DNA of 64,000 nucleotides from Candidatus Binatia bacterium (GTDB lineage Bacteria > Desulfobacterota > Binatia > UBA9968 > JAJDTQ01), in assembly GCA_963666515.2 (NCBI GenBank), contig OY762897.2:352001-416000 (forward strand). The letters are read 5' to 3'. Made by a program: the position numbers and the translations under genes. Under the pieces are notes generated by a model that had not been told where the DNA came from, ran no database searches, and saw only the letters and a list, made by a program, of their open reading frames with translations. Numbering within the stretch: position 1 is the stretch's first letter; every line of letters starts with the position of its first letter. Shown piece after piece: positions 1 through 64,000 of this stretch.

Positions 1-357
1 GCATATGCGACCGCCTCAGCGACTGAAACCGTGGCGGGGCCGCTGTTTACACGAGCCGAAGCCGACAAGCGTATGAACGCAATGCGGCAATCCATCGAAC
101 CGGTGGAGTCGGCGCTGAGGACCTCGGGCAAGGGCTCTCCTTGGAACGCGGGCATCAAGGCTAGCGGCGATTTCCTGGAACCCGTCTTCAAAGCCTATTT
201 CGAGAAGCTGGGGCTGCCGAACCTCATGGCCAAGAAGAACTGCCACGAATTGGTGGAGTACGTTCCAGACCACGAGATCGACCTGGAGATTCGCGAGAAG
301 CTCGACGGCATTGTGCGGGTCGCGGAAAGGGCCGAGCCGGTCGGAGAACTGTCGTGA
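1..357 (+). CDS. C-terminal part of a gene entering from the left edge; hypothetical, possibly an ATPase-family protein
   Basis: Frame is open from base 1; its TGA overlaps the next GTG start (GTGA at 354-357); no diagnostic motif in the visible part. Confidence 0.55.
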   Translation, partial: AYATASATETVAGPLFTRAEADKRMNAMRQSIEPVESALRTSGKGSPWNAGIKASGDFLEPVFKAYFEKLGLPNLMAKKNCHELVEYVPDHEIDLEIREKLDGIVRVAERAEPVGELS

Positions 358-2090
358 ACCTTTTCGGCTTCCGTGTTGCCAACTTCAAGGCCTTCGCTGC
401 CGCACAGCGAGTGCCGCTACGACCGATCACGCTCATCTATGGCGCCAACAGCGCTGGAAAATCGAGTGTCCTGCACACACTGGCCTTGGTCCACCATGCC
501 ATTGAGACCGGGGACCTGGACACACAACGGACTCAGATTGGCGGCGAGTCCATAGATCTCGGCGGGTTCCGGCAGTACGTGCACCGGCACCAGCGAGATC
601 AGCAAGTCCAACTCGGTTTCGAGCTTGATCCCGGTCGGCTTTCCGGGCGCGTGGCAGCGCTGTTGCGCTCGGCACGCAGTATCGTCGTGGAGTTGTCGAT
701 CGGCGAAGGGATTACGAGCAATCAACCCGACCTCTTCGGGGACTACATGCGGGAGTTGGATGGGAAGGGGGTTCGCCTCGAACGCTTCGGTCTTGAGGTG
801 GACGACGCGTCCCTGTTATCCATGAGCGCACGGCCGGGAGGGCTGTTGCGTCTCGATAGTCTCGACCATGCGCATCCGGTTTTCCGCGAGTTGTTTCGTG
901 GACTCTTGACGTTGGCTACGACGACCGAAGAAATCCGCGAGGAGGATTTCGCTGCCCTTGGTGACGTGCTCGACACGTTGGTCCCATCCATAACGGCCAG
1001 ACGGCGCGGTTTGTTCCTTCGGGTCGAGGACGAAGTCGAGGTCAGTGAGGGGGAGGGAGAAGGCTGGGAGGCGTTGATGCCGGTCAGTCGCGGGCGTCGC
1101 CGGGAGGACTTGGGGCGAGCGGGTCGCCTCTTTCTTCCCCGGGCCTTGCGCGAACTGGTGGAGGGTCTCGGAGCGGCAATCGAAGAAGACATCCGACGAC
1201 TTCGCTACCTCGGACCACTGAGATCCTATCCGCCGCGTCACCTTGCCTTTGCACAACATCACGATCCCAACTGGTTCGCGGGCGGCGGCTACGCTTGGGA
1301 TGTAGTCCGCACGCGCGCCGATGTCCGACAGCGTGTGAACACTTGGCTCAGCGACACTGATCGCCTCAAGACACCCTATGAGCTTGAAGTACGAGACCTG
1401 CTGCCCGCGACGACAGTGTCCAGGGAGCTTCCAGACAAACTTGGCGAGGCGTTTTTCGATTTCGCGACGACGCTTGCTTCGGATGGCGCCGACCGGCTCG
1501 CTGAACTCGGCCGCAAATATGAAGAAGACGTCCTGCCCGACATAGCAGAACTCGTGGCATCGGTCAGTGAAGTGGAGGCGTTGTCGGAGGACTGGGCTGA
1601 CGAGATGGTCAAGGCGTCCCCTGACGTACTTCAGGACTTGGTTCTCATCGACAAGCGGACCGGCACCCCCGTGAGCCACCGCGACGTGGGCATCGGTGTC
1701 AGCCAAGTGCTGCCCGTCCTCGTCTCGGCCTTCGCGTCGGAGAACCGGCTGGTTGCCATCGAGCAGCCCGAGATACACCTTCATCCGGCCCTTCAGGCGG
1801 AATTGGGTGATGTGTTCGTGGAATCGGCGCTTGAAGGCGGCAACACTTTCCTGATCGAGACTCACAGCGAGCATCTGCTGCTTCGCATCATGCGTCGCAT
1901 CAGGCAGACGAGCAGTGGCGACCTGCCGGACGGAGCGCCTGCGGTTCGTCCGGAGGACGTGATGGTGCTTTTCGTGGAACCCGACGGACCGAGGAGCATC
2001 GTCCGCGAGATGCCTCTCAACGAGCGCGGTGAACTGGTGAAGGCATGGCCCGGCGGCTTCTTCGAGGAAGGACTGCGGGAGATCTTCTGA
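354..2090 (+). CDS. ABC/AAA_21-type ATPase with C-terminal DUF3696-like domain
   Basis: Walker A GANSAGKS, signature-like DVGIGVSQ, Walker B IEQPEIHLHP, H-loop ETHSEH, C-terminal WPGGFF. Confidence 0.85.
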   Translation: MNLFGFRVANFKAFAAAQRVPLRPITLIYGANSAGKSSVLHTLALVHHAIETGDLDTQRTQIGGESIDLGGFRQYVHRHQRDQQVQLGFELDPGRLSGRVAALLRSARSIVVELSIGEGITSNQPDLFGDYMRELDGKGVRLERFGLEVDDASLLSMSARPGGLLRLDSLDHAHPVFRELFRGLLTLATTTEEIREEDFAALGDVLDTLVPSITARRRGLFLRVEDEVEVSEGEGEGWEALMPVSRGRRREDLGRAGRLFLPRALRELVEGLGAAIEEDIRRLRYLGPLRSYPPRHLAFAQHHDPNWFAGGGYAWDVVRTRADVRQRVNTWLSDTDRLKTPYELEVRDLLPATTVSRELPDKLGEAFFDFATTLASDGADRLAELGRKYEEDVLPDIAELVASVSEVEALSEDWADEMVKASPDVLQDLVLIDKRTGTPVSHRDVGIGVSQVLPVLVSAFASENRLVAIEQPEIHLHPALQAELGDVFVESALEGGNTFLIETHSEHLLLRIMRRIRQTSSGDLPDGAPAVRPEDVMVLFVEPDGPRSIVREMPLNERGELVKAWPGGFFEEGLREIF

Positions 2091-3032
2091 ATGTCTCTGA
2101 TCGCGGACTACGCCATCACGCCCGACGTGCTCGACTCGGCCTCCTATACCAGCGAGGAGGTTTGCGGTCTGCACTTGCGGGAAATCAGTCAGGTCATGAG
2201 GAGCGAGGGGCTGGTTCGCGACCTCCGTGCCGGAGAGTGGCGAGGGCTATTCGCTGGGGGCGAACGCTCATGGCATCGCTTGGGCAAGGAAATGGTGCGG
2301 AAGCTGGCAACGGAGGGGCGATTGATCAGCTTCCCGCCCCGGCTTTCCAGGGCTCCTTCCGATGATCAGGACTGGTGCGAAGAGGCAGTCCGGTCCGACG
2401 TGACGGAACCATTCTCGGGCGGAGTCGTTGTGACGGAGTCGATCAAGGCGGCGTATGCAACGGACAGCCGCGTGGAGCGCGTCGACCGGCTCAGCAGGGC
2501 GGCTTGGTGGAGCCGCCGGAGTCCATCGGTTCGTTTGTCCCGGACTCTGGACGATTACAAGGAACACCTGGGTCCGATTCTGCGTTGCGCGAACTCGTTG
2601 CAGTTCATCGATCCTCACCTCAATCCAACGATTCGTCGATATCAACAGTTCAAGGAGCTGCTGTCCGTTGCCGGCAGGCGTAGCCCGCGGCCAACGATCG
2701 AAGTCCACCGCGTGTGCTACGAGGGATCCGGGCCAGGCCGCCGGATACTTGACGTCCGGAGCCTTGAACAGGATTTTCGCACTGCGCTTGCCGCTGGTTT
2801 GGCCGAAGCGGGTTCGCAGATTGAAGTGTTCGTTTGGGACGACTTCCACGACCGTTATCTGATCAGCAACCTGATCGGGGTGTCGCTGCCGAACGGCTTC
2901 GATACCACGAGCAACGTCAACGAGAAGACGACCTGGAGCCGCTTGGGGCGGGATGAACGCGACGATGTGCAACGCGAGTTCGACCCGGCCGTCGGGCGAC
3001 ACCGTCTGCACGGACGATTCAGCATTCCGTAG
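2091..3032 (+). CDS. Hypothetical protein with C-terminal PLD-like (MIT_C-like) domain
   Basis: ATG immediately after the ATPase stop; FIDPHL and FHDRYLI...NGFD resemble the DPY and HDR...GxD motifs of MIT_C/PLD-like domains. Confidence 0.6.
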   Translation: MSLIADYAITPDVLDSASYTSEEVCGLHLREISQVMRSEGLVRDLRAGEWRGLFAGGERSWHRLGKEMVRKLATEGRLISFPPRLSRAPSDDQDWCEEAVRSDVTEPFSGGVVVTESIKAAYATDSRVERVDRLSRAAWWSRRSPSVRLSRTLDDYKEHLGPILRCANSLQFIDPHLNPTIRRYQQFKELLSVAGRRSPRPTIEVHRVCYEGSGPGRRILDVRSLEQDFRTALAAGLAEAGSQIEVFVWDDFHDRYLISNLIGVSLPNGFDTTSNVNEKTTWSRLGRDERDDVQREFDPAVGRHRLHGRFSIP

Positions 3033-3064
3033 GGTTGGGTGATGCGCTTGGCCGAGGTGAACTC

Positions 3065-3400
3065 ATGATTCCCGTCACCGACGACCTTCTCCAGAACATG
3101 GTTCGGGCCATCGTAGATGAGGTGGATCCCGAGCAGGTGATCCTCTTCGGCTCCCGCGGCCGCGGCGACCATCGGGAGAAATCGGACATCGACCTCATTG
3201 TGATCGAAGCCGAGCCCTTTGGCCCCGAAAGGAGCCGCCACAGGGAAATGCTTCGCCTCAACAGAGCGGTTCGGGGGGCACCCGTCCCTGTGGATATCCT
3301 GGTCTACTCCAAAGACGACGTCGACTACTGGCGCGATTCCCTCAATTACGTCTTGGCTCGCGCGCTACGCGAAGGCAGGGTGCTTTATGAGCGACGTTAA
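3065..3400 (+). CDS. Minimal nucleotidyltransferase (MNT), antitoxin-like, copy 1
   Basis: LFGSRGRGD...SDIDL motif; ATG 3065 preceded by GAGGTG. Confidence 0.85.
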   Translation: MIPVTDDLLQNMVRAIVDEVDPEQVILFGSRGRGDHREKSDIDLIVIEAEPFGPERSRHREMLRLNRAVRGAPVPVDILVYSKDDVDYWRDSLNYVLARALREGRVLYERR

Positions 3401-3785
3401 GTGTGCCCGTGTGCTCCTGGAGGCGGCCGAGCGGGATCTTGTCGCGGTTCGGGTTTTCGTTCGCTCAGGGGAGGTGTCCGATGAAGTGTTCGGTTTTCAC
3501 GTGCAGCAGGGAGCCGAGAAGGCGCTCAAGGCATGGATTGCGGTGCTGGGCGAGTTATACCCGTTGACGCATGATCTTGAAGAACTGTTCGAGATGTTGG
3601 CCGCCTTGGGTGTCGATGCCGCCCCTTTCGAGCAACTGGTCGGCTATTCATCCTACGCAGTCGAGTTCCGTTATGCGGGCGTTCCGCTTGGCACTGACCC
3701 GATCGACAGGGAGCGCGCACTGTCGGTCGCCGAACAGTTGCTGGAAACGGTACGGCATGAGCTGGCAGCGGCTGAGGATGGGTGA
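3387..3785 (+). CDS. HEPN domain protein, copy 1
   Basis: FHVQQGAEKALKA and THDL motifs; overlaps the MNT 3' end; true start is MSDVK at 3387. Confidence 0.85.
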   Translation: MSDVKCARVLLEAAERDLVAVRVFVRSGEVSDEVFGFHVQQGAEKALKAWIAVLGELYPLTHDLEELFEMLAALGVDAAPFEQLVGYSSYAVEFRYAGVPLGTDPIDRERALSVAEQLLETVRHELAAAEDG

Positions 3786-3908
3786 TGGAGTGTCCTAAGG
3801 TGAGATTGGGCGCCATCTTGTCGCTAAAGCCCTTCATGGTACTTGGTGCGAGAAAACTTGAGGGCAAGAGGCGTTAATCACGTGAGACGCTTGACCAGGA
3901 CGAAAGCC

Positions 3909-4250
3909 ATGCCCCCCGTCACCGACGACCTTCTCCAGAGCATGGTCCAGGCCATCGTAGACGAGGTGGATCCGGAACAGGTTATCCTCTTCGGCTCCCG
4001 CGCTCGCGGCGACTACCGGGAGAACTCCGACATCGATCTGCTCGTGCTCGAAGCCGAACCCTTCGGTCCAGGGCGCAGTCAGCACAAGGAGTTGGTCCGG
4101 CTCTACCGCGTACTGAGAACCTTTCACGTGCCCGCTGACGTCCTGGTTTTTTCCCAGAAGGATGTGGACTACTGGCGAGATTCCCTCAACCATGTCCTGG
4201 CGCGGGCTCTGCGGGAGGGAAAGACGCTCTACGAAAAGGGCGCGTCATGA
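3909..4250 (+). CDS. Minimal nucleotidyltransferase (MNT), copy 2
   Basis: LFGSRARGD...SDIDL; close paralog of copy 1. Confidence 0.85.
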   Translation: MPPVTDDLLQSMVQAIVDEVDPEQVILFGSRARGDYRENSDIDLLVLEAEPFGPGRSQHKELVRLYRVLRTFHVPADVLVFSQKDVDYWRDSLNHVLARALREGKTLYEKGAS

Positions 4251-4633
4251 GCGACGTGAAATGCGCGCGGATGTTGCTGAAAGCGGCGGAGCGGGACTTG
4301 GCGACACTTCGGAGCATGACCGCCGAGGCGCCGGAGGAGTCCTTTGGCTTCCATGTGCAGCAGGCGGCGGAGAAGGCCCTCAAGGCGTGGATCGCGATGC
4401 GGGGCGAAACATACCCGTTGAGCCACAATATCGGCGTCCTGCTGGATCTGCTCGTTGACACCGGCGCCGATCTGGAGCCCTTTCACGGTCTGATGGGGTA
4501 CACGCCCTACGCCGTCGAATTTCGTTATCAGGGCGTCCCTTCGGGCATCAAGGCCATCGACCGCGAGGGCGCCATGGAACTGATTGAAGCCCTGCTCGGC
4601 GAGGTTCGGGGGAAGTTGGCGGAGTCGGAGTAG
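4247..4633 (+). CDS. HEPN domain protein, copy 2
   Basis: FHVQQAAEKALKA, SHNI; ATGA overlap with MNT copy 2. Confidence 0.85.
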   Translation: MSDVKCARMLLKAAERDLATLRSMTAEAPEESFGFHVQQAAEKALKAWIAMRGETYPLSHNIGVLLDLLVDTGADLEPFHGLMGYTPYAVEFRYQGVPSGIKAIDREGAMELIEALLGEVRGKLAESE

Positions 4634-4636
4634 GAT

Positions 4637-4676
4637 TCACGACTCCGCGACCTCGCCCGTGGCAAATTCCCGCACC
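4637..4676. repeat. 40-bp direct repeat, copy 1 (37/40 identical to 6879-6918)
   Basis: tcacgactccgcgacctcgcccgtggcaaattcccgcacc. Confidence 0.85.
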
Positions 4677-5662
4677 ACCCGGCAGCGGGTGAACTTGGGC
4701 GAGACGTCGACAATCCGGGGCACTTCGGTCGTTTCGTTCTCGGGCAGGGGCTTCTCGCCTTTCGCCTCGCCGGTTTGCGCTACGCTCTTGAGGGAACCAA
4801 GCTTCTCGGCGCCGTCGATGGCCGCGGCGTCGCCGCCATACCACGCGAACCAGGGAAGGCCGGCGTCTGTGTAGTCCTTCGCCGTGGGAGGGAGGGTCGG
4901 CGGCCGCTCGCCCGTGATCGTCAACCACAGGACCGAATTGGCCAGGGAAATGAAGCAGCGGCTTGCATGGCGTTGGTCCCAGGCGTCCAGACCGTAGGGG
5001 TCGTCGTATATCTCCTGTTTCATCCGGCCGCCGGGCGCCAAGCCCATGTCCCAAGGTGGTGGAAAACCTCCGAGCTCCGTGTCGGGGGACTCCACGACGC
5101 AAGCCCACTGATCCTTCGCCCGCTCGTATCGCTCATGCTTCATCGGATACACCAGAACCTGAAGGCCGCCGTGTCGTGCGTCGCCCGTAAGCTGTTCCTC
5201 GACGCTGTAGCCTTCCCACAAGGCCAGGGGCATGGCGACGAACTGGCGGATCATGCCCTTTTCGACGCAGTAACCGTCGAGCCACGGTTGTTCCGGCAGC
5301 ACGACATAGTCCTGCGGATCGCGGTTCAGGTGATTCACCCAACTGTCGCCGGTGAGTGCGCAGAGCTTGCCGGTCGCGACCTTCACCGCGAAAGGATAGC
5401 GCGACGCGTTGAATCTGATCCACAGAGCCTCGGCCTGGTGAATTGGCGCGATCACACCGCCGCGCCGTTGCCATTCCTCGGGCAGACGCTTCGCATAGTC
5501 GTCCAGATGCCTCAGAGGAAAGCGGCCAAGGCCCGGCGGCAGCGGGTAGTCCCTGCCGTCATCCGGGATGCGCAGGGTGCGCTGGAACCCGATGGCGCAA
5601 GTCGCCTCGTCGTGGACTTCGGGAAACCTGAACACCAGTTGGTCTTTTTCAAGCGTGATCAT
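4637..5662 (-). CDS. Conserved hypothetical protein (FQRTLRIPDD...LPPGLGRFPL family)
   Basis: 341-aa ORF with strong RBS (AAAGGAGG), 13 bp downstream of the XRE gene. Confidence 0.75.
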   Translation of the reverse strand: MITLEKDQLVFRFPEVHDEATCAIGFQRTLRIPDDGRDYPLPPGLGRFPLRHLDDYAKRLPEEWQRRGGVIAPIHQAEALWIRFNASRYPFAVKVATGKLCALTGDSWVNHLNRDPQDYVVLPEQPWLDGYCVEKGMIRQFVAMPLALWEGYSVEEQLTGDARHGGLQVLVYPMKHERYERAKDQWACVVESPDTELGGFPPPWDMGLAPGGRMKQEIYDDPYGLDAWDQRHASRCFISLANSVLWLTITGERPPTLPPTAKDYTDAGLPWFAWYGGDAAAIDGAEKLGSLKSVAQTGEAKGEKPLPENETTEVPRIVDVSPKFTRCRVVREFATGEVAES

Positions 5663-5675
5663 CGTCGGTCCTCCT

Positions 5676-6029
5676 TTACCATTCGCCGTCCCGCACCTCT
5701 CGCACCACGCGAAGAATGGCGTGGTCCGGTGCTTCCTTCAGTTGTCGGATCAAGTCCGCGAACAGCCTGGGCCGCTTGCGGATGATCTCCTGGAGATCGC
5801 TTGATACCTTGCCCGCCACGGCCAAGAGCACGTCGGGGTCCTCGCCGAGTTCCTGCGCCAGACGCACGGCCGTTGCCTCCGAAGGCGGGGGGACGTCGCC
5901 GCGTTCGATCTTGCTCAGGTACGCTGGTTCGATGCCGATGCGCTGGGCCGTCTGGCGCACCGAGAAGCGCCGGTCCTTCAGCCGCAAGGCCTCCCGCCGC
6001 TCTCTGATCATATGGCCAAAGTGCGTCAT
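5676..6029 (-). CDS. XRE-family helix-turn-helix transcriptional regulator
   Basis: SVRQTAQRIGIEPAYLSKIERG HTH pattern. Confidence 0.85.
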   Translation of the reverse strand: MTHFGHMIRERREALRLKDRRFSVRQTAQRIGIEPAYLSKIERGDVPPPSEATAVRLAQELGEDPDVLLAVAGKVSSDLQEIIRKRPRLFADLIRQLKEAPDHAILRVVREVRDGEW

Positions 6030-6065
6030 GTGTCATAAACATAACACATTAATTCACCAAGTCAA
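6028..6065 (-). promoter_or_regulatory. Putative sigma70 promoter with overlapping palindromic operator for the XRE operon
   Basis: Minus strand TTGACT-N16-TATGTT with extended -10 TG; imperfect palindrome ATGTGTcAT-N4-ATaACACAT at 6028-6049. Confidence 0.5.
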
Positions 6066-6166
6066 GCCCCCCTGACTTCCCGAAGGCATGAAATTCCACT
6101 TGTCCAGGAAAACTGGCCTGCCCAGCGTTCGAGGGTGTCATTCATTGCCACCCTGTGTTAGGCTTT

Positions 6167-6208
6167 GCCGTACCCAAAGGTCAGCCGGCCGTACCCAAAG
6201 GTCAGCCG
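6167..6208. repeat. Perfect tandem duplication of 21 bp
   Basis: gccgtacccaaaggtcagccg x2, just upstream of the parD RBS. Confidence 0.9.
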
Positions 6209-6224
6209 GAAACGGAGGTCGGAC

Positions 6225-6509
6225 ATGCCTGCAACTCACGCCCGAAACGTTGCACTCACACCCCAGCTCGCGGAGTTCGTCGACGATCTTGTCGCTGCAG
6301 GAGCCTATAACAACGCTAGCGAGGTGGTCCGGGACGGTCTTCGTGAATTGCAGCGTCGGAAATTCTTGGATCAGTTGACCGAGATTCGAGCTCGGATCAG
6401 TGTCGGCCTTGATCAACTCGACCGGGGAGAAGGTCGGAGCGGCGATCCCGCGGGCGTCATCGGAGGCATTCTCCGGGAGGCGAAACGAACGCGGCACCGC
6501 AATACATGA
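6225..6509 (+). CDS. parD: Type II TA antitoxin, ParD/RHH family
   Basis: NVALTPQLAEFV...YNNASEVVRDGLR; RBS GGAGG. Confidence 0.8.
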   Translation: MPATHARNVALTPQLAEFVDDLVAAGAYNNASEVVRDGLRELQRRKFLDQLTEIRARISVGLDQLDRGEGRSGDPAGVIGGILREAKRTRHRNT

Positions 6510-6844
6510 AGACGGTTGTCTACGCGCCAGTTGCGCTTGCCCGGCTGGCCGACATATTCGATTACACCATTGAGCGGTTCGGTCCTGCACAGGCTGACGC
6601 CTACGCGGCGCGGTTGGCCGGACGGCTTACCGACTTGGCTCTGGGACGAGGCTTGGCGGCACGGCCCTGCGAGCGCCTCATGCGCGATACGCGGGAGGCC
6701 TCTGGACTGACCTACATCCACGAGGGGTCCCACTACCTCATCCTCAGGGAAAGGCCCGAGACGCTCGAAGTCGTTGAAGTCTTCCACGAGCGAATGAATA
6801 TCGAAGCGCATCTGTCACAACTGCTTGACGAGGGCTCGCTGTGA
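6506..6844 (+). CDS. parE: Type II TA toxin, ParE/RelE family
   Basis: LADIFDYTIERFGPAQADAY...VFHERMN; ATGA overlap with parD. Confidence 0.8.
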   Translation: MKTVVYAPVALARLADIFDYTIERFGPAQADAYAARLAGRLTDLALGRGLAARPCERLMRDTREASGLTYIHEGSHYLILRERPETLEVVEVFHERMNIEAHLSQLLDEGSL

Positions 6845-6878
6845 TCCACAAGACACGCGGCGTGAAAGGGCAGTAACC

Positions 6879-6918
6879 TCACGACCCCGTAACCTCGCCC
6901 GTGGCAAATTCCCGCACC
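6879..6918. repeat. 40-bp direct repeat, copy 2 (remnant of the 3' end of gene 4637-5662)
   Basis: tcacgaccccgtaacctcgcccgtggcaaattcccgcacc; on the minus strand reads VREFATGEVTGS*. Confidence 0.85.
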
Positions 6919-6930
6919 CGGCGGGCGGCC

Positions 6931-7731
6931 TCAGAACGTCTTCACCTGCTCCGGCCGCCAACGGCTCAGGCGGTCTTCCAGCTTCTTGACCGCCATGGTC
7001 ATCACCAGCGAGATGCCCATGAACAGGATGAGGCCGGCGAAGACCACGTCCACGATATAGTTGCCGGCGGCCGCGGCCATGAGGTAGCCGACGCCCTGGT
7101 CGGAGCCGAAGAACTCTCCCACCACCACGCCCAGGATGGCGCGGCCGATGGCGAGCCTCAGGCCGGCGATGATGTAGGGCAGGGAGTTGGGCAGCACCAC
7201 GATCTTCATGAGCTGCCACTCGTTGGCGCCGAAGGAGCGCACCACGTTGATGAGCACGCGGTCCACGTTCCTGACGCCCTCGTAGGTGTTGATCAGGAGC
7301 GGGAACAGCGCGCCGATGAAGACGATGACCACCGTGGACCAGATGCCGAAGCCGAGCCAGAGCACCACCAGCGGCAGGAACACCAGCCGGGGGGTGGCGT
7401 TGAAGGCGGTGACGAAGGGGTCGAACATGGCGTTCATGGTGTTGAAGCGCCCCATGACGAGCCCCACGGGCAGCGCCACGACGATGGAGAGCCCCAGGCC
7501 GATGATGAACTCGCTGCCGCTGACGTAGAAGTGGAACGCCACCTCGCCCGAGGTGATCATCTCGAAGAGCTTGAGGGCGATGTGGTACGGGGTGGTGAAG
7601 AAGAGCGCCAGGCCCTTGGGCAGGGTCACCACGTGGGGGATGAACTCCCAGACGAGCAGGAACAGCACGATGAAGCCCCATCCCAGGATGGGCTCCTCGT
7701 TCTCGCGGTACTGGGACAGGTAGCGGTTCAT
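6931..7731 (-). CDS. NitT/TauT family ABC transporter permease
   Basis: Hydrophobic; EAA-like loop NVVRSFGA; start MNRYLS overlaps the upstream stop. Confidence 0.9.
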   Translation of the reverse strand: MNRYLSQYRENEEPILGWGFIVLFLLVWEFIPHVVTLPKGLALFFTTPYHIALKLFEMITSGEVAFHFYVSGSEFIIGLGLSIVVALPVGLVMGRFNTMNAMFDPFVTAFNATPRLVFLPLVVLWLGFGIWSTVVIVFIGALFPLLINTYEGVRNVDRVLINVVRSFGANEWQLMKIVVLPNSLPYIIAGLRLAIGRAILGVVVGEFFGSDQGVGYLMAAAAGNYIVDVVFAGLILFMGISLVMTMAVKKLEDRLSRWRPEQVKTF

Positions 7732-8513
7732 CGGGTTTCCTGGGTGCGCCAGGGCGCGATGGCCAGCTCGGCCTTGCGCAGGCCCACCGTGAAGATCACG
7801 GCGATGATCATCAGCACCAGGATGCACACGAACATGTGCGCGAGCTGGTACATGTCGCCGTACCAGATCAGCGCGTGGCCGATGCCCTCGGAGGCCGCGT
7901 AGAACTCGCCGACGATGATGCCGACGATGCCCCGGCCGATGGCGATCCGCGCCCCCGCCACGATGTAGGGGAGGGTGCTCGGCAGGATGACCTTGAAGTA
8001 GAGGTCGCGTTCCTTCCCGCCCAGGGACCGGACCACGTTGATGAGCAGCGTGTCCACCGAGCGGACGCCGGCAAAGGCGTTGAAGATGAACGGGAACACC
8101 GCCAGCAGGAAGATCAGGATGGTCTTGCCCTTGATCCCCACGCCGAACATGACGATGAGCAGCGGCGCCAGCGCCACCAGCGGGCTCGCGTACAGGGCGG
8201 TGAGGAACGGGTCCAGGGCGAACGCCACCCGCCGCCGCCAGCCCATCACCACGCCCACCGGGATGCCGATAAGCACCGCGGCGGCGAACCCGAACACGAA
8301 GGGAGTGCCGCTGACGTAGATGTCCTTCCACAGCTCGCCGCTGAGGATCAGGTCGCCGGTGGCCCCCCACATCAGCGACGGCTTGGTGATGAAGAACGGG
8401 TTGAAGGTGAAGACGAAGGTCAGCAGGAACTCCCACACGAGGAAGAAGCCCAGCACCGCTCCCGCCCCCAGCAGGAACCTCACGCTGCGTTCCGACATCG
8501 TCTTGAACCCCAT
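7728..8513 (-). CDS. NitT/TauT family ABC transporter permease
   Basis: Hydrophobic; NVVRSLGG loop; paralog of the neighbouring permease. Confidence 0.9.
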   Translation of the reverse strand: MGFKTMSERSVRFLLGAGAVLGFFLVWEFLLTFVFTFNPFFITKPSLMWGATGDLILSGELWKDIYVSGTPFVFGFAAAVLIGIPVGVVMGWRRRVAFALDPFLTALYASPLVALAPLLIVMFGVGIKGKTILIFLLAVFPFIFNAFAGVRSVDTLLINVVRSLGGKERDLYFKVILPSTLPYIVAGARIAIGRGIVGIIVGEFYAASEGIGHALIWYGDMYQLAHMFVCILVLMIIAVIFTVGLRKAELAIAPWRTQETR

Positions 8514-8514
8514 G

Positions 8515-9291
8515 TCACTCCCGCGCGGTCAGCTCGTCCTTGAGGGTGTTCCAGATGTCGAGCTTGATGTCGTTGAACTCCGGCGACAGGCGCATCTCGT
8601 AGCCCCGCGGCCGCGGCAGGTTGATCTTGATGATCTTCTTGGTCTTTCCGGGCCTCTTGGTCATCACGATGACGCGGTCCGACAGGTAGGCCGCCTCCTC
8701 GATGCTGTGGGTGACGAACAGCACGGTCTTCTTGTGCTTGTCCCAGATCTGCAGCAGCTCCGCCTGCATGAGGTCCCGGGTCTGCGCGTCCAGCGCGGCG
8801 AAGGGCTCGTCCATGAGCAGCACCTCGGGATCCGTGGCCAGCGCCCGGGCCAGCCCCACCCGCTGCTTCATGCCCCCCGACAGCTCGTGCGGAAAGTGCC
8901 CCTCGAAACCCGTGAGCCCCACCAGGTTGATCAGCTCCTGGGCGCGCGGGCGCCGCGAGGAGACCGATTCTCCCTTCAGCTCCGGCCCCAGCTCCACGTT
9001 GCCGAGCACCGTCCGCCAGGGCAGCAGCCCGAACTCCTGGAACACCATGGCGCGCTCGACGCCGGGACCGGTGATCTTCTTGCCGCCGATCTCCATCTCG
9101 CCCGCGTCCGGCTTCAGCAGCCCCAGCAGCACGTTCAGGAAGGTGCTCTTGCCGCACCCCGACGGCCCCACGATGGAGACGAACTCGCCGCTGTTCAGCT
9201 CGATGCGGAAATCCTTGAGGGCCGTGACCGCATCCCTGTTCTTGGGCGTGAACGTCAGCGTGATATCGGTGGATCGGATGTAGGGTTCCAT
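8515..9291 (-). CDS. NitT/TauT family ABC transporter ATP-binding protein
   Basis: GPSGCGKS, LSGGMKQ, LLMDEPF, VTH. Confidence 0.92.
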   Translation of the reverse strand: MEPYIRSTDITLTFTPKNRDAVTALKDFRIELNSGEFVSIVGPSGCGKSTFLNVLLGLLKPDAGEMEIGGKKITGPGVERAMVFQEFGLLPWRTVLGNVELGPELKGESVSSRRPRAQELINLVGLTGFEGHFPHELSGGMKQRVGLARALATDPEVLLMDEPFAALDAQTRDLMQAELLQIWDKHKKTVLFVTHSIEEAAYLSDRVIVMTKRPGKTKKIIKINLPRPRGYEMRLSPEFNDIKLDIWNTLKDELTARE

Positions 9292-9445
9292 CGGCCTCGA
9301 AACTACTACAACGAGGGTGGGGTGACAAGCGGCGCGCCCAACGCGGCGGGTTCATTTCACAGCAGGCCGTAGCCTTGCGCCAGCGGGCGGCGCGGCTGCT
9401 TGACGGGCTCCGCCGGAACGCATACGTTTCCAGGCCGGTAGCGCG

Positions 9446-10231
9446 ATGCGTATCGTCCTGATCAATCTCGAGCGGGCTTCGGAGCGACGGGCGCGCATGG
9501 AAGAGCAGTTCGCCGAGGTCGGCCTGCCTTTCGAGATCCAGAAAGCCGTGGATGGGCGGTTGCTTTCGGCGGATGATCTCGCCTGCGTGGACTGGGAGGG
9601 CCAGCGGCGCCTGGGTATCCCTCCGCAGACCGATGGGGCCATCGCCCTCTGGCTGACGCAACGTACCTTGTTTCAGGACCTTGTGGAGAACGGGCCTGAA
9701 ATGATGGCGGTCTTCGAAGACGACGCTTTGTTGAATCCCGGGCTCCCGGATGTCCTGCGGGCGCTGGAGCGGAAGCCGTTCGGCTTCGACGTCGTGGCAT
9801 TGAACAGGAGACACCCTCGACGGCGCTTCTATCCCTGCGTCTCACTGACGGCCCGGCACACGGTTGGGAGAGTACGCTTTTCGGACAGTGGATCAGAGGG
9901 CTACGTCATCACGCGGTGTGCAGCCCGGCGCTTCCTGGAGACCACGCCGAAGATGGTCTGGCCGGTCGACCACGCGATCTTGCGTTTCTGGGTCAATGCG
10001 CTCGACGTGTTCTACGTCAACCCGCCGGTGGTCGGACATGCCGGATACGAGGGTTCCATGATGGAAGGCAATCCGGTCTCCACCCGCCTGCGGGCCGAGG
10101 CGGGCGATGCCATTGGTTTCTGGCGACAAACCCTGACGACCGTTTCCCGTGGCGTGCAGAAGTACGTCGCCTTCCGCAAGCTTCTGCACGATGATCGGCG
10201 AAACATCTCGTTGCCGCTTATCCAACCCTGA
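9446..10231 (+). CDS. Glycosyltransferase family 25
   Basis: INLERASERR N-terminus, AVDG, VFEDD motifs. Confidence 0.85.
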   Translation: MRIVLINLERASERRARMEEQFAEVGLPFEIQKAVDGRLLSADDLACVDWEGQRRLGIPPQTDGAIALWLTQRTLFQDLVENGPEMMAVFEDDALLNPGLPDVLRALERKPFGFDVVALNRRHPRRRFYPCVSLTARHTVGRVRFSDSGSEGYVITRCAARRFLETTPKMVWPVDHAILRFWVNALDVFYVNPPVVGHAGYEGSMMEGNPVSTRLRAEAGDAIGFWRQTLTTVSRGVQKYVAFRKLLHDDRRNISLPLIQP

Positions 10232-10298
10232 ATAGCCCTTTGAACCGTAGCGGATCACAGCCTTGTTGACGAACGAAGTCCGCCTGGGCGAGGTCTGA

Positions 10299-11564
10299 AT
10301 GCCCGAACTACGCTCAAGGAACGGCTGCGTGCATGTCGCTTTCATCATTAGCCACCTTGGCGGCGGCGGCGCCGAACAAGTCGTACTCAATCTGGCCGGT
10401 GGGTTGCTTGATCGCGGCCACAAGGTTGATATCGTCTTGTTGAGGGAGCGGGTCAATTATCAGGTTCCTGAGGGCGTTCGGCTGTTCACGATTGAGGGCA
10501 GGCCGGGTAAAAATGCAGTAGAAGGTGCCGCGGGCGTGTCCGGTCGGCGAATCCAGCTTCGTGGCCGGTTCACGCCGTTGGATTGGGCACGCATGGCATG
10601 CGCCGTCGGTTGGAATCCGTTTTGCCTGCCCGAGCCGCGCCACGTTCGACAGGCGCGCGCCTTGGCATTCTACATGGGGCGCTACAAGCCGGATTGTGTG
10701 CTGTCAAATATTCCCGCCGCGGACATTGCGACGCTCTGGGCAACCCGGTTCGTAGCCGAACCACCGCCGATCATACCCGTTCTTCACGGCGTCGTTGGAC
10801 GGGAGAATTGGCGCCATTTGCGCAGGTTCCGGTATCTGCTTGCGAGGGCGGCTCGTTTCGTGGGTGTGTCCCGGGGGGTTTCCGCCAGTCTGTCCGCGAA
10901 CATGGGGGTTCCAGGCGACGGCATCACAACCATTTACAATCCCGCGGTCACTCCCGACCTTCAGGTCCGGATGGCGGAGCGCCCCGACCACCCCTGGCTC
11001 CAGGGACGCGAAACGCCGGTTATTCTGGCGGCGGGACGCTTGGCGCATGAGAAGGATCATTTCACCCTCATCAAGGCCTTTGCCCGTCTCGCTACGCGGC
11101 GCTCGTGCCGCCTGATCATCCTTGGGGAGGGAGGACTCAGGAAGGAGCTTGAAGGACTTGTTGCAGATTTGAAGCTCACCGATCGGGTGTCGTTGCCGGG
11201 GTGGGTGGAGAATCCTTTCGCGTTCATGTCCCGCGCGTCTCTTTTTGTATTGTCCTCGATCTACGAAGGGTTGGGAATGGTTCTGATAGAGGCGCTGGCG
11301 TGCGGCTGTCCGTGCGTGAGCACCGACTGTCCGGCGGGTCCTGCGGAAATACTCGAGGACGGTCGAGTCGGGCCGCTCGTTCCCGTTGGCGACGAGACGG
11401 CGTTGGCGGAGACGATGGGCCGCGTCCTCGATCAACCACCTGACAGGCAGGTGTTGAAGCGGCGAGCCGCGTGCTTTTCTGCGGATCGGGCCATTGCCGC
11501 CTACGAGAACCTGCTGTCAACCGTCGTGTCGGCCGGCCATCGCTCCCGGCGCGACGCCCGGTAA
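10299..11564 (+). CDS. Glycosyltransferase family 4 (paralog 1)
   Basis: GGGAE, AGRL..EK, EGLGMVLIEALACG. Confidence 0.9.
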   Translation: MPELRSRNGCVHVAFIISHLGGGGAEQVVLNLAGGLLDRGHKVDIVLLRERVNYQVPEGVRLFTIEGRPGKNAVEGAAGVSGRRIQLRGRFTPLDWARMACAVGWNPFCLPEPRHVRQARALAFYMGRYKPDCVLSNIPAADIATLWATRFVAEPPPIIPVLHGVVGRENWRHLRRFRYLLARAARFVGVSRGVSASLSANMGVPGDGITTIYNPAVTPDLQVRMAERPDHPWLQGRETPVILAAGRLAHEKDHFTLIKAFARLATRRSCRLIILGEGGLRKELEGLVADLKLTDRVSLPGWVENPFAFMSRASLFVLSSIYEGLGMVLIEALACGCPCVSTDCPAGPAEILEDGRVGPLVPVGDETALAETMGRVLDQPPDRQVLKRRAACFSADRAIAAYENLLSTVVSAGHRSRRDAR

Positions 11565-11577
11565 AAAGGACGGCCGG

Positions 11578-12834
11578 GTGCACATCGCTCTCATCGTTTC
11601 CGACCTTGGCGGCGGCGGAGTTGAACGAGTGGTGCTCAATCTCGCCGGCGGTTTGATTGAGCGCGGGCACAGGATTGATATCGTCTTGTTCAGGACGAGA
11701 GTCCACTACACGGTGCCTGAAAAGGCGCGATTGTTCGTCATGGACAACGAGCGCGGCAAACCCGCGAAAACGATCGATCCAGAGGTTCTCACGCGCCGCA
11801 TTCCGCTCATCGCACCTTCCAACCCGTCGGATTGGGCGATCATGGCAGGTGTTCTGAATTGGGACCGGCTGTGTCTGTTCAACGCAAGACTGCTTCGGCA
11901 AGCCCGCGCACTGGCGTCTTACCTGGAGAGTGAGACGCCGGATTGTGTCTTGCCGAGTGCCGCCAGTCCTAAAGAGGTCATTCCGGCGATTCTCCTGGCC
12001 TGCCGCTTGTCAGCCCCGCATCCTCCGGTCATACCGATCATTCACAGTTTCGTGAAGTATCGCCGCTACCGCTACCGGCGAAGGTATCGGCGTCTTTTCG
12101 AGACGGCGGCTCGTCTCGTAGGCGTGTCGCAGGGAGTTGCCGACAGCCTGGCCGCCATCATCGGCGTTTCGGGCGAGAGCATAACGACACTGTGCAATCC
12201 CGTCATCGCGCCGGACCTCCGCGTCCGCATGACGGAGCTTCCGGACCACCCGTGGCTGCTGGACGACGGCGCTCCGGTCATCCTGTCGGCCGGGCGGTTG
12301 ACCCGGTCCAAAGACTTTTCCACTCTTGTCAGGGCCTTTGCCCGTCTCACATCCTCCCGCCCGTGCCGTCTCATCATCCTCGGGGAAGGAAAGGACAGGG
12401 TCCGTCTGGAGCGGCTTGTTCGCAGGCTCGGGCTGTCAGGCCGGGTCTCGCTGCCCGGGTGGGTGGAGAATCCCTGGGCGTTCATGTCTCGCGCGTCCCT
12501 GTTTGCGCTTGCCTCAAGACGTGAAGGTTTCCCGACCGTGCTCGTCGAGGCATTGGCATGCGGCTGTCCCTGCGTCAGCACGGACTGTCCGGCCGGTCCG
12601 GCAGAGATACTTCAGAACGGAAAATTCGGACCGCTTGTGCCCGTTGGCGACGAGGCGGCATTGGCGGAGGCGATGGGCCGGGTCCTCGATCAGCCGCCGA
12701 ATAGACGAATGTTGCAGCAACGTGCCGCCGCTTCTTCGGTCGAACGTGCAGTCGCGGACTACGAGAGGTTGATCGAAAACTATGCGTCAGATCATGGGGA
12801 ACCCTCCATGCCGCATCTTGCAACCATCCCTTGA
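11578..12834 (+). CDS. Glycosyltransferase family 4 (paralog 2)
   Basis: GGGVE, AGRL..SK, EGFPTVLVEALACG; GTG start chosen by alignment to paralogs. Confidence 0.88.
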   Translation: MHIALIVSDLGGGGVERVVLNLAGGLIERGHRIDIVLFRTRVHYTVPEKARLFVMDNERGKPAKTIDPEVLTRRIPLIAPSNPSDWAIMAGVLNWDRLCLFNARLLRQARALASYLESETPDCVLPSAASPKEVIPAILLACRLSAPHPPVIPIIHSFVKYRRYRYRRRYRRLFETAARLVGVSQGVADSLAAIIGVSGESITTLCNPVIAPDLRVRMTELPDHPWLLDDGAPVILSAGRLTRSKDFSTLVRAFARLTSSRPCRLIILGEGKDRVRLERLVRRLGLSGRVSLPGWVENPWAFMSRASLFALASRREGFPTVLVEALACGCPCVSTDCPAGPAEILQNGKFGPLVPVGDEAALAEAMGRVLDQPPNRRMLQQRAAASSVERAVADYERLIENYASDHGEPSMPHLATIP

Positions 12835-12842
12835 AGACGGCC

Positions 12843-14120
12843 ATGCACATCACCCTGGTCATTCCGAACCTCAAGGGCGGCGGCGCGGAACGGATGGTTC
12901 TCAATCTGGCTCAAGGTCTGATCGACCGCGGCCACCGTGTGGATATCGTGTTGATCCGGCCTCTGTTTCACTACGTCAACGAAATTTCCGTGAACGCCCG
13001 GCTCTTCGCCGTGGACAACGTCCCGGCCCGGTTCCCGAAAGAAGACGGGGCTCGTCTGCCCGCTCGGCTGGCGCACCTCCCCGCGCCTTCGGAGGCACTC
13101 GACTGGTTGCACGCAGCGCGCGCTTTCGACTGGGACCTGCTTCGTTGCCGGCCCGATCCGAAGCTGCTGCGGCGGGCCCGCGCCATAGCGTCGTACATGG
13201 CGCGCGAGCGTCCCGACTGTGTTCTGCCGAGCCTTCCCCGCGCGAAGGCGGCGACTCTGCTGGCCGGTCGCATGCTCGCCGAACCACCGCCGATCATACC
13301 CATCGTCCACAACAACTACGAACGCCGGCGCGCAAGAGACAGGCACCGGTTGCGGCATCTGGCAGGGAACGCGGCTCACTTCGTCGGCGTATCGCAAGGG
13401 ACCTCGGAACGCTTGTCCGCGGTTGTCGGCGTGCCGCGCGAAAGCGTCACGACCATAGGCAACCCGGTGATTACGCCGGCCCTGAGTGACGGAATGGCGG
13501 AGCGTCCGGCCCATCCCTGGTTCCTCGACGGCGGCGTGCCCGTGGTGCTGGCGGTCGGACGGCTGGAAAAGCCCAAGGATTTCCCGACCCTGATCTGGGC
13601 ATTTGCCCGACTTGCGGCGCGGCGTCCGTGCCGCTTGGTCATTCTCGGCGAGGGGAAGGAGCGGGCGAAGCTCGAACGACTCGTCACGAGGCTCAATCTC
13701 GACGATCGCGTCTCGCTCCCCGGGTGGGTGGACAATCCCTTCGCGTACATGTCCCGCGCGTCCCTGTTCGTTCTTTCGTCGGTTTACGAAGGTCTCTCGA
13801 TGGTCCTTGTGGAGGCGTTGGCGTGCGGCTGTCCCTGCGTCAGCACGGATTGCCCGTCCGGTCCGTCGGAGATACTGCAGGACGGCAAGCTCGGGCCTCT
13901 GGTTGCGGTGGGTGATGAGGCGGGATTGGCCGAGGCCATGGAACGGGTCCTCGATCGGCCGCCCGACAAACGGAAATTGCAGCAACGGGCAGCGGACTTC
14001 TCGGTGAACGCCGCGGCCTCGGCCTACGAGGGACTGATCCGGGACGTTGTGTCCGGCGGTGAGCGCGGGGCGAATCCGCCGGCGCGCAAAAATGCGCATC
14101 GGGCCGGAGGGAGCCGGTAG
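12843..14120 (+). CDS. Glycosyltransferase family 4 (paralog 3)
   Basis: GGGAE, VGRLEKPK, EGLSMVLVEALACG. Confidence 0.9.
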   Translation: MHITLVIPNLKGGGAERMVLNLAQGLIDRGHRVDIVLIRPLFHYVNEISVNARLFAVDNVPARFPKEDGARLPARLAHLPAPSEALDWLHAARAFDWDLLRCRPDPKLLRRARAIASYMARERPDCVLPSLPRAKAATLLAGRMLAEPPPIIPIVHNNYERRRARDRHRLRHLAGNAAHFVGVSQGTSERLSAVVGVPRESVTTIGNPVITPALSDGMAERPAHPWFLDGGVPVVLAVGRLEKPKDFPTLIWAFARLAARRPCRLVILGEGKERAKLERLVTRLNLDDRVSLPGWVDNPFAYMSRASLFVLSSVYEGLSMVLVEALACGCPCVSTDCPSGPSEILQDGKLGPLVAVGDEAGLAEAMERVLDRPPDKRKLQQRAADFSVNAAASAYEGLIRDVVSGGERGANPPARKNAHRAGGSR

Positions 14121-15010
14121 TGTCCGAGTTCGTGGACACGGCATCGGGGCTGTTCTACCGTTTTGCCGCGAGCGGAGCGTTGCCGGCCTCATGGTTCCGG
14201 GATACGGACCCGGCCGGCGTGGCGAGAGTCGGACGCACCGGAAGGCTCTCCCTCGAGATCGTCACCCATTGCTGGCGTTACGGCCACTTCCTGACCTACC
14301 AGCTCAGCTCCCTCGTGAACCATCGCACCGACAAGCTCGACGTCACCATGACCGTGTACCATGCGCCCGAAGACGAAGCGGTCGTACGGGTGCTGCGCTT
14401 CTTCGAGGGCATCGAAGTCCCCGGGGTCTCCTGGTGTTGGCGGCCGCTGCCGAGGGAACGGCTCTTTCGCCGCGGCATCGGCCGCAATCTTGCCGCCCGC
14501 GCCACCCGCGCCGACTGGATCTGGTTCACCGACGCCGACATCGTGTTTTACGGGAGCTGCCTCGGCTCGCTGGCGGAGGCGTTGCAGGGAAGAGAGGACG
14601 CGCTCGTGCATCCCAGAACGATCCTCGGCACGTCGTTGCTGCCGGACGATCACGATATCCTGCGGCAAGGCCGCACTGGCCCTGCGGTCCGCGAGATCCC
14701 CGTCGAGGAGTTCCGTCCTTACGGCGGAGTCCACGACAAGGCCAAGGGACCTTTCCAGATCGTCCACGGCGACGTGGCGCGGGCGGTAGGCTACTGCGAG
14801 ACCATCGGCCTCTACCAGCGGCCGGCGCCGCGCTGGCGCAAGACCTATGAGGACCGAGCCTTCCGCTGGCTCCTGGGCACGGACGGCACCGCCCTGGACG
14901 TTCCGGGGGTCTGCCAGATCCGCCACGCCGTCAAGGGACGATACCGCGAAGACTCGGCCACGGGCAGGTTGCGCTCGTTCATACGGAAGAGCCAGGACCG
15001 GCGCGCGTGA
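14120..15010 (+). CDS. GT-A fold (GT2-like) glycosyltransferase
   Basis: RNLAA...WIWFTDAD (DxD) and YED motifs. Confidence 0.8.
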   Translation: MSEFVDTASGLFYRFAASGALPASWFRDTDPAGVARVGRTGRLSLEIVTHCWRYGHFLTYQLSSLVNHRTDKLDVTMTVYHAPEDEAVVRVLRFFEGIEVPGVSWCWRPLPRERLFRRGIGRNLAARATRADWIWFTDADIVFYGSCLGSLAEALQGREDALVHPRTILGTSLLPDDHDILRQGRTGPAVREIPVEEFRPYGGVHDKAKGPFQIVHGDVARAVGYCETIGLYQRPAPRWRKTYEDRAFRWLLGTDGTALDVPGVCQIRHAVKGRYREDSATGRLRSFIRKSQDRRA

Positions 15011-15060
15011 CCTCGACTCCGCGACTCCGGTCGCGCAGTATTCCGATGGCTCGTGCCCGG

Positions 15061-16068
15061 TTACGGTAGGGAGCGCTCCCACGCCACCGCCGAGCAAACC
15101 ATCTCGTCCAACTGGTTGTGCGAGGGCGTCCAACCCAGTCTCTTTCGGATCTTCTGCGTGTCGGCGATGAGCACGGGCGGGTCGCCGGCGCGCCGGCTCG
15201 ACGGCACACGGCGAAGCTCTCGCCCGGCCAACCGTTCCACCGTGTCCAATACCTCCAGGACCGAGTAACCCCGTCCGTAACCGCAGTTGAACACCTCCGT
15301 ATCGGCGCCCCCGAAGAGGTTTTCCAGCGCGAGAAGGTGCGCCGTGATCAGGTCATCGACGTGAATGTAGTCGCGGATACACGTGCCGTCGCGGGTGGGG
15401 TAATCGGTCCCGTAGATAGGGATGCAGTCGCGCTTGCCCGCCGCCCACTCGGCTGCGACCTTGATGAGATGGGTGGCGTTCGGGGTGGACTGTCCCGCGC
15501 GGCCGTCGGGGTCGGCTCCCGCCACGTTGAAGTAACGCAGGATGGCGGCGGTGATGCCATGGGCGCGCCCGAGGTCGCGGATGATGCGTTCGCTCATCAG
15601 TTTGGATGCGCCGTAGGGACTCACGGGATGCAACCGGCCGTTCTCGCGCAAGGGTCGGTCATCCGGCCCGGGTGCACCGTAGACCGCGGCCGTCGACGAG
15701 AAGACGAGATGAGGGATGCCGAAGGCGGTCATCTGTCGGACCAGGGTCAGGGTGTTGACCGTATTGTTGGCATAGTAGCGGCCGGGATCGGAAAACGACT
15801 CCGAGACCACGATGCTGCCCGCGAAGTGCATGACCGCCTCTATCCGATACCGGCCAAAGACGTCTGCCAGCAAGCCTTCGTCGCCCACGTCGCCCTGGAT
15901 AAGGGAAACTCCATCGGGCAGATTCGCCGGACAACCGACGGACAGGTCGTCCAGGACCACGGGACGATGACCTGCGTCGAGCAGGCGATGCACCGCATGT
16001 GCCCCAATGTAGCCGGCGCCGCCGGTGACGAGTACGGTCTTTTCCCTGAATGTTGATCGCGGGTCCAT
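15061..16068 (-). CDS. galE: UDP-glucose 4-epimerase
   Basis: TGGAGYIG, HFAG, SSTAAVYG, YGASK, LRYFN, GTCIRDYIHV. Confidence 0.93.
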   Translation of the reverse strand: MDPRSTFREKTVLVTGGAGYIGAHAVHRLLDAGHRPVVLDDLSVGCPANLPDGVSLIQGDVGDEGLLADVFGRYRIEAVMHFAGSIVVSESFSDPGRYYANNTVNTLTLVRQMTAFGIPHLVFSSTAAVYGAPGPDDRPLRENGRLHPVSPYGASKLMSERIIRDLGRAHGITAAILRYFNVAGADPDGRAGQSTPNATHLIKVAAEWAAGKRDCIPIYGTDYPTRDGTCIRDYIHVDDLITAHLLALENLFGGADTEVFNCGYGRGYSVLEVLDTVERLAGRELRRVPSSRRAGDPPVLIADTQKIRKRLGWTPSHNQLDEMVCSAVAWERSLP

Positions 16069-16072
16069 GTTC

Positions 16073-16786
16073 CTACACTCCCAGGTACCGGTGCCTCACG
16101 TCCTCCGCCGCGGCCAGTTCGGCGGAGTCGCCGGTCCAGGTGATGCGGCCCTTCTCCATGATGTAGTGGCGGTCGGCGATCTGCATGAGCGCGCCGTGGT
16201 TGCTGTCGATGAGGAGGATGGCCTGCCCCGCGGACTTGAGCCGCTTCAGGCAGCGCCAGATCTCGGCGCACACCAGCGGCGCCAGCCCCTCGGTGGCCTC
16301 GTCCAGCAGGATCAGGCGGGCGTTGGTCATGAGCGCCCGGCCGATGGCGAGCATCTGCTGCTCGCCGCCCGACAGGTTGCGGCCATACAGGTTGCCGCGC
16401 GACTCCAGCGCGGGAAACATTTCGAAGATGCGCTCCACCGTCCACGGGTCCGTGGCGGGCGCCTGGGAACCGGAGCCGTATCCCGCGGCCACCAGCAGGT
16501 TCTCCCGCACGGTCAGGTTCGGAAACACCTGCCTGCCCTCCGGCACCAGCCCGATGCCGGCCCGGGCCACGGCGTAGCTCGGCCAACCCTGGATCTCGGC
16601 GTCCTGGAACCGGATCGTCCCGGCCCGTGGCCGCACCAGCCCCATGATCGACTTCACCGTGGTGGTCTTGCCCATGCCGTTGCGGCCCATGAGGGTCACC
16701 ATCTCGCCGGCGTCTACCCGGAGGGTTACGTCGAAGAGTATCTGGCTCGGACCGTAAAAAGTTTGGACGCCTTCAAGCTCCAGCAT
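16073..16786 (-). CDS. livF: Branched-chain amino acid type ABC ATP-binding protein (LivF-like)
   Basis: GRNGMGKT, LSGGEQQ, LLDE. Confidence 0.88.
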   Translation of the reverse strand: MLELEGVQTFYGPSQILFDVTLRVDAGEMVTLMGRNGMGKTTTVKSIMGLVRPRAGTIRFQDAEIQGWPSYAVARAGIGLVPEGRQVFPNLTVRENLLVAAGYGSGSQAPATDPWTVERIFEMFPALESRGNLYGRNLSGGEQQMLAIGRALMTNARLILLDEATEGLAPLVCAEIWRCLKRLKSAGQAILLIDSNHGALMQIADRHYIMEKGRITWTGDSAELAAAEDVRHRYLGV

Positions 16787-16859
16787 CGGTATCTGTCCTT
16801 GGCGCCTTTCGTTCCTTCTCGCGTGGAACCGTCAGGCGGACGGGGTCCGCAACCTGCCC

Positions 16860-17609
16860 CTACGCGTCCTCCCCGAGATACGCCTCCCGCACCACCGGGT
16901 CGGCGCGGATCGCGTCCGGCGGGCCGGTGGCCACCTCGCGTCCGGACACCAGCACGGTGACCCGGTCGGCCAGCGCGAACACGGCGTCCATGTCGTGCTC
17001 CACCAGCAGGATGGCCACGTGTCCCTTGAGCCCGTCCAGCAGCGCCACCATGCGGTTGGCCTCGTCGGGACCCATGCCGGCCATGGGCTCGTCCAGCAAC
17101 AACAGGGCGGGGTCGGTGGCCAGCGCCATGGCGATCTCGAGCTGGCGCTGCTCGCCGTGGGCCAGGTTGCGGGCGATGACGCCGCCGCGTCCGCCGAGGC
17201 CCACCTGCTCCAGGGTGCGGCGCGCGGCACCGCGCAACGACCGGTCCGACCGCGCCGGGCGCCAGAAGCGGAAGGAGTGGCCGTCGTGGGCCTGCACGGC
17301 CATGGCGACGTTGTCCTCGGCGCTGAAGCCGCCGAACACCGAAGTGATCTGGAACGAGCGCGCCAGCCCCAGGCGGGCGCGCTCGTGCACCGGTCTGCGG
17401 GTGATGTCCCGTCCGCCGAGGCGGATGGCGCCCTCGTCCGGCGCCACCTCGCCGGAAAGCTGCTTGATGGCCGTGGTCTTGCCCGCGCCGTTGGGGCCGA
17501 TGACCGCGTGGATCTCGCCGTGGACCACGTCCAGGGACAGGGAATCCGTGGCCTTGAGGGCGCCGTACGTCTTGGTGAGCCCGCGGGCGGTGAGCAGCGG
17601 TTCAGCCAT
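16860..17609 (-). CDS. livG: Branched-chain amino acid type ABC ATP-binding protein (LivG-like)
   Basis: GPNGAGKT, LAHGEQRQLE, LVEHDM, AYLG. Confidence 0.88.
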   Translation of the reverse strand: MAEPLLTARGLTKTYGALKATDSLSLDVVHGEIHAVIGPNGAGKTTAIKQLSGEVAPDEGAIRLGGRDITRRPVHERARLGLARSFQITSVFGGFSAEDNVAMAVQAHDGHSFRFWRPARSDRSLRGAARRTLEQVGLGGRGGVIARNLAHGEQRQLEIAMALATDPALLLLDEPMAGMGPDEANRMVALLDGLKGHVAILLVEHDMDAVFALADRVTVLVSGREVATGPPDAIRADPVVREAYLGEDA

Positions 17610-18606
17610 CGGCGCCGTCCCCTCGCTCGAACCAGCCCCAGATGCCGCGGCGGGCGAACAGCACCACCAGCACCAGCACCGGCCCCAGGATGATCATCCA
17701 GTGCTCCATGTACGCGGACAGGACCTCCTCCAGGAGCAGCAGCACCGCGGCGCCGATGACCGGACCCGCCAGCGTGCCCATGCCGCCCAGGATCACCATG
17801 ACCATGATCTCGCCCGAGACGGTCCAGTGCATCAGGGCGGGGTCGACGAAAGCCATGTAGTTGGCCATGAGCGCGCCCGCGAGGCCCGCGGCCGCGCCCG
17901 CCGCGACGAAGGCCGTGAGCTTGTAGCGGTAGATCGGGAAGCCGAGCGCCAGCATCCGTTCCTCGTTCTCCTTGCAGCCTTGCAGCACCATGCCGAAGCG
18001 GGAGCGCACCAGCCGCCGGCCCAGCAGCAGGAACCCCGCCAGGACGATCAGGCAGACGTAGTAGAAGGCGGCCTCGTTTTCGAGGTCGAGACCGGGGAGG
18101 CTGTTCCTCTGGGCGACGCTCAATCCGTCGTCGCCCCCGTACACCTCCAGGGATACGAAGAAATAGTAGAGCATCTGCGCGAACGCCAGCGTGATCATGA
18201 TGAAGTACATGCCGCTGGTGCGCAGGCAGACGGCGCCGATGAGAAGCGCAAGGAGCGCCGCCGCCCCCACCGCCAGCGGCCACGCAGCCATGCCGCTCTC
18301 CAGCCACGGAAGGGAGAACGGCCATGCCGGGGCCTCTCCGCCGGCGCCGTGAAACGAGAGGATCGCCACCACGTAGGCGCCGGCGCCGAAATAGGCCGAG
18401 TGGCCGAAGCTCACCATGCCGCCGAATCCCAGGATGAGGTCCAGGCTGACCGCGGCAAGCGCGAAGATGAAGATCCGAGTGAAGAGCCCGATGAGAAAGG
18501 ATTCGTCCAGCGCCTCGGCCACGGGCGGCAGCGCCGCCAGCGCGGCCGCGATGATCGCCGCCAGCACGGCTCTACGCCCACCGGCGATTTGTGCGATGCG
18601 GATCAC
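17602..18606 (-). CDS. livM: Branched-chain amino acid type ABC permease (LivM-like)
   Basis: SFGHSAYFGAGAY, YFIMITLAFAQ, ILGGMGTL. Confidence 0.88.
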   Translation of the reverse strand: MIRIAQIAGGRRAVLAAIIAAALAALPPVAEALDESFLIGLFTRIFIFALAAVSLDLILGFGGMVSFGHSAYFGAGAYVVAILSFHGAGGEAPAWPFSLPWLESGMAAWPLAVGAAALLALLIGAVCLRTSGMYFIMITLAFAQMLYYFFVSLEVYGGDDGLSVAQRNSLPGLDLENEAAFYYVCLIVLAGFLLLGRRLVRSRFGMVLQGCKENEERMLALGFPIYRYKLTAFVAAGAAAGLAGALMANYMAFVDPALMHWTVSGEIMVMVILGGMGTLAGPVIGAAVLLLLEEVLSAYMEHWMIILGPVLVLVVLFARRGIWGWFERGDGADG

Positions 18607-19532
18607 TGGTATCTGCTATGCACCGGGAGCAGTCCTTGCGGCCGCCACACCAGGATCGCCGCCATGAAGATGTAGATGGACATGGAGGCCAGGGAGGCGC
18701 CGACGCCGTTGGCGGTGGCGGGGTCGAGGAACAGCCCCAGGGAGACCGGCAGGAACGCCCGCCCCATGGTGTCGATGAAACCCACCAGGATGGAGCCCAC
18801 GAGCGCCCCGCGAACCGAGCCGATGCCGCCGATGACGATCACCACGAAGGTCAGGATCAGGATGTTCTCGCCCATCCCCACCTCCACCGACCATACCGGC
18901 CCGGCCATGGCGCCGGCGAGACCGGCCAGCAGTGCGCCCAGCCCGAACACCAGGGTGTAGAGCAGCGGCACGTTCACCCCCAGCGCCCCGATGATCTCCC
19001 GGTTGCTGGCGCTGGCCCGGATCATCATGCCCGCGCGGGTGCGGATGATGAGCCAGTAGAGCGAGAACGCCACCAGGCCGCCCACCGCGATGATGGCGAG
19101 CCGGTACACCGGGTAGTCCACCCCCGGGATGATCTGCACCGATCCAGAGAGCGCCGCCGGAACGTCGAGGAACAGCGCGCGCGGCCCCCAGATGATTTTG
19201 GTCAGCTCGTTGAAGAAAAGGATCAGGCCGAAGGTGGCCAGGACCTGGTCGAGGTGGTCGCGGCTGTAGAGGGTCCGCAGCGCCACCCGTTCCACCGCCA
19301 TCCCCACCAGCGCCGAAGCGCACAGCGTGGCGGCCAGCGCCAGCCAGAACGAGCCGGTGACCTGGTACACGGTGGCGCACACGTAGGCCCCCACCATGTA
19401 AAGGGAGCCGTGGGCGAGATTGATCATCCCCATGATGCCGAACACCAGCGTGAGGCCGGCCGCCATGAGGAAAAGCATCACCCCGAACTGCAGGCCGTTC
19501 AGAACCTGCTCGAGGACCAGCAGCGTGGACAT
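18603..19532 (-). CDS. livH: Branched-chain amino acid type ABC permease (LivH-like)
   Basis: GLTLVFGIMGMINLAHG, VIGGIGS, RPQGL. Confidence 0.88.
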   Translation of the reverse strand: MSTLLVLEQVLNGLQFGVMLFLMAAGLTLVFGIMGMINLAHGSLYMVGAYVCATVYQVTGSFWLALAATLCASALVGMAVERVALRTLYSRDHLDQVLATFGLILFFNELTKIIWGPRALFLDVPAALSGSVQIIPGVDYPVYRLAIIAVGGLVAFSLYWLIIRTRAGMMIRASASNREIIGALGVNVPLLYTLVFGLGALLAGLAGAMAGPVWSVEVGMGENILILTFVVIVIGGIGSVRGALVGSILVGFIDTMGRAFLPVSLGLFLDPATANGVGASLASMSIYIFMAAILVWRPQGLLPVHSRYQ

Positions 19533-19564
19533 GGTTCGTGGGCTCGGTCTCGCCCCGCCTCCCT

Positions 19565-19631
19565 CCTGGATTCCGGGTCAAGCCCGGAATGACGGAAAGC
19601 GTCACCCCGGACTTGATCCGGGGTCCAGAGG
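19565..19631. repeat. Palindromic REP-like doublet, family A (identical to 25076-25142)
   Basis: cctggattccgggtcaagcccggaatgacg-gaaag-cgtcaccccggacttgatccggggtccagagg. Confidence 0.85.
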
Positions 19632-19704
19632 CGGGGGCGGCACCCCTGGTTTCCGGGTCATGCCCGGAGTGACGGGGTCGGGTTCCGGTAGCAGGACCGT
19701 CGGC

Positions 19705-19734
19705 GTCCCGTCTCACCGGTCCGTGAGACGGGAC
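19705..19734 (-). terminator. 12-bp stem hairpin downstream of the binding-protein gene (attenuator or mRNA stabiliser)
   Basis: gtcccgtctcac-cggtcc-gtgagacgggac; no U tract. Confidence 0.5.
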
Positions 19735-19754
19735 ATCCGTTCAAAGGCGGGTCG

Positions 19755-20915
19755 CTACATCTTGCACTGGCCGGCGTAGGCGTCCGCGTGGTTCGAGAAG
19801 GCCTTGCCGATGATCCTGTTGGTCAGCACCTTGCCCTCGCGTACCACCTCTCGGACGTAGACGTCCTGAATCGGATGGTGGTTCGGGCCGAACTTGAAGC
19901 TGCCGCGCACCGACTCGAAGTCGGCCTTGCGCAGGGCCGCGCGGAACGCGGCCTTGTCGGACACCTTGCCGCCGGTGCTCTTGAGCGCGGATCCGATCAG
20001 GAGCGCCGCGTCGTAGCCCTGGCTGGCGTACAGCGACGGCAGCCGCTTGTACGCTTTCTGGAAACCGGCGACAAAGGCCTTGTTGGCCGGGTTGTCGATG
20101 TCCTTGTTCCACTGGGAGGAGTTGATCACTCCCAGCGCGGCGTCGCCCACCGCCCCCAGGATGGTCTGGTCGAACGAGAACGCCGGTCCGAACAGCGGGA
20201 TCTTCCCGGTCAGGCCCGCCTGGTGGTACTGCTTGATGAAGCTGATGCCCATGCCGCCGGGCAGGAAGAAGAACACCGCGTCCGGGTTGGCGCCGCGTAG
20301 CGCGGCGATCTCGGCCGCGTAGTCCTTCTGCCCCAGCTTGGTGTAGACTTCGCCGGCCACCTTGCCCTTGTAGAAGCGCTTGAAGCCCCGCAGCGCATCC
20401 TTCCCAGCGGGGTAGTTGGGCGCCAGGATGTACGCGTTCTTGTATCCCTTCTGCGCCACGTGCTGGCCCATGGCCTCGTGCAGGTTGTCGTTCTGCCATG
20501 CGACGTTGAAGTAGTTCTCATGGCAGCCCTTTCCGGCCAGCTTCGACGGACCCGCGTTGGGGCTGATGTAGAACACTCCGGCCTCCACCACCTTCGGCAC
20601 CACCGCGATGGCCAGGTTCGACCAGATGATGCCGGTCATGATGTCCACCTTGTCGCGCTTCACGAACCGGTTGGCCACCTGCAGCGCCTTCCCCGACTTG
20701 CGCGCGTCGTCCTCCACCAGGAACTCCACCGCGGTCCCGCCGAGCTTGCCGCCCTCCTGGTCCACGGCCAGCTTGAAGCCGTCCCGCACCGCCACGCCGA
20801 GCGCGCTGCCGCCGCCCGACAGGGTCGTGATCATGCCGACCTTCACCTGGGCCGCCAGCGTCGCCGGCGCCCCGGCCAGGACAATCGTAATCAGGGCAAT
20901 CATCCATTTTCTCAC
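19755..20915 (-). CDS. ABC substrate-binding protein, Leu/Ile/Val-binding (PBP1) family
   Basis: Signal peptide; VKVGMITTLSG, EDD, NYPAGKD. Confidence 0.9.
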   Translation of the reverse strand: MRKWMIALITIVLAGAPATLAAQVKVGMITTLSGGGSALGVAVRDGFKLAVDQEGGKLGGTAVEFLVEDDARKSGKALQVANRFVKRDKVDIMTGIIWSNLAIAVVPKVVEAGVFYISPNAGPSKLAGKGCHENYFNVAWQNDNLHEAMGQHVAQKGYKNAYILAPNYPAGKDALRGFKRFYKGKVAGEVYTKLGQKDYAAEIAALRGANPDAVFFFLPGGMGISFIKQYHQAGLTGKIPLFGPAFSFDQTILGAVGDAALGVINSSQWNKDIDNPANKAFVAGFQKAYKRLPSLYASQGYDAALLIGSALKSTGGKVSDKAAFRAALRKADFESVRGSFKFGPNHHPIQDVYVREVVREGKVLTNRIIGKAFSNHADAYAGQCKM

Positions 20916-21025
20916 GGGGAGAAACCTCCTTTTTTTCCAGTGAATCCGGCGATCTTACCTTTTGCCGCGATGCGCCGTCAATGCCATGCTGTTGATGAAT
21001 GTCGGACTACAGCGAAATGAAAAAG

Positions 21026-21355
21026 TTATTCGAGAACCCGGTAAAACCGCTTCTCCAAGCCCTCTCCTGCAACTAGGTCCACGACTTTGTCGACAAGCAA
21101 TCGCAGTTCCTGAACACGTGTTCGTTGCGCAATCATTGCCACGACAGGAACCGGCAGTCTGTCAATGTTCTGCTGGTGCTCCATGCTCTGGTCGGCGGTG
21201 ATCAGCGCATCGAATCCGTGAGAACCGGCCAGTCTCAAGAGGTCGCCATTCTTGCTGCCTGCCCACCCCATCCGTTGGACCGTGTGGATCTCGAACTCGT
21301 CAGGGAAATGGTCCGCAAGTTGTCTTGGAAGGGATTCGTCAAAAAGGAGCTTCAT
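21026..21355 (-). CDS. DUF5615 PIN-like toxin
   Basis: MKLLFDESLP, MGWAGSKNG, ITADQ. Confidence 0.8.
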   Translation of the reverse strand: MKLLFDESLPRQLADHFPDEFEIHTVQRMGWAGSKNGDLLRLAGSHGFDALITADQSMEHQQNIDRLPVPVVAMIAQRTRVQELRLLVDKVVDLVAGEGLEKRFYRVLE

Positions 21356-21563
21356 TCAGGTTGTTCGTGAGCGCTGTCTTTGCCCGCTTAAGCACTTCGA
21401 TCGCCTGGGTGCGGGAGACGGTAGGGTGGTTGTCCAGGAAGTCATCAAGCCGGTCGCCCGCTTCCAGATACTCGATCAGGATACGTACCGGCACACGGGT
21501 CCCCGCAAACACAGGAGTTCCCCCGAGGATATCCACGTTTGTGTCGATCAAGCGATCCTTCAT
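21339..21563 (-). CDS. DUF433 domain antitoxin
   Basis: ILGGTPVFAGTRVPV. Confidence 0.85.
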   Translation of the reverse strand: MKDRLIDTNVDILGGTPVFAGTRVPVRILIEYLEAGDRLDDFLDNHPTVSRTQAIEVLKRAKTALTNNLNEAPF

Positions 21564-21576
21564 GGTTCCATCCTCC

Positions 21577-22608
21577 TCAGCTCGCCTCGCGGTACAGGTC
21601 CAGGGCCTTCATCACCGGAGCGTCGCTCATGGACAGGAGGATGGCGTCGGTGTCCGGGGAGTGGTTGGCGTGGGCGTGCTGGTTCCACAGCGGCACCACG
21701 AAGGAGTCGCCCTGCCGCCACTCGAAGACCCTGCCGCCGACGATGGAAGTGCCGGAGCCCCGGTACACGTGGTAGATGACGGTGCTGGTGTGCCGGTGGG
21801 GCTGGGTCTCCTGGCCCGGCTCCAGGAGTTGGACCGCGCACTGGATGGTGGGCATGGTGGGTCCGCCGTTGACGGGGTTCAGGAATTCGAGCAGGTAGCC
21901 GTCGTACGGATCCCGGCCCGACCCGTTGCGCCGGAGCCGTTCCAGGCTGCGCTCGGTATCGGCCCACTTGTAGTGGAAGAACTGCTTGGGTGGCTCCAGC
22001 GCCGGGCGGGCGTGGCTGTAGAACCCGGCCACCTCCTCGCTGGTGGCCTCCAGCGCCTGCTGCTCTTGGTGATAGGGCTCGAAGAAGAGCTGGTGCAACG
22101 CCTGTGTGAGCGGGATGTCCAGGCCGTCGAGCCAGATGATGGGCTTGCCCGAGTCGTTGACGTGGTCGTGCCACGTGAGCTGGGGCGTGAGGATGAGATC
22201 ACCCTCTTCCATTACGCACTGCTGTCCGTTGACCATGGTGTAGGCGCCCCGCCCTTGCAGCACGAAGCGGAAGGCCGCGGCCGTGTGCCGGTGGGCGCGC
22301 GCGTACTCGCCGTGCTTCACGTACTGGAACGAGAAGTGGATGGTGTGGGTGGTGCCGTGGCCGCCGGGAATGCCGGGGTTCAGGAGCCGGATGGTCCGCC
22401 GCTCCGCGTCTTGCTCCAGGTTCACCACCTCCCCGGCCCGTATCATGCTTTCGTGCACGTCTTCCCAGCGCCACAGGCAGGGCTGCACGCTGCTGACGGG
22501 GTAGGGCGGCAGGTCCTCCAGCCCCAGGTTCCAATGCCCTTCGAGGCTCTTCTCGCTCATGTCCCGGTTGAGCTGATCGATGGAATCGCGGATGCGTTCC
22601 TGCTTCAT
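21577..22608 (-). CDS. Gentisate 1,2-dioxygenase-like bicupin
   Basis: AERRTIRLLNPG, AHRHT, TWHDH, WLDGLD, PHRHT; start MKQER with RBS AAGGAG. Confidence 0.82.
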   Translation of the reverse strand: MKQERIRDSIDQLNRDMSEKSLEGHWNLGLEDLPPYPVSSVQPCLWRWEDVHESMIRAGEVVNLEQDAERRTIRLLNPGIPGGHGTTHTIHFSFQYVKHGEYARAHRHTAAAFRFVLQGRGAYTMVNGQQCVMEEGDLILTPQLTWHDHVNDSGKPIIWLDGLDIPLTQALHQLFFEPYHQEQQALEATSEEVAGFYSHARPALEPPKQFFHYKWADTERSLERLRRNGSGRDPYDGYLLEFLNPVNGGPTMPTIQCAVQLLEPGQETQPHRHTSTVIYHVYRGSGTSIVGGRVFEWRQGDSFVVPLWNQHAHANHSPDTDAILLSMSDAPVMKALDLYREAS

Positions 22609-22794
22609 TTCGGTCTCCTTCCGCCCGTCACGGTCGATCCACGGCACAGAATACACCACCGGCGAAACAAGTGAAACGATCCGGCCGGGGCTGACTGTCG
22701 GCAACGGACGGCCGCCGCACGCATCGTTGCAATTGCCCGCGTTGCCCGATATGTCATCCCTTCTGCCGGTAAATCCCAAGCACAAGGAAGTCGC

Positions 22795-23772
22795 ATGCTG
22801 GTCATCTCGGAAGCACAGGTAAGGGAACTGTTGGATCTCGATGAGTTGATCGCCGCGCTGGAGCAGGCGCACGTCCAGTTCTCCGCGGGCAGGGTGGTGA
22901 TGCCGGTGCGCCTGGTGGTGCCGTTGCCGGAGATCCAGGGCCGCATCACCAGCATGCCGGCGTACATGAGCGAGGAAAAGGCGCTGGGGATCAAGATCAT
23001 CTCCTATTTCCGCGACAACCCGAAACAGAGCCTACCGCCGATCCTGGCCACCATCTCGCTCTACAGCGCCGAGACCGGAGGACTGGAGGTGTTGATGGAC
23101 GGTGTCTACGTCACCGCCATCCGCACCGCATGCGCGTCGGCCATGGCCACCAAGGCGCTGGCGCGGCCGGAGACGCCGGTGCTGGGCGTCCTGGGCGCCG
23201 GCACCCAGGCGCGCACCCACATCCGCGCGCTGAGTCGGGTCCGCTCCATCGAGCGGGTGCTCATCTGGAGTCCGTCGCGCCTCAATGCGATCTACGTGAA
23301 GGAAGAACTGGAGGACGAGTTGGGTTTCCCGATCCAGCCGCAGGAATCCGCCGAGGCAGTGGTGCGCGAGTCGGACATCCTGACCGCGGTGACGGATTCG
23401 GCCGAGCCCATCCTCGAAGCCGGTTGGCTCAAGCCCGGCGTCCACATCAACGCCGTCGGCTCGCACCGGCCCGAGGCCCGGGAGATGGGCGGCGACACGG
23501 TCAAGCGGTCTACCGTGATCGTGGACTCGCTGGACGCCATCAATACCGAGTGCGGCGACATCCTGCTGGCCGTCAAGGAGGGCGCCATCACGCCGGACCA
23601 CGTGCGCGGCGAGATCGGCGAGGTGCTGGCGGGCGCCAAGCCCGGACGCACGAGCGACGACGAGATCACCATGTACAAGTCGGTGGGCATTGCGGCCCAG
23701 GACGTGGCCGCAGCCAGCCTGGTGTACCGGCGGGCGCGGGAGCAAGGCGTCGGCACTGAGGTGGAGATGTAG
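22795..23772 (+). CDS. Ornithine cyclodeaminase/mu-crystallin family protein
   Basis: TAIRTA, LGAGTQA, HINAVG, YKSVGIAAQD. Confidence 0.9.
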   Translation: MLVISEAQVRELLDLDELIAALEQAHVQFSAGRVVMPVRLVVPLPEIQGRITSMPAYMSEEKALGIKIISYFRDNPKQSLPPILATISLYSAETGGLEVLMDGVYVTAIRTACASAMATKALARPETPVLGVLGAGTQARTHIRALSRVRSIERVLIWSPSRLNAIYVKEELEDELGFPIQPQESAEAVVRESDILTAVTDSAEPILEAGWLKPGVHINAVGSHRPEAREMGGDTVKRSTVIVDSLDAINTECGDILLAVKEGAITPDHVRGEIGEVLAGAKPGRTSDDEITMYKSVGIAAQDVAAASLVYRRAREQGVGTEVEM

Positions 23773-23796
23773 GGCGCTCGACTCGGAACATACATC

Positions 23797-24984
23797 ATGG
23801 ACGCCAACGAAGCTCGAAAACGCATAGAGGAAGGCCTGGACGAGGAAGAGGTCCGGCGCCTCCTGGTCAAGTTGCTGCAAACCCCCAGCCCCCAGACCGA
23901 GCTGCTCGAGAGGGAGCCGCAGGTGCTGGCGCTGATCCGCGACGTGGTGCGGCCGGAGCTGGAGGCAGAGGGCATCGACGCCGCCATCGACGACATGGGC
24001 AACCTCACGGCGAGGTTGCCCGGCAGCGGCGCCGCGCCCGGCCTGGTGCTGGTGTCGTACGCCATGAACGCGGCCCCCAGCACCATGCCCAACCCCTACT
24101 CCGGCGAGATCGTGGACGGCGCGCCCTACGGCCTGGAGGGGCCGTGCGGCTGGGGCCGCGGCGCGTGCGAGCAGAAGGGCAGTCTGGCGGCCATGCTGAG
24201 CGCGGTGAAGCTCCTCGCCCGGAACGGCTGGGAGCTTCCGGGAGACCTCTACTTCGTCACCAGCACCGCGGGCGAGAGCGGCAAGCACGAGTCCCTCGAC
24301 CACGTGCTTTCGAGCGGCGCCATCGACGCCGGCTGGGGCCTCATCGACGGCCCGCCCGAGATCCAGTTGGGCAACAAGGGCCGCATCGACGTGCGCATCG
24401 TGGTGCGCGGCCGCCAGGCCCACAGCAGCCGTCCGTGGGACGGCGTCAACGCCGTGGACGGCGCCGTGAAGGTTCTGGAGAAGCTGGCGCCGCTGATGCC
24501 GTATCCCGAGGACAAGAGCCATCCCGAACTGGGCCGGGTTTCCCTGACTCCCACCGCCATCGAGAGCTTTCCCAAGTCGACCCACACCATTCCCAGCGAG
24601 TGCCACATCAAGATGGACCGCCGGCTGTTGCCGGGCGACGACGCCGACCGGGCGGTGGTCCAGCTCGCCGACGCCATCGGCAGCATCGAGCCCTGCGAGG
24701 TGGCGCTGGAGAAGGAAGAGTTCATGTATCCCTGCGAGGTGGGAAAGGACGCCGGCGTGGTGGTGGCACTGGGCGACGCCATCCGCACCATGCTGGGACG
24801 GGAGCCGGAATACAGCTTCTCCACCGCGGCCAACGACACCGGCCTCCTCAACGTGAGGGGCATCGAGACCGTCAACTACGGCTCCCGCGCCGTCCGGTTC
24901 CAGCACACCGACAACGACCTGGTGCCGCTCAAGAGCGTCGTCGAGGCTGCCAAGGTGTTCATGTACATGGCGCTGCACCGCTGA
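23797..24984 (+). CDS. M20 (ArgE/DapE-like) family protein with atypical metal-ligand motifs
   Basis: WGRGACEQKG, NKG, AHSS, GVNA, QHTDND. Confidence 0.8.
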   Translation: MDANEARKRIEEGLDEEEVRRLLVKLLQTPSPQTELLEREPQVLALIRDVVRPELEAEGIDAAIDDMGNLTARLPGSGAAPGLVLVSYAMNAAPSTMPNPYSGEIVDGAPYGLEGPCGWGRGACEQKGSLAAMLSAVKLLARNGWELPGDLYFVTSTAGESGKHESLDHVLSSGAIDAGWGLIDGPPEIQLGNKGRIDVRIVVRGRQAHSSRPWDGVNAVDGAVKVLEKLAPLMPYPEDKSHPELGRVSLTPTAIESFPKSTHTIPSECHIKMDRRLLPGDDADRAVVQLADAIGSIEPCEVALEKEEFMYPCEVGKDAGVVVALGDAIRTMLGREPEYSFSTAANDTGLLNVRGIETVNYGSRAVRFQHTDNDLVPLKSVVEAAKVFMYMALHR

Positions 24985-24998
24985 CGCGCCCAAGTCTG

Positions 24999-25142
24999 CC
25001 CGGACTTGATCCGGGAAACCCCGGACCCCGGGTCAAGCCCGGGGCAGGCTCGATCCGGGGTCCAGAGGGGAGCCGCCTGGATTCCGGGTCAAGCCCGGAA
25101 TGACGGAAAGCGTCACCCCGGACTTGATCCGGGGTCCAGAGG
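24999..25142. repeat. Cluster of family A REP-like palindromes, including a 67-bp copy identical to 19565-19631
   Basis: Several ccggacttgatccggg / cgggtcaagcccgg units. Confidence 0.85.
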
Positions 25143-25219
25143 GGGGTTGAGCCGGGGCAACCTCCATCCGCCGTGCAAGCTTCTCAAAAATGCCGCAACA
25201 ATCTCCGGGAGGTACCATC

Positions 25220-26092
25220 ATGCCAATGACCGACGCACAGTTCATCGACGTGGACGGGGTCCGTACGCGCTACTTCGAGAAAGGGACCGGCGAGCCGCTG
25301 GTGCTGTGGCACGGCAGCCACTTCGGCACCACCGACGCCTGCGACAGCGCCCTGGACTGGGAGCTGAACTTCGACGCGCTCGCCGAGTCGTTTCGGGTGA
25401 TCGCGGTGGACAAGCTCGGCCAGGGACACACCGGCAACCCCAAGACCGACGAGGACTACACGCCCGCCGCGGTAGTAGAGCACGCCTACGGATTCCTCAA
25501 GGCCATGGGACTGAAGGACGTCCACCTGTGCGGCCACTCCCGGGGCGGCTACCTGGTGGCGCGGCTCACGCTGCTCCATCCGGAGATCGTCAAGTCCTGC
25601 ATCATCGTCGACAGCGGCACCCTGTCACCCGGACCTTCGCTCACCGAGTTGGTGATGGCGGCGAGGCCTGAGCCGTATCTTAGCCGGGAGAGCCAGCGGT
25701 GGGTGGTGGAGCACTACTCCTACGGCGCCGGGCACATCACGGAAGGCTGGATCGACGCGGCGGTGGAGATATCCGAGTTGCCCAAGTACCAGGATTCCGT
25801 GCGGGCGATGAACGGCGGGGGCTTGAGGCTGTTCATGCGCAACCTCGTGCTCGACAAGGAGGAGTGCCTCCAGTGGATGCAGGAGGGGCGGCTCAAGACC
25901 CCCACCCTGGTGGTGTGGGGCTACAACGACCCGACGGCACGGTACCAGCGGGGCCTCACGCTGTTCGACTACGTCGCCGGCAGCACCGAGAACGCGCAGT
26001 TGCACGTCATCAACAAGGCGGGCCACTTCTGCTACCGGGAACAGCCGGAGCAGTTCAATCAGGCAGTGACGGGTTTTATCAAGAGCCTCTGA
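25220..26092 (+). CDS. Alpha/beta hydrolase (C-C hydrolase-like)
   Basis: HG, GHSRGG nucleophile elbow, WGYND, AGH; RBS GGAGG. Confidence 0.85.
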   Translation: MPMTDAQFIDVDGVRTRYFEKGTGEPLVLWHGSHFGTTDACDSALDWELNFDALAESFRVIAVDKLGQGHTGNPKTDEDYTPAAVVEHAYGFLKAMGLKDVHLCGHSRGGYLVARLTLLHPEIVKSCIIVDSGTLSPGPSLTELVMAARPEPYLSRESQRWVVEHYSYGAGHITEGWIDAAVEISELPKYQDSVRAMNGGGLRLFMRNLVLDKEECLQWMQEGRLKTPTLVVWGYNDPTARYQRGLTLFDYVAGSTENAQLHVINKAGHFCYREQPEQFNQAVTGFIKSL

Positions 26093-26149
26093 CGGTGCCG
26101 GTGGCGTCCATGGGTCTCCCACGTAAGCGCGGAAACGGTCGGCGTCTTC

Positions 26150-26845
26150 TCAGAGGTGCAACGGAACAGGGTCCTTGAGGGAGATGGCCCGGTTGGTGAC
26201 CCGGGCGGCGTAGGGATAGACCTCGACGCCGGCCTTGAACGCCCGCCGCAGCCAGCGCCCGTACTCCGGGTCAATCTCGTCCGCGGGCCTGCACGTAGCG
26301 CCGTCACGGCGCTGGATCACGAACAGCAGCACGGCCCGGTGCCCCTTTCGCCGCAGCCGCATCAGTTCCTTCAGGTGCTTGGTGCCCCGCTCGCTGACGG
26401 CGTCGGGAAACGCGGCCGCCCGGTCCACCACCAGCGTGACGTTCTTGACCTCCACGTAGCACTGCTCCCCGGGGCCTTCCAGCAGGAAGTCGAGGCGCGA
26501 GCCCGGGCGCGTCGGCACCTCCGCGCGCAGGTGCTCGTAACCTTGCAGCTCCCGGATCACTCCGCCCTCGATCCCTTCCCGCGCCAGCCGGTTAGCCGCC
26601 AGCGTATTGATCCCCACCAGCGTCCGCCCCACCCGGATCAACTCCCAGGTGTAGTCGAGCTTCCGGCCCCTGCCGCTCTGGTCCGAGAGGTAGACCCGGC
26701 TGCCGGGCGCGTTGCAGCCCAGCATGCTGCCCGTGTTGGTGCAGTGCGCGGTCACCACCGTGCCGTCGTCGAGACGGACGTCAGCCAGAAAGCGCTTGTA
26801 GCGCTGGATCAGGGTCCCGGCTATCAGCGGGGCGGCAAACCGCAT
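26150..26845 (-). CDS. sfsA: DNA/RNA nuclease SfsA
   Basis: RYKRFLADV, HCTNTGSM, SRLDF, YVEVKNV, FPDAVSERGTKHL. Confidence 0.95.
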   Translation of the reverse strand: MRFAAPLIAGTLIQRYKRFLADVRLDDGTVVTAHCTNTGSMLGCNAPGSRVYLSDQSGRGRKLDYTWELIRVGRTLVGINTLAANRLAREGIEGGVIRELQGYEHLRAEVPTRPGSRLDFLLEGPGEQCYVEVKNVTLVVDRAAAFPDAVSERGTKHLKELMRLRRKGHRAVLLFVIQRRDGATCRPADEIDPEYGRWLRRAFKAGVEVYPYAARVTNRAISLKDPVPLHL

Positions 26846-26873
26846 GACGGCGAGCTATTGCAGCACCAGGGCC

Positions 26874-27425
26874 TTATCCGAACAGCTTTTCCAGAGGGAT
26901 CGCGAGTCCCGGGAGCAGCGGGGAGGTGAGGGTGTCAGCCGGGCCGAGATGACCGGTGGCGATGAACCGGCCGTCCTCCAGTCTCAGGGTTTCGATGGCT
27001 TTGGCCGAGGGGTCCACGAGCCAGTATTCGGCCACCCCGTAGCGGGCGTAGATGTCCAGCTTGACGCCATGATCCCGGCGTTGCGTGGATGGCGAGGCGA
27101 CCTCGACGACGAGGTCAGGCGGTCCATGGACATCGCGCTCGGTGATGATTCCGGCGCGTGCGGCCGAGACGACCAGAAGGTCCGGCTGCACGACGTTGGT
27201 GTCGGACAGGTAGACGTCGGTGGGCGCAAACAATGCCTCGCCCAGCCGGTTGTCCTCGACGAAAGGGGCAATCAGCGTGACGAGCTTGCGCAACACGCGC
27301 TGGTGCGGGACGGTCGGCGCTGGCTCGCGCACCAGCGCTCCCTCGATGAGCTGGTAGCGGACGTCGTCCGGCGTGTTGAGATAATCCTGGTAGGTGAATA
27401 CGGTTTGGCGTTCCTGTATGACCAT
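26874..27425 (-). CDS. Uma2 family endonuclease
   Basis: VQPDL, PDLVVEVASPST, YARYGVAEYWLVDP. Confidence 0.9.
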   Translation of the reverse strand: MVIQERQTVFTYQDYLNTPDDVRYQLIEGALVREPAPTVPHQRVLRKLVTLIAPFVEDNRLGEALFAPTDVYLSDTNVVQPDLLVVSAARAGIITERDVHGPPDLVVEVASPSTQRRDHGVKLDIYARYGVAEYWLVDPSAKAIETLRLEDGRFIATGHLGPADTLTSPLLPGLAIPLEKLFG

Positions 27426-27474
27426 TTTGCGTCCCCCCGATGCTTCACGCCATGTGTCTGCCTCCGCGCCAGCC

Positions 27475-27519
27475 TCGCCCCTACATGGGTTCATCGCTGG
27501 TGCATGTGTAGGAGCGACC
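27475..27519. repeat. Partial GTAG-type REP doublet, family B (inverted relative of 55886-55931)
   Basis: Reverse complement ggtcgctcctacacatgcaccagcgatgaacccatgtaggggcga. Confidence 0.75.
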
Positions 27520-27540
27520 GTGAATTGAGAGAGTCGACGT

Positions 27541-27774
27541 TCAACGCCTCAGGCGCGCGCGAACCCGCAAGAACGTCTCCTCGGCGGTGCCGGACGAAAT
27601 GTCTCCACGCTGATATGATTCGTATCGTCGCGCCGCTTCGTCAAGCCAGAGTTGCTCGACATTCTCATCAAGGTCTTTGTCCAGGGAATCAATCAGTGTA
27701 CGCGCCAATTCGGCTCTCTGTCTTGTGGAAAGCCTGTCAATCTCCTCTCGGAGCTCGGAAATTTCTCGCGCCAT
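27541..27774 (-). CDS. Addiction module antitoxin-like protein
   Basis: RAELARTLIDSLD...WLDEAARR pattern. Confidence 0.8.
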   Translation of the reverse strand: MAREISELREEIDRLSTRQRAELARTLIDSLDKDLDENVEQLWLDEAARRYESYQRGDISSGTAEETFLRVRARLRR

Positions 27775-27868
27775 CTTCGCCTCCCGCAAGAGATTTTACA
27801 GGGTGAGGACCAGGTAGTCGAACAAGAACTTCATTACTCTTCCTCCTCGGGATGTCGTGGCGGCGGTC

Positions 27869-28153
27869 TTATCTCCCCATCCAGTATCCCGGACGTCTTC
27901 TGTGATGTGAAACGGCCACAACTACGAGGTCATTGCCTTCGATCGTGTAGATCAGTGTGAAGGGGAACTTACGAAGCGGGAACCGGCGAAATCGTCCGAC
28001 TGGTCTCCCGATGTGAGGTCGATGGAGTAGCAGCTCCACACAGCCCTCCACCTCGTCCAAAAATCGCTCTCCAAGTCCGGCCGCTTGGTCTTCGTAGAAC
28101 TGAGCCGACTCCAGCATTTCCCCTTCGGCTGGGTCAAGAAAACGGATATTCAT
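27869..28153 (-). CDS. RelE/ParE family toxin
   Basis: FYEDQAAGLGERF, KFPFTLIY, HHRRRPGYW. Confidence 0.85.
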   Translation of the reverse strand: MNIRFLDPAEGEMLESAQFYEDQAAGLGERFLDEVEGCVELLLHRPHIGRPVGRFRRFPLRKFPFTLIYTIEGNDLVVVAVSHHRRRPGYWMGR

Positions 28154-28199
28154 CGCCTCATCGAGCCCGAGCGGCTCCGAGTTCAGACCGTTGAGTTGT

Positions 28200-29069
28200 T
28201 CACCCGTCGCCGTTGAGGCATTTCTTCGCGGCGCGGCGCAGCAGCACGCTGATGAGGTGGCGTTTGTACTCCGCGCTGCCTTCGCGGTCGTCGGTCAGGG
28301 TGGCTTCGTCGGCGAGGGCGTCGGCGGCTTCCTGAAGCCGCCCATCGAGCGAGTCCGCGGGGCCTGCAATGAGGCTTTCGGCGGCTGCCGACCGGCAAGG
28401 GGTGGGGCTCACGCAGCCTACGGCGCAACGGGCCTCGCGGATCTCTCCGCCGTCATCATCCAGCTCGACGGTCAGCGCCAGTCCGAGCAAGGGCCGCTCG
28501 TGGACCTGGAACTTGAGGTAGGCGGAACGCTGTGACGGCGCCGGCAGCGGCACGTCCACGCCGGTCAGGACCTCGTCCTGGGCCAGGGAGTTCTCGTAGG
28601 CTCCGGCCAGCAACTCGTCCATAGCGAGCGTCCGCTCGCCCGACTTTCCCTGTGCCCGGGCGGTGCCGCCCAGCGCCAGCAACAGGGTGGCCGGATCGGA
28701 GTGGGGCTCGGCGAAGCACAGGTTTCCGCCCAGCGTGCCGGTGGCGCGCACGCGCACGTTGGCGACGTTGGCCGCCATTTCGGCCATCACCGGCAACAGA
28801 TCGCGAACCACGGCGGAACATTCGATGGTCCGGTGAGTGGCGCCGGCGCCGATGTGCAGGTGCCCGTCCCGGCGTTCGATGCCGTCGAGTCCGGCCACGG
28901 CCTTGATGTCGATCAGGTGCTCGTAGCGCAGCAGGTCGTGGCGCATGGCCAGCAGCAGCTCGGTGCCGCCGGCGTACAGGGTGCCGTTGTCACCATAGTG
29001 GTCGAGCATCTCCGCAGCCTCGCCGAGATCGGCCGGCCGGTGGATGGCGAAACGTCGCAACGGCATCAT
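28200..29069 (-). CDS. Xanthine dehydrogenase family FAD-binding (medium) subunit
   Basis: AGGTEL, VRVRATGTLGGN, SD. Confidence 0.9.
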   Translation of the reverse strand: MMPLRRFAIHRPADLGEAAEMLDHYGDNGTLYAGGTELLLAMRHDLLRYEHLIDIKAVAGLDGIERRDGHLHIGAGATHRTIECSAVVRDLLPVMAEMAANVANVRVRATGTLGGNLCFAEPHSDPATLLLALGGTARAQGKSGERTLAMDELLAGAYENSLAQDEVLTGVDVPLPAPSQRSAYLKFQVHERPLLGLALTVELDDDGGEIREARCAVGCVSPTPCRSAAAESLIAGPADSLDGRLQEAADALADEATLTDDREGSAEYKRHLISVLLRRAAKKCLNGDG

Positions 29070-31366
29070 GACTTGTTCTCTCCCCGGGCGGCGCGCGCTT
29101 CACGGATGGCGCGCCAGACCTTTTCCGGCGTGAGCGGCGCCCGGCGGATGCGCGCGCCGGTGGCGGCGTAGACCGCATTGGCGATGTTGGCGGGCAGCGA
29201 GTTCAGAGAGGCCTCGCCGCCGCCCTTGGCGCCGTAGGGGCCCACTCCGTCGCGGTTCTGCACCAGCTCCAGTTTCACCGTGCGCGGCATGTCGGAGAAG
29301 CGCGGCAGGCGGTACTCCAGCAGGTTGCCGTTGAGGAGTTGGTTGCGGTCGAACTCCAGCTCCTCGAACATGCCGATGCCCATGCCGGTGGTGGCGGCGC
29401 CGATGTCCTGGCCCTCGGCCAGGGCCGGGTTGATGGCCAGCCCCACGTCGCCGGCGGTGCCGAGCTTCTCCATGGTGACCTTGCCGGTCTCCTCGTCCAC
29501 AGACACCTCGATGCCGGTGGAGGCGGCCTCCCAGAAGACCGGCAATTGGGCGAAGTCGCCGTCCTTGCGGATGTAGGCGCGGCCGATGACCTCGCCGTCG
29601 GGCAGGCGGTAGTAGCGCGTGAGCACCTCGGACCAGGTGAGACGCGCCTCGCCGCAGGTGATGCCGCCGCGGACCGTTTGAATCTCGGATTCCTGCACCC
29701 CCAGCACGTCCGCGGCCATGCGCACCATCTGCTCCATGGCCTCCCGACTGGCCTCCTGTACCGCCCGCCCCATGAGGGTGGTGGTGCGGCTGGCGCCGGT
29801 GGAACGGTCGTAGGGGGTGATGGCGGTGTCCGAGGAAACCACCCGGACCAGGTCGAAGGGGACACCGAGCTCCTCGGCGACGATCTGCGGCAGCACCGTG
29901 TGGCTGCCCTGGCCCAGCTCGGTGCTGCCGACCATCAGCGAGGCCGAGCCGTCGGCGTGCACGCGCACGGCAGTGGAGGTGAGAGGATAGGCGCCGGCGT
30001 CGCTGGCGGAGCAGCCGATGCTGCGGCCGTGGCCGCTGGGCAGCGGGTCCTTCCAGCCGAGGTTGTCGGCGACGATCTTGAGGTCTTCCGTGAGGGTGCC
30101 GTCGAACGGACGCATGCCGGGGAAGAACTCCTGCTTCGGCTTCGCCGCGTTGTGCACGCGGAACTCGTACGGATCCATGCCGATCTTGGCCGCCAGCTCG
30201 TCGATCTGGGACTCGCCGGCCATGGTCACTTGGGCGCAGCCGAAGCCCCGGAAGGAGCTGGCCGGCACGGTGTTGGTGTAGACCATCTGGTTGTCGATCT
30301 GCACGTTGGGGATGGCGTAGGGGCCGACGCAGCGGTTGGACGACTTCTCGCACACCAGCGGGCTGTTCTCCGCGTAGGCGCCGGTGTTCATGTAGATCTT
30401 CGCTTGGCGCGCGATGATCTTGCCGTCGGCGTCCACCGCGGTGCGCATCCAGGTGAGGGCGTCGTCGCCGCGGGTGGTGAGCATGGCCTCTTCCACGCTG
30501 AGCTGCAGCTTCACCGGGCGCCGCGCTTTCCACGCGCACGCCGACACCAGCGGCTCGATCTTGGTGTAGGACTTGCTGCCGTAGCCGCCGCCCACGAACG
30601 GCACGATCAGGCGGATCTGGCTCACCGGCATGTCGAAGATGGTCTTGAGGTCGTGGCGCACCATGAACGGGTGCTGGGCCGACGAGTAGATGGTGACGCC
30701 CTGGTCGCCCACCTCGGCGATGGCCACGTAGGGCTCCATGGCGTAGGCGTAGGCCATGGGGAAGTAGTACTCGCCCTCCACCACCGCGGCGGCCTTGGCG
30801 AACGCCTCGTCCACGTCGCCCCACTTGACGTGGTGCTCCTGGCACAGGTTGGTGCCGCGGCCCGCGGTGACCTCGCCCTCGAAGCCGCGCAGGGCGCCGG
30901 CCTCGAACTCGCGCTGGTGCAGCAGCGGCGCGGACGGGTCCAGCGCCTCCTGGGGCTCCATCACCGCCGACAACTCCTCGTACTCGACGTGGATGAACTC
31001 CAGCGCCTCGTAGGCAGTAAGCTCGTCCTCGGCGATGACCGCGGCCACGGGCTCGCCGGCGTAGCGCACCTTGTCGATGGCCACCAGCGGGTGGTCCTTG
31101 ACGGCGTGGCCGAAGTAGGGATTCAGCCCCTCCAGGTCGTCGCCCCGCAGCACGTTGTAGACGCCGGGGTGGGCCTCGGCCTTCGACGTGTCCATGGAGA
31201 CGATGCGGGCGTGGGCGTAGGGGCTCCGCAGCACCTTGGCGTAGGCCATGCCCGGGAGCTTGACGTCGCTCACGTAGAGCGCCCGGCCGGACACCTTGGC
31301 GCGGCCGTCGCGGCGCGGCACCGAGCGGTTGACCACCTCGAAGTCGCGGCTCCTGTCGTCGCTCAT
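29066..31366 (-). CDS. Xanthine dehydrogenase family molybdopterin-binding (large) subunit
   Basis: LRSPYAHA, GGGYGSK, SFRGFG, ELGQG, AKGGGE; start MSDDRS. Confidence 0.92.
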   Translation of the reverse strand: MSDDRSRDFEVVNRSVPRRDGRAKVSGRALYVSDVKLPGMAYAKVLRSPYAHARIVSMDTSKAEAHPGVYNVLRGDDLEGLNPYFGHAVKDHPLVAIDKVRYAGEPVAAVIAEDELTAYEALEFIHVEYEELSAVMEPQEALDPSAPLLHQREFEAGALRGFEGEVTAGRGTNLCQEHHVKWGDVDEAFAKAAAVVEGEYYFPMAYAYAMEPYVAIAEVGDQGVTIYSSAQHPFMVRHDLKTIFDMPVSQIRLIVPFVGGGYGSKSYTKIEPLVSACAWKARRPVKLQLSVEEAMLTTRGDDALTWMRTAVDADGKIIARQAKIYMNTGAYAENSPLVCEKSSNRCVGPYAIPNVQIDNQMVYTNTVPASSFRGFGCAQVTMAGESQIDELAAKIGMDPYEFRVHNAAKPKQEFFPGMRPFDGTLTEDLKIVADNLGWKDPLPSGHGRSIGCSASDAGAYPLTSTAVRVHADGSASLMVGSTELGQGSHTVLPQIVAEELGVPFDLVRVVSSDTAITPYDRSTGASRTTTLMGRAVQEASREAMEQMVRMAADVLGVQESEIQTVRGGITCGEARLTWSEVLTRYYRLPDGEVIGRAYIRKDGDFAQLPVFWEAASTGIEVSVDEETGKVTMEKLGTAGDVGLAINPALAEGQDIGAATTGMGIGMFEELEFDRNQLLNGNLLEYRLPRFSDMPRTVKLELVQNRDGVGPYGAKGGGEASLNSLPANIANAVYAATGARIRRAPLTPEKVWRAIREARAARGENKS

Positions 31367-31863
31367 CCGCGCGCCTCCTTCATCACCGTTGCCGCCTTGC
31401 GGATGGCCTTCAGGATCGGCACGTATCCGGTGCAGCGGCAGAGGTTGCCGTCCATGTGGTGGATGATCTCGTCGTCGCTGGGGTCGGGGTTGTCGTCGAG
31501 CAGCGCCTTGGCGGACAGGATCATGCCCGGCGTGCAGAAACCGCACTGGAACGCGAACTCGTCGATGAAGCACTGCTGGATGGGATGCAGCGTGCGGTCG
31601 GGGCTCTCGAGCCCCTCGATGGTGGTGACGCGGTGCCCCTGAGCCTCGTAGGCCAGATAGGTGCAGGAACTGACCGGCAGGCCGTCCACCAGCACCGTGC
31701 ACGCGCCGCACACCTGCACCTCGCACGAGATCTTGGCGCCGGTCAGGTTCAGGCGGCCCCGGAGCACCTCCGACAGGGTCTGCTGCGGCTCGCACTCCAC
31801 GGCCACGTCCTTGCCGTTGAGCTCGAAGCGCAGCTCCACGGGAGCTGGTCTGTCGCTAGACAT
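31363..31863 (-). CDS. Xanthine dehydrogenase family 2Fe-2S (small) subunit
   Basis: CEVQVCGAC, QCGFC, NLCRC. Confidence 0.92.
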   Translation of the reverse strand: MSSDRPAPVELRFELNGKDVAVECEPQQTLSEVLRGRLNLTGAKISCEVQVCGACTVLVDGLPVSSCTYLAYEAQGHRVTTIEGLESPDRTLHPIQQCFIDEFAFQCGFCTPGMILSAKALLDDNPDPSDDEIIHHMDGNLCRCTGYVPILKAIRKAATVMKEARG

Positions 31864-32878
31864 AATGCGGTATGATCTCCTCGGACCAGAGCAGCATCTC
31901 CTTGTACATGGTGTCCATGTCCGGGTAGATGAGCTTCAGTTCGAAGTGCTCCACGCCGGCCTCGATGAACTCGTCGATGCGCCGGCGGACGTCGTCCACC
32001 GAGCCGATGATGTGGCGGTCCAGGGCGAACTGGATGTTGTCCACGTCGCGCTCGTAGGTGTGGGAGCTTTCGCGGATGGTGGGCAGCGCCAGGGTCATGG
32101 CCTCGTCCCGGGTGCGGGCGATGGCGGCCAGCTTCTCGACCGCGATCTTGATGCCGGCGGGGTCCCGTCCCGCCTCTTCAGCCGCATTTCTCAGGAGTTC
32201 GCAGCCCCGCGCCATCTCCTTGGGCGACAGCCACCCGGGGATCCAGCCCTCGCCGTAGCGCCCGGCGCGCACCGCGGCCTGGTCCATCCAGCCGCCCACC
32301 CACACCGGCGGATGCGGCTTCTGCACCGGCTTGGGGTGGATCTCGGCGTTGTCGAACTTGAGGTACTTGCCCTCGTAGGAGGCCATGGGCTGGGTCCAGA
32401 TGGCCTTCATGGCCTCAATGTACTCGTCGGTGCGGTTGCCCCGGCCCTTGATGGGCACCTCGAACACGTCGAACTCGCTGGAGTCGCGGGTAGCCTTGGA
32501 ACCCAGGCCCACGCCCACCAGCAGCCGCCCGTCGCACAGATGGTCCAGGGTGGCGCACTGCTTGGCCGCGTAGATGGGGTTGCGCAGCGGCATCACCAGG
32601 CAGGCCACGCCGATCTGGATGTTCTTCGTCTTGGCCGCCAGGTAGGACATGGTGGTCATGCACTCGAAGAAGTTGGCCTCCTGGGCGTCGTCCAGGGCTT
32701 CGGCGGCGCCCGACGAGATGTGGTGCCGGTGCATCTCCGAACTCCACACCACGTGGTCGTGGAGCCAGATGGTATCGAAGCCCAACTCCTCCGAGTTCTG
32801 CGCCGCCTTGACGATGTTCTCCTTGCTGGAGAGCGGCCCCGAGTTGGGCACCCGGATGCCGAATTCGAACTTCCCCAT
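31856..32878 (-). CDS. LLM class flavin/F420-dependent oxidoreductase
   Basis: GFDTIWLHDH, LDHLCDGRL, PKPVQKPHPPVWVGG. Confidence 0.88.
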   Translation of the reverse strand: MGKFEFGIRVPNSGPLSSKENIVKAAQNSEELGFDTIWLHDHVVWSSEMHRHHISSGAAEALDDAQEANFFECMTTMSYLAAKTKNIQIGVACLVMPLRNPIYAAKQCATLDHLCDGRLLVGVGLGSKATRDSSEFDVFEVPIKGRGNRTDEYIEAMKAIWTQPMASYEGKYLKFDNAEIHPKPVQKPHPPVWVGGWMDQAAVRAGRYGEGWIPGWLSPKEMARGCELLRNAAEEAGRDPAGIKIAVEKLAAIARTRDEAMTLALPTIRESSHTYERDVDNIQFALDRHIIGSVDDVRRRIDEFIEAGVEHFELKLIYPDMDTMYKEMLLWSEEIIPHYV

Positions 32879-32923
32879 GATCAATACTCCTCGCCCTCTG
32901 GTTTCAAACGGTACCGGTCCTTC

Positions 32924-33001
32924 GAGTTGGGTGGGGGTCAGGCACCGGGATGATGTTGGGTCCGCCCTTCTTCATCCCGGTGCCTGACCCCCACCCAACT
33001 C
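32924..33001. repeat. Perfect 30-bp inverted repeat with 18-bp spacer
   Basis: gagttgggtgggggtcaggcaccgggatga ... tcatcccggtgcctgacccccacccaactc. Confidence 0.9.
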
Positions 33002-33012
33002 CCATCTTTGTT

Positions 33013-33927
33013 CTACGGTTCGGTGATGCCGATGCGGTCGTATTTCAGGTGGCGGTTGTACCAGTCCACCACCTCGCCGGCGATCTGGTCGAAGTAGTCG
33101 TTGTAGACCCCGTAGTGGGTGGTCTTCTTCAGCATGACCAGCTTCTTGGGCTCTCCCGCCTTCTCGTACATGCGGACCGAGTGCTCCTCGGGCGTGGTGG
33201 CGTCGTACTCCACCGCGATGAACAGCACGCCCCGCGGCGAGATCTTGTGCACGACGTCTTCCGGGGCGTAGTCCAGGATGGCGTCGGCGCACTGCAGCGG
33301 CATCTGGTTGGGGATCTTGGACGCCACTTCCTTCTTGATGTTGGTGGTCACGCGCTCCGGCGTCTGAACCATGATCTCCTCGCGCGCCGCCACCAGCTCG
33401 CCGGAGCCGTTCAGCACCCGCACCCGGCGGTCTTCCTCGATGCGCTTGAGGTAGTCGATCCACTCGTACTCCCGGCGCATGGAGTGGAGCCAGTCGCGGC
33501 CGTTGCAGACGCCCAGGTAGCACACCACGGCCTTCACCCGCTCGTCGGTGCCGCCCACCAGCACGGCGTTGCCGCCGCCGGTGCCGCCGGAGCCGTAGGT
33601 GGCGATGCGGTCGGAGTCCACGTCGTCGCGGGTCTCCATGTAGGTGATGGCGTTGCGGATGTCCTCCGCCTGCCAGGTGGGCATGACCCAGCCCTTTTGC
33701 GGGCCTTCGCTCTGGCCCCAGCCGCGGTAGTCGAAGCACAGGCAGGCGTAGCCCGCCTCGCACAAACGCTCGAACATCAGGATGTAGTGCTTGGCGTCCT
33801 TGAGGCCCAGAAAGCCCGGGCCCTGGACGATGCCCGGCCAGGGCTTCCCCTCGTCTCCGTCCGGCAGGTACACGGTACCGTGCACCTTGTAGCCCTCGCT
33901 GTAGAAAGTGACGTCCTCTGTTCGCAT
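33013..33927 (-). CDS. Alpha/beta-fold hydrolase
   Basis: FDYRGWGQSEG, EYD, THY; start MRTEDV. Confidence 0.82.
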   Translation of the reverse strand: MRTEDVTFYSEGYKVHGTVYLPDGDEGKPWPGIVQGPGFLGLKDAKHYILMFERLCEAGYACLCFDYRGWGQSEGPQKGWVMPTWQAEDIRNAITYMETRDDVDSDRIATYGSGGTGGGNAVLVGGTDERVKAVVCYLGVCNGRDWLHSMRREYEWIDYLKRIEEDRRVRVLNGSGELVAAREEIMVQTPERVTTNIKKEVASKIPNQMPLQCADAILDYAPEDVVHKISPRGVLFIAVEYDATTPEEHSVRMYEKAGEPKKLVMLKKTTHYGVYNDYFDQIAGEVVDWYNRHLKYDRIGITEP

Positions 33928-33947
33928 GTGGCTCTCCCAAAGAGCGC

Positions 33948-34937
33948 CTAGGCGCGCACCGCCGGCAGGACTTCCTTGCCCAGCAGCTCGATCTGCTCGT
34001 ACCAGTCCTCGTAACGGAACCGGAGGTCGTAGACGATGTGGTTGAGGCCGCCCTCCTCGTAGCGCTGCGTGTCGCGGACGATGTCCTCGGGCGTGCCGGC
34101 CAGCAGCAGTCCCTCGATGTCCTTCAGCTCGGAGAAGGTGCCGGACGCGGGTTTCACCCAGGTGGGCTTCTTGTTGCCCTCGTTGATGAGTCCGGGCGCG
34201 TTGACCTTGCTCACCGCGGTGTCCTTGTCCTTGGCGATGCTGGTGATGGGGATGGCGCCGGTGGTGACCATGGGCTTGCCGGCCTTGTCGCAAAGGTCGT
34301 GCAGGTACTTGATGCACTTGTGGAACGTGGCCAGCGGGATGCGCCCGGGCATCCAGCCGTCGCAGTAGTCCACCGCGCGCCGGCACGAAGCCGGGGTGCC
34401 GCCGCCGTACCAGATGGGGATGGGCGCCAGCGGCGTGGGCTTCAGCTCGACGTCCTCGAAAGAGTAGTACTCGTCCTCGTAGTTCACCTTCTCGCCGGCC
34501 CAGAGCCGCCGTACGAGGTTGGAGTTGACCTTGGCCATGTTGAAGCGGTCCTCGCGGGTGTTCTTGAGCCCCGCCGCGGCGAACTCGTGCTGGAACGTGC
34601 CCGCGCCGATGCCCATGATCACCTTGCCGTCGGCCAGGACGCTCAGGGCCGCCATGCACTGGGCGAGGTGGATCGGGTGCCGGTGGGAGATCATCGTACC
34701 GGTCCCCAGGATCAGCTTCTTGCACACCGACGAGATCGCCGACAGGATGGCGACGCATTCGATATGGGTGTTGTCCGTGCCCTCCATGCCGTGGGGCTCG
34801 AAGACCAGGTGGTCGCGCACCCAGACGGAATCGAAACCCAGCGACTCGGCCAGCTTCGATCCCTCGATGCACTTCTCCGCCGATCCCTGGTCCCCGAAAT
34901 GGGGCAGCAGCAGTCCGAACTTCAAGTTTGTCGCCAT
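33948..34937 (-). CDS. LLM class flavin/F420-dependent oxidoreductase
   Basis: GFDSVWVRDH, PIPIWYGG; RBS AAGGAGG. Confidence 0.88.
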   Translation of the reverse strand: MATNLKFGLLLPHFGDQGSAEKCIEGSKLAESLGFDSVWVRDHLVFEPHGMEGTDNTHIECVAILSAISSVCKKLILGTGTMISHRHPIHLAQCMAALSVLADGKVIMGIGAGTFQHEFAAAGLKNTREDRFNMAKVNSNLVRRLWAGEKVNYEDEYYSFEDVELKPTPLAPIPIWYGGGTPASCRRAVDYCDGWMPGRIPLATFHKCIKYLHDLCDKAGKPMVTTGAIPITSIAKDKDTAVSKVNAPGLINEGNKKPTWVKPASGTFSELKDIEGLLLAGTPEDIVRDTQRYEEGGLNHIVYDLRFRYEDWYEQIELLGKEVLPAVRA

Positions 34938-35117
34938 TCTCAAACCTCCTTGCGGTTTCTTGTGGTCGTTGACACGAAAAAAGGTTGCCGCCCCGCGCCA
35001 TCCGCGCGGTTCGGCTCACCTGCTCCAAGTGCTTGAATTGACGCCGGTTCAGGCGCCATTTCCGTGGGATTTCATGAACGAGCGAGCCTCATTTATAGAC
35101 ATCGCCCGCGACGGCTG

Positions 35118-36065
35118 TCAAGCGCGCCTCGATCGTGTGCCGCGCGCCGGTTCGGTGCGGACTCCGTGACGGGCCAGTGCGGCGCGCGCGCCGTCCAGGT
35201 GGGTGCGGCTTACCGGAACCACGTGTCCTCCGGAGAGCCGCAGCACAGTGCGATGGTCGCGTCTTGCCCAACCTTCGACGTGCGGGTAGGCGACCCAGTA
35301 GGAGCGATGTACGCGAACGCCCGAGTCGCCCAACTCGGCGACGGCGTCGGCGAAGCGCAGCAGAACGTTGCAGCGACCCACCGTGGTGACGACTTCCACG
35401 TAGTGGTCGCTCATCTTGAGATAGATGACGTCCCGGCCGACTTCGAGGGGCAGGCGGTCCAGGAACCTGGATGGCACTTCAGCGGGTTCCCCGCGGTCCG
35501 TCGCCGGGACCGTCGCGCCAGGTTCGGCGACTTCCGGTGAAGCCGGTTCCGCAACCGTGCCCGGACCATCGGCGGACCTGTTGTTGAGGCGTTGATCCAT
35601 CAGGTAATGGGCAACGGCGCCGCACAACAGCAGCAACAGCGTGATCAATGAATAAACCGCAGAGAAACCCCGGGCGGGGACATCCGGGCGGAACAGCGCG
35701 TCGACACCGTAGACGACGGCGGTGGATGGCATCGCCGCCACCAGCGCGGTCGCGGCTACCGCCAGCGCGATGAAACCCGGTGTTTGGAAACGCGTGAGGT
35801 AGAGGGTGACGACGTATTCGGCGTAGCACAGGGGAGCACACAAGACCGAGCACAGGATGGAGAAGGCAAGGCGCTCGGCCCACGTGAGGTCGCTCGTGCC
35901 CAAGAGACCGGCGGCGGCGGACAAGCCCAGGAAAATGCCGACCGCGAACAGGGCCCTTTTGAGCATGTAGGGCTTTAGCGCTTCACGATACGCGAATTCC
36001 CACTCGTGTCTCCCTGCGCCAGTCAAATCGCTGTCGTCAACTGACGAAGAAGATGTATGCTCCAC
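35118..36065 (-). CDS. Membrane-anchored LytTR DNA-binding domain protein
   Basis: About four N-terminal hydrophobic helices; DHYV, RVHRSYWV, VPVSR; no receiver domain. Confidence 0.82.
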   Translation of the reverse strand: MEHTSSSSVDDSDLTGAGRHEWEFAYREALKPYMLKRALFAVGIFLGLSAAAGLLGTSDLTWAERLAFSILCSVLCAPLCYAEYVVTLYLTRFQTPGFIALAVAATALVAAMPSTAVVYGVDALFRPDVPARGFSAVYSLITLLLLLCGAVAHYLMDQRLNNRSADGPGTVAEPASPEVAEPGATVPATDRGEPAEVPSRFLDRLPLEVGRDVIYLKMSDHYVEVVTTVGRCNVLLRFADAVAELGDSGVRVHRSYWVAYPHVEGWARRDHRTVLRLSGGHVVPVSRTHLDGARAALARHGVRTEPARGTRSRRA

Positions 36066-36227
36066 GATGCACCAACCGTTCCAGTACGGTTAGGGTTAGG
36101 GGATGTCGGTGGCGATGTCAACCAGCGCTCCCGCGTTCTTGTGGTCGCGTTGGAATTCGTCTAAGAAGCACCGAAAAACGAGGAGGGACGCCGGCCGTGC
36201 GCGCCGGGCGGCCCAGCGGAGGAACCG

Positions 36228-37175
36228 ATGAGCGACTTTTACAGTGAATGGCTGGATACGACCCAACGGAACGAGGAGTTCGTGGAGAACGCGCCGCGGG
36301 TGGCGCGCCACAAGGAGCTGGATTGGGTCAAGACGCGCCAGGACGCCAGCGCGGCGCTGATGATCGCGCCCGAACTGGGCTTTCCCACCGGCGGCAGCAT
36401 GATGATGCGGGCCGAGATTCCCGTGGGGTGGCACACCGGGCGCCACAGCCACGGCGAGGAGGCCATCTACGTGGAGAGCGGCACCGGCTTCATGGTGCTG
36501 GACGGCAAGCGCTACGACTTCGGTCCGGGCACCGTCCTGCACGTGCCCTACCGGTCCGAGCACCAGTTGTTCAACACCGGCGACGTCCCGGTGGGCTACA
36601 TCTCAGGGCTGGCCTGGCACCTGGAGGCTTCGGTGTACATGGGCCGCATGGAACAGCTCGAGGACTGCGGCGCCAACGACCCGGCGGCGCTGGCCGCCAT
36701 CGGCCCGGAGGAATCCCAGGACTGGCCGGAGGACGGCCGGCGCATCTCCATGCACCAGGACCAGCACGAGCTGTCGGCCGAGTCCAAGCACGGCGCCACC
36801 TACTTCCTCATGGGCCGCAGCGGCAACCGCAACGGCTTCAAGGCCACGGCCGCGGCCATCAGCTCCATCTTCGTCGAGCTGCCGCGCTCCAAGAGCCACA
36901 GCCACGCCCACCCGGAGGCCTACCTGTACGCGCTGCAGGGCGCGGGCTACTCGGAGATCGGCGGCAAGCAGTACACCTGGGAGCAAGGCGACGCGGTCCA
37001 CGTCCCCCCGGGCATGATGCACCACCAGCATTTCAACCCCAGCGACGGCGAGACCCGCGAGTTGCGGTTCGAGTTCGGCATCCGCTACTGGCTGGTGGAC
37101 CAGTGGAAGGGCTACACCACCATCGACAAGCACCTGAAGGCCATGTCGATGGACGAGGACGACGAGGACAAGTAG
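36228..37175 (+). CDS. Bicupin domain protein
   Basis: HSHGEE...EHQ and HAHPE...HQH cupin motifs. Confidence 0.85.
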   Translation: MSDFYSEWLDTTQRNEEFVENAPRVARHKELDWVKTRQDASAALMIAPELGFPTGGSMMMRAEIPVGWHTGRHSHGEEAIYVESGTGFMVLDGKRYDFGPGTVLHVPYRSEHQLFNTGDVPVGYISGLAWHLEASVYMGRMEQLEDCGANDPAALAAIGPEESQDWPEDGRRISMHQDQHELSAESKHGATYFLMGRSGNRNGFKATAAAISSIFVELPRSKSHSHAHPEAYLYALQGAGYSEIGGKQYTWEQGDAVHVPPGMMHHQHFNPSDGETRELRFEFGIRYWLVDQWKGYTTIDKHLKAMSMDEDDEDK

Positions 37176-37196
37176 GGGCGGGTTTCAAACCCGCCC
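37172..37196 (+). repeat. GTAG-type REP, family C
   Basis: GTAGgggcgggtttcaaacccgccc; supplies the TAG stop of the cupin gene. Confidence 0.7.
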
Positions 37197-37234
37197 GCGC
37201 CAGGAATGCTCCGCCAGCGCGCTCGCGCGGACGG

Positions 37235-39289
37235 TTACTCCCGGATCCCCGCCAGATCCAGCAGGAAGGCGTACTCCAGGGCGATCTCGCGGTAGCGCTT
37301 GAAGCGCCCGGACGCGCCGCCGTGCCCCGCCTCCATATTCGTTTTCAACAGCAGCCGGTTCCGGTCCGTCTTGACGGCGCGCAGCTTCGCCACCCACTTG
37401 GCCGGCTCCCAGTACTGCACCTGGGAGTCGTGCAGGCCGGTGGTCACCAGCATGTGCGGGTAGTCCTTCGCCTCGACGTTGTCGTAGGGCGAGTACGACA
37501 GCATGTAGTCATAATATTCCCGGTCGTTGGGGTTGCCCCACTCGTCGTACTCGCCGGTGGTGAGGGGGATGTCCGGGTCGAGCATGGTGGTGACGATGTC
37601 CACGAACGGGACCTGCGCCACCACCCCCTCGAACAGGTCCGGCCGCAGGTTCACCACCGCGCCCATCAAAAGCCCCCCGGCGCTGCCCCCCATGGCGAAC
37701 AGCCGCTTCGGCGAGGTGTAGCCTTGCTCGACCAGGTGCTCGGCGCAGGCGATGAAGTCGGTGAAGGTGTTCTTCTTGTTGAGCAGCCTGCCGTCCTCGT
37801 ACCACGCCCGCCCCATCTCCTCGCCGCCCCGGACGTGTGCAATGGCGAACGTGAAGCCCCGGTCCAGCAGGCTCAGGCGGGCGGAGCCGAAGGCGGCGTC
37901 GAGGCTGTGGCCGTAGGAGCCGTAGCCGTAGAGCAGCAGCGGGCTTCGGCCGTCCCGTTCCATTCCCTCGCGGTACACCAGCGAGATGGGGATACGGACG
38001 CCGTCCGCGGCGGTGGCGTGCAGCCGTTCGGTGCGGTAGTCCGCGGAGTCGAACCCGCCCAGCACCTCCTCCTGCTTGAGCAGGGTCTTCTCCCGGGTCA
38101 CCATGTCGTAGTCGTAGATGGAGCTGGGCGTGGTCATGGAGGTGTAGCCGTAGCGCAGCACCGTGGTGTCGAACTCCAGGTTGACGTTGGTTCCGGCCAG
38201 GTAGGCGGGCTCGCCGAACTCCAGGTAGTGTTCCTGCGAGCCGTCCCAAGGCATCACCCGGAGTTGCACCAGCCCGTCCCGCCGCTCTTCCAGCACCAGG
38301 TGGTCGCGGAACACCTCGAAGCCCTCCAGCAGCACGTCGGGACGGTGCGGGATGACCTCCTGCCAGTGCTCCTTGCCGGTGCGGTCCAGGGAGGTCGACA
38401 CGAGGCGGAAGTTCCGGGCCTCGTGGTTGGTGTGGATGAAGAAACGGTCCTCGAAGTGGTCCACGGCGTGTTCGTGCCCCCGTTCCCGCGGCAGGAAGAC
38501 CGTGAACGCTCCCGTGGGGTCGCCGGCGTCGAGATAGCGGTACTCGTTGCTGAGGGTCTGGGAGGAGACGATCATGAGGTATCGCTTGGACTTGGTCTTG
38601 AACACGTGGGCCGAGAAGGTGTCGTCGGCCTCCTCGTAGACGAGCACGTCCTCCGCGGGATCGGTTCCCAGCACGTGGCGGTAGATGCGGTATGACCGCA
38701 GGGTCTCGGGGTCCTGCTTGGCGTAGAAAAGGGTGCGGTTGTCGTTGGCCCAGGTGATGTTGCTGGTCACCTCGGGGATGACGTCGGGCAGGGTCTCGCC
38801 GGTGGCGAGGTCCTTGAAACGGATGGTGTAGATGCGCCGTCCCTGCGCGTCCTCCGTGTACGCCAGCAGGTCCTGCCCAAAGCTCACCGCGAGCCTCCCC
38901 ACCGCGAAGAACTCGTGCCCCTCGGCCAGGACGTTCACGTCGAGCATCAGCTCTTCCGGGTTCTCCAGAGAATCGCGCTTGCGGGCGTAGAGGGGATACT
39001 CCCGGCCCTCCTCGTAGCGGGTGTAATAGTAGTAGTCGTCCCGCCGGTAGGGTACCGACATGTCCGTCTGCTTGATGCGCCCCTTGATCTCCTCGAACAG
39101 CGCCTCTTCCAGCGGCTGGACGTGGGCCATGGCCGCCTTGGTGTGCTCGTTCTCGGCCTCCAGGTAGGCCACCGTGTCGGGATTGTCCCGTTCCCGAAGC
39201 CAGTAATAGTCGTCCCTGCGTACGTGGCCGTGGTGCTCCAACTCGTGCGTGACAACGTTGGCGGCCGGCGGTTTCGGGGTGGTTTCCAT
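37235..39289 (-). CDS. ptrB: Oligopeptidase B (S9A)
   Basis: DDYYWLR, GGSAGG, HDSQV, AGHGG. Confidence 0.92.
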   Translation of the reverse strand: METTPKPPAANVVTHELEHHGHVRRDDYYWLRERDNPDTVAYLEAENEHTKAAMAHVQPLEEALFEEIKGRIKQTDMSVPYRRDDYYYYTRYEEGREYPLYARKRDSLENPEELMLDVNVLAEGHEFFAVGRLAVSFGQDLLAYTEDAQGRRIYTIRFKDLATGETLPDVIPEVTSNITWANDNRTLFYAKQDPETLRSYRIYRHVLGTDPAEDVLVYEEADDTFSAHVFKTKSKRYLMIVSSQTLSNEYRYLDAGDPTGAFTVFLPRERGHEHAVDHFEDRFFIHTNHEARNFRLVSTSLDRTGKEHWQEVIPHRPDVLLEGFEVFRDHLVLEERRDGLVQLRVMPWDGSQEHYLEFGEPAYLAGTNVNLEFDTTVLRYGYTSMTTPSSIYDYDMVTREKTLLKQEEVLGGFDSADYRTERLHATAADGVRIPISLVYREGMERDGRSPLLLYGYGSYGHSLDAAFGSARLSLLDRGFTFAIAHVRGGEEMGRAWYEDGRLLNKKNTFTDFIACAEHLVEQGYTSPKRLFAMGGSAGGLLMGAVVNLRPDLFEGVVAQVPFVDIVTTMLDPDIPLTTGEYDEWGNPNDREYYDYMLSYSPYDNVEAKDYPHMLVTTGLHDSQVQYWEPAKWVAKLRAVKTDRNRLLLKTNMEAGHGGASGRFKRYREIALEYAFLLDLAGIRE

Positions 39290-39387
39290 GCGCCCACCTT
39301 ACCAGAAATCAGGACGTTGACCACGACTCGCATTCTTCCCGCAAAGTCGATAGCCTGTCCCCATCCGCTTTCCGAAAGGAGTCCGCC

Positions 39388-40443
39388 ATGGCCACCAAGG
39401 CAGTCATGGAGTTCAAGGTCCATCCCTACGTGCAGTTCATGAGCGACCGGTTCGGGGCCTACGACCGCTGGATCGAATCGGAGGGACTGCCGGTGGTGAG
39501 CGGCTCCCACGTCCAGGACGTGCGCACGCTGGCGCTGGGGGACTGGCCGCGCCGGGGCGGCAAGGGCGCCTACCTGTCGTTCTCGGACCAGAACGTGGCC
39601 GACGGCTACGTGTGCGAGATCGCCGCGGGCGCGAGCCTTGTCCCCCAGCGGCATCTCTTCGAGGAGATCGTGCTCATCGCCGAGGGCCGGGGCGCCACCA
39701 CGGTGTGGTACGACGAGGCCCGGAAGCGGACCTTCGAGTGGGAAGCCGGCAGCCTTTTCGCCATCCCGCTCAACGCCTGGCACCAGCACTTCAACGCCAG
39801 CGGCACCGACCGCGCCCGCTATTTCGCGCTGACCAGCGCGCCGGTGGTGTTCGAGCTGTACCGGGACGCCGACTTCATCTTCAACACCGACCACGTCTTC
39901 CGGGACCGTTTCGACCCCGCCCAGGAGGATTTCTTCAGCCGCGAGGGGAAGTACAACACCGATTATTACGGCGGCATCCTGGAGAACAACTTCATCAGCA
40001 ACATCCGCGACATCAAGCTGGTGCCCCGGGAGAAGCGCGGCAAGGGCAACCGCAACATGTACATCCACATGGCCGGCAGCACCATGCTGGCCCACGTCTC
40101 GCAGTTCCCGGTGGGGACCTACAAGAAGGCGCACCGCCACGGCCCCGGCGCCCACATCTACATGCTCGACTCCACCGGCTACTCGCTCATGTGGCAGGAG
40201 GGCGAGAAGCCGGAGCGCTTCGACTGGCAGGAGGGCACGGTCATCTCGCCGCCGGCGGGAAGCTGGCACCAGCACTACAACACCGGCGCCGAGCCCTGCC
40301 GGTTCGTGGCGCTCCATGCCTCCACCGCGGTGCAGGGCGAGGAGCGCGGGGTGGAGCAGATCGAGTTCGAGGACGAGGACAAGGTCCTGCGGCAGATGTA
40401 CGAAGACGAGTGCGCGCGCAACGGCGTCACCGCGCAGATGTGA
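39388..40443 (+). CDS. Bicupin domain protein
   Basis: QRHLFEE...WHQH and AHRHGPG...WHQH. Confidence 0.85.
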   Translation: MATKAVMEFKVHPYVQFMSDRFGAYDRWIESEGLPVVSGSHVQDVRTLALGDWPRRGGKGAYLSFSDQNVADGYVCEIAAGASLVPQRHLFEEIVLIAEGRGATTVWYDEARKRTFEWEAGSLFAIPLNAWHQHFNASGTDRARYFALTSAPVVFELYRDADFIFNTDHVFRDRFDPAQEDFFSREGKYNTDYYGGILENNFISNIRDIKLVPREKRGKGNRNMYIHMAGSTMLAHVSQFPVGTYKKAHRHGPGAHIYMLDSTGYSLMWQEGEKPERFDWQEGTVISPPAGSWHQHYNTGAEPCRFVALHASTAVQGEERGVEQIEFEDEDKVLRQMYEDECARNGVTAQM

Positions 40444-40478
40444 GCGCGGTTGGGCCATCAAACCGGAAAGGAGCGGCC

Positions 40479-40943
40479 ATGAGCGAGAACGCATCCAAAA
40501 AGGCCCGCGCCATGGGCATCAACCACGTGGTGCTGGAGGTGGGAGATCTGGGCCGGGCCCTTGAGTTCTACGGCGCCATCTTCGACTTCACCCTGCGCGG
40601 CCGGAGCGACCACAACGCCTTCATCGACCTCGGCGACCAGTTCATCCAGTTGAGCCTCGGCAAGACCCAGGAGGCCGACGGCAAGCGCCACTTCGGCTTC
40701 GTGGTGGACGACCGGACGCCGGTGCGGGAGGCCCTGGACCGGCTGGGCGTCAAGCCCCTGGACCAGCGGCTCAACTTCCGCGACCCGTGGGGCAACCGCA
40801 TCGAGGTGGTGCCCTACGACGACGTCCAGTTCTCCAAGGCCCCCAACGTGCTCAACGGCATGGGACTTGGGGACTTGAGGAAGACGCCGGACGCCGTCGC
40901 GGAGCTGACGAAGAAGGGGATGGCGCCTACTTCGCCTTCTTGA
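40479..40943 (+). CDS. VOC (glyoxalase/bleomycin resistance) family protein
   Basis: INHVVLEV, HFGF, FRDPWGNRIEV; RBS AAGGAG. Confidence 0.88.
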   Translation: MSENASKKARAMGINHVVLEVGDLGRALEFYGAIFDFTLRGRSDHNAFIDLGDQFIQLSLGKTQEADGKRHFGFVVDDRTPVREALDRLGVKPLDQRLNFRDPWGNRIEVVPYDDVQFSKAPNVLNGMGLGDLRKTPDAVAELTKKGMAPTSPS

Positions 40944-41961
40944 AGCCGGTCAGGACCTGGAGATACTCCTTGATCTTCGGCGGCATGTTGTTGATGGAGT
41001 GCAACGCATCCGCGATGTCCTTGGGCGATACGTAGTCGATGTTGAGCTTGGCCTTCTTCGCTTCGGCCAGGAAATCCGCATCCTCCATCACCGCCTTGTA
41101 GGCCTTCCGCAGGATGGCGACGCGGTCCTTGGGCGTGCCCGGCGGCAGCGTGTAGACCCGCGTGATCTTGTTCTGCCCGTTCCAGGCGTTGAAGGCCGCG
41201 AGGTTCTCGCCCTTGAGGACGTCCGAGAAGAGTGGGATGTCCTTCACCTCGGGGTCGGGGTGCCGCTTGGTGATGATGAAGGGGATGAGCCGCTTGTCCG
41301 GAGGGGCGTCGAGCATGCCTCGGGCCGTGACCCTCATGGACTCCCAGGTCCAGCAGGCGCCGTCGATCTCGCCCGACTCCATGGCCAGCCGTATCGTCGC
41401 CGTGCCGCCGTAACCCGGGATGCTCTTGAACCTGGTCCCCAGTTCCTTGTTGAGGAACAGGAACGGATCGGTGGTGTTGCCGGGTGCGCGGGTGCCGCCC
41501 ATGGTCACCACCTTGCCCGACTTGATGACGTCGTCCAGCGACTTGAGCCCGGAGGCCGCCATGAGGCCGCAGGCCACCGAGTCCGACGTTGGGGTGCCGA
41601 TGTACTCGAACTCCGCCGGCTCGATCCGCACCTTCTTGTCGCCCATGGCCTTGGCGAAGATCAGCGCCGGGCTCCATACCCCCAGGGTCTTGCCGTCCGC
41701 CTTGGCCCGCTTGTAGATGTGGTTGGCCGTGATCAGGCTCCCCGCCCCGGGCATGTTCTGAACCACCGGAGTCGGTTTTCCCGGAATGTACTTGCTGATG
41801 TAGCGGGCGATGTAGCGGGTGTAGGTGTCATAGCCGCCGCCCGGTGAGAATCCCACCAGCATCCGCAACGTCTTGTCCTTGTAGAAGTCTTCGGCGCCCG
41901 CCGGCGCGTAGGCCAGCGTGAGCGCCAACAGCGCCGCCAGCAGCACGATTCTGCGAAGCAT
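40927..41961 (-). CDS. Tripartite tricarboxylate transporter substrate-binding protein (Bug/TctC-like)
   Basis: Signal peptide; VGFSPGGGYD, NMPGAG, GYGG...GEID. Confidence 0.85.
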   Translation of the reverse strand: MLRRIVLLAALLALTLAYAPAGAEDFYKDKTLRMLVGFSPGGGYDTYTRYIARYISKYIPGKPTPVVQNMPGAGSLITANHIYKRAKADGKTLGVWSPALIFAKAMGDKKVRIEPAEFEYIGTPTSDSVACGLMAASGLKSLDDVIKSGKVVTMGGTRAPGNTTDPFLFLNKELGTRFKSIPGYGGTATIRLAMESGEIDGACWTWESMRVTARGMLDAPPDKRLIPFIITKRHPDPEVKDIPLFSDVLKGENLAAFNAWNGQNKITRVYTLPPGTPKDRVAILRKAYKAVMEDADFLAEAKKAKLNIDYVSPKDIADALHSINNMPPKIKEYLQVLTGFKKAK

Positions 41962-42006
41962 AGTGCTACCTCCTTGTCCGTTTTCGGGTTTGCACCCGAT
42001 TCGACC

Positions 42007-42056
42007 GGCTACGCGTAGCAACAAGGGCCTTGGCTACGCGTAGCAACAAGGACCTT
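42007..42056. repeat. Tandem 25-bp repeat (24/25), each unit carrying the palindrome GCTACGCGTAGC
   Basis: ggctacgcgtagcaacaagggcctt / ggctacgcgtagcaacaaggacctt. Confidence 0.85.
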
Positions 42057-42143
42057 GTAGTGTCAACAGTTCTCCCTGATCTGCGGACTTCAAGGGACAC
42101 CTTCTCGTTAGCTCCCGGCCCCTCCTTCAGGCTTAATTTCTTG

Positions 42144-42172
42144 TTGACCACTAATTAAACATGAAATATACA
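42144..42172 (+). promoter_or_regulatory. Putative sigma70 promoter of the adhesin gene
   Basis: TTGACC-N17-TATACA in an AT-rich patch. Confidence 0.4.
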
Positions 42173-42215
42173 CGAAACGGATATATTTTGAGTTCTGGCA
42201 AGTGAGCAACAATGG

Positions 42216-45200
42216 ATGCGCACCAACGGGTACGGACTGTCCAGCATGCAGTGGGAATACGCAACGGATCGCCGTGACCCACCGGCATCACGGGCAATGA
42301 CCGTGGCGGGCGTAGTCCTGCTCCTGCTGGCCGCGGCGCTCTTCCTCGCCTCTCCCGCCCATGCCCAGAACGCCCCGGCCAAGCCCACGGGTTTTACGGC
42401 CACGGGCGGGAGCCACCAAGTCGCCCTGGCGTGGACCGACCCCTCCGACTCCACGATTCTCAGGTGGCAGTACCGGTACAAGGAGACGGGCGCTTACGGA
42501 AGCTGGACCGACGTGCCCGGCGGCTCGGCCACGACGACCTCGTACACGGTGACCGGGCTGGCCAACAGCAAGCAATACACCTTCCAGATCCGGGCTGGCA
42601 ACAGCGGCGGCGACGGCGCCGCCTCGGACGAGAAGACGGCGACGATGGCGCCGGCGAAGCCGGGCTTTTTCGTGCTGACGCTTTTCGTCGATACCCCGGG
42701 GGTGCAGTTCGGGTGGAGCAGCACGGACCCGAACGACAGCACCATCGACAAGTGGCAATATCGCCAGAGGAAGGGGACGGGCGCTTTCGGGGAGTGGACC
42801 GAAATACCGAAGAGCGACTGGTACACCTTCAGGCTGTCGCTGGAGGCCGACCAGTATTCCTTCCAGATCCGGGTCGTCAACGAAAGCGGCAACGGCGACC
42901 CGTCGCACATCAGGTCGGCGACGTTCGCGAAAGGCATTTGCAGCCGCACCGCGGCGGTGCAGACCGCCATCATCGCCCTCTACAAGTCGCAGAAGGGCAA
43001 AGACCTGACCTGTGGCGAGGTCACGGGCAAGGAACTCTACGAGCTCAGCGGCGGACTCAACCTGGGCAGCAAAAGCCTCACCTCCCTGAAGGCGGGCGAT
43101 TTCGACGGGCTGGGGAACCTCGGCGGCGTTTCGCTCAGCAATAACTCCCTGACGACGCTGCCGGCCGACGTGTTCAAGGGGCTCGCCCGTGTCCGCTCCC
43201 TGAGTCTGGACGGCAACCAACTGACGGCCCTGCCCGCCGGCGTGTTCGACGACTTCGGCGGATTGAACATTTTGAGCCTCAACGGCAATAAGATCGCCTC
43301 CCTTCGGTCGGACGTCTTCGCATCGCAATCGAGCCTGCTGGAGGTGCATCTTTGGGACAACGAGTTGACGACCCTGCCGGCCGGCGTGTTCAGCAAGCTG
43401 TCGAAAGTGCGCCGATTGCGCCTGGAAAACAACAAGCTGTCCTCGCTGCCGGCCGGCGCGTTCAGGGGCCTGTGGCTCGAGTCGGTCCTGAACCTGAGCG
43501 GCAACAAGCTGACGACGCTGACGAAAGGCGTGTTCGACGGTCTGAAGCTGGCAGCGGCCGGGTCGGTGAGTCCGTCCGTCGCCCTGGACCTGAGCGGCAA
43601 CGATCTCACGTCGCTGCCGTCGGGCGTGTTCGACAAGCTGACGAAAATGCGCCGCCTGGAGCTGCAAAACAACGATCTCACGTCGTTGCCGTCGGGCGTG
43701 TTCGACAAGCTGCCGGATTTGTGGATGCTGAACCTCAACGGCAACGACATCGCGTCGCTGCCGGCGGATGTGTTCGACAAGAACCCCAAGCTGGGCTGGC
43801 TGGACCTGGGCGGCAACGAGCTGGCCTCGCTCACGGTCGACGCCTTCGCCGGCCTGTCGAAACTGGTCCAGTTGCGGTTGAACGACAATTCCCTGACGAA
43901 GCTGCCGCAGGCCGTGTTCGGCGACCAGTCGAGTTTGAAGATACTGTATCTGCGCGGCAACGCCCTGCTGTGCCTCCCCGACATCCCCCAGTCGGTGACG
44001 CTGCTGACCCTGAACTCGAACCTCAGCCGCGACAACATGAAGCCGTGCGCGCCGTCAGCGTCGGCGGCGCCGGCGCTGACGGGCGGCCACAAGAAGCTGG
44101 ACGTGTCGTGGCAGGCGCCGTCCCACAGCATCGGCGGGAGCGTCACCGACTACGACCTGCGCTACCGGGCCGGAACCTCGGGCGCCTGGACGAACTGGTC
44201 CCATACCGGAACCGGCCGCACCGCCACCATCACCGGCCTGACCAACGCCGTGTCCTACCAAGTGCAGGTGCGGGCGGCGAACGCCCTGGGCATCGGCGCT
44301 TGGTCCGCGGCCGGCTCTGCCAGTCCGGTAAGCGGCATCCGTATCGTGCTCTCCGAGACCGGCGTGACGGTGGCGGAGGGCGGCACGGCGACCTATACCG
44401 TGAAGCTGGGCGTGGCCCCGGACGCGGGAGTGACCGTGGCGGTGGCGCGGAGCTCCGGAGACACCAACATCACCGTGTCCGGCGGGTCGTCGCTGACCTT
44501 CACGACGGCGACCTGGGACACAGCGCAGACGGTGACGCTGGCGGCTGCCGAGGACCCCGACCTCCAGAACAGCAGCGCCACGATCACCCACACGGCCTCC
44601 AGCACCGGCGAGTACAACGGCACGACCGCGACCCTCACCGCCACCGAAGGGGACAACGACACCGCCGGACTGGTGGCGCCGGCGACCGCGGAGGTGCTGG
44701 AGGGCGGGACCAAGGACTACACGGTGAAGCTCTCGCAGCAGCCGTCCGCGGACGTGACGGTGACGGTGACGCGGGTCTCCGGCGACGGCAGTCTTTCGGT
44801 AAAGACCGGGTCGTCGCTGACCTTCAGCACGACGGACTGGAACATCCCGCAGACCGTGACCCTGCAGGCGGCGCAGGACCCCGACCATGCGCGCGGCACC
44901 GCAGTGTTCCGGCACGCGGCCAGCGGGGGCGGCTACAACGGCGTGACCGCGGACCTGACGGCGACGGAAAACGACGACGACACCCTGGGCATGGTGCTCT
45001 CGAAATCGAGCGTGAAGGTGCCGGAGGGCGGGCAGACGGCCTACACGGTGAAGCTGGGGACCCGGCCGACCGGCGGCAACGTGCAGGTGACGGTGGCGCG
45101 GAAGTCCGGCGGCGACACGGACCTGACGGTGAAGACCGGGGCGCTGCTGAGCTTCACGAACCAGAACTGGGACACGCCGCAGGACGTGATCCTGCAGGCG

Positions 45201-45692
45201 GCCCAGGACGCGGACGCCCTCCACGGAACCGCGGCGTTCGTGCACACGTCGAGCGGCGCCGACTATGGCGGCTTGAGCAAGGAGCTTACGGCCACGGAGG
45301 CGGACGACGAGGTCGGGCTGGTGCTCTCGAAGACGCGCGCGACCGTGCCGGAGGGCGGCACGGCGACCTATACGGTGAAGTTGAAGGGCCTGCCCACCGC
45401 CACGGTGACGGTGACGGTGGGGAGGAAGGCCGGCGGCGATACGCACCTGACGGCGGACACGGACTCCGGCACGGACGGAGACCAGAACACGTTGACCTTC
45501 ACGACGACGAACTGGAGCACGGCGCAGACGGTGACGCTGTCGGCGGCGGACGATCCGGACAACGTCAACGGGGAGGCGGTGTTCACGCACGCCGCGGCCG
45601 GAGGCCAGTACACCCGTCAGTTGCAAAAATCCCTCTTGAAGAGCCCGCTCAGGCCGTCCTACAAAGGCTCTCCGGTGTCATACGGCAAATAG
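42216..45692 (+). pseudogene. 5' fragment of an FN3-LRR-Ig-like autotransporter adhesin (native sequence ends at 45612, then reads into IS1380)
   Basis: Signal peptide ending ASPAHA, 3 FN3-like domains, about 13 LRRs, 4 Ig/Calx-beta-like repeats. Confidence 0.85.
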
Positions 45693-45864
45693 CTCAGGCT
45701 CACCATCTGTGAAGCTAAGCCACAGCCGCCCGTGAGATAAAATCGAGGGGGGTTGTTGCGACATTTTTTCGAACAAAACGAGGTGAGCTAAAGGATGTGG
45801 TCTCCGAAACTGATATAATCATCGTTGGTATCATCCCAATACCCGATGAAACGGAGACCACGAA

Positions 45865-46403
45865 ATGAAACTTAGCAGAACCGCGGTTCGAGGTAAAGCC
45901 ACGCTGGGCATGGAGGTTCGATTCGAGCCGCAGAAACTGACATCGTATTCGGGGCTCATCCTCTTTCAGCACTTCTTTTCCCACCTGGGTCTCAAGGAGC
46001 GGCTGGGGCGGTGCTTCCGCCACCTGAAAGCCAACCCCATCTACGGTCACCACGTCGTGTTGCTCCTGCTGGTGGTGCATCTCATCATCGGACACCGACG
46101 GTTGCAAGACTTGGCGTACTACCGGGATGATGAACTGGTCCGGCGGTTGCTTGGGCTGAAACGCTTGCCGGACGTGTCTACCGTGAGCCGCTCGCTGAAG
46201 AGTGCCGACGCGTGCAGCGTCGACAACGTCCGCGCCGAGTCGAGAACGGTGGTCATCGAGCGCCTGGTGGCCGAAGGGTTCGCGACTATCACCCTGGACT
46301 TCGACGGCTCGGTCTTGAGCACCGGGCGTCGCGCCGAGGGCACGGCGGTGGGGTTCAACAAGAAGAAGAAAGGCGCCCGCAGCTACTATCCCCTGTTTTG
46401 CAC
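45865..46403 (+). pseudogene. IS1380 transposase, 5' fragment
   Basis: LTSYSGL, TLDFDGS, SYYPLFC; interrupted by IS4. Confidence 0.85.
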
Positions 46404-47666
46404 CACTGCTGTCCCACAAACTTTAGGTACCCGGGAGGGGGAGTTGGGGTGGCGGGGGAGCCGGGGGCGGCGGGTAGAGGAGGGAAAGGAGCGGGCGGCG
46501 GTCGAAGAGGTTGAGTTGGAGGAGGCGGAGGATGTGGTAGAGGGAGAGGGAGATACGATTGAGGAACTTGATGTAAGCGATGAGGAGATAGACACAGAGG
46601 GCGATCCAGAGCTGAGTGAGGACGGCGTTGCGGGAGGTTCCGAGGAAGCTTTTGACTTTGAGGTGCTGCTTGATCCACTTGAAGAAGAGTTCGACTTGCC
46701 AGCGGTCTTTGTAGATGTCGGCGATGGTTTTGGGGGCCAGGGAGAAGTGGTTGGTGAGGAAGTCGTAGAACTGGCCGGTGGCGGCGTCGTAGTAGCCGAC
46801 GCGGCGGAGGGGGCGGGGATACTTGGAATGGCTGGAAGTGAGTTCGATGGTTTGATCGCAGATCACGCCCTGTTCGGGGTGGACGGGCCGGCTTTCACAG
46901 ACGCGGTAGCAGGCGCCTCTTTTGAGGCGGGTAACCAGGAAAATCCCTTGTGAATACAGGTGGTTGAGCCAACTGAAGTCCACGTAGCCCCGGTCCGCCA
47001 CCAGGATGCTGCCCTGGGGCAAGGTCAGCGCCCGCGCTCCATGGATGTCGGAAGTCTTGCCGTCGGTGATGTTGACGAAGGTCGGCAAATAACCGTCGTG
47101 GTCCAATCCCATGTGCACCTTCACCGCTCCCTTGGTGGTACGGAACTTTGCCCACGGAAACAGCGACAGACACAAGTCGATGGTGCTCGCATCCAGTGAG
47201 TACAGCTTGTTCTTGAAGCGAAACTTGTGTCCCGGCGCCTGACTCCGACAGCGGCCCAGCAACTTGCCGAACACCGCCTCGTATAACGTATACGGCTGCT
47301 TTTCGTTCACCCGCGCCAACGACGATCGGCTCACCCGCTTCACCCCAAGGTGATACTGCTTGTCCGCTTGCACGTCCAGGTTCCCCACGATGTCCCGCAG
47401 ACTGCTCCGCCCCGCCAATTGCCCTAGAACCATCGCCACAAACTGCCCCCACCGCGTCATCTTCCGCAGCCGCCGCCCCTCGTGGTGCTCCCGCGCCTCC
47501 CTCTCAAATTCATGTCTCGGCACCAGCTTGAGTATTTGCCCCAGTACGGTATGATTGTATGCCATGGACCTGAACCTCCCTGTTGATGGGGTTTTCGCTT
47601 GTTCCATCATAACACAGGCGAGCTCTTCAGGTCCTCCCTCATTCGTATTTTTGTGGGACAGCAGTG
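46404..47666 (-). mobile_element. IS4-family insertion sequence nested in IS1380
   Basis: Perfect 17-bp inverted repeats cactgctgtcccacaaa; target duplication gttttgcac (9 bp; 7 bp if the ends are 1 bp longer). Confidence 0.9.
46423..47565 (-). CDS. IS4 family transposase (DUF4372-like + DDE), apparently intact
   Basis: SLDAS, ADRGY, YKDRWQVELFFKWIKQ (YREK motif); start MAYNHT. Confidence 0.92.
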   Translation of the reverse strand: MAYNHTVLGQILKLVPRHEFEREAREHHEGRRLRKMTRWGQFVAMVLGQLAGRSSLRDIVGNLDVQADKQYHLGVKRVSRSSLARVNEKQPYTLYEAVFGKLLGRCRSQAPGHKFRFKNKLYSLDASTIDLCLSLFPWAKFRTTKGAVKVHMGLDHDGYLPTFVNITDGKTSDIHGARALTLPQGSILVADRGYVDFSWLNHLYSQGIFLVTRLKRGACYRVCESRPVHPEQGVICDQTIELTSSHSKYPRPLRRVGYYDAATGQFYDFLTNHFSLAPKTIADIYKDRWQVELFFKWIKQHLKVKSFLGTSRNAVLTQLWIALCVYLLIAYIKFLNRISLSLYHILRLLQLNLFDRRPLLSLLYPPPPAPPPPQLPLPGT

Positions 47667-47675
47667 GTTTTGCAC

Positions 47676-48513
47676 CGTCGCCCAGACCGACCAGGTGCTC
47701 GACGTCCACCATCGGCCGGGAAACGTCCACGACTCCAAGGGCGCCGGCGCCTTCATCGAGCGCTGTGTGTGCACCGTGCGCGCGAGCCTGCCCCGGACCA
47801 GGATCGAGGTGCGCATGGACAGCGCCTTCTTCAGCCGAGACATCATCGATCGACTTCACTCCCTGGGTGTCACCTTCACCGTCTCGGTGCCCTTCGAGCG
47901 CTTGGCCGAACTGAAGGGGATGATCGAAGGCAGACAACGATGGCGGCCCATGGCCAATGGACTCGGCTACTTCGAGACCCGCTGGAAACCCAAGTCCTGG
48001 AACACCCGCTATCGCTTCATCTTCATCAGAAAACCCGTCCGATACCAGGACAAGGAGGAAATCCAACTCGACCTCTTCAAGCCGGTCTCCCATGGGTACG
48101 AGTTCAAGGTCATCGTCACCAACAAGAGAATCCGCACACGCAACGTGGCGCTCTTCCACGAAGGACGGGGATCCCAAGAGGGCATCTTCGCCGAGTTGAA
48201 GTCCCACTGCCAAATGGGCTACGTGCCCGTCAAAACACGCGTCGGGAACCAGTTGTACATGTTCGCCAGCATCCTCGCTCACAACCTCACCCGCGAACTC
48301 CAGATGCGAATCCACCCGCGTGAGCGTTCGACCACAACCAAGCGCCCCGCCCTGTGGTGCTTCCGCGAAATCGGAACCCTGCGCCGTACCCTCATTCAAC
48401 GTGCCGGACGCATCATTCGCCCCGCCGGCAAGCTCATCCTGTCGATGAATACCAATCCGAATCTCGAAGCTGAATTCCGTCTTGCTCTCGCTGCCCTCAC
48501 CCCCGGCCCGTAA
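47676..48513 (+). pseudogene. IS1380 transposase, 3' fragment
   Basis: RPGNVH, RMDSAF, RGSQEGIFAELK; joins the 5' fragment in frame (PLFCTVAQ). Confidence 0.85.
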
Positions 48514-48557
48514 GTCACAAATTTAGCTGTGGTTTTGCAACAATCGGGTACACCGGA

Positions 48558-51500
48558 GTGAGCGCGGAGCTGACCGCGGTCGAGGCGGAGAACGAGCGCG
48601 GGATGACGCTCTCGAAGAAAAGCGTGACGGTGCCGGAGGGCGGGGCGGTAACCTACACGGTGAAGCTGAACGCCGCGCCGAGCGGCGACGTGACGGTGAC
48701 GGCGGCGGTGACCGGCGACGACGACATCGTCGTACAACTGGGGTCGTCGCTGAAATTCACGACGACGAGTTGGAGCACCCCGAAGACGGTGAGGCTGGCG
48801 GCGACGGCCGACGGCGACGGCCTGGACGGCACGGCGACGATCACGCACACCGCCACCGGCGGCTCCTACAACAACCTGACGGCGACGCTGACGGCCGCGG
48901 AGGCGGACGATGACCGCAAGCTTATAGGGGTGGCCAACAGCCTGTTCTTGAGCGAGGGAAGCAGCGACAGCTTCAAGATGGGCTTGAACACCGTGCCGTC
49001 CGGGACGGTTACGATAACGGTGAACAAGAAAACCGGCGGCGACCCGTCCCTGGCGGTGGACACGGACCCGGACGCGGCGGGCAACCAGAACACGTTCACC
49101 TTGACCAAGGCATACAATGCGAACGACCCGACGGCGCACCACACGATCAAGGTGTCCGCGGGCGATGATGCTGACGCCTACAACGCCGCCGAAAGCGATT
49201 CGTTCACCTTCACGGCCAGCGGCGGCGGCTACGACGACGCGAGCAAGTCGTTCGACGTCAACGTGACCGACGACGATGCCATCGGGCTGGCGCCGTTCCG
49301 GGGCCTGACGGGCCGGAAGGCGAGCTGGGCCATAGGGGCCGGCGACGTGGCCTGGGTGCGGGAGGGCGGGACGGTCACCGTCCCGGTGCGGCTGGCCTCG
49401 CGGCCGAACGGCGACGTGACGGTGACGGCGACAAGGCCGAACAACCCCAACAACTTCCCGTTTCTCGCCCCGGAGCACGCGGACCTGACCGTTGACCTGG
49501 ACGCCGGCACGCCGGGCGTCCAGGACACGATGACCTTCACCTTCCTGAACTGGAACGTCCCGCAGAACATCACTCTGGCGGCGAAGGAAGAGGCGCCGCA
49601 GAACGCGAACGATCCCGCCGACGACACCACGGACAGCCGGGGGTCGATCCTCCTGGCGGTCGCCAGCACCGCCGATTCCAAGTACACCGCGAGTCAACAG
49701 ATAAACCTCCAGGAGGCGGACAACGACGTCACCGGCCGGGCGTTGACGCTGTCCGCGTCGAGCCTGTCGGTGATCGAGGGCTTGACGACGACCTATACGG
49801 TGGCTCTGGCCAGCAAGCCGGACAACGACGTGGTGGTGACGGTGGCGCGGACCTCCGGCGACACGGACCTGAGCGTGTCGGGAACGTCATCGTTCACCTT
49901 CACGACGACGAACTGGAACACGGGGCAAACGGTGACGCTGGCGGCGGCGCAGGATGACGACGATTTCACCAACGGCAGCGCCGTGTTCACGCACACGGCC
50001 ACCGACGGCGGCTTCACCGGCGTGACCGCCGAGTTGACGGCTACGGAGTTGGACAACGACGTCGTCGCCGGCCGGGCTCTGACGCTGTCGGCGTCGGGCC
50101 TGACGGTGCCCGAGGGCGGGACGGCGGCCTACAACGTGGCGCTGGCGGTAGCGCCGGTTGGAACGGTGACGGTGGCGGTGACGAAGAAGGAGGACGGCGA
50201 CCCCGACCTGACGGCGAGCCCGGACATGCTGACCTTCACGACGCAGAACTGGAGCACCGCGCAAAGGGTGACGCTGAGAGCGGCGGAGGACGGCGACCGG
50301 CAGGCGGGCGGGGCGGTTTTCGTCCATACCGCGACCGGCGGCGGCTACGGCTACGGCGGCGGGGACGCGACGGTGGCCGAACTGGCGGCGACCGAGAGGG
50401 AAAACGACATCCTCGTCGTCGGCCGCGTGCTGTCGCTGGTGACGGTGGGCGTGACGGTGCCGCCGTCGGGCGTGACGGTGCCGGAGGGCGGGACGTCGAC
50501 CTACACGGTTGCGCTGTCGGAGGCGCCGTACGGCCCGGTGACGGTGGCGGTGGCGAAGAAGGAGGGCGGCGACCCGGACCTGACGGTGGACACGGACCCG
50601 AACACGGAGGGCGTCCAGGGCACGCTGACCTTCACGACGACGGATTGGAGCATGCCCCAGACGGTGACGCTGAGGGCGGCGGAGGACGGCGACCGGGAGG
50701 AGGGTAAGGCGGTTTTCGTCCATACTGCGACCGGCGGCGGCTACGGCGAAGGCACGGGTGCGACGGTGGCGGAGTTGACGGCGACGGAGGAGGAAAACGA
50801 CCTTCTCGTCGTCGGCCGCGCGCTCGTGCTGTCGGCGTCGGGCGTGACGGTGCCGGAGGGCGGGACGTCGACCTACACGGTTGCGCTGTCGGAGGCGCCG
50901 TACGGCCCGGTGACGGTGGCGGTGGCGAAGAAGGAGGGCGGCGACCCGGACCTGACGGTGGACACGGACCCGAACACGGAGGGCGTCCAGGGCACGCTGA
51001 CCTTCACGACGACGGACTGGAACGAGCCGCAGGCGGTGACGCTGAGGGCGGCGGAGGATGGCGACCGGGAGGAGGGTAAGGCGGTTTTCGTCCATACTGC
51101 GACCGGCGGCGGCTACGGCGCGGGCGTGGACACGACGGTGGCGGAGTTGACGGCGACCGAAGAAGAAAACGACCTTCTCGTCGTCGGCCGCGCGCTCGTG
51201 CTGTCGGCGTCGGGCGTGACGGTGCCGGAGGGCGGGACATCGACCTACGCGGTTGCGCTGTCGGTTGCGCCGTACGGCCCGGTGACGGTGGCGGTGATGA
51301 AGAAGGAGGGCGGCGACCCGGACCTGACGGTGGACACGGACCCGAACACGGAGGGCGTCCAGGGCACGCTGACCTTCACGACGACGGACTGGAACGAGCC
51401 GCAGGCGGTGACGCTGAGGGCGGCGGAGGATGGCGACCGGGAGGAGGGTAAGGCGGTCTTCGTCCATACGGCGACCGGCGGCGGCTACGGCGCGGGCGTG

Positions 51501-53312
51501 GACACGACGGTGGCGGAGTTGACGGCGACCGAAGAAGAAAACGACCTTCTCGTCGTCGGCCGCGCGCTCGTGCTGTCGGCGTCGGGCGTGATGGTTCCGG
51601 AGGGCAAGACGGCCTCCTACACGGTGGCGCTGGCGGTGGCGCCGTACGACCCGGTGACGGTGACGGTGGCGCGGGCCGCCGGCGACGATACCGACCTGAC
51701 CGCGGCCCCGGCGACGCTGACGTTCACGGCGACGGACTGGAACACGCCGCAGATGGTCACGCTGTCGGCGGCGGAGGACGACGACGGCGAGCGGGGCGAG
51801 GCGGTTTTCATCCATACTGCGACCGGCGGCGGCTACGGTGAGGGCGCGGAAGCGACGGTGGCGGAGTTGACGGCGACCGAGGAGGACAATTTCGTGCCGA
51901 AGGCGCGTGAGCGGCTGGCGCAGGCGAACGAGGCCATCCTGCCCGAGATATTGCGGGCGGTGGTGCAGCACAAGATCGACAACGTGGTGTCGCGGGTCGT
52001 GTCGCAAGCCGTGTCGGGGATGATCGGGACGGACGATGCTCTCGCGGCGGCCGCGCACCTGCTGGCCCGGCACGGCGAGGCGATCCAGGACGGCGTGTTC
52101 TCCTGGCGCGAGGCGCTGGCTGGCGTTGACTTCGCGTTGCCGCTCTCCGACGGCAAGGACGGCGCCGACGGGAAACGCGGTTCGGGAATTGCGTTGTGGG
52201 CCATGGGGGACTACCTCCACCTTTCTGACGACCGTCCGGTGGAGTGGTCCGGCGGCCTGTTCGGCGCCCATGTGGGGAGCGACGTGCGGATCGGGCGAAA
52301 CCTCCGGGCCGGGTTGGGACTTTCCTGGGAGGAGGGCTCGTTCGACTACATCCACCGCTTGGACGACGGCGACGAGGTTGCCGGAACCGAGGAGGTGCGG
52401 ATGACCAGCGTCTATCCCTACGCGGGCTGGCGTTTTCCCGGCGGCTCGAATCTGTGGGCCACCGTCGGCTACGGCCAGGGTGAGGTCGAGTTCGAGGACA
52501 ATGTGCTGGACCGGCAGAGGGGCGACCTGCGGCAGCTTATGGCCGCCGCAGGCGGGACCGCCCGGCTGGCGGAAGCGGAAGGCGCCCTCTTCGGCGGCGA
52601 GGGGACGCTCGACGTCAAGACCCAGGTGTCGCTGGGGCGGCTCGCGGTCGCCGACAACGGTGCGATGATCCCGAAGACCACGGTGTCGGCCTACGGTGCG
52701 CGCGTCGCGTTGGAGGGCTCGGAGGCGATCGGCTTGGCCGGGGGCAGGACGTTGACGCCGTCTCTGGAGGCCGGGCTGCGCTGGGACGGCGGCGATGGCG
52801 AGACCGGGGCCGGCCTGGAGTTGGGCGGCGGGCTCGACTACACGGATCGGGCACTGGGCTTGTCCGCAGGCGCGCGCGGCCGAGCCCTCGTGGCGCACGA
52901 GAGCGGTCTGCGCGAGTGGGGCGCGAGCGGCTGGCTGCGGCTGGTTGCCGACAGTCTCGGGCGCGGCCTGTCGCTGGAGGCATCGCCGTCGTGGGGCAAG
53001 TCGGCGAGCGGCGTCGACGACCTGTGGCAACGCGGGGTGGCGGGTGCGGCGGACGAGGCCCGCGGCGAACCGCCGCAGATGCGTTTCGACGTGGAGGTCG
53101 GCTACGGTCTGGCGGCGCCGCCCGGCCGCCGTGGCCTGCTGACCCCCTATGCCGGCTTCGGTGTGACGGAGGGCGGCTCCCGGAGCTACCGCGCGGGCAC
53201 CCGCTTCGAACTCGGCGCCGCGACCATGATCGACCTGGAGGGAAGCCGCGAGGATGACGCGGCCGGGGCCTCCGAACACGCCGTCGCCCTGCGCATGACG
53301 GTCTACTGGTAG
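48558..53312 (+). pseudogene. 3' fragment of the adhesin: about 9 Ig/Calx-beta-like repeats and autotransporter beta-barrel
   Basis: VPEGGT.TYTV.L...LTFTT.NW repeats; barrel-like GLRWDGGDGETGAGLELGGG; terminal aromatic residue (VYW); no signal peptide. Confidence 0.85.
50465..51580 (+). repeat. Three near-identical 372-bp (124-aa) intragenic tandem repeats
   Basis: gtcgggcgtg anchor recurs at 50465, 50837, 51209 and 51581. Confidence 0.88.
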
Positions 53313-53344
53313 ATCTTCCTCTATATGGCGCTGAACTGCCGCCG

Positions 53345-54172
53345 TTACGGTCTGGTGGACTGATTCACGGTCTCGTTGAGGGAGCCGGTGCGGTAGCCCT
53401 GCAGGTCGATGCTGACGTAGGTGAAGCCGGCGTCCTTGAAACGCCGCAGGATCTCTTCGCGGATTTCTGGTCGAAGCAGCCTGTCCATCTCCTCCGATGC
53501 CACCTCGATGCGCGCCAGCTCGTCATGGTAGCGCACCCGGTAGACGCGGAAGCCCAGCTCCCGGAGCACGCGCTCGCAACGGTTCACCTGGGTGAGCTTC
53601 TCCGGGGTGATGGCGGTGCCGTAGGGGAAGCGGCTGGAGAGGCAGGCCAGGGCGGGCTTGTCCCAGACCGGGAGGCCCATGCGGCGGGCGGCCTCGCGAA
53701 TGTCGGCCTTGGTGAAGCCCAGCTCGTCCAGCGGCGAACGCACGCCGCGCTCGCGCGCGGCCTTGCGCCCCGGTCGGTGGTCGCCCCGGTCGTCCAGGTT
53801 GAAGCCGTCCAGCACGTGGGCGATGCCGAGCGTCGCGGCTTCCTCGATGGCCTTGCCGTAAAGCTCGGTCTTGCAGAAGTAGCAGCGGTTGACGGGGTTG
53901 GCCGCGTAGCGGGGATCGTCCAGTTCGTAAGTGTCAATGAGCAGGTGCCGGGCGCCGATGCTTTCCGCCAGGCTCCGGGCGTCCGCCCCCTCCTCGGGCG
54001 CCAGGCTGGGGGAGACCGCGGTCAGCGCCAGAGCGTCGTCCCCGAGAACGTTCACGGCCTCCGCCAGCAGGTAGCCGGAGTCGACGCCGCCGGAGAAACA
54101 GACCACCACGTGGCCCATCTCCCCGAGCAGCGCCCGAAGCCCCGCCACCTTTCGCTCCAGCCCCCGCCTCAC
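53345..54172 (-). CDS. larE: ATP-dependent sulfur transferase LarE (CxxC...C type)
   Basis: PP-loop SGGVDS, RCYFCK, RPG, ACLSSRFPYG, GYRTGSLN. Confidence 0.9.
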   Translation of the reverse strand: MRRGLERKVAGLRALLGEMGHVVVCFSGGVDSGYLLAEAVNVLGDDALALTAVSPSLAPEEGADARSLAESIGARHLLIDTYELDDPRYAANPVNRCYFCKTELYGKAIEEAATLGIAHVLDGFNLDDRGDHRPGRKAARERGVRSPLDELGFTKADIREAARRMGLPVWDKPALACLSSRFPYGTAITPEKLTQVNRCERVLRELGFRVYRVRYHDELARIEVASEEMDRLLRPEIREEILRRFKDAGFTYVSIDLQGYRTGSLNETVNQSTRP

Positions 54173-54732
54173 GGCGTCGTCTTCACCTTCGGACGCTCCA
54201 GCAGCGTGTCGCGCCAGCGCTTCACGTTGGGCAGGTCCTCGGTGATGGACGTCCGGTAGTGGTCCTCGCGGGTGAAGAACGGGATGTACGTGATGTCCGC
54301 CAGCGAATAGTCGTCGACGATGTAGTCCCGCCCGGCCATGCGCTCTTCCAGCGTCTCCAGGTGCTCCCGCAGCCGCTTCTTGTTCTTCTCCACCTCGTGG
54401 TCGTGGCGGATGTTGCCCGCGGCGGCCTGAAGCCGGGTGTTGCAGAAGTCGATCCAGATGCGCACCTCGGCGCGCTTCGCCAGGTCCCTGGGCATCAGCG
54501 ACACTTCGGGAAACTTCTCGTCCAGGTACTCGTTGATGACCGCGGATTCGTAGATCACCGTGTCCCCGTCCACCAGCACGGGCACCTTGCCGTACGGGTT
54601 GAGCGTGACCAGCTCCTCCGACTTGTTCTTGAGATCACACTCCACCAGATCGTAAGGGATGTCTTTCTCTGCCAGGACAAGCCTTGTCCTGTGGGCGTAC
54701 GGTCAAGGACCGTAGGACAGCAGTCGCAACAT
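54169..54732 (-). CDS. Glutathione S-transferase family protein, probable selenoprotein (UGA at codon 10)
   Basis: RBS AAGGAGG, then ATG 54732: MLRLLSYGP-UGA-PYAHRTRLVLAEK in frame with GST motifs NPYGKVPVL, YESAVI, SLADI. Confidence 0.85.
54671..54696 (-). promoter_or_regulatory. Putative bacterial SECIS hairpin
   Basis: mRNA CAGGACAA-GGC-UUGUCCUG: 8-bp stem, loop starting with G, 19 nt after the UGA. Confidence 0.7.
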
Positions 54733-54779
54733 GTCTTCCTCCTTCGATTCCGCGGCCGGCTTTCGCGCGGCCGCCGTTC

Positions 54780-54805
54780 GGGCGGGCTTGAAACCCGCCC
54801 CCTGC
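54780..54805 (-). repeat. REP-like palindrome, family C
   Basis: gggcgggcttgaaacccgccccctgc, related to 37172-37196. Confidence 0.6.
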
Positions 54806-54811
54806 TCCAAT

Positions 54812-55198
54812 TTACGCGATGATCGGCTCCTTGACCGGCGTGTGGCTGGGCCGCCGCGGCACCCGTGTGCGCGGCTTGCCGTCGACCTGCGAGTTGCCCG
54901 CGCCGAACAGCAGCATGCGTCCCTCGCCCGTGTTGCAGAGCTGGTAGGGCTGGCCCGATTTCAGCAGGATCGTGTCGTGGGGGTTCAGGATGAACTCGTT
55001 CTCCGGCGTCCGCACCGTGCACTGCCCTTCGAGGACCATGAAGACGTGGTCGTCGTTCTCGTGGTAGTGCATGTCGTCCTGCATGTTCTCTTCGCAGTTG
55101 ATGGTCCAGAAATAGGTCAGGTCCGTGCGCCACAATGAAAGGTGGCGGACTTCCGGGTTGGCCTTGGCCTCGTCGATGGGGTTCTTCACCTCGTACAT
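54812..55198 (-). CDS. Cupin domain protein
   Basis: MHYHENDDHVFMVLEG; RBS AGGAGG. Confidence 0.82.
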   Translation of the reverse strand: MYEVKNPIDEAKANPEVRHLSLWRTDLTYFWTINCEENMQDDMHYHENDDHVFMVLEGQCTVRTPENEFILNPHDTILLKSGQPYQLCNTGEGRMLLFGAGNSQVDGKPRTRVPRRPSHTPVKEPIIA

Positions 55199-55231
55199 GC
55201 GCGTGTCCTCCTGCTGCTTCCGACAGGGCGG

Positions 55232-55480
55232 CTACTTGTTCGCCACCAGCTTTCCGTGGGTGCCGTCGCAATACGGCCGGGTCCTGGACCGCCAGCACGC
55301 GCAGATGGCCATGGTACGCGGCTCGTCCACGGTGATCTCGCGGGGCGTGATGGAAGTCACCTTGTGCGACCCGTCGCAGAACGGGAAGTTCTGTGTCCGC
55401 CCGCACATGCAGTAGAACCGGCTCCGGGACTCCTGCCGGACGATCACCGGCTCGATCAGGTCGTCGTAGGCCAAGCCCAT
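55232..55480 (-). CDS. Double CDGSH iron-sulfur domain protein
   Basis: CMCGRTQNFPFCDGSH and CACWRSRTRPYCDGTH. Confidence 0.92.
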   Translation of the reverse strand: MGLAYDDLIEPVIVRQESRSRFYCMCGRTQNFPFCDGSHKVTSITPREITVDEPRTMAICACWRSRTRPYCDGTHGKLVANK

Positions 55481-55700
55481 TCTGATTCCTCCATCGGTGT
55501 GGGACGCGCCGTTCCGTCAACCGGGCGGCCTCCGATCCACACCCGCTCCGTAGCTTCACCGTATACTCCACTTTGCCGCGGAGGGCCAGACGGCGCGGTA
55601 GAGGCTGCGTTTGCCGGGCTTCGGGTCGGTTCCGATTCTCGGAAACTTCAGCAAATGTGATAAAGTGGCCTGCAGTGAAAGCGGCATCGGAAGGCCTTTC

Positions 55701-55862
55701 ATGATCGAGACCGACTGCTACAGCGACGAAGAGATCGCCGAGTGGGACGAGGCAGACAAGCTGACGCACGCGGAACGCCTGCGAATCCTCGACAAGCTCG
55801 GCCAAAGAAATGAGGCTGGTTCTCGACACAACCGACTATGGCCTGGGAGCCTGGCCGAGTAG
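55701..55862 (+). pseudogene. Remnant of an antitoxin/PIN-toxin pair
   Basis: YSDEEIAEWDEADKL resembles an AbrB-type antitoxin tail; ATG 55810 gives MRLVLDT, a PIN-like start that then degenerates. Confidence 0.4.
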
Positions 55863-55873
55863 TCGAATTTCAG

Positions 55874-55944
55874 GGGGCGACCGCGGGTCGCCCCTACACA
55901 TGCCCCAGCGATGAACTTCATGTAGGGGCGACCCGTGGTCGCCC
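55874..55944. repeat. GTAG-type REP doublet, family B
   Basis: ggggcgaccgcgggtcgcccctac-24 bp-gtaggggcgacccgtggtcgccc. Confidence 0.82.
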
Positions 55945-56021
55945 AAGCCGTGCCTCATCCGTTAGACTTGCAAGGCGTCTCGAAGGGAGCTAATTCCTGT
56001 AGTTAGTTACCCGCCGGCAGC

Positions 56022-59000
56022 GTGCTGTCGGCTCAAGGGCCGTTCCGCGGAGCGGCCCTTGCTATTTTTGCGTCTGCGCCGCCGGAGAGAACGCCGTTGC
56101 AAGATGCTGCCAGACTCCTGCCCGAGCGCCTCCCCGACGTCGGGGGGCTTGTCGAGGTGCGTTCGCGGCGCTGGCTGGTGGAGGCGGTCGAGGCGGAGTC
56201 GGGTCGGGTCAGCCTTGCGTGTGCGGACGACGACGCGCAGGGGCAGACCCTGGAGGTCTACTGGGAATTCGAGATCGACCGGCGCATCCTCGAGGCGGAG
56301 GCGTGGAACGCCATCGGGGCCAAGGGGTTCGACGCGCCCCGGCACTTCAGCGCGTTCCTCCACACGTTGCGCTGGAACTGCGTCACCGCCACGGACCCGA
56401 ACCTATTCCAGTCGCCGTTCCGGGCCGGCATCAAGATCGACGCCTACCAGATGGAGCCGCTCCGCAAGGCGCTCCGGCTGCCCCGGGTGAATCTGTTCAT
56501 CGCCGACGACACCGGCCTCGGCAAGACCATCGAGGCGGGCCTGATCGCGCGGGAGCTGTTGCTGCGCAAGAAGGTCAAGACCATCGTTGTCGCCGCGCCC
56601 GCCTCCGTGCTGGAGCAGTGGAAGGCCGAGATGGAAGAGCGTTTCGGCCTGCTGTTCGTGATCCTCGACCGCGCCTACCTCACGCAGGTCCGGCAGGACC
56701 GGGGATTCGGCGTGAATCCCTGGCGCACCCACAGCCGGTTCCTCGTGTCCCACAACCTGCTCATCGACCCGGCCTACGCCGATCCCATGCGCGAGTGGCT
56801 CGGGGCTCTTCTGCCGGGCAGCCTGCTCATCCTGGACGAGGCCCACCATGCCGCGCCGTCGAGCGGCGGGCGCTACGGCATCGAGTCGAAGTTCACCCGC
56901 GCGATCCGCGACCTCGGCGGCCGGTTCGAACACCGTCTGTTCCTGTCCGCCACTCCCCACAACGGTCACTCCAACAGCTTCTCCACGCTGCTTGAGCTGC
57001 TCGATCCGTACCGCTTTACCCGCGGCGTGCCGGTGCGGGGAAAGAGGGAACTCGAAGAGGTCATGGTCCGGCGCATCAAGGAGGACATCCGTGAGGTGCA
57101 GGGCGGCTTCCCTAGGCGGCGCGTGGAGCCGATACGGATCGACGGCCTGCCGGACGACGCGCCGGAACTCGTTCTGTCGAGGCTCCTTGACGAATACCGC
57201 GGTCTGCGGGAACAGCGGCTGGCTGGCGCCAGGCCGCAGGCCAGGGCCATGGCCGGTCTGCTCGTGGTGGGACTGCAACAGAAGCTCCTGTCATCCATCG
57301 AGGCGTTCGCCATCTCGCTCGCGCGGCATCGCAGGACGGTCGAGCGTTTGCGGGCGCAAGGCGACGGCGACGGACGGGACGCCCCGGACGCACGGGTTGC
57401 GGCCACGGCGACCGAACCGTTCCTGAAGCTGTTTGCGAAACCTCCTGACGCGGACGACGAGCGCGCGGAGCAGACCGACGAAGAGAGCGCGGCCGAGGAA
57501 GAAGCGCAGATCACCTCCATCAATGCGGCCGCGGAGAAGGATGCGCCTGCGGACGCGGCGACGGAGGCGGCCTGGGACAGGGAGCAGGCCCTTCTGAGCC
57601 GCATGCATGAAGTCGCCGAGGCCGCCCGCGGCCGTCCCGACGCCAAGACCCGCCGCCTGATCGACTGGATTCACGACAACCTCTGTCCCGACCGGCCGCG
57701 CTGGAACGAACGGCGGGTGCTGATCTTCACCGAGAACGTCATCGGCACGAAACGGTACTTGCGCGAGATGCTGGAGCAGGCCATAGCCGGCACTGACCTC
57801 GCCGAGGAGCGCATTGAGACCATCGACGGCCAGACCGTCGGCGCCAGGCGCAAGGAGATCCAGCGCCGCTTCAACGCCGATCCGGCGCGCGATCCGTTGC
57901 GCATCCTCATCGCCACGGACGCGGCGCGCGAGGGGCTGAACTTCCAGGCGCACTGCACCGACCTGTTCCACTTCGACCTGCCCTGGAACCCGGGCCGCAT
58001 CGAGCAGCGCAACGGCCGCATCGACCGCAAGCTGCAACCGGCCCCGGAGGTGCGCTGCCGCTACTTCGTGCTGCCGCAGCGCGCCGAGGACCGGGTACTC
58101 GAAGTGCTGGTCCGCAAGACCGCCACCATCAAGGAAGAACTCGGCAGCCTCTCCAAGGTGATCGACGACGAGGTGGAGCACCGCCTGCGCGGCGGCATCC
58201 GCCACCGGGACGCGGAGCGCCTCGCGCGCGACATCGAGGCGGCCGATCTCGACCCCGAAAGGCGGCGTGTGGCCGCGGAGGAACTGGAAGCCGCCCGCGA
58301 ACGGCAGGACGACTTGAAGGGGCAGATCGAACGGTGCCGCGGGCTGCTCGACCAGTCGCGCCGGTGGGTGCAGTTCGAGGCGCAACCCTTTCGCAACGCC
58401 CTGTCCTGTTCCCTGGAGATGCTGGGCGCGGAGCCCTTGAAGGAAACACGCACCGGCGAGGGCGACGTGGTCTGGACGTTGCCGCCGCTGGCGGGCAAGC
58501 CGCTGGCGGACACGAGCTGGACCGCCACGCTGGACACGCTGCGCGCGCCCCGCAAGACCGACCAGAAGCTCGCGGAATGGCGGCGGCAGGCGCCGATCCG
58601 TCCGGTGGTGTTCGAGGACGCCGGCGTGCTCACCGACGACACCGTGCACCTGCACCTGGAGCAGCGCATGGCGCAACGGCTGCTGGCGCGCTTCCGCGCC
58701 CAGGGGTTCGTCTACCACGACCTGTCCCGCGCCTGCCTCGTTCAGGCCGCCGACTCCGTCCCTCGGGTGATTCTGCTGGGGCGGCTGTGTCTCTTCGGGC
58801 GCCATGCCGAGCGTCTGCACGAGGAGCTGATCCCGGTGGCGGCCCGCTGGATCGAGCCGTCGCGCCGCAACGGACCGCTCAGGGCCTATGCCGAGGAGGC
58901 GGAAGCACGAACGCTGGAACGCCTGGAGACGGCCTTGCAGAGCGCCCGAGGCCCGAACGAGACGATTCACCGCAGGCTGCGCGATACCGCGGCCCAGGAC

Positions 59001-59363
59001 ATCGAAGACCTGCTGCCGCAGCTCGAAGGCCGCGCCGAGGACGTGGCCCGGAGCGCTGGGGACAGGCTTCGCGCGCGCGGCGAAAGGGAGGAACAGCAGC
59101 TTCGCGAGACTCTGGAGCGTCAGCGCCAGCGCGTGGAAACGGAACTCGGCAAGCACGAGGGCCGCGGAACCCAGCTCACGCTGGAGTTCAGCGAAGCCGA
59201 GATGCGCCAGCTCCAGGCCGACATCGCGTCGTGGCGCGTGCGCCTGGACCAGTTCGACAGCGACCTGAAGACCGAACCGGCCCGGATACGCGAGTTCTAC
59301 GAAGTGCGGGCACAACGAGTCGAGCCCATCGGCTTGGTGTACCTGTGGCCGGACACCGGTTGA
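56022..59363 (+). CDS. drmD: DISARM-type SNF2-like helicase (start uncertain)
   Basis: IADDTGLGKT, DEAH, SAT, ATDAAREGLN, WNPGRIEQRNGRIDR, C-terminal GLVYLWP. Confidence 0.85.
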   Translation: MLSAQGPFRGAALAIFASAPPERTPLQDAARLLPERLPDVGGLVEVRSRRWLVEAVEAESGRVSLACADDDAQGQTLEVYWEFEIDRRILEAEAWNAIGAKGFDAPRHFSAFLHTLRWNCVTATDPNLFQSPFRAGIKIDAYQMEPLRKALRLPRVNLFIADDTGLGKTIEAGLIARELLLRKKVKTIVVAAPASVLEQWKAEMEERFGLLFVILDRAYLTQVRQDRGFGVNPWRTHSRFLVSHNLLIDPAYADPMREWLGALLPGSLLILDEAHHAAPSSGGRYGIESKFTRAIRDLGGRFEHRLFLSATPHNGHSNSFSTLLELLDPYRFTRGVPVRGKRELEEVMVRRIKEDIREVQGGFPRRRVEPIRIDGLPDDAPELVLSRLLDEYRGLREQRLAGARPQARAMAGLLVVGLQQKLLSSIEAFAISLARHRRTVERLRAQGDGDGRDAPDARVAATATEPFLKLFAKPPDADDERAEQTDEESAAEEEAQITSINAAAEKDAPADAATEAAWDREQALLSRMHEVAEAARGRPDAKTRRLIDWIHDNLCPDRPRWNERRVLIFTENVIGTKRYLREMLEQAIAGTDLAEERIETIDGQTVGARRKEIQRRFNADPARDPLRILIATDAAREGLNFQAHCTDLFHFDLPWNPGRIEQRNGRIDRKLQPAPEVRCRYFVLPQRAEDRVLEVLVRKTATIKEELGSLSKVIDDEVEHRLRGGIRHRDAERLARDIEAADLDPERRRVAAEELEAARERQDDLKGQIERCRGLLDQSRRWVQFEAQPFRNALSCSLEMLGAEPLKETRTGEGDVVWTLPPLAGKPLADTSWTATLDTLRAPRKTDQKLAEWRRQAPIRPVVFEDAGVLTDDTVHLHLEQRMAQRLLARFRAQGFVYHDLSRACLVQAADSVPRVILLGRLCLFGRHAERLHEELIPVAARWIEPSRRNGPLRAYAEEAEARTLERLETALQSARGPNETIHRRLRDTAAQDIEDLLPQLEGRAEDVARSAGDRLRARGEREEQQLRETLERQRQRVETELGKHEGRGTQLTLEFSEAEMRQLQADIASWRVRLDQFDSDLKTEPARIREFYEVRAQRVEPIGLVYLWPDTG

Positions 59364-59368
59364 GACCC

Positions 59369-62300
59369 ATGCCCACGCCCGACCCACACACCCGCGCCCA
59401 TCTCGAATGGCTCGGCTTCATCCAGCCGAACGGCCTCGTGGTCTCCGCTCCGGCCCTGGTCAAGGCCGGGGCCATCCTCAACCGGCACGACGTCGAAGGA
59501 CAGGAGTTGCTCGACGTCTGGCTGAACCGGCGCGACGGGTCGCCGGCACGTACCCGCGAACCCGGCCTCCAGGACTTCCGCGAATTCGCGAAGACCGTCC
59601 TCGGCTGGGGCTTCTCGCCCAAGGGATACGCGGGCACGGACGAGGCGCCGGTCCCGGCGGAGATCGAGGTTCCCCTCCCGGACTACGGCGAGACGTTGCG
59701 CCCGGATTTTGCGGTGCGCGAGCGCGATCCCCAGGCCGGGGAATCGCCGTGGCAGTTGCTGGTGCGGGTGCTGGGCGAGGGAGAGGACTTCGACAAGCTG
59801 ACCGCGGGCGCCGGCGGACTGGAAGCTTCTCCCCAAGGCTGGATGGAGCGCCTGCTCCGCGGCGCCGGAGTCCCTGCCGGCGTCCTCTTCAACGGCGCGG
59901 CGTTGCGTCTCGTCTCGGCCCCGCGCGGCGAAAGCTCCGGCTGGATGGACTTTCGCGTCGCCGACATGGCGCAGACCGCGGGGCGGCCTTTGTGCGCGGC
60001 GCTGCGCCTCCTCCTGTGCGAGCAACGCCTCCTGGCCGGACCGAAGGAACATCGTCTGGCGGCGCTGCTCGCGGACAGCCGCCGCTATCAGAACGAGGTC
60101 AGCGAGCGGCTTTCCGAGCAGGTCATGCACGCGCTCTACGGCCTGCTCCGAGGGTTCCAGGCGGCCCACGACGCCTCCCGCGGAGAGCTGTTGCGGGAAC
60201 CGCTCTCCGCCGAAGGCGACTCCAACGACGTCTATCGCGGCCTGCTCGCCGTCATCCTCCGCCTCGTCTTCCTGCTCTATGCCGAGGAGCGCGGCATGTT
60301 GCCGGGCGACGACGAGACTTTCACCCGCCACTACTCGGTCGCCGGCCTCTACCGGCGCCTGCGCGAGGACGCGGCCCTGCACCCGGACACCATGGACCAG
60401 CGCTTCGGCGCGTGGGCGCAGCTTCTCGTGCTGTTCCGCCTCATCCACGACGGCGCCGGCGGGCACAAGACCGGAGGCACGGTCCGTCTTCCGGAACGCC
60501 GCGGCGCCCTGTTCGACCCGGACCGGTATCCGTTCCTCGAAGGCCGCGGCAGCGGCGGCGGCAGGCAGATCACCGAGCGCGTCCAGCCGCCGCTGGTCTC
60601 CGACGGCGCCGTCTACCGGGTGCTGGAGAAGCTGCTGGTCCTCGACGGCGAGCGCATTTCCTACCGCACCCTGGACGTGGAGCAGATCGGCTCCGTGTAC
60701 GAGGTCATCATGGGCTTCCGCCTGGAGACCGCCGCCGGCCGGTCCGTGGCCGTCAAATCCGCCAAGAAGCTCGGGGCGCCGAGCACCGTCAACCTGGACG
60801 AGTTGGCGAACCAGCCCTGGGAGCGTCGCGGGAAGTGGCTCCAAGACCGAGTGGACCGCACCCTCACCGATACGGTCAGGAAGGGGCTTCGGGAAGCGAA
60901 TACGGTGGATGACCTTCACTTGGCGCTGGACCGGGTGCTGGACAAGGACGCCACGCCGGACCTTGTCACTCCCGGCTCCCTGGTGCTGCAGCCCAGCGAT
61001 GAGCGGCGCCGCTCAGGCTCCAACTACACGCCGCGGGAACTGACCGAACCGATAGTCCGCCACACCCTGGAGCCCCTGCTCCATCGGCTTCGCGGCAAGG
61101 ATGGCCAAGCGCCGACTCCGGCCCGGATTCTCGACCTCAAGATCTGCGATCCGGCCATGGGTTCCGGCGCCTTTCTGGTGGAGACCTGCCGCCAGCTCGC
61201 GGACGCGCTTATCGAGGCCTGGCACACGCACGACGAGACGCCGGTAATCCCGCCTGACGAAGACGAGGTGGTCCACGCGCGCCGCCTGGTCGCGCAGCGA
61301 TGTCTCTACGGAATCGACCGGAACCCCATGGCGGTGGACTTGGCCAAGACCTCGCTGTGGCTCAGCACCCTTGCGCGGGACCATCCGCTCACCTTCCTGG
61401 ACCACGCGTTCCGTCACGGCGACTCCCTGGTCGGATTGACCCGGGAGCAGATCGAGGCGTTCCACTGGATCCCGCAGAAAGAGCGTCCCGTCGAGGGCCT
61501 CCAGATCATGAGGATGCGGGAGCACCTGATGGCGCTGGCCGCGTTGCGCCGGCGCATCAGGGACGCGGGCGAGGACGTCTCCGATCGGGAACTCCACGAA
61601 ATCTGGAAAGACGCGCGCTACGAGCTTGACGCCGTGCGGCTCCACGGCGACTTGGCGCTGGCGGCGTTCTTCGCCGAAGCCAAACCGGGGCCGAGGGAAG
61701 GGAAGCGGCGCGAATTCGCCGCGGCCGCTTGGGGTGGCCAAGCCAACCGCTACCTGGGATGGATCGGGGACCAGCGCGGCAGCGATCCGCCGCTCGCCCC
61801 GTTCCACTGGGAGATCGAGTTCCCCGAGGTGTTCGAGCGCGAGAATCCGGGATTCGATGCGTTCGTCGGAAACCCGCCTTTCGCCGGGAAGAACAACGTC
61901 GCCGCCGGCAACGTCACGGGCTATCCCGACTGGCTCAAGACCGTCCACCGGGAGAGCCACGGCAATGCCGACCTGGTCGCGCACTTCTACCGGCGCGCCT
62001 TCAACCTCCTGCGCGAAGGAGGCGCGTTCGGCCTGATCGCCACCAACACCATCGCCCAGGGCGATACCCGCTCCACGGGCCTGCGCTGGATATGCGAGAA
62101 CGGGGGAGATATCTACCGCGCCACCAAGCGGGTCAAGTGGCCCGGCGACGCCGCGGTGGTGGTCAGCGTTCTGCACGTCGCCAAGGGCGAATTTGCAGGA
62201 ACCAAGGTGCTCGACGGCAGGGACGTGGAGAACATCACCGCGTTCCTCTTCCACAAGGGCGGCCACGCCGACCCGGCGCGCCTTGAAGCGAACGCCGGCA

Positions 62301-63535
62301 AGAGCTTCCAGGGAAGCATCGTCCTCGGAATGGGCTTCACCTTCGACGATTCTGACAAGAAGGGCATCGCCAACCCCCTGTCGGAGATGCAGCGGCTGAT
62401 CGAAGCGGACCCGCGCAACGGCGAGCGCATCTTCCCTTACATCGGCGGCGAGGAGGTCAACACCAGCCCGACCCACGCGCATCACCGATACGTGATCAAC
62501 TTTGAGGACTTTCCGTTGCGTCGGGAGGATTTGGGAAAGCGGTGGGCGGATGCGGGGGAAGATTTGCGGCGGACATGGCTGCGGCGCGGGGTCGTGCCGT
62601 TGGACTATCCGGAGCCGGTGGCGACGGATTGGCCGGAGTTGCTGGGGATTCTTGAGGAGCGAGTGAAGCCGGAGAGGAGCAAGCTAACCCGGAATCCGAT
62701 TGGTCGAAAGCGAGCGGGGTTCTGGTGGCGTTACGGCTCGACGGCAAACGAACTTTACGCCGCCAGCGCCAGTCAGTCCCGAGTTTTGGTGATTTCGAGA
62801 TACGGACAAGTTGCCGCTTTCTCGTTCTTGCCTGCCGGCGCTGTCTACAGCGATTCATGCATCATATTTCCGTTCGACACCTACGCCGTCCTGTGCACCC
62901 TCCAGTCCCGCCCCCACGAGATTTGGGCGCGCTTCTTTGGCTCGTCGATGAAGGACGATCTCCGCTACACACCATCCGACTGTTTCGAGACTTTCGCTTT
63001 TCCTGGTGGCTGGGCAACGGCCAAGGGGCTGGAAGCCGCAGGCAAGGCGTATTACGAGCACCGAGTAACCCTGATGGTCAGTAACGGTGAGGGCCTGACA
63101 AGAACCTTTAACCGCTTTCATGATCCCTACGAAGATGATCCGGATATCGTCCGTCTCCGAGAACTCCACACCGCCATGGACTCCGCCGTCCTTGACGCCT
63201 ACGGTTGGACCGACATCCCCACCGACTGTGATTTCCTTCTCGACTACGAGATCGACGAAGCCACCTGGGGCACGAAGAAAAAACCGTACCGCTACCGCTG
63301 GCTCGACGAGATTCGCGACGAAGTCCTTGCTCGCCTTCTAGCCCTCAACGCCGAACGCGCCGATGAGGAAGCTTGTAAGGGGGCGAGATCCGCCACCCTA
63401 CTGAATCCGGCTTCGAAGTCCTCGCGATCACGGTACGACCGAACAACCGGACCTCAGCCGGTCCTCGAAGTTGCAGATGCAGAACTTCCCTGGGACCAAC
63501 CGACGACTCATCGACGACGCAGTCGTGATCCATAA
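59369..63535 (+). CDS. Large N6-adenine DNA methyltransferase (DrmMI/type IIG-like)
   Basis: YTP, DPAMGSGAF, GNPPF; starts 5 bp after drmD. Confidence 0.88.
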   Translation: MPTPDPHTRAHLEWLGFIQPNGLVVSAPALVKAGAILNRHDVEGQELLDVWLNRRDGSPARTREPGLQDFREFAKTVLGWGFSPKGYAGTDEAPVPAEIEVPLPDYGETLRPDFAVRERDPQAGESPWQLLVRVLGEGEDFDKLTAGAGGLEASPQGWMERLLRGAGVPAGVLFNGAALRLVSAPRGESSGWMDFRVADMAQTAGRPLCAALRLLLCEQRLLAGPKEHRLAALLADSRRYQNEVSERLSEQVMHALYGLLRGFQAAHDASRGELLREPLSAEGDSNDVYRGLLAVILRLVFLLYAEERGMLPGDDETFTRHYSVAGLYRRLREDAALHPDTMDQRFGAWAQLLVLFRLIHDGAGGHKTGGTVRLPERRGALFDPDRYPFLEGRGSGGGRQITERVQPPLVSDGAVYRVLEKLLVLDGERISYRTLDVEQIGSVYEVIMGFRLETAAGRSVAVKSAKKLGAPSTVNLDELANQPWERRGKWLQDRVDRTLTDTVRKGLREANTVDDLHLALDRVLDKDATPDLVTPGSLVLQPSDERRRSGSNYTPRELTEPIVRHTLEPLLHRLRGKDGQAPTPARILDLKICDPAMGSGAFLVETCRQLADALIEAWHTHDETPVIPPDEDEVVHARRLVAQRCLYGIDRNPMAVDLAKTSLWLSTLARDHPLTFLDHAFRHGDSLVGLTREQIEAFHWIPQKERPVEGLQIMRMREHLMALAALRRRIRDAGEDVSDRELHEIWKDARYELDAVRLHGDLALAAFFAEAKPGPREGKRREFAAAAWGGQANRYLGWIGDQRGSDPPLAPFHWEIEFPEVFERENPGFDAFVGNPPFAGKNNVAAGNVTGYPDWLKTVHRESHGNADLVAHFYRRAFNLLREGGAFGLIATNTIAQGDTRSTGLRWICENGGDIYRATKRVKWPGDAAVVVSVLHVAKGEFAGTKVLDGRDVENITAFLFHKGGHADPARLEANAGKSFQGSIVLGMGFTFDDSDKKGIANPLSEMQRLIEADPRNGERIFPYIGGEEVNTSPTHAHHRYVINFEDFPLRREDLGKRWADAGEDLRRTWLRRGVVPLDYPEPVATDWPELLGILEERVKPERSKLTRNPIGRKRAGFWWRYGSTANELYAASASQSRVLVISRYGQVAAFSFLPAGAVYSDSCIIFPFDTYAVLCTLQSRPHEIWARFFGSSMKDDLRYTPSDCFETFAFPGGWATAKGLEAAGKAYYEHRVTLMVSNGEGLTRTFNRFHDPYEDDPDIVRLRELHTAMDSAVLDAYGWTDIPTDCDFLLDYEIDEATWGTKKKPYRYRWLDEIRDEVLARLLALNAERADEEACKGARSATLLNPASKSSRSRYDRTTGPQPVLEVADAELPWDQPTTHRRRSRDP

Positions 63536-63569
63536 TGACGGTCGTGTGTTGCATAGAAAGGGTCCAGAG

Positions 63570-64000
63570 ATGTCGGCAATAATGCATCTAATGCAACTGT
63601 CCATGAACGACCGATTGGGGACGATCTCCGAGGGGATTGGCTACATCGTCGAGAATCTACGGCGATTGCAGGAAGCGGCAAAGGCGTTGCACGATGCCGA
63701 ACACTGGCAGACGTCACAGATCATGGAAGGTTTCGCAGTCGAAGAGGCGGCAAAGGTACTCATTCTCATTGACGCGGTGAGATGCCCTCCGTCAAGACGC
63801 AACGACCTGAGCAGGACGGTAGGATACTTCGACAACCATCTGGCCAAGCGGATATATGCAGAGGCGTGCAGTTGGCGACCAGGGTCATTCGAAGAACTGA
63901 AGCAATATGCCCAGCAGGCAACGCGAAGTCACTATCTCGATGGTCCAAAAGACGTGGATTGGATATTCCCAAACGAGTTCAAGGCGCGCAGAGAAGGGGA
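63570..64000 (+). CDS. AbiV-family (HEPN-like) abortive infection protein, truncated by the window edge
   Basis: Open frame absent from the ORF track: MSAIMHLMQLSMND...AVEEAAKVLIL...FDNHLAK... (EExxK and HxxK). Confidence 0.6.
   Translation, partial: MSAIMHLMQLSMNDRLGTISEGIGYIVENLRRLQEAAKALHDAEHWQTSQIMEGFAVEEAAKVLILIDAVRCPPSRRNDLSRTVGYFDNHLAKRIYAEACSWRPGSFEELKQYAQQATRSHYLDGPKDVDWIFPNEFKARREG

What the first reader, a model, noticed from the sequence alone, without database searches (positions are those of the whole stretch)
54169..54732. Hidden selenocysteine GST: UGA at the catalytic Cys position plus a SECIS-like hairpin
Seen: AAGGAGG precedes ATG 54732. The frame reads MLRLLSYGP-TGA(54705-54703)-PYAHR... 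and continues into a complete 187-residue GST. An 8-bp stem with a GGC loop starts its loop 19 nt after the UGA. Known: Omega-like Cys-GSTs have a CPY/FA active site, and bacterial SECIS elements lie just 3' of the UGA with G early in the apical loop. Sec-containing GST-like proteins have been reported before, so the class is not new. Inference: this is a UPYA selenoenzyme that gene callers shorten to 158 aa.
Basis: partly seen in the sequence, partly recalled or inferred. Interest (0 to 1): 0.8.

Follow-up and report, generated by a model that had tools for sequence, protein, structure and literature searches.

The report
Selenocysteine GST gene, annotated as truncated
This is a real glutathione-transferase gene whose catalytic cysteine is replaced by selenocysteine, encoded by a UGA "stop" followed by a conserved RNA hairpin; this kind of selenoprotein is already known, but gene finders routinely cut this branch short.

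Summary
On the minus strand there is an AAGGAGG site, ATG at 54732, an in-frame TGA at 54705-54703, and an open frame to 54169. This gives a 187-residue GST.

The TGA is not an error. A TGA-bearing orthologue occurs in 58 of 61 genomes of this order, own genome included. It sat in the same column in all 73 loci inspected, which are 53 distinct genes.

The nine codons before the TGA evolve as coding sequence. The hairpin 11 nt after the UGA is frozen at synonymous sites and shows two compensatory changes. Homologues carry Cys at this column.

The genome has tRNA-Sec, selA, selB and a Sec-containing selD. An AlphaFold model puts the residue at the N-cap of helix 1, the catalytic position of Cys-type GSTs.

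GST-like selenoproteins have been listed since 2005. This scan already reported the same family on another genome. I call it a new member of a known kind, in a Candidatus Binatia lineage. Its value is mainly for annotation. No direct evidence of selenium incorporation exists.

The parts
54738..54744 (-). Shine-Dalgarno site AAGGAGG, 5 nt before the ATG
   Evidence: The GGAGG core is kept in all 26 distinct same-genus genes, while the other leader bases vary.
54730..54732 (-). Start codon ATG of the full-length gene
   Evidence: Amino-acid conservation begins exactly here in all 40 loci. Same-genus variation: 8 of 27 sites in codons 1-9, against 19 of 27 and 27 of 27 sites in the two 27-nt blocks upstream.
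54703..54705 (-). In-frame TGA, read as selenocysteine (residue U10, motif U-P-Y-A)
   Evidence: TGA is in this column in 40 of 40 and 33 of 33 loci and is invariant in 53 distinct genes. Cys stands here in homologues.
54673..54691 (-). SECIS-like hairpin: 8-bp stem CAGGACAA/TTGTCCTG with loop GGC (54683-54681). It starts 11 nt after the UGA and lies inside codons 14-20.
   Evidence: 97.3% of cells are paired, with 2 compensatory pairs against 0 of 500 shuffles. Codons Arg15 AGG, Arg17 AGG and Val19 GTC are each 48 of 48. Cys-form homologues L096 and L099 do not carry this hairpin sequence.
54169..54732 (-). Full coding sequence of the 187-residue Sec-GST, including stop TGA at 54171-54169
   Evidence: GST_N_2 80.2 bits, GST_N_3 73.5 and GST_C 44.0, all above gathering scores. 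AlphaFold2 model with mean pLDDT 97.0. Foldseek TM 0.89 to the GSH-bound SspA-like GST 4qq7.
54169..54645 (-). The truncated 158-aa ORF (GTG start) that table-11 callers report instead
   Evidence: P0002 and most of the 120 best database hits are 158-159 aa pieces that cover 84-85% of the query.
53345..54172 (-). Downstream larE-like gene whose GTG start overlaps the GST stop (GTGA). It is context, not part of the recoding unit.
   Evidence: TIGR00268 LarE scores 329 bits against a cut-off of 150. This neighbour was found in 3 of 3 same-genus loci checked and in 0 of 7 more distant loci.

Best explanation
The gene at 54732-54169 (minus strand) encodes a 187-residue cytosolic-type glutathione transferase of the Cys-type group. 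In this group the catalytic residue is a nucleophile at the N-cap of helix 1, in a C-P-[FY]-x motif. Here that residue is selenocysteine (U10, motif UPYA).

Translation starts at ATG 54732. At UGA 54705-54703, SelB carrying Sec-tRNA(Sec) is recruited by the hairpin that starts 11 nt downstream and presents a GG-containing apical loop. Sec is inserted and translation continues. This step is inferred.

The enzyme most likely works like Omega, Lambda, DHAR or Grx2-type GSTs. The selenolate attacks a glutathionylated or disulfide substrate, forms a Se-S mixed intermediate with glutathione, and is regenerated by a second GSH. That makes it a thiol transferase, deglutathionylase or reductase rather than a conjugating GST. 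The chemistry is inferred from the family, and the substrate is unknown.

What is shown: the conserved UGA, the conserved hairpin, Cys homologues, the Sec machinery and the GST fold. What is inferred: actual Sec insertion, the chemistry and the substrate.
For: 1. Conserved UGA. A TGA-bearing orthologue is present in the own genome, 26 of 27 same-genus genomes and 31 of 33 same-order genomes, down to 52% identity. The TGA is in the same column in 40 of 40 loci and 33 of 33 loci. These 73 loci are 53 distinct genes.

2. The upstream part is translated. In 26 distinct same-genus genes, codons 1-9 have 8 variable sites. Seven are in columns with an unchanged residue, and none is at a second codon position. 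The two 27-nt blocks upstream have 19 of 27 and 27 of 27 variable sites. Codons 11-29 are conserved as protein, and no ATG, GTG or TTG lies between the TGA and GTG 54645.

3. Hairpin. Mean codon entropy is 0.22 bits for the 5 conserved stem codons, against 1.11 bits for 57 other conserved degenerate columns. Arg15 and Arg17 are AGG in 48 of 48, while other conserved Arg columns have 1.5-2.2 bits. The helix is 97.3% paired with 2 compensatory pairs, against 0 of 500 shuffles. The stem starts at nt 15 from the U, as in the UPWC DsbA-like selenoprotein gene of this genome.

4. Cys homologues. P0038 has CPYA at 58% identity. L096 has TGT and L099 has TGC. Of 100 full-length relatives, 80 have Cys and 13 have Ser (P0001's placeholder is excluded).

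5. Machinery. tRNA-Sec scores 73.1 bits and has anticodon tca. It is the only tca tRNA among 51. selA, selB and selD are present, and selD has its own in-frame TGA. TGA is the commonest stop of long ORFs, 1146 of 1943.

6. Fold. pLDDT is 97.0, strand 1 spans residues 2-6 and helix 1 spans 11-22, which puts U10 at the helix N-cap. The CPF cysteine of 4qq7, 6v91 and 4hoj aligns with it. Near-invariant V50-P51 and E62-S63 are kept; from my own knowledge these are the canonical GSH-site motifs.
Against: There is no direct evidence of selenium in the protein: no proteomics and no labelling.

The hairpin alone is no more stable than shuffled sequence (z = -0.24). Five of its 8 pairs never vary, so covariation rests on two single-sequence events.

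Part of the nucleotide conservation could come from the strongly conserved peptide HRTRLVL. This would not explain fixed AGG and GTC codons.

No Rfam family matched at E <= 1.

The RNA-library contig that spans the gene comes from a roughly 92%-alike relative. Such libraries can hold DNA, and 25 rows of the difference table were hidden.

Three of the 60 relatives lack the orthologue: G017, G043 and G056, at 93, 87 and 78% completeness.
Confidence: 0.92

Rival explanations
1. The UGA is a true stop. A 9-residue leader peptide is made, and the functional product is a shorter GST started downstream (the 158-aa GTG ORF). The hairpin would act as a regulatory or attenuator element.
For: Table-11 ORF calling gives exactly this product, and databases hold it. 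The hairpin is not unusually stable.
Against: Codons 11-29 evolve as protein: 9 of their 14 variable sites lie in columns with an unchanged residue. There is no start codon between the TGA and GTG 54645. The 158-aa form would lack strand 1, helix 1, most of strand 2 and the catalytic motif of the thioredoxin-like domain. Cys homologues are full length with Cys at this column.
Confidence: 0.03
2. The UGA is read through, but with a standard amino acid (Trp, Cys, Gly or Arg by near-cognate decoding) and not selenocysteine.
For: One database entry, P0029, reads W at this column; this is a caller's choice, not data. Nothing measured here shows selenium.
Against: The only tRNA with anticodon tca is tRNA-Sec. 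TGA is the main stop codon. The complete Sec machinery is present. A hairpin with the spacing and G-containing loop of bacterial SECIS elements is frozen downstream. The replaced residue is a catalytic Cys.
Confidence: 0.04
3. The gene is a pseudogene, or the TGA is a sequencing or assembly error for TGC/TGT.
For: A single in-frame stop in one assembly could arise in this way.
Against: The same TGA is found in 53 distinct genes from separate assemblies. The frame is otherwise intact, with a synonymous-type substitution pattern. An independent-study DNA contig (X5) covers the site; 16 of its 17 differences are listed, and none is at 54703-54705.
Confidence: 0.01

Closest known systems
GST-like selenoprotein family (Zhang, Fomenko & Gladyshev 2005, Sargasso Sea; COG0625 / PF13409; listed in the 2008 GOS study and in the 2022 and 2026 reviews)
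   Same: It is a bacterial GST-superfamily protein with one Sec, a bacterial-type SECIS just after the UGA, and widespread Cys homologues. It hits PF13409 at 80.2 bits. I saw the passages in the tables of PMC1088965 (4 sequences), PMC2398784 (12 sequences against 1,036 Cys homologues), PMC9312934 and PMC13188914.
   Different: The published sequences come from marine surface metagenomes. So it is open whether this Binatia UPYA branch is the same lineage or a separate Cys-to-Sec event. The tables give '-' as the motif.
Bacterial SspA-like / RegF GST homologues with a CPF motif (PDB 4qq7, 6v91, 4hoj)
   Same: These are the best solved relatives by sequence (E 2.5e-31 to 4.3e-28) and by fold (TM 0.83-0.89). 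Their CPF cysteine aligns with U10. By their titles, 4qq7 and 4hoj hold bound glutathione.
   Different: They have Cys, not Sec, at 29-32% identity. The NCBIfam SspA equivalog scores 100.2 bits against a cut-off of 314, so this is not SspA.
Omega-class GSTs (human GSTO1/GSTO2) and other Cys-type GSTs
   Same: The motif type C-P-[FY]-A sits at the N-cap of helix 1. Sequence matches are E about 1e-21 over residues 2-184, and fold TM is 0.88-0.90 to GSTO2. From my own knowledge, the expected chemistry is thiol transfer or reduction through a mixed disulfide with GSH.
   Different: Query residue 2 aligns with chain residue 24 of GSTO1, so the N-terminal extension of Omega GSTs is absent. Tau-class GSTs, which use Ser, score equally well. 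Class membership is therefore not established.
DsbA-like UxxC selenoprotein of the same genome (earlier finding e1-4339687)
   Same: It has the same recoding design: UGA at the first active-site Cys of a thioredoxin-fold protein, with a hairpin stem that begins at nt 15 from the U.
   Different: It belongs to a different protein family (DsbA/FrnE), has motif UPWC and has a larger loop.

Membership tests
Bacterial selenoprotein gene (Sec-recoded UGA) | In-frame UGA conserved among orthologues | tested here: met
   58 of 61 genomes of the order, own genome included, hold a TGA-bearing orthologue. TGA is in the same column in all 73 inspected loci, which are 53 distinct genes.
Bacterial selenoprotein gene (Sec-recoded UGA) | Cys-containing homologues align with the UGA | tested here: met
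   P0038 has CPYA. L096 has TGT and L099 has TGC. 80 of 100 full-length relatives have Cys at the column.
Bacterial selenoprotein gene (Sec-recoded UGA) | Stem-loop just 3' of the UGA with a small apical loop containing G (bacterial SECIS; feature as worded in PMC1088965) | tested here: met
   An 8-bp stem with loop GGC or GGA starts 11 nt after the UGA. It is conserved with 2 compensatory changes and frozen synonymous sites. Caveat: its stability is not above shuffles. bSECISearch itself was not available.
Bacterial selenoprotein gene (Sec-recoded UGA) | Sec machinery (selA, selB, selC, selD) in the genome | tested here: met
   All are above curated cut-offs: tRNA-Sec 73.1 bits, selA 586.9, selB 370.9 and selD 381.4.
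Bacterial selenoprotein gene (Sec-recoded UGA) | Selenium actually incorporated at the UGA | not testable with these tools
   This needs 75Se labelling or mass spectrometry.
GST superfamily (cytosolic type) | Thioredoxin-like N-domain plus helical C-domain | tested here: met
   GST_N_2, GST_N_3, GST_N and GST_C are all above Pfam gathering scores. The AlphaFold2 model has pLDDT 97.0. All 500 best Foldseek matches counted have E <= 0.001, and all listed ones are GSTs or SspA.
Cys-type GST (catalytic Cys at the N-cap of helix 1) | Nucleophile in a C-P-[FY]-x motif between strand 1 and helix 1 | tested here: met
   U10-P-Y-A, with strand 1 at residues 2-6 and helix 1 at 11-22. It aligns with the CPF cysteine of 4qq7, 6v91 and 4hoj.
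Omega-class GST | N-terminal extension before strand 1 (a class feature recalled from memory) and closest similarity to Omega GSTs | tested here: not met
   The protein starts 9 residues before the catalytic residue, and query residue 2 aligns with GSTO1 residue 24. SspA-like and tau GSTs score better than Omega.
SspA (NCBIfam NF007016) | Score above the equivalog cut-off | tested here: not met
   100.2 bits against a cut-off of 314.
Published GST-like selenoprotein family (COG0625 / PF13409) | Sec at the same position as in the published sequences | not testable with these tools
   The tables give no position or motif.

The most novel reading that the evidence does not exclude
The UPYA Sec-GST of Binatia is a separate and old Cys-to-Sec event, distinct from the marine GST-like selenoproteins of 2005 and 2008. 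On this reading it arose once at the base of this order and was kept in nearly every genome, with an almost invariant SECIS. It duplicated in one family and reverted to Cys at least once (P0038 is nested inside the Sec clade). That would make it a core, selenium-dependent redox enzyme of an uncultured phylum. In this genus it would also be translationally coupled to the sulfur transferase LarE through the overlapping GTGA.
Probability: 0.3. Interest if true: 0.45.

Novelty: new member of a known kind. Interest (0 to 1): 0.3.

Why it matters
The gene is mis-annotated as a 158-159 aa fragment in most public records of this lineage. In that form the catalytic residue and the selenium dependence are invisible to metabolic reconstructions of Binatia, an uncultured group.

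Correcting it is therefore a systematic annotation fix.

The near-invariant hairpin also gives a clean, lineage-specific SECIS example for training bacterial selenoprotein predictors. It does not change what is known about selenoproteins.

Tried and rejected
- **Rfam scan** of 54500-54800 at E <= 1: no match.
- **Hairpin thermodynamics alone:** not significant.
- **Gene neighbourhood as a clue to function.** LarE downstream and a cupin upstream are shared only within the genus. Of 10 loci checked, LarE was next to the gene in 3 and the cupin in 2, and the 7 more distant loci had neither. I draw no operon-based function from this.
- **Expression.** Contigs of four runs were laid.
  - An 809-nt contig of an RNA library (X18) covers 54165-54801 at about 92% likeness. 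A second RNA-library run (X19) covers only up to about 54651.
  - These are contigs of relatives, and RNA libraries may hold DNA, so I do not count them as proof of transcription.
  - Twenty-five rows of the difference table were hidden, so identity at 54703-54705 in X18 is not certain.
  - Runs that hold the stretch are labelled sponge, coral or marine metagenomes. Most shares were small, and I do not name a habitat on them.
- **Literature on this lineage.** 'Binatia' with 'selenocysteine' gave 0 papers. 'Binatota' with 'seleno' gave 2 papers. I opened one, where the only occurrence is in the reference list. The other was seen as a listing only. A looser search was uninformative.
- **Tree.** The careful search did not finish. 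Only the quick tree (SH-aLRT, midpoint root) is reported.
- **Slips corrected.** (structure string of the wrong length) was corrected. (script error) was corrected.

Full report
**Observation**

On the minus strand the sequence reads AAGGAGG (54744-54738), 5 nt, then ATG (54732-54730). Then come TTG CGA CTG CTG TCC TAC GGT CCT, then TGA (54705-54703), then CCG TAC GCC CAC.... Reading TGA as U gives one open frame of 187 residues that ends at TGA 54171-54169. Table-11 ORF calling returns only a 158-aa piece from GTG 54645. The public protein collection holds that same piece for this window (P0002), and most of the 120 best hits are pieces of 158-159 aa.

The hairpin is as described: stem CAGGACAA/TTGTCCTG at 54691-54673 with loop GGC. 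The stem starts 11 nt after the UGA, and 19 nt lie between the UGA and the loop.

**What the protein is**

Pfam gives GST_N_2 (80.2 bits), GST_N_3 (73.5), GST_N (67.0) and GST_C (44.0), all above gathering scores. No NCBIfam equivalog is reached; SspA scores 100.2 bits against a cut-off of 314.

The closest solved structures by sequence are SspA-like GST homologues of Burkholderia (4qq7, 6v91; E about 3e-31) and RegF of Neisseria (4hoj). The cysteine of their C-P-F motif aligns with residue 10. Tau-class GSTs and human Omega GSTs follow.

An AlphaFold2 model, built on a 75-row alignment, has mean pLDDT 97.0. Strand 1 spans residues 2-6 and helix 1 spans residues 11-22. Residue 10 therefore sits at the N-cap of helix 1, the nucleophile position of thioredoxin-fold enzymes. 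Foldseek ranks the same GSTs first, with TM 0.89 to the GSH-bound 4qq7.

**Is the UGA real and conserved?**

A six-frame search covered the own genome and 60 relatives. It found an orthologue with exactly one in-frame TGA in the own genome, in 26 of 27 same-genus genomes and in 31 of 33 same-order genomes. Identity ranged down to 52%. The three without it (G017, G043, G056) are 93, 87 and 78% complete. Paralogues at 46% identity or less carry no stop.

I inspected 40 loci, and all 40 have TGA in the same column, eight or nine codons after a start codon. A scan of species-representative genomes added 33 loci, L062-L094, all with TGA. Three further loci (L095, L097, L098) gave no true match to my motif search and are uninformative. 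L096 (36% identity) has TGT and L099 has TGC at the column. Together these are 73 loci and 53 distinct gene sequences.

Record titles call the carriers Candidatus Binatia, or 'Deltaproteobacteria', Thermodesulfobacteriota or Syntrophobacter MAGs.

**Is the part before the UGA translated?**

Among 26 distinct same-genus genes, codons 1-9 have 8 variable sites of 27. Seven are in columns whose residue does not change, and none is at a second codon position. The 27 nt upstream have 19 variable sites spread evenly over the three phases, apart from the conserved GGAGG. The next 27 nt have 27 of 27 variable sites.

Codons 11-29 also evolve as protein, and no ATG, GTG or TTG lies between the TGA and GTG 54645. 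Those conserved residues can therefore only be made by reading through the UGA.

**The hairpin**

Folded alone, it is not more stable than shuffled sequence: -11.6 kcal/mol, z = -0.24, and 70 of 200 shuffles fold as well. A comparable hairpin follows only 546 of 113,028 TGA triplets in contig C1. 'Comparable' means a perfect stem of 8 bp or more and a loop of 3-10 nt that starts 16-37 nt from the U, with G among its first two bases.

The stronger evidence is evolutionary. I used the 48 of 53 distinct genes that share one length; 5 were dropped for differing length. In these, Arg15 is AGG in 48 of 48, Arg17 is AGG in 48 of 48 and Val19 is GTC in 48 of 48. Mean codon entropy is 0.22 bits for the stem codons, against 1.11 bits for 57 other conserved degenerate columns. 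Other conserved Arg columns have 1.5-2.2 bits.

On the 53-row alignment (32 distinct rows), 97.3% of cells pair. Two pairs show a change on both sides (C-G to U-A, and A-U to G-C), a result reached by 0 of 500 shuffles. Five pairs never vary, so the covariation is thin. The two Cys-form genes seen do not carry this hairpin sequence.

In the same genome, the selD gene has an in-frame TGA followed by a hairpin with a small G-started loop. The UPWC DsbA-like gene has a hairpin whose stem also begins at nt 15. No Rfam family matched the region.

**Machinery and genetic code**

The genome holds tRNA-Sec (73.1 bits; ARAGORN calls it SeC with anticodon tca), selA (586.9 bits), selB (370.9 bits) and selD (381.4 bits). 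Of 51 tRNAs, only tRNA-Sec has anticodon tca. TGA ends 1146 of 1943 long ORFs, so the code is standard.

**Cys homologues and history**

An exhaustive search of 1.84 billion cluster representatives gave 14,093 hits. I aligned the 101 sequences of 175-260 aa chosen from 152 candidates, a set that includes P0001 and P0038. The column holds C in 81 (one is P0001's placeholder), S in 13, a gap in 6 and N in 1. The commonest motifs are CPFA, CPYA and CPFC.

I built a quick maximum-likelihood tree of 53 Sec forms, 24 Cys forms and 5 Ser forms. The Cys and Ser forms are 29 that I picked from the top's list. The careful search did not finish, and the root is at the midpoint. The tree puts all 53 Sec forms in one clade (SH-aLRT 96). 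The Cys form P0038 is nested inside it, in a subgroup with support 98, which suggests one Sec origin and a later return to Cys. Two genes of G037 fall in different subclades, which points to a duplication.

**Reads**

A DNA contig from a different study (X5) covers 54160-54850. Sixteen of its 17 differences are listed, and none is at 54703-54705. The change at 54706 is a synonymous CCT to CCC. Contigs of X2 are identical to the window here, but X2 may come from the source study. An RNA-library contig (X18, 809 nt) covers 54165-54801. It comes from a roughly 92%-alike relative, and part of its difference table was hidden. I treat this only as weak support.

**Mechanism**

- Shown: a conserved UGA at a catalytic Cys column, a conserved downstream hairpin, complete Sec machinery and a GST fold with the near-invariant V50-P51 and E62-S63 motifs.
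- Inferred: SelB-dependent Sec insertion.
- Inferred from my own knowledge of Cys-type GSTs: the selenolate forms a Se-S intermediate with glutathione or a glutathionylated substrate and is recycled by GSH. The enzyme would then be a thiol transferase or reductase.

The substrate is unknown. The neighbourhood is genus-specific and gives no firm clue. It consists of CDGSH and cupin genes upstream, and a larE-like gene that overlaps the stop.

**Comparison and novelty**

'Glutathione S-transferase' selenoproteins appear in the tables I read:
- the Sargasso Sea study, with 4 sequences (PMC1088965);
- the GOS study, with 12 sequences against 1,036 Cys homologues (PMC2398784);
- the reviews of 2022 and 2026 (PMC9312934 and PMC13188914).

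For all four papers I saw passages only. Identity of lineage therefore remains open.

The searches found no paper that treats selenoproteins of this lineage. 'Binatia' with 'selenocysteine' gave 0 papers. 'Binatota' with 'seleno' gave 2 papers. I opened one, where the term occurs only in a reference, and saw the other only as a listing.

This scan had already reported the same family on another genome (e1-4510551), and a DsbA-like selenoprotein in this genome (e1-4339687).

**Verdict**

This is a genuine, correctly read selenoprotein gene. It is a new member of a known kind, with moderate-to-low interest, and its value lies mainly in annotation.

Noticed in passing
L261 (G036:C221:3021-4002) and L262 (G053:C51:4047-5031), minus strand: Two relatives carry a second, distinct GST paralogue (34-35% identical) with an in-frame TGA at the same column. 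Its motif is U-P-W-C (MIQMYHWPT-TGA-PWCQKVRIAL), and a short hairpin with a G-started 3-nt loop follows. It looks like a separate Sec-GST family. It was not among the three matches reported for the window's own genome.
   Followed up: partly
window 53345-54172 (-): This is a larE-like gene (TIGR00268, ATP-dependent sacrificial sulfur transferase, 329 bits against a cut-off of 150). Its GTG start overlaps the GST stop in GTGA, which suggests translational coupling. The arrangement was seen only within the genus. Pfam gave no hit for it at E <= 0.001.
   Followed up: partly
window 54812-55198 (-) and 55232-55480 (-): A Cupin_2 protein (128 aa) and a CDGSH iron-sulfur protein (82 aa, two CDGSH stretches) lie just upstream on the same strand as the Sec-GST. 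The cupin neighbour was found in 2 of 3 same-genus loci checked.
   Followed up: partly
G000:C1:4043412-4047708 (outside the window): selA, selB and selD lie side by side. selD itself has an in-frame TGA (…KAAG-TGA-AAKLGP…) followed by a hairpin of about 9 bp with loop GUC, so selD is itself a selenoprotein.
   Followed up: partly
window 48558-53312 (+): A very long ORF (1584 aa) contains many near-identical repeats of about 110 residues and a C-terminal part that looks like an autotransporter or outer-membrane domain. It runs convergent to the larE-like gene. It was not analysed.
   Followed up: no
L148, L161, L162, L217, L155 (genome contigs): A few records that hold the exact UGA-plus-hairpin pattern are titled Verrucomicrobiia, Limnocylindrales, Chloroflexota or Alphaproteobacteria MAGs instead of Binatia. 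This could be mis-binning, mislabelling or transfer.
   Followed up: no
P0029 (database protein, 211 aa): A public gene call reads W at the Sec column (…FSYGPWPYAHR…) and starts upstream of the true ATG. The TGA was apparently translated under a TGA=Trp code by the caller.
   Followed up: no
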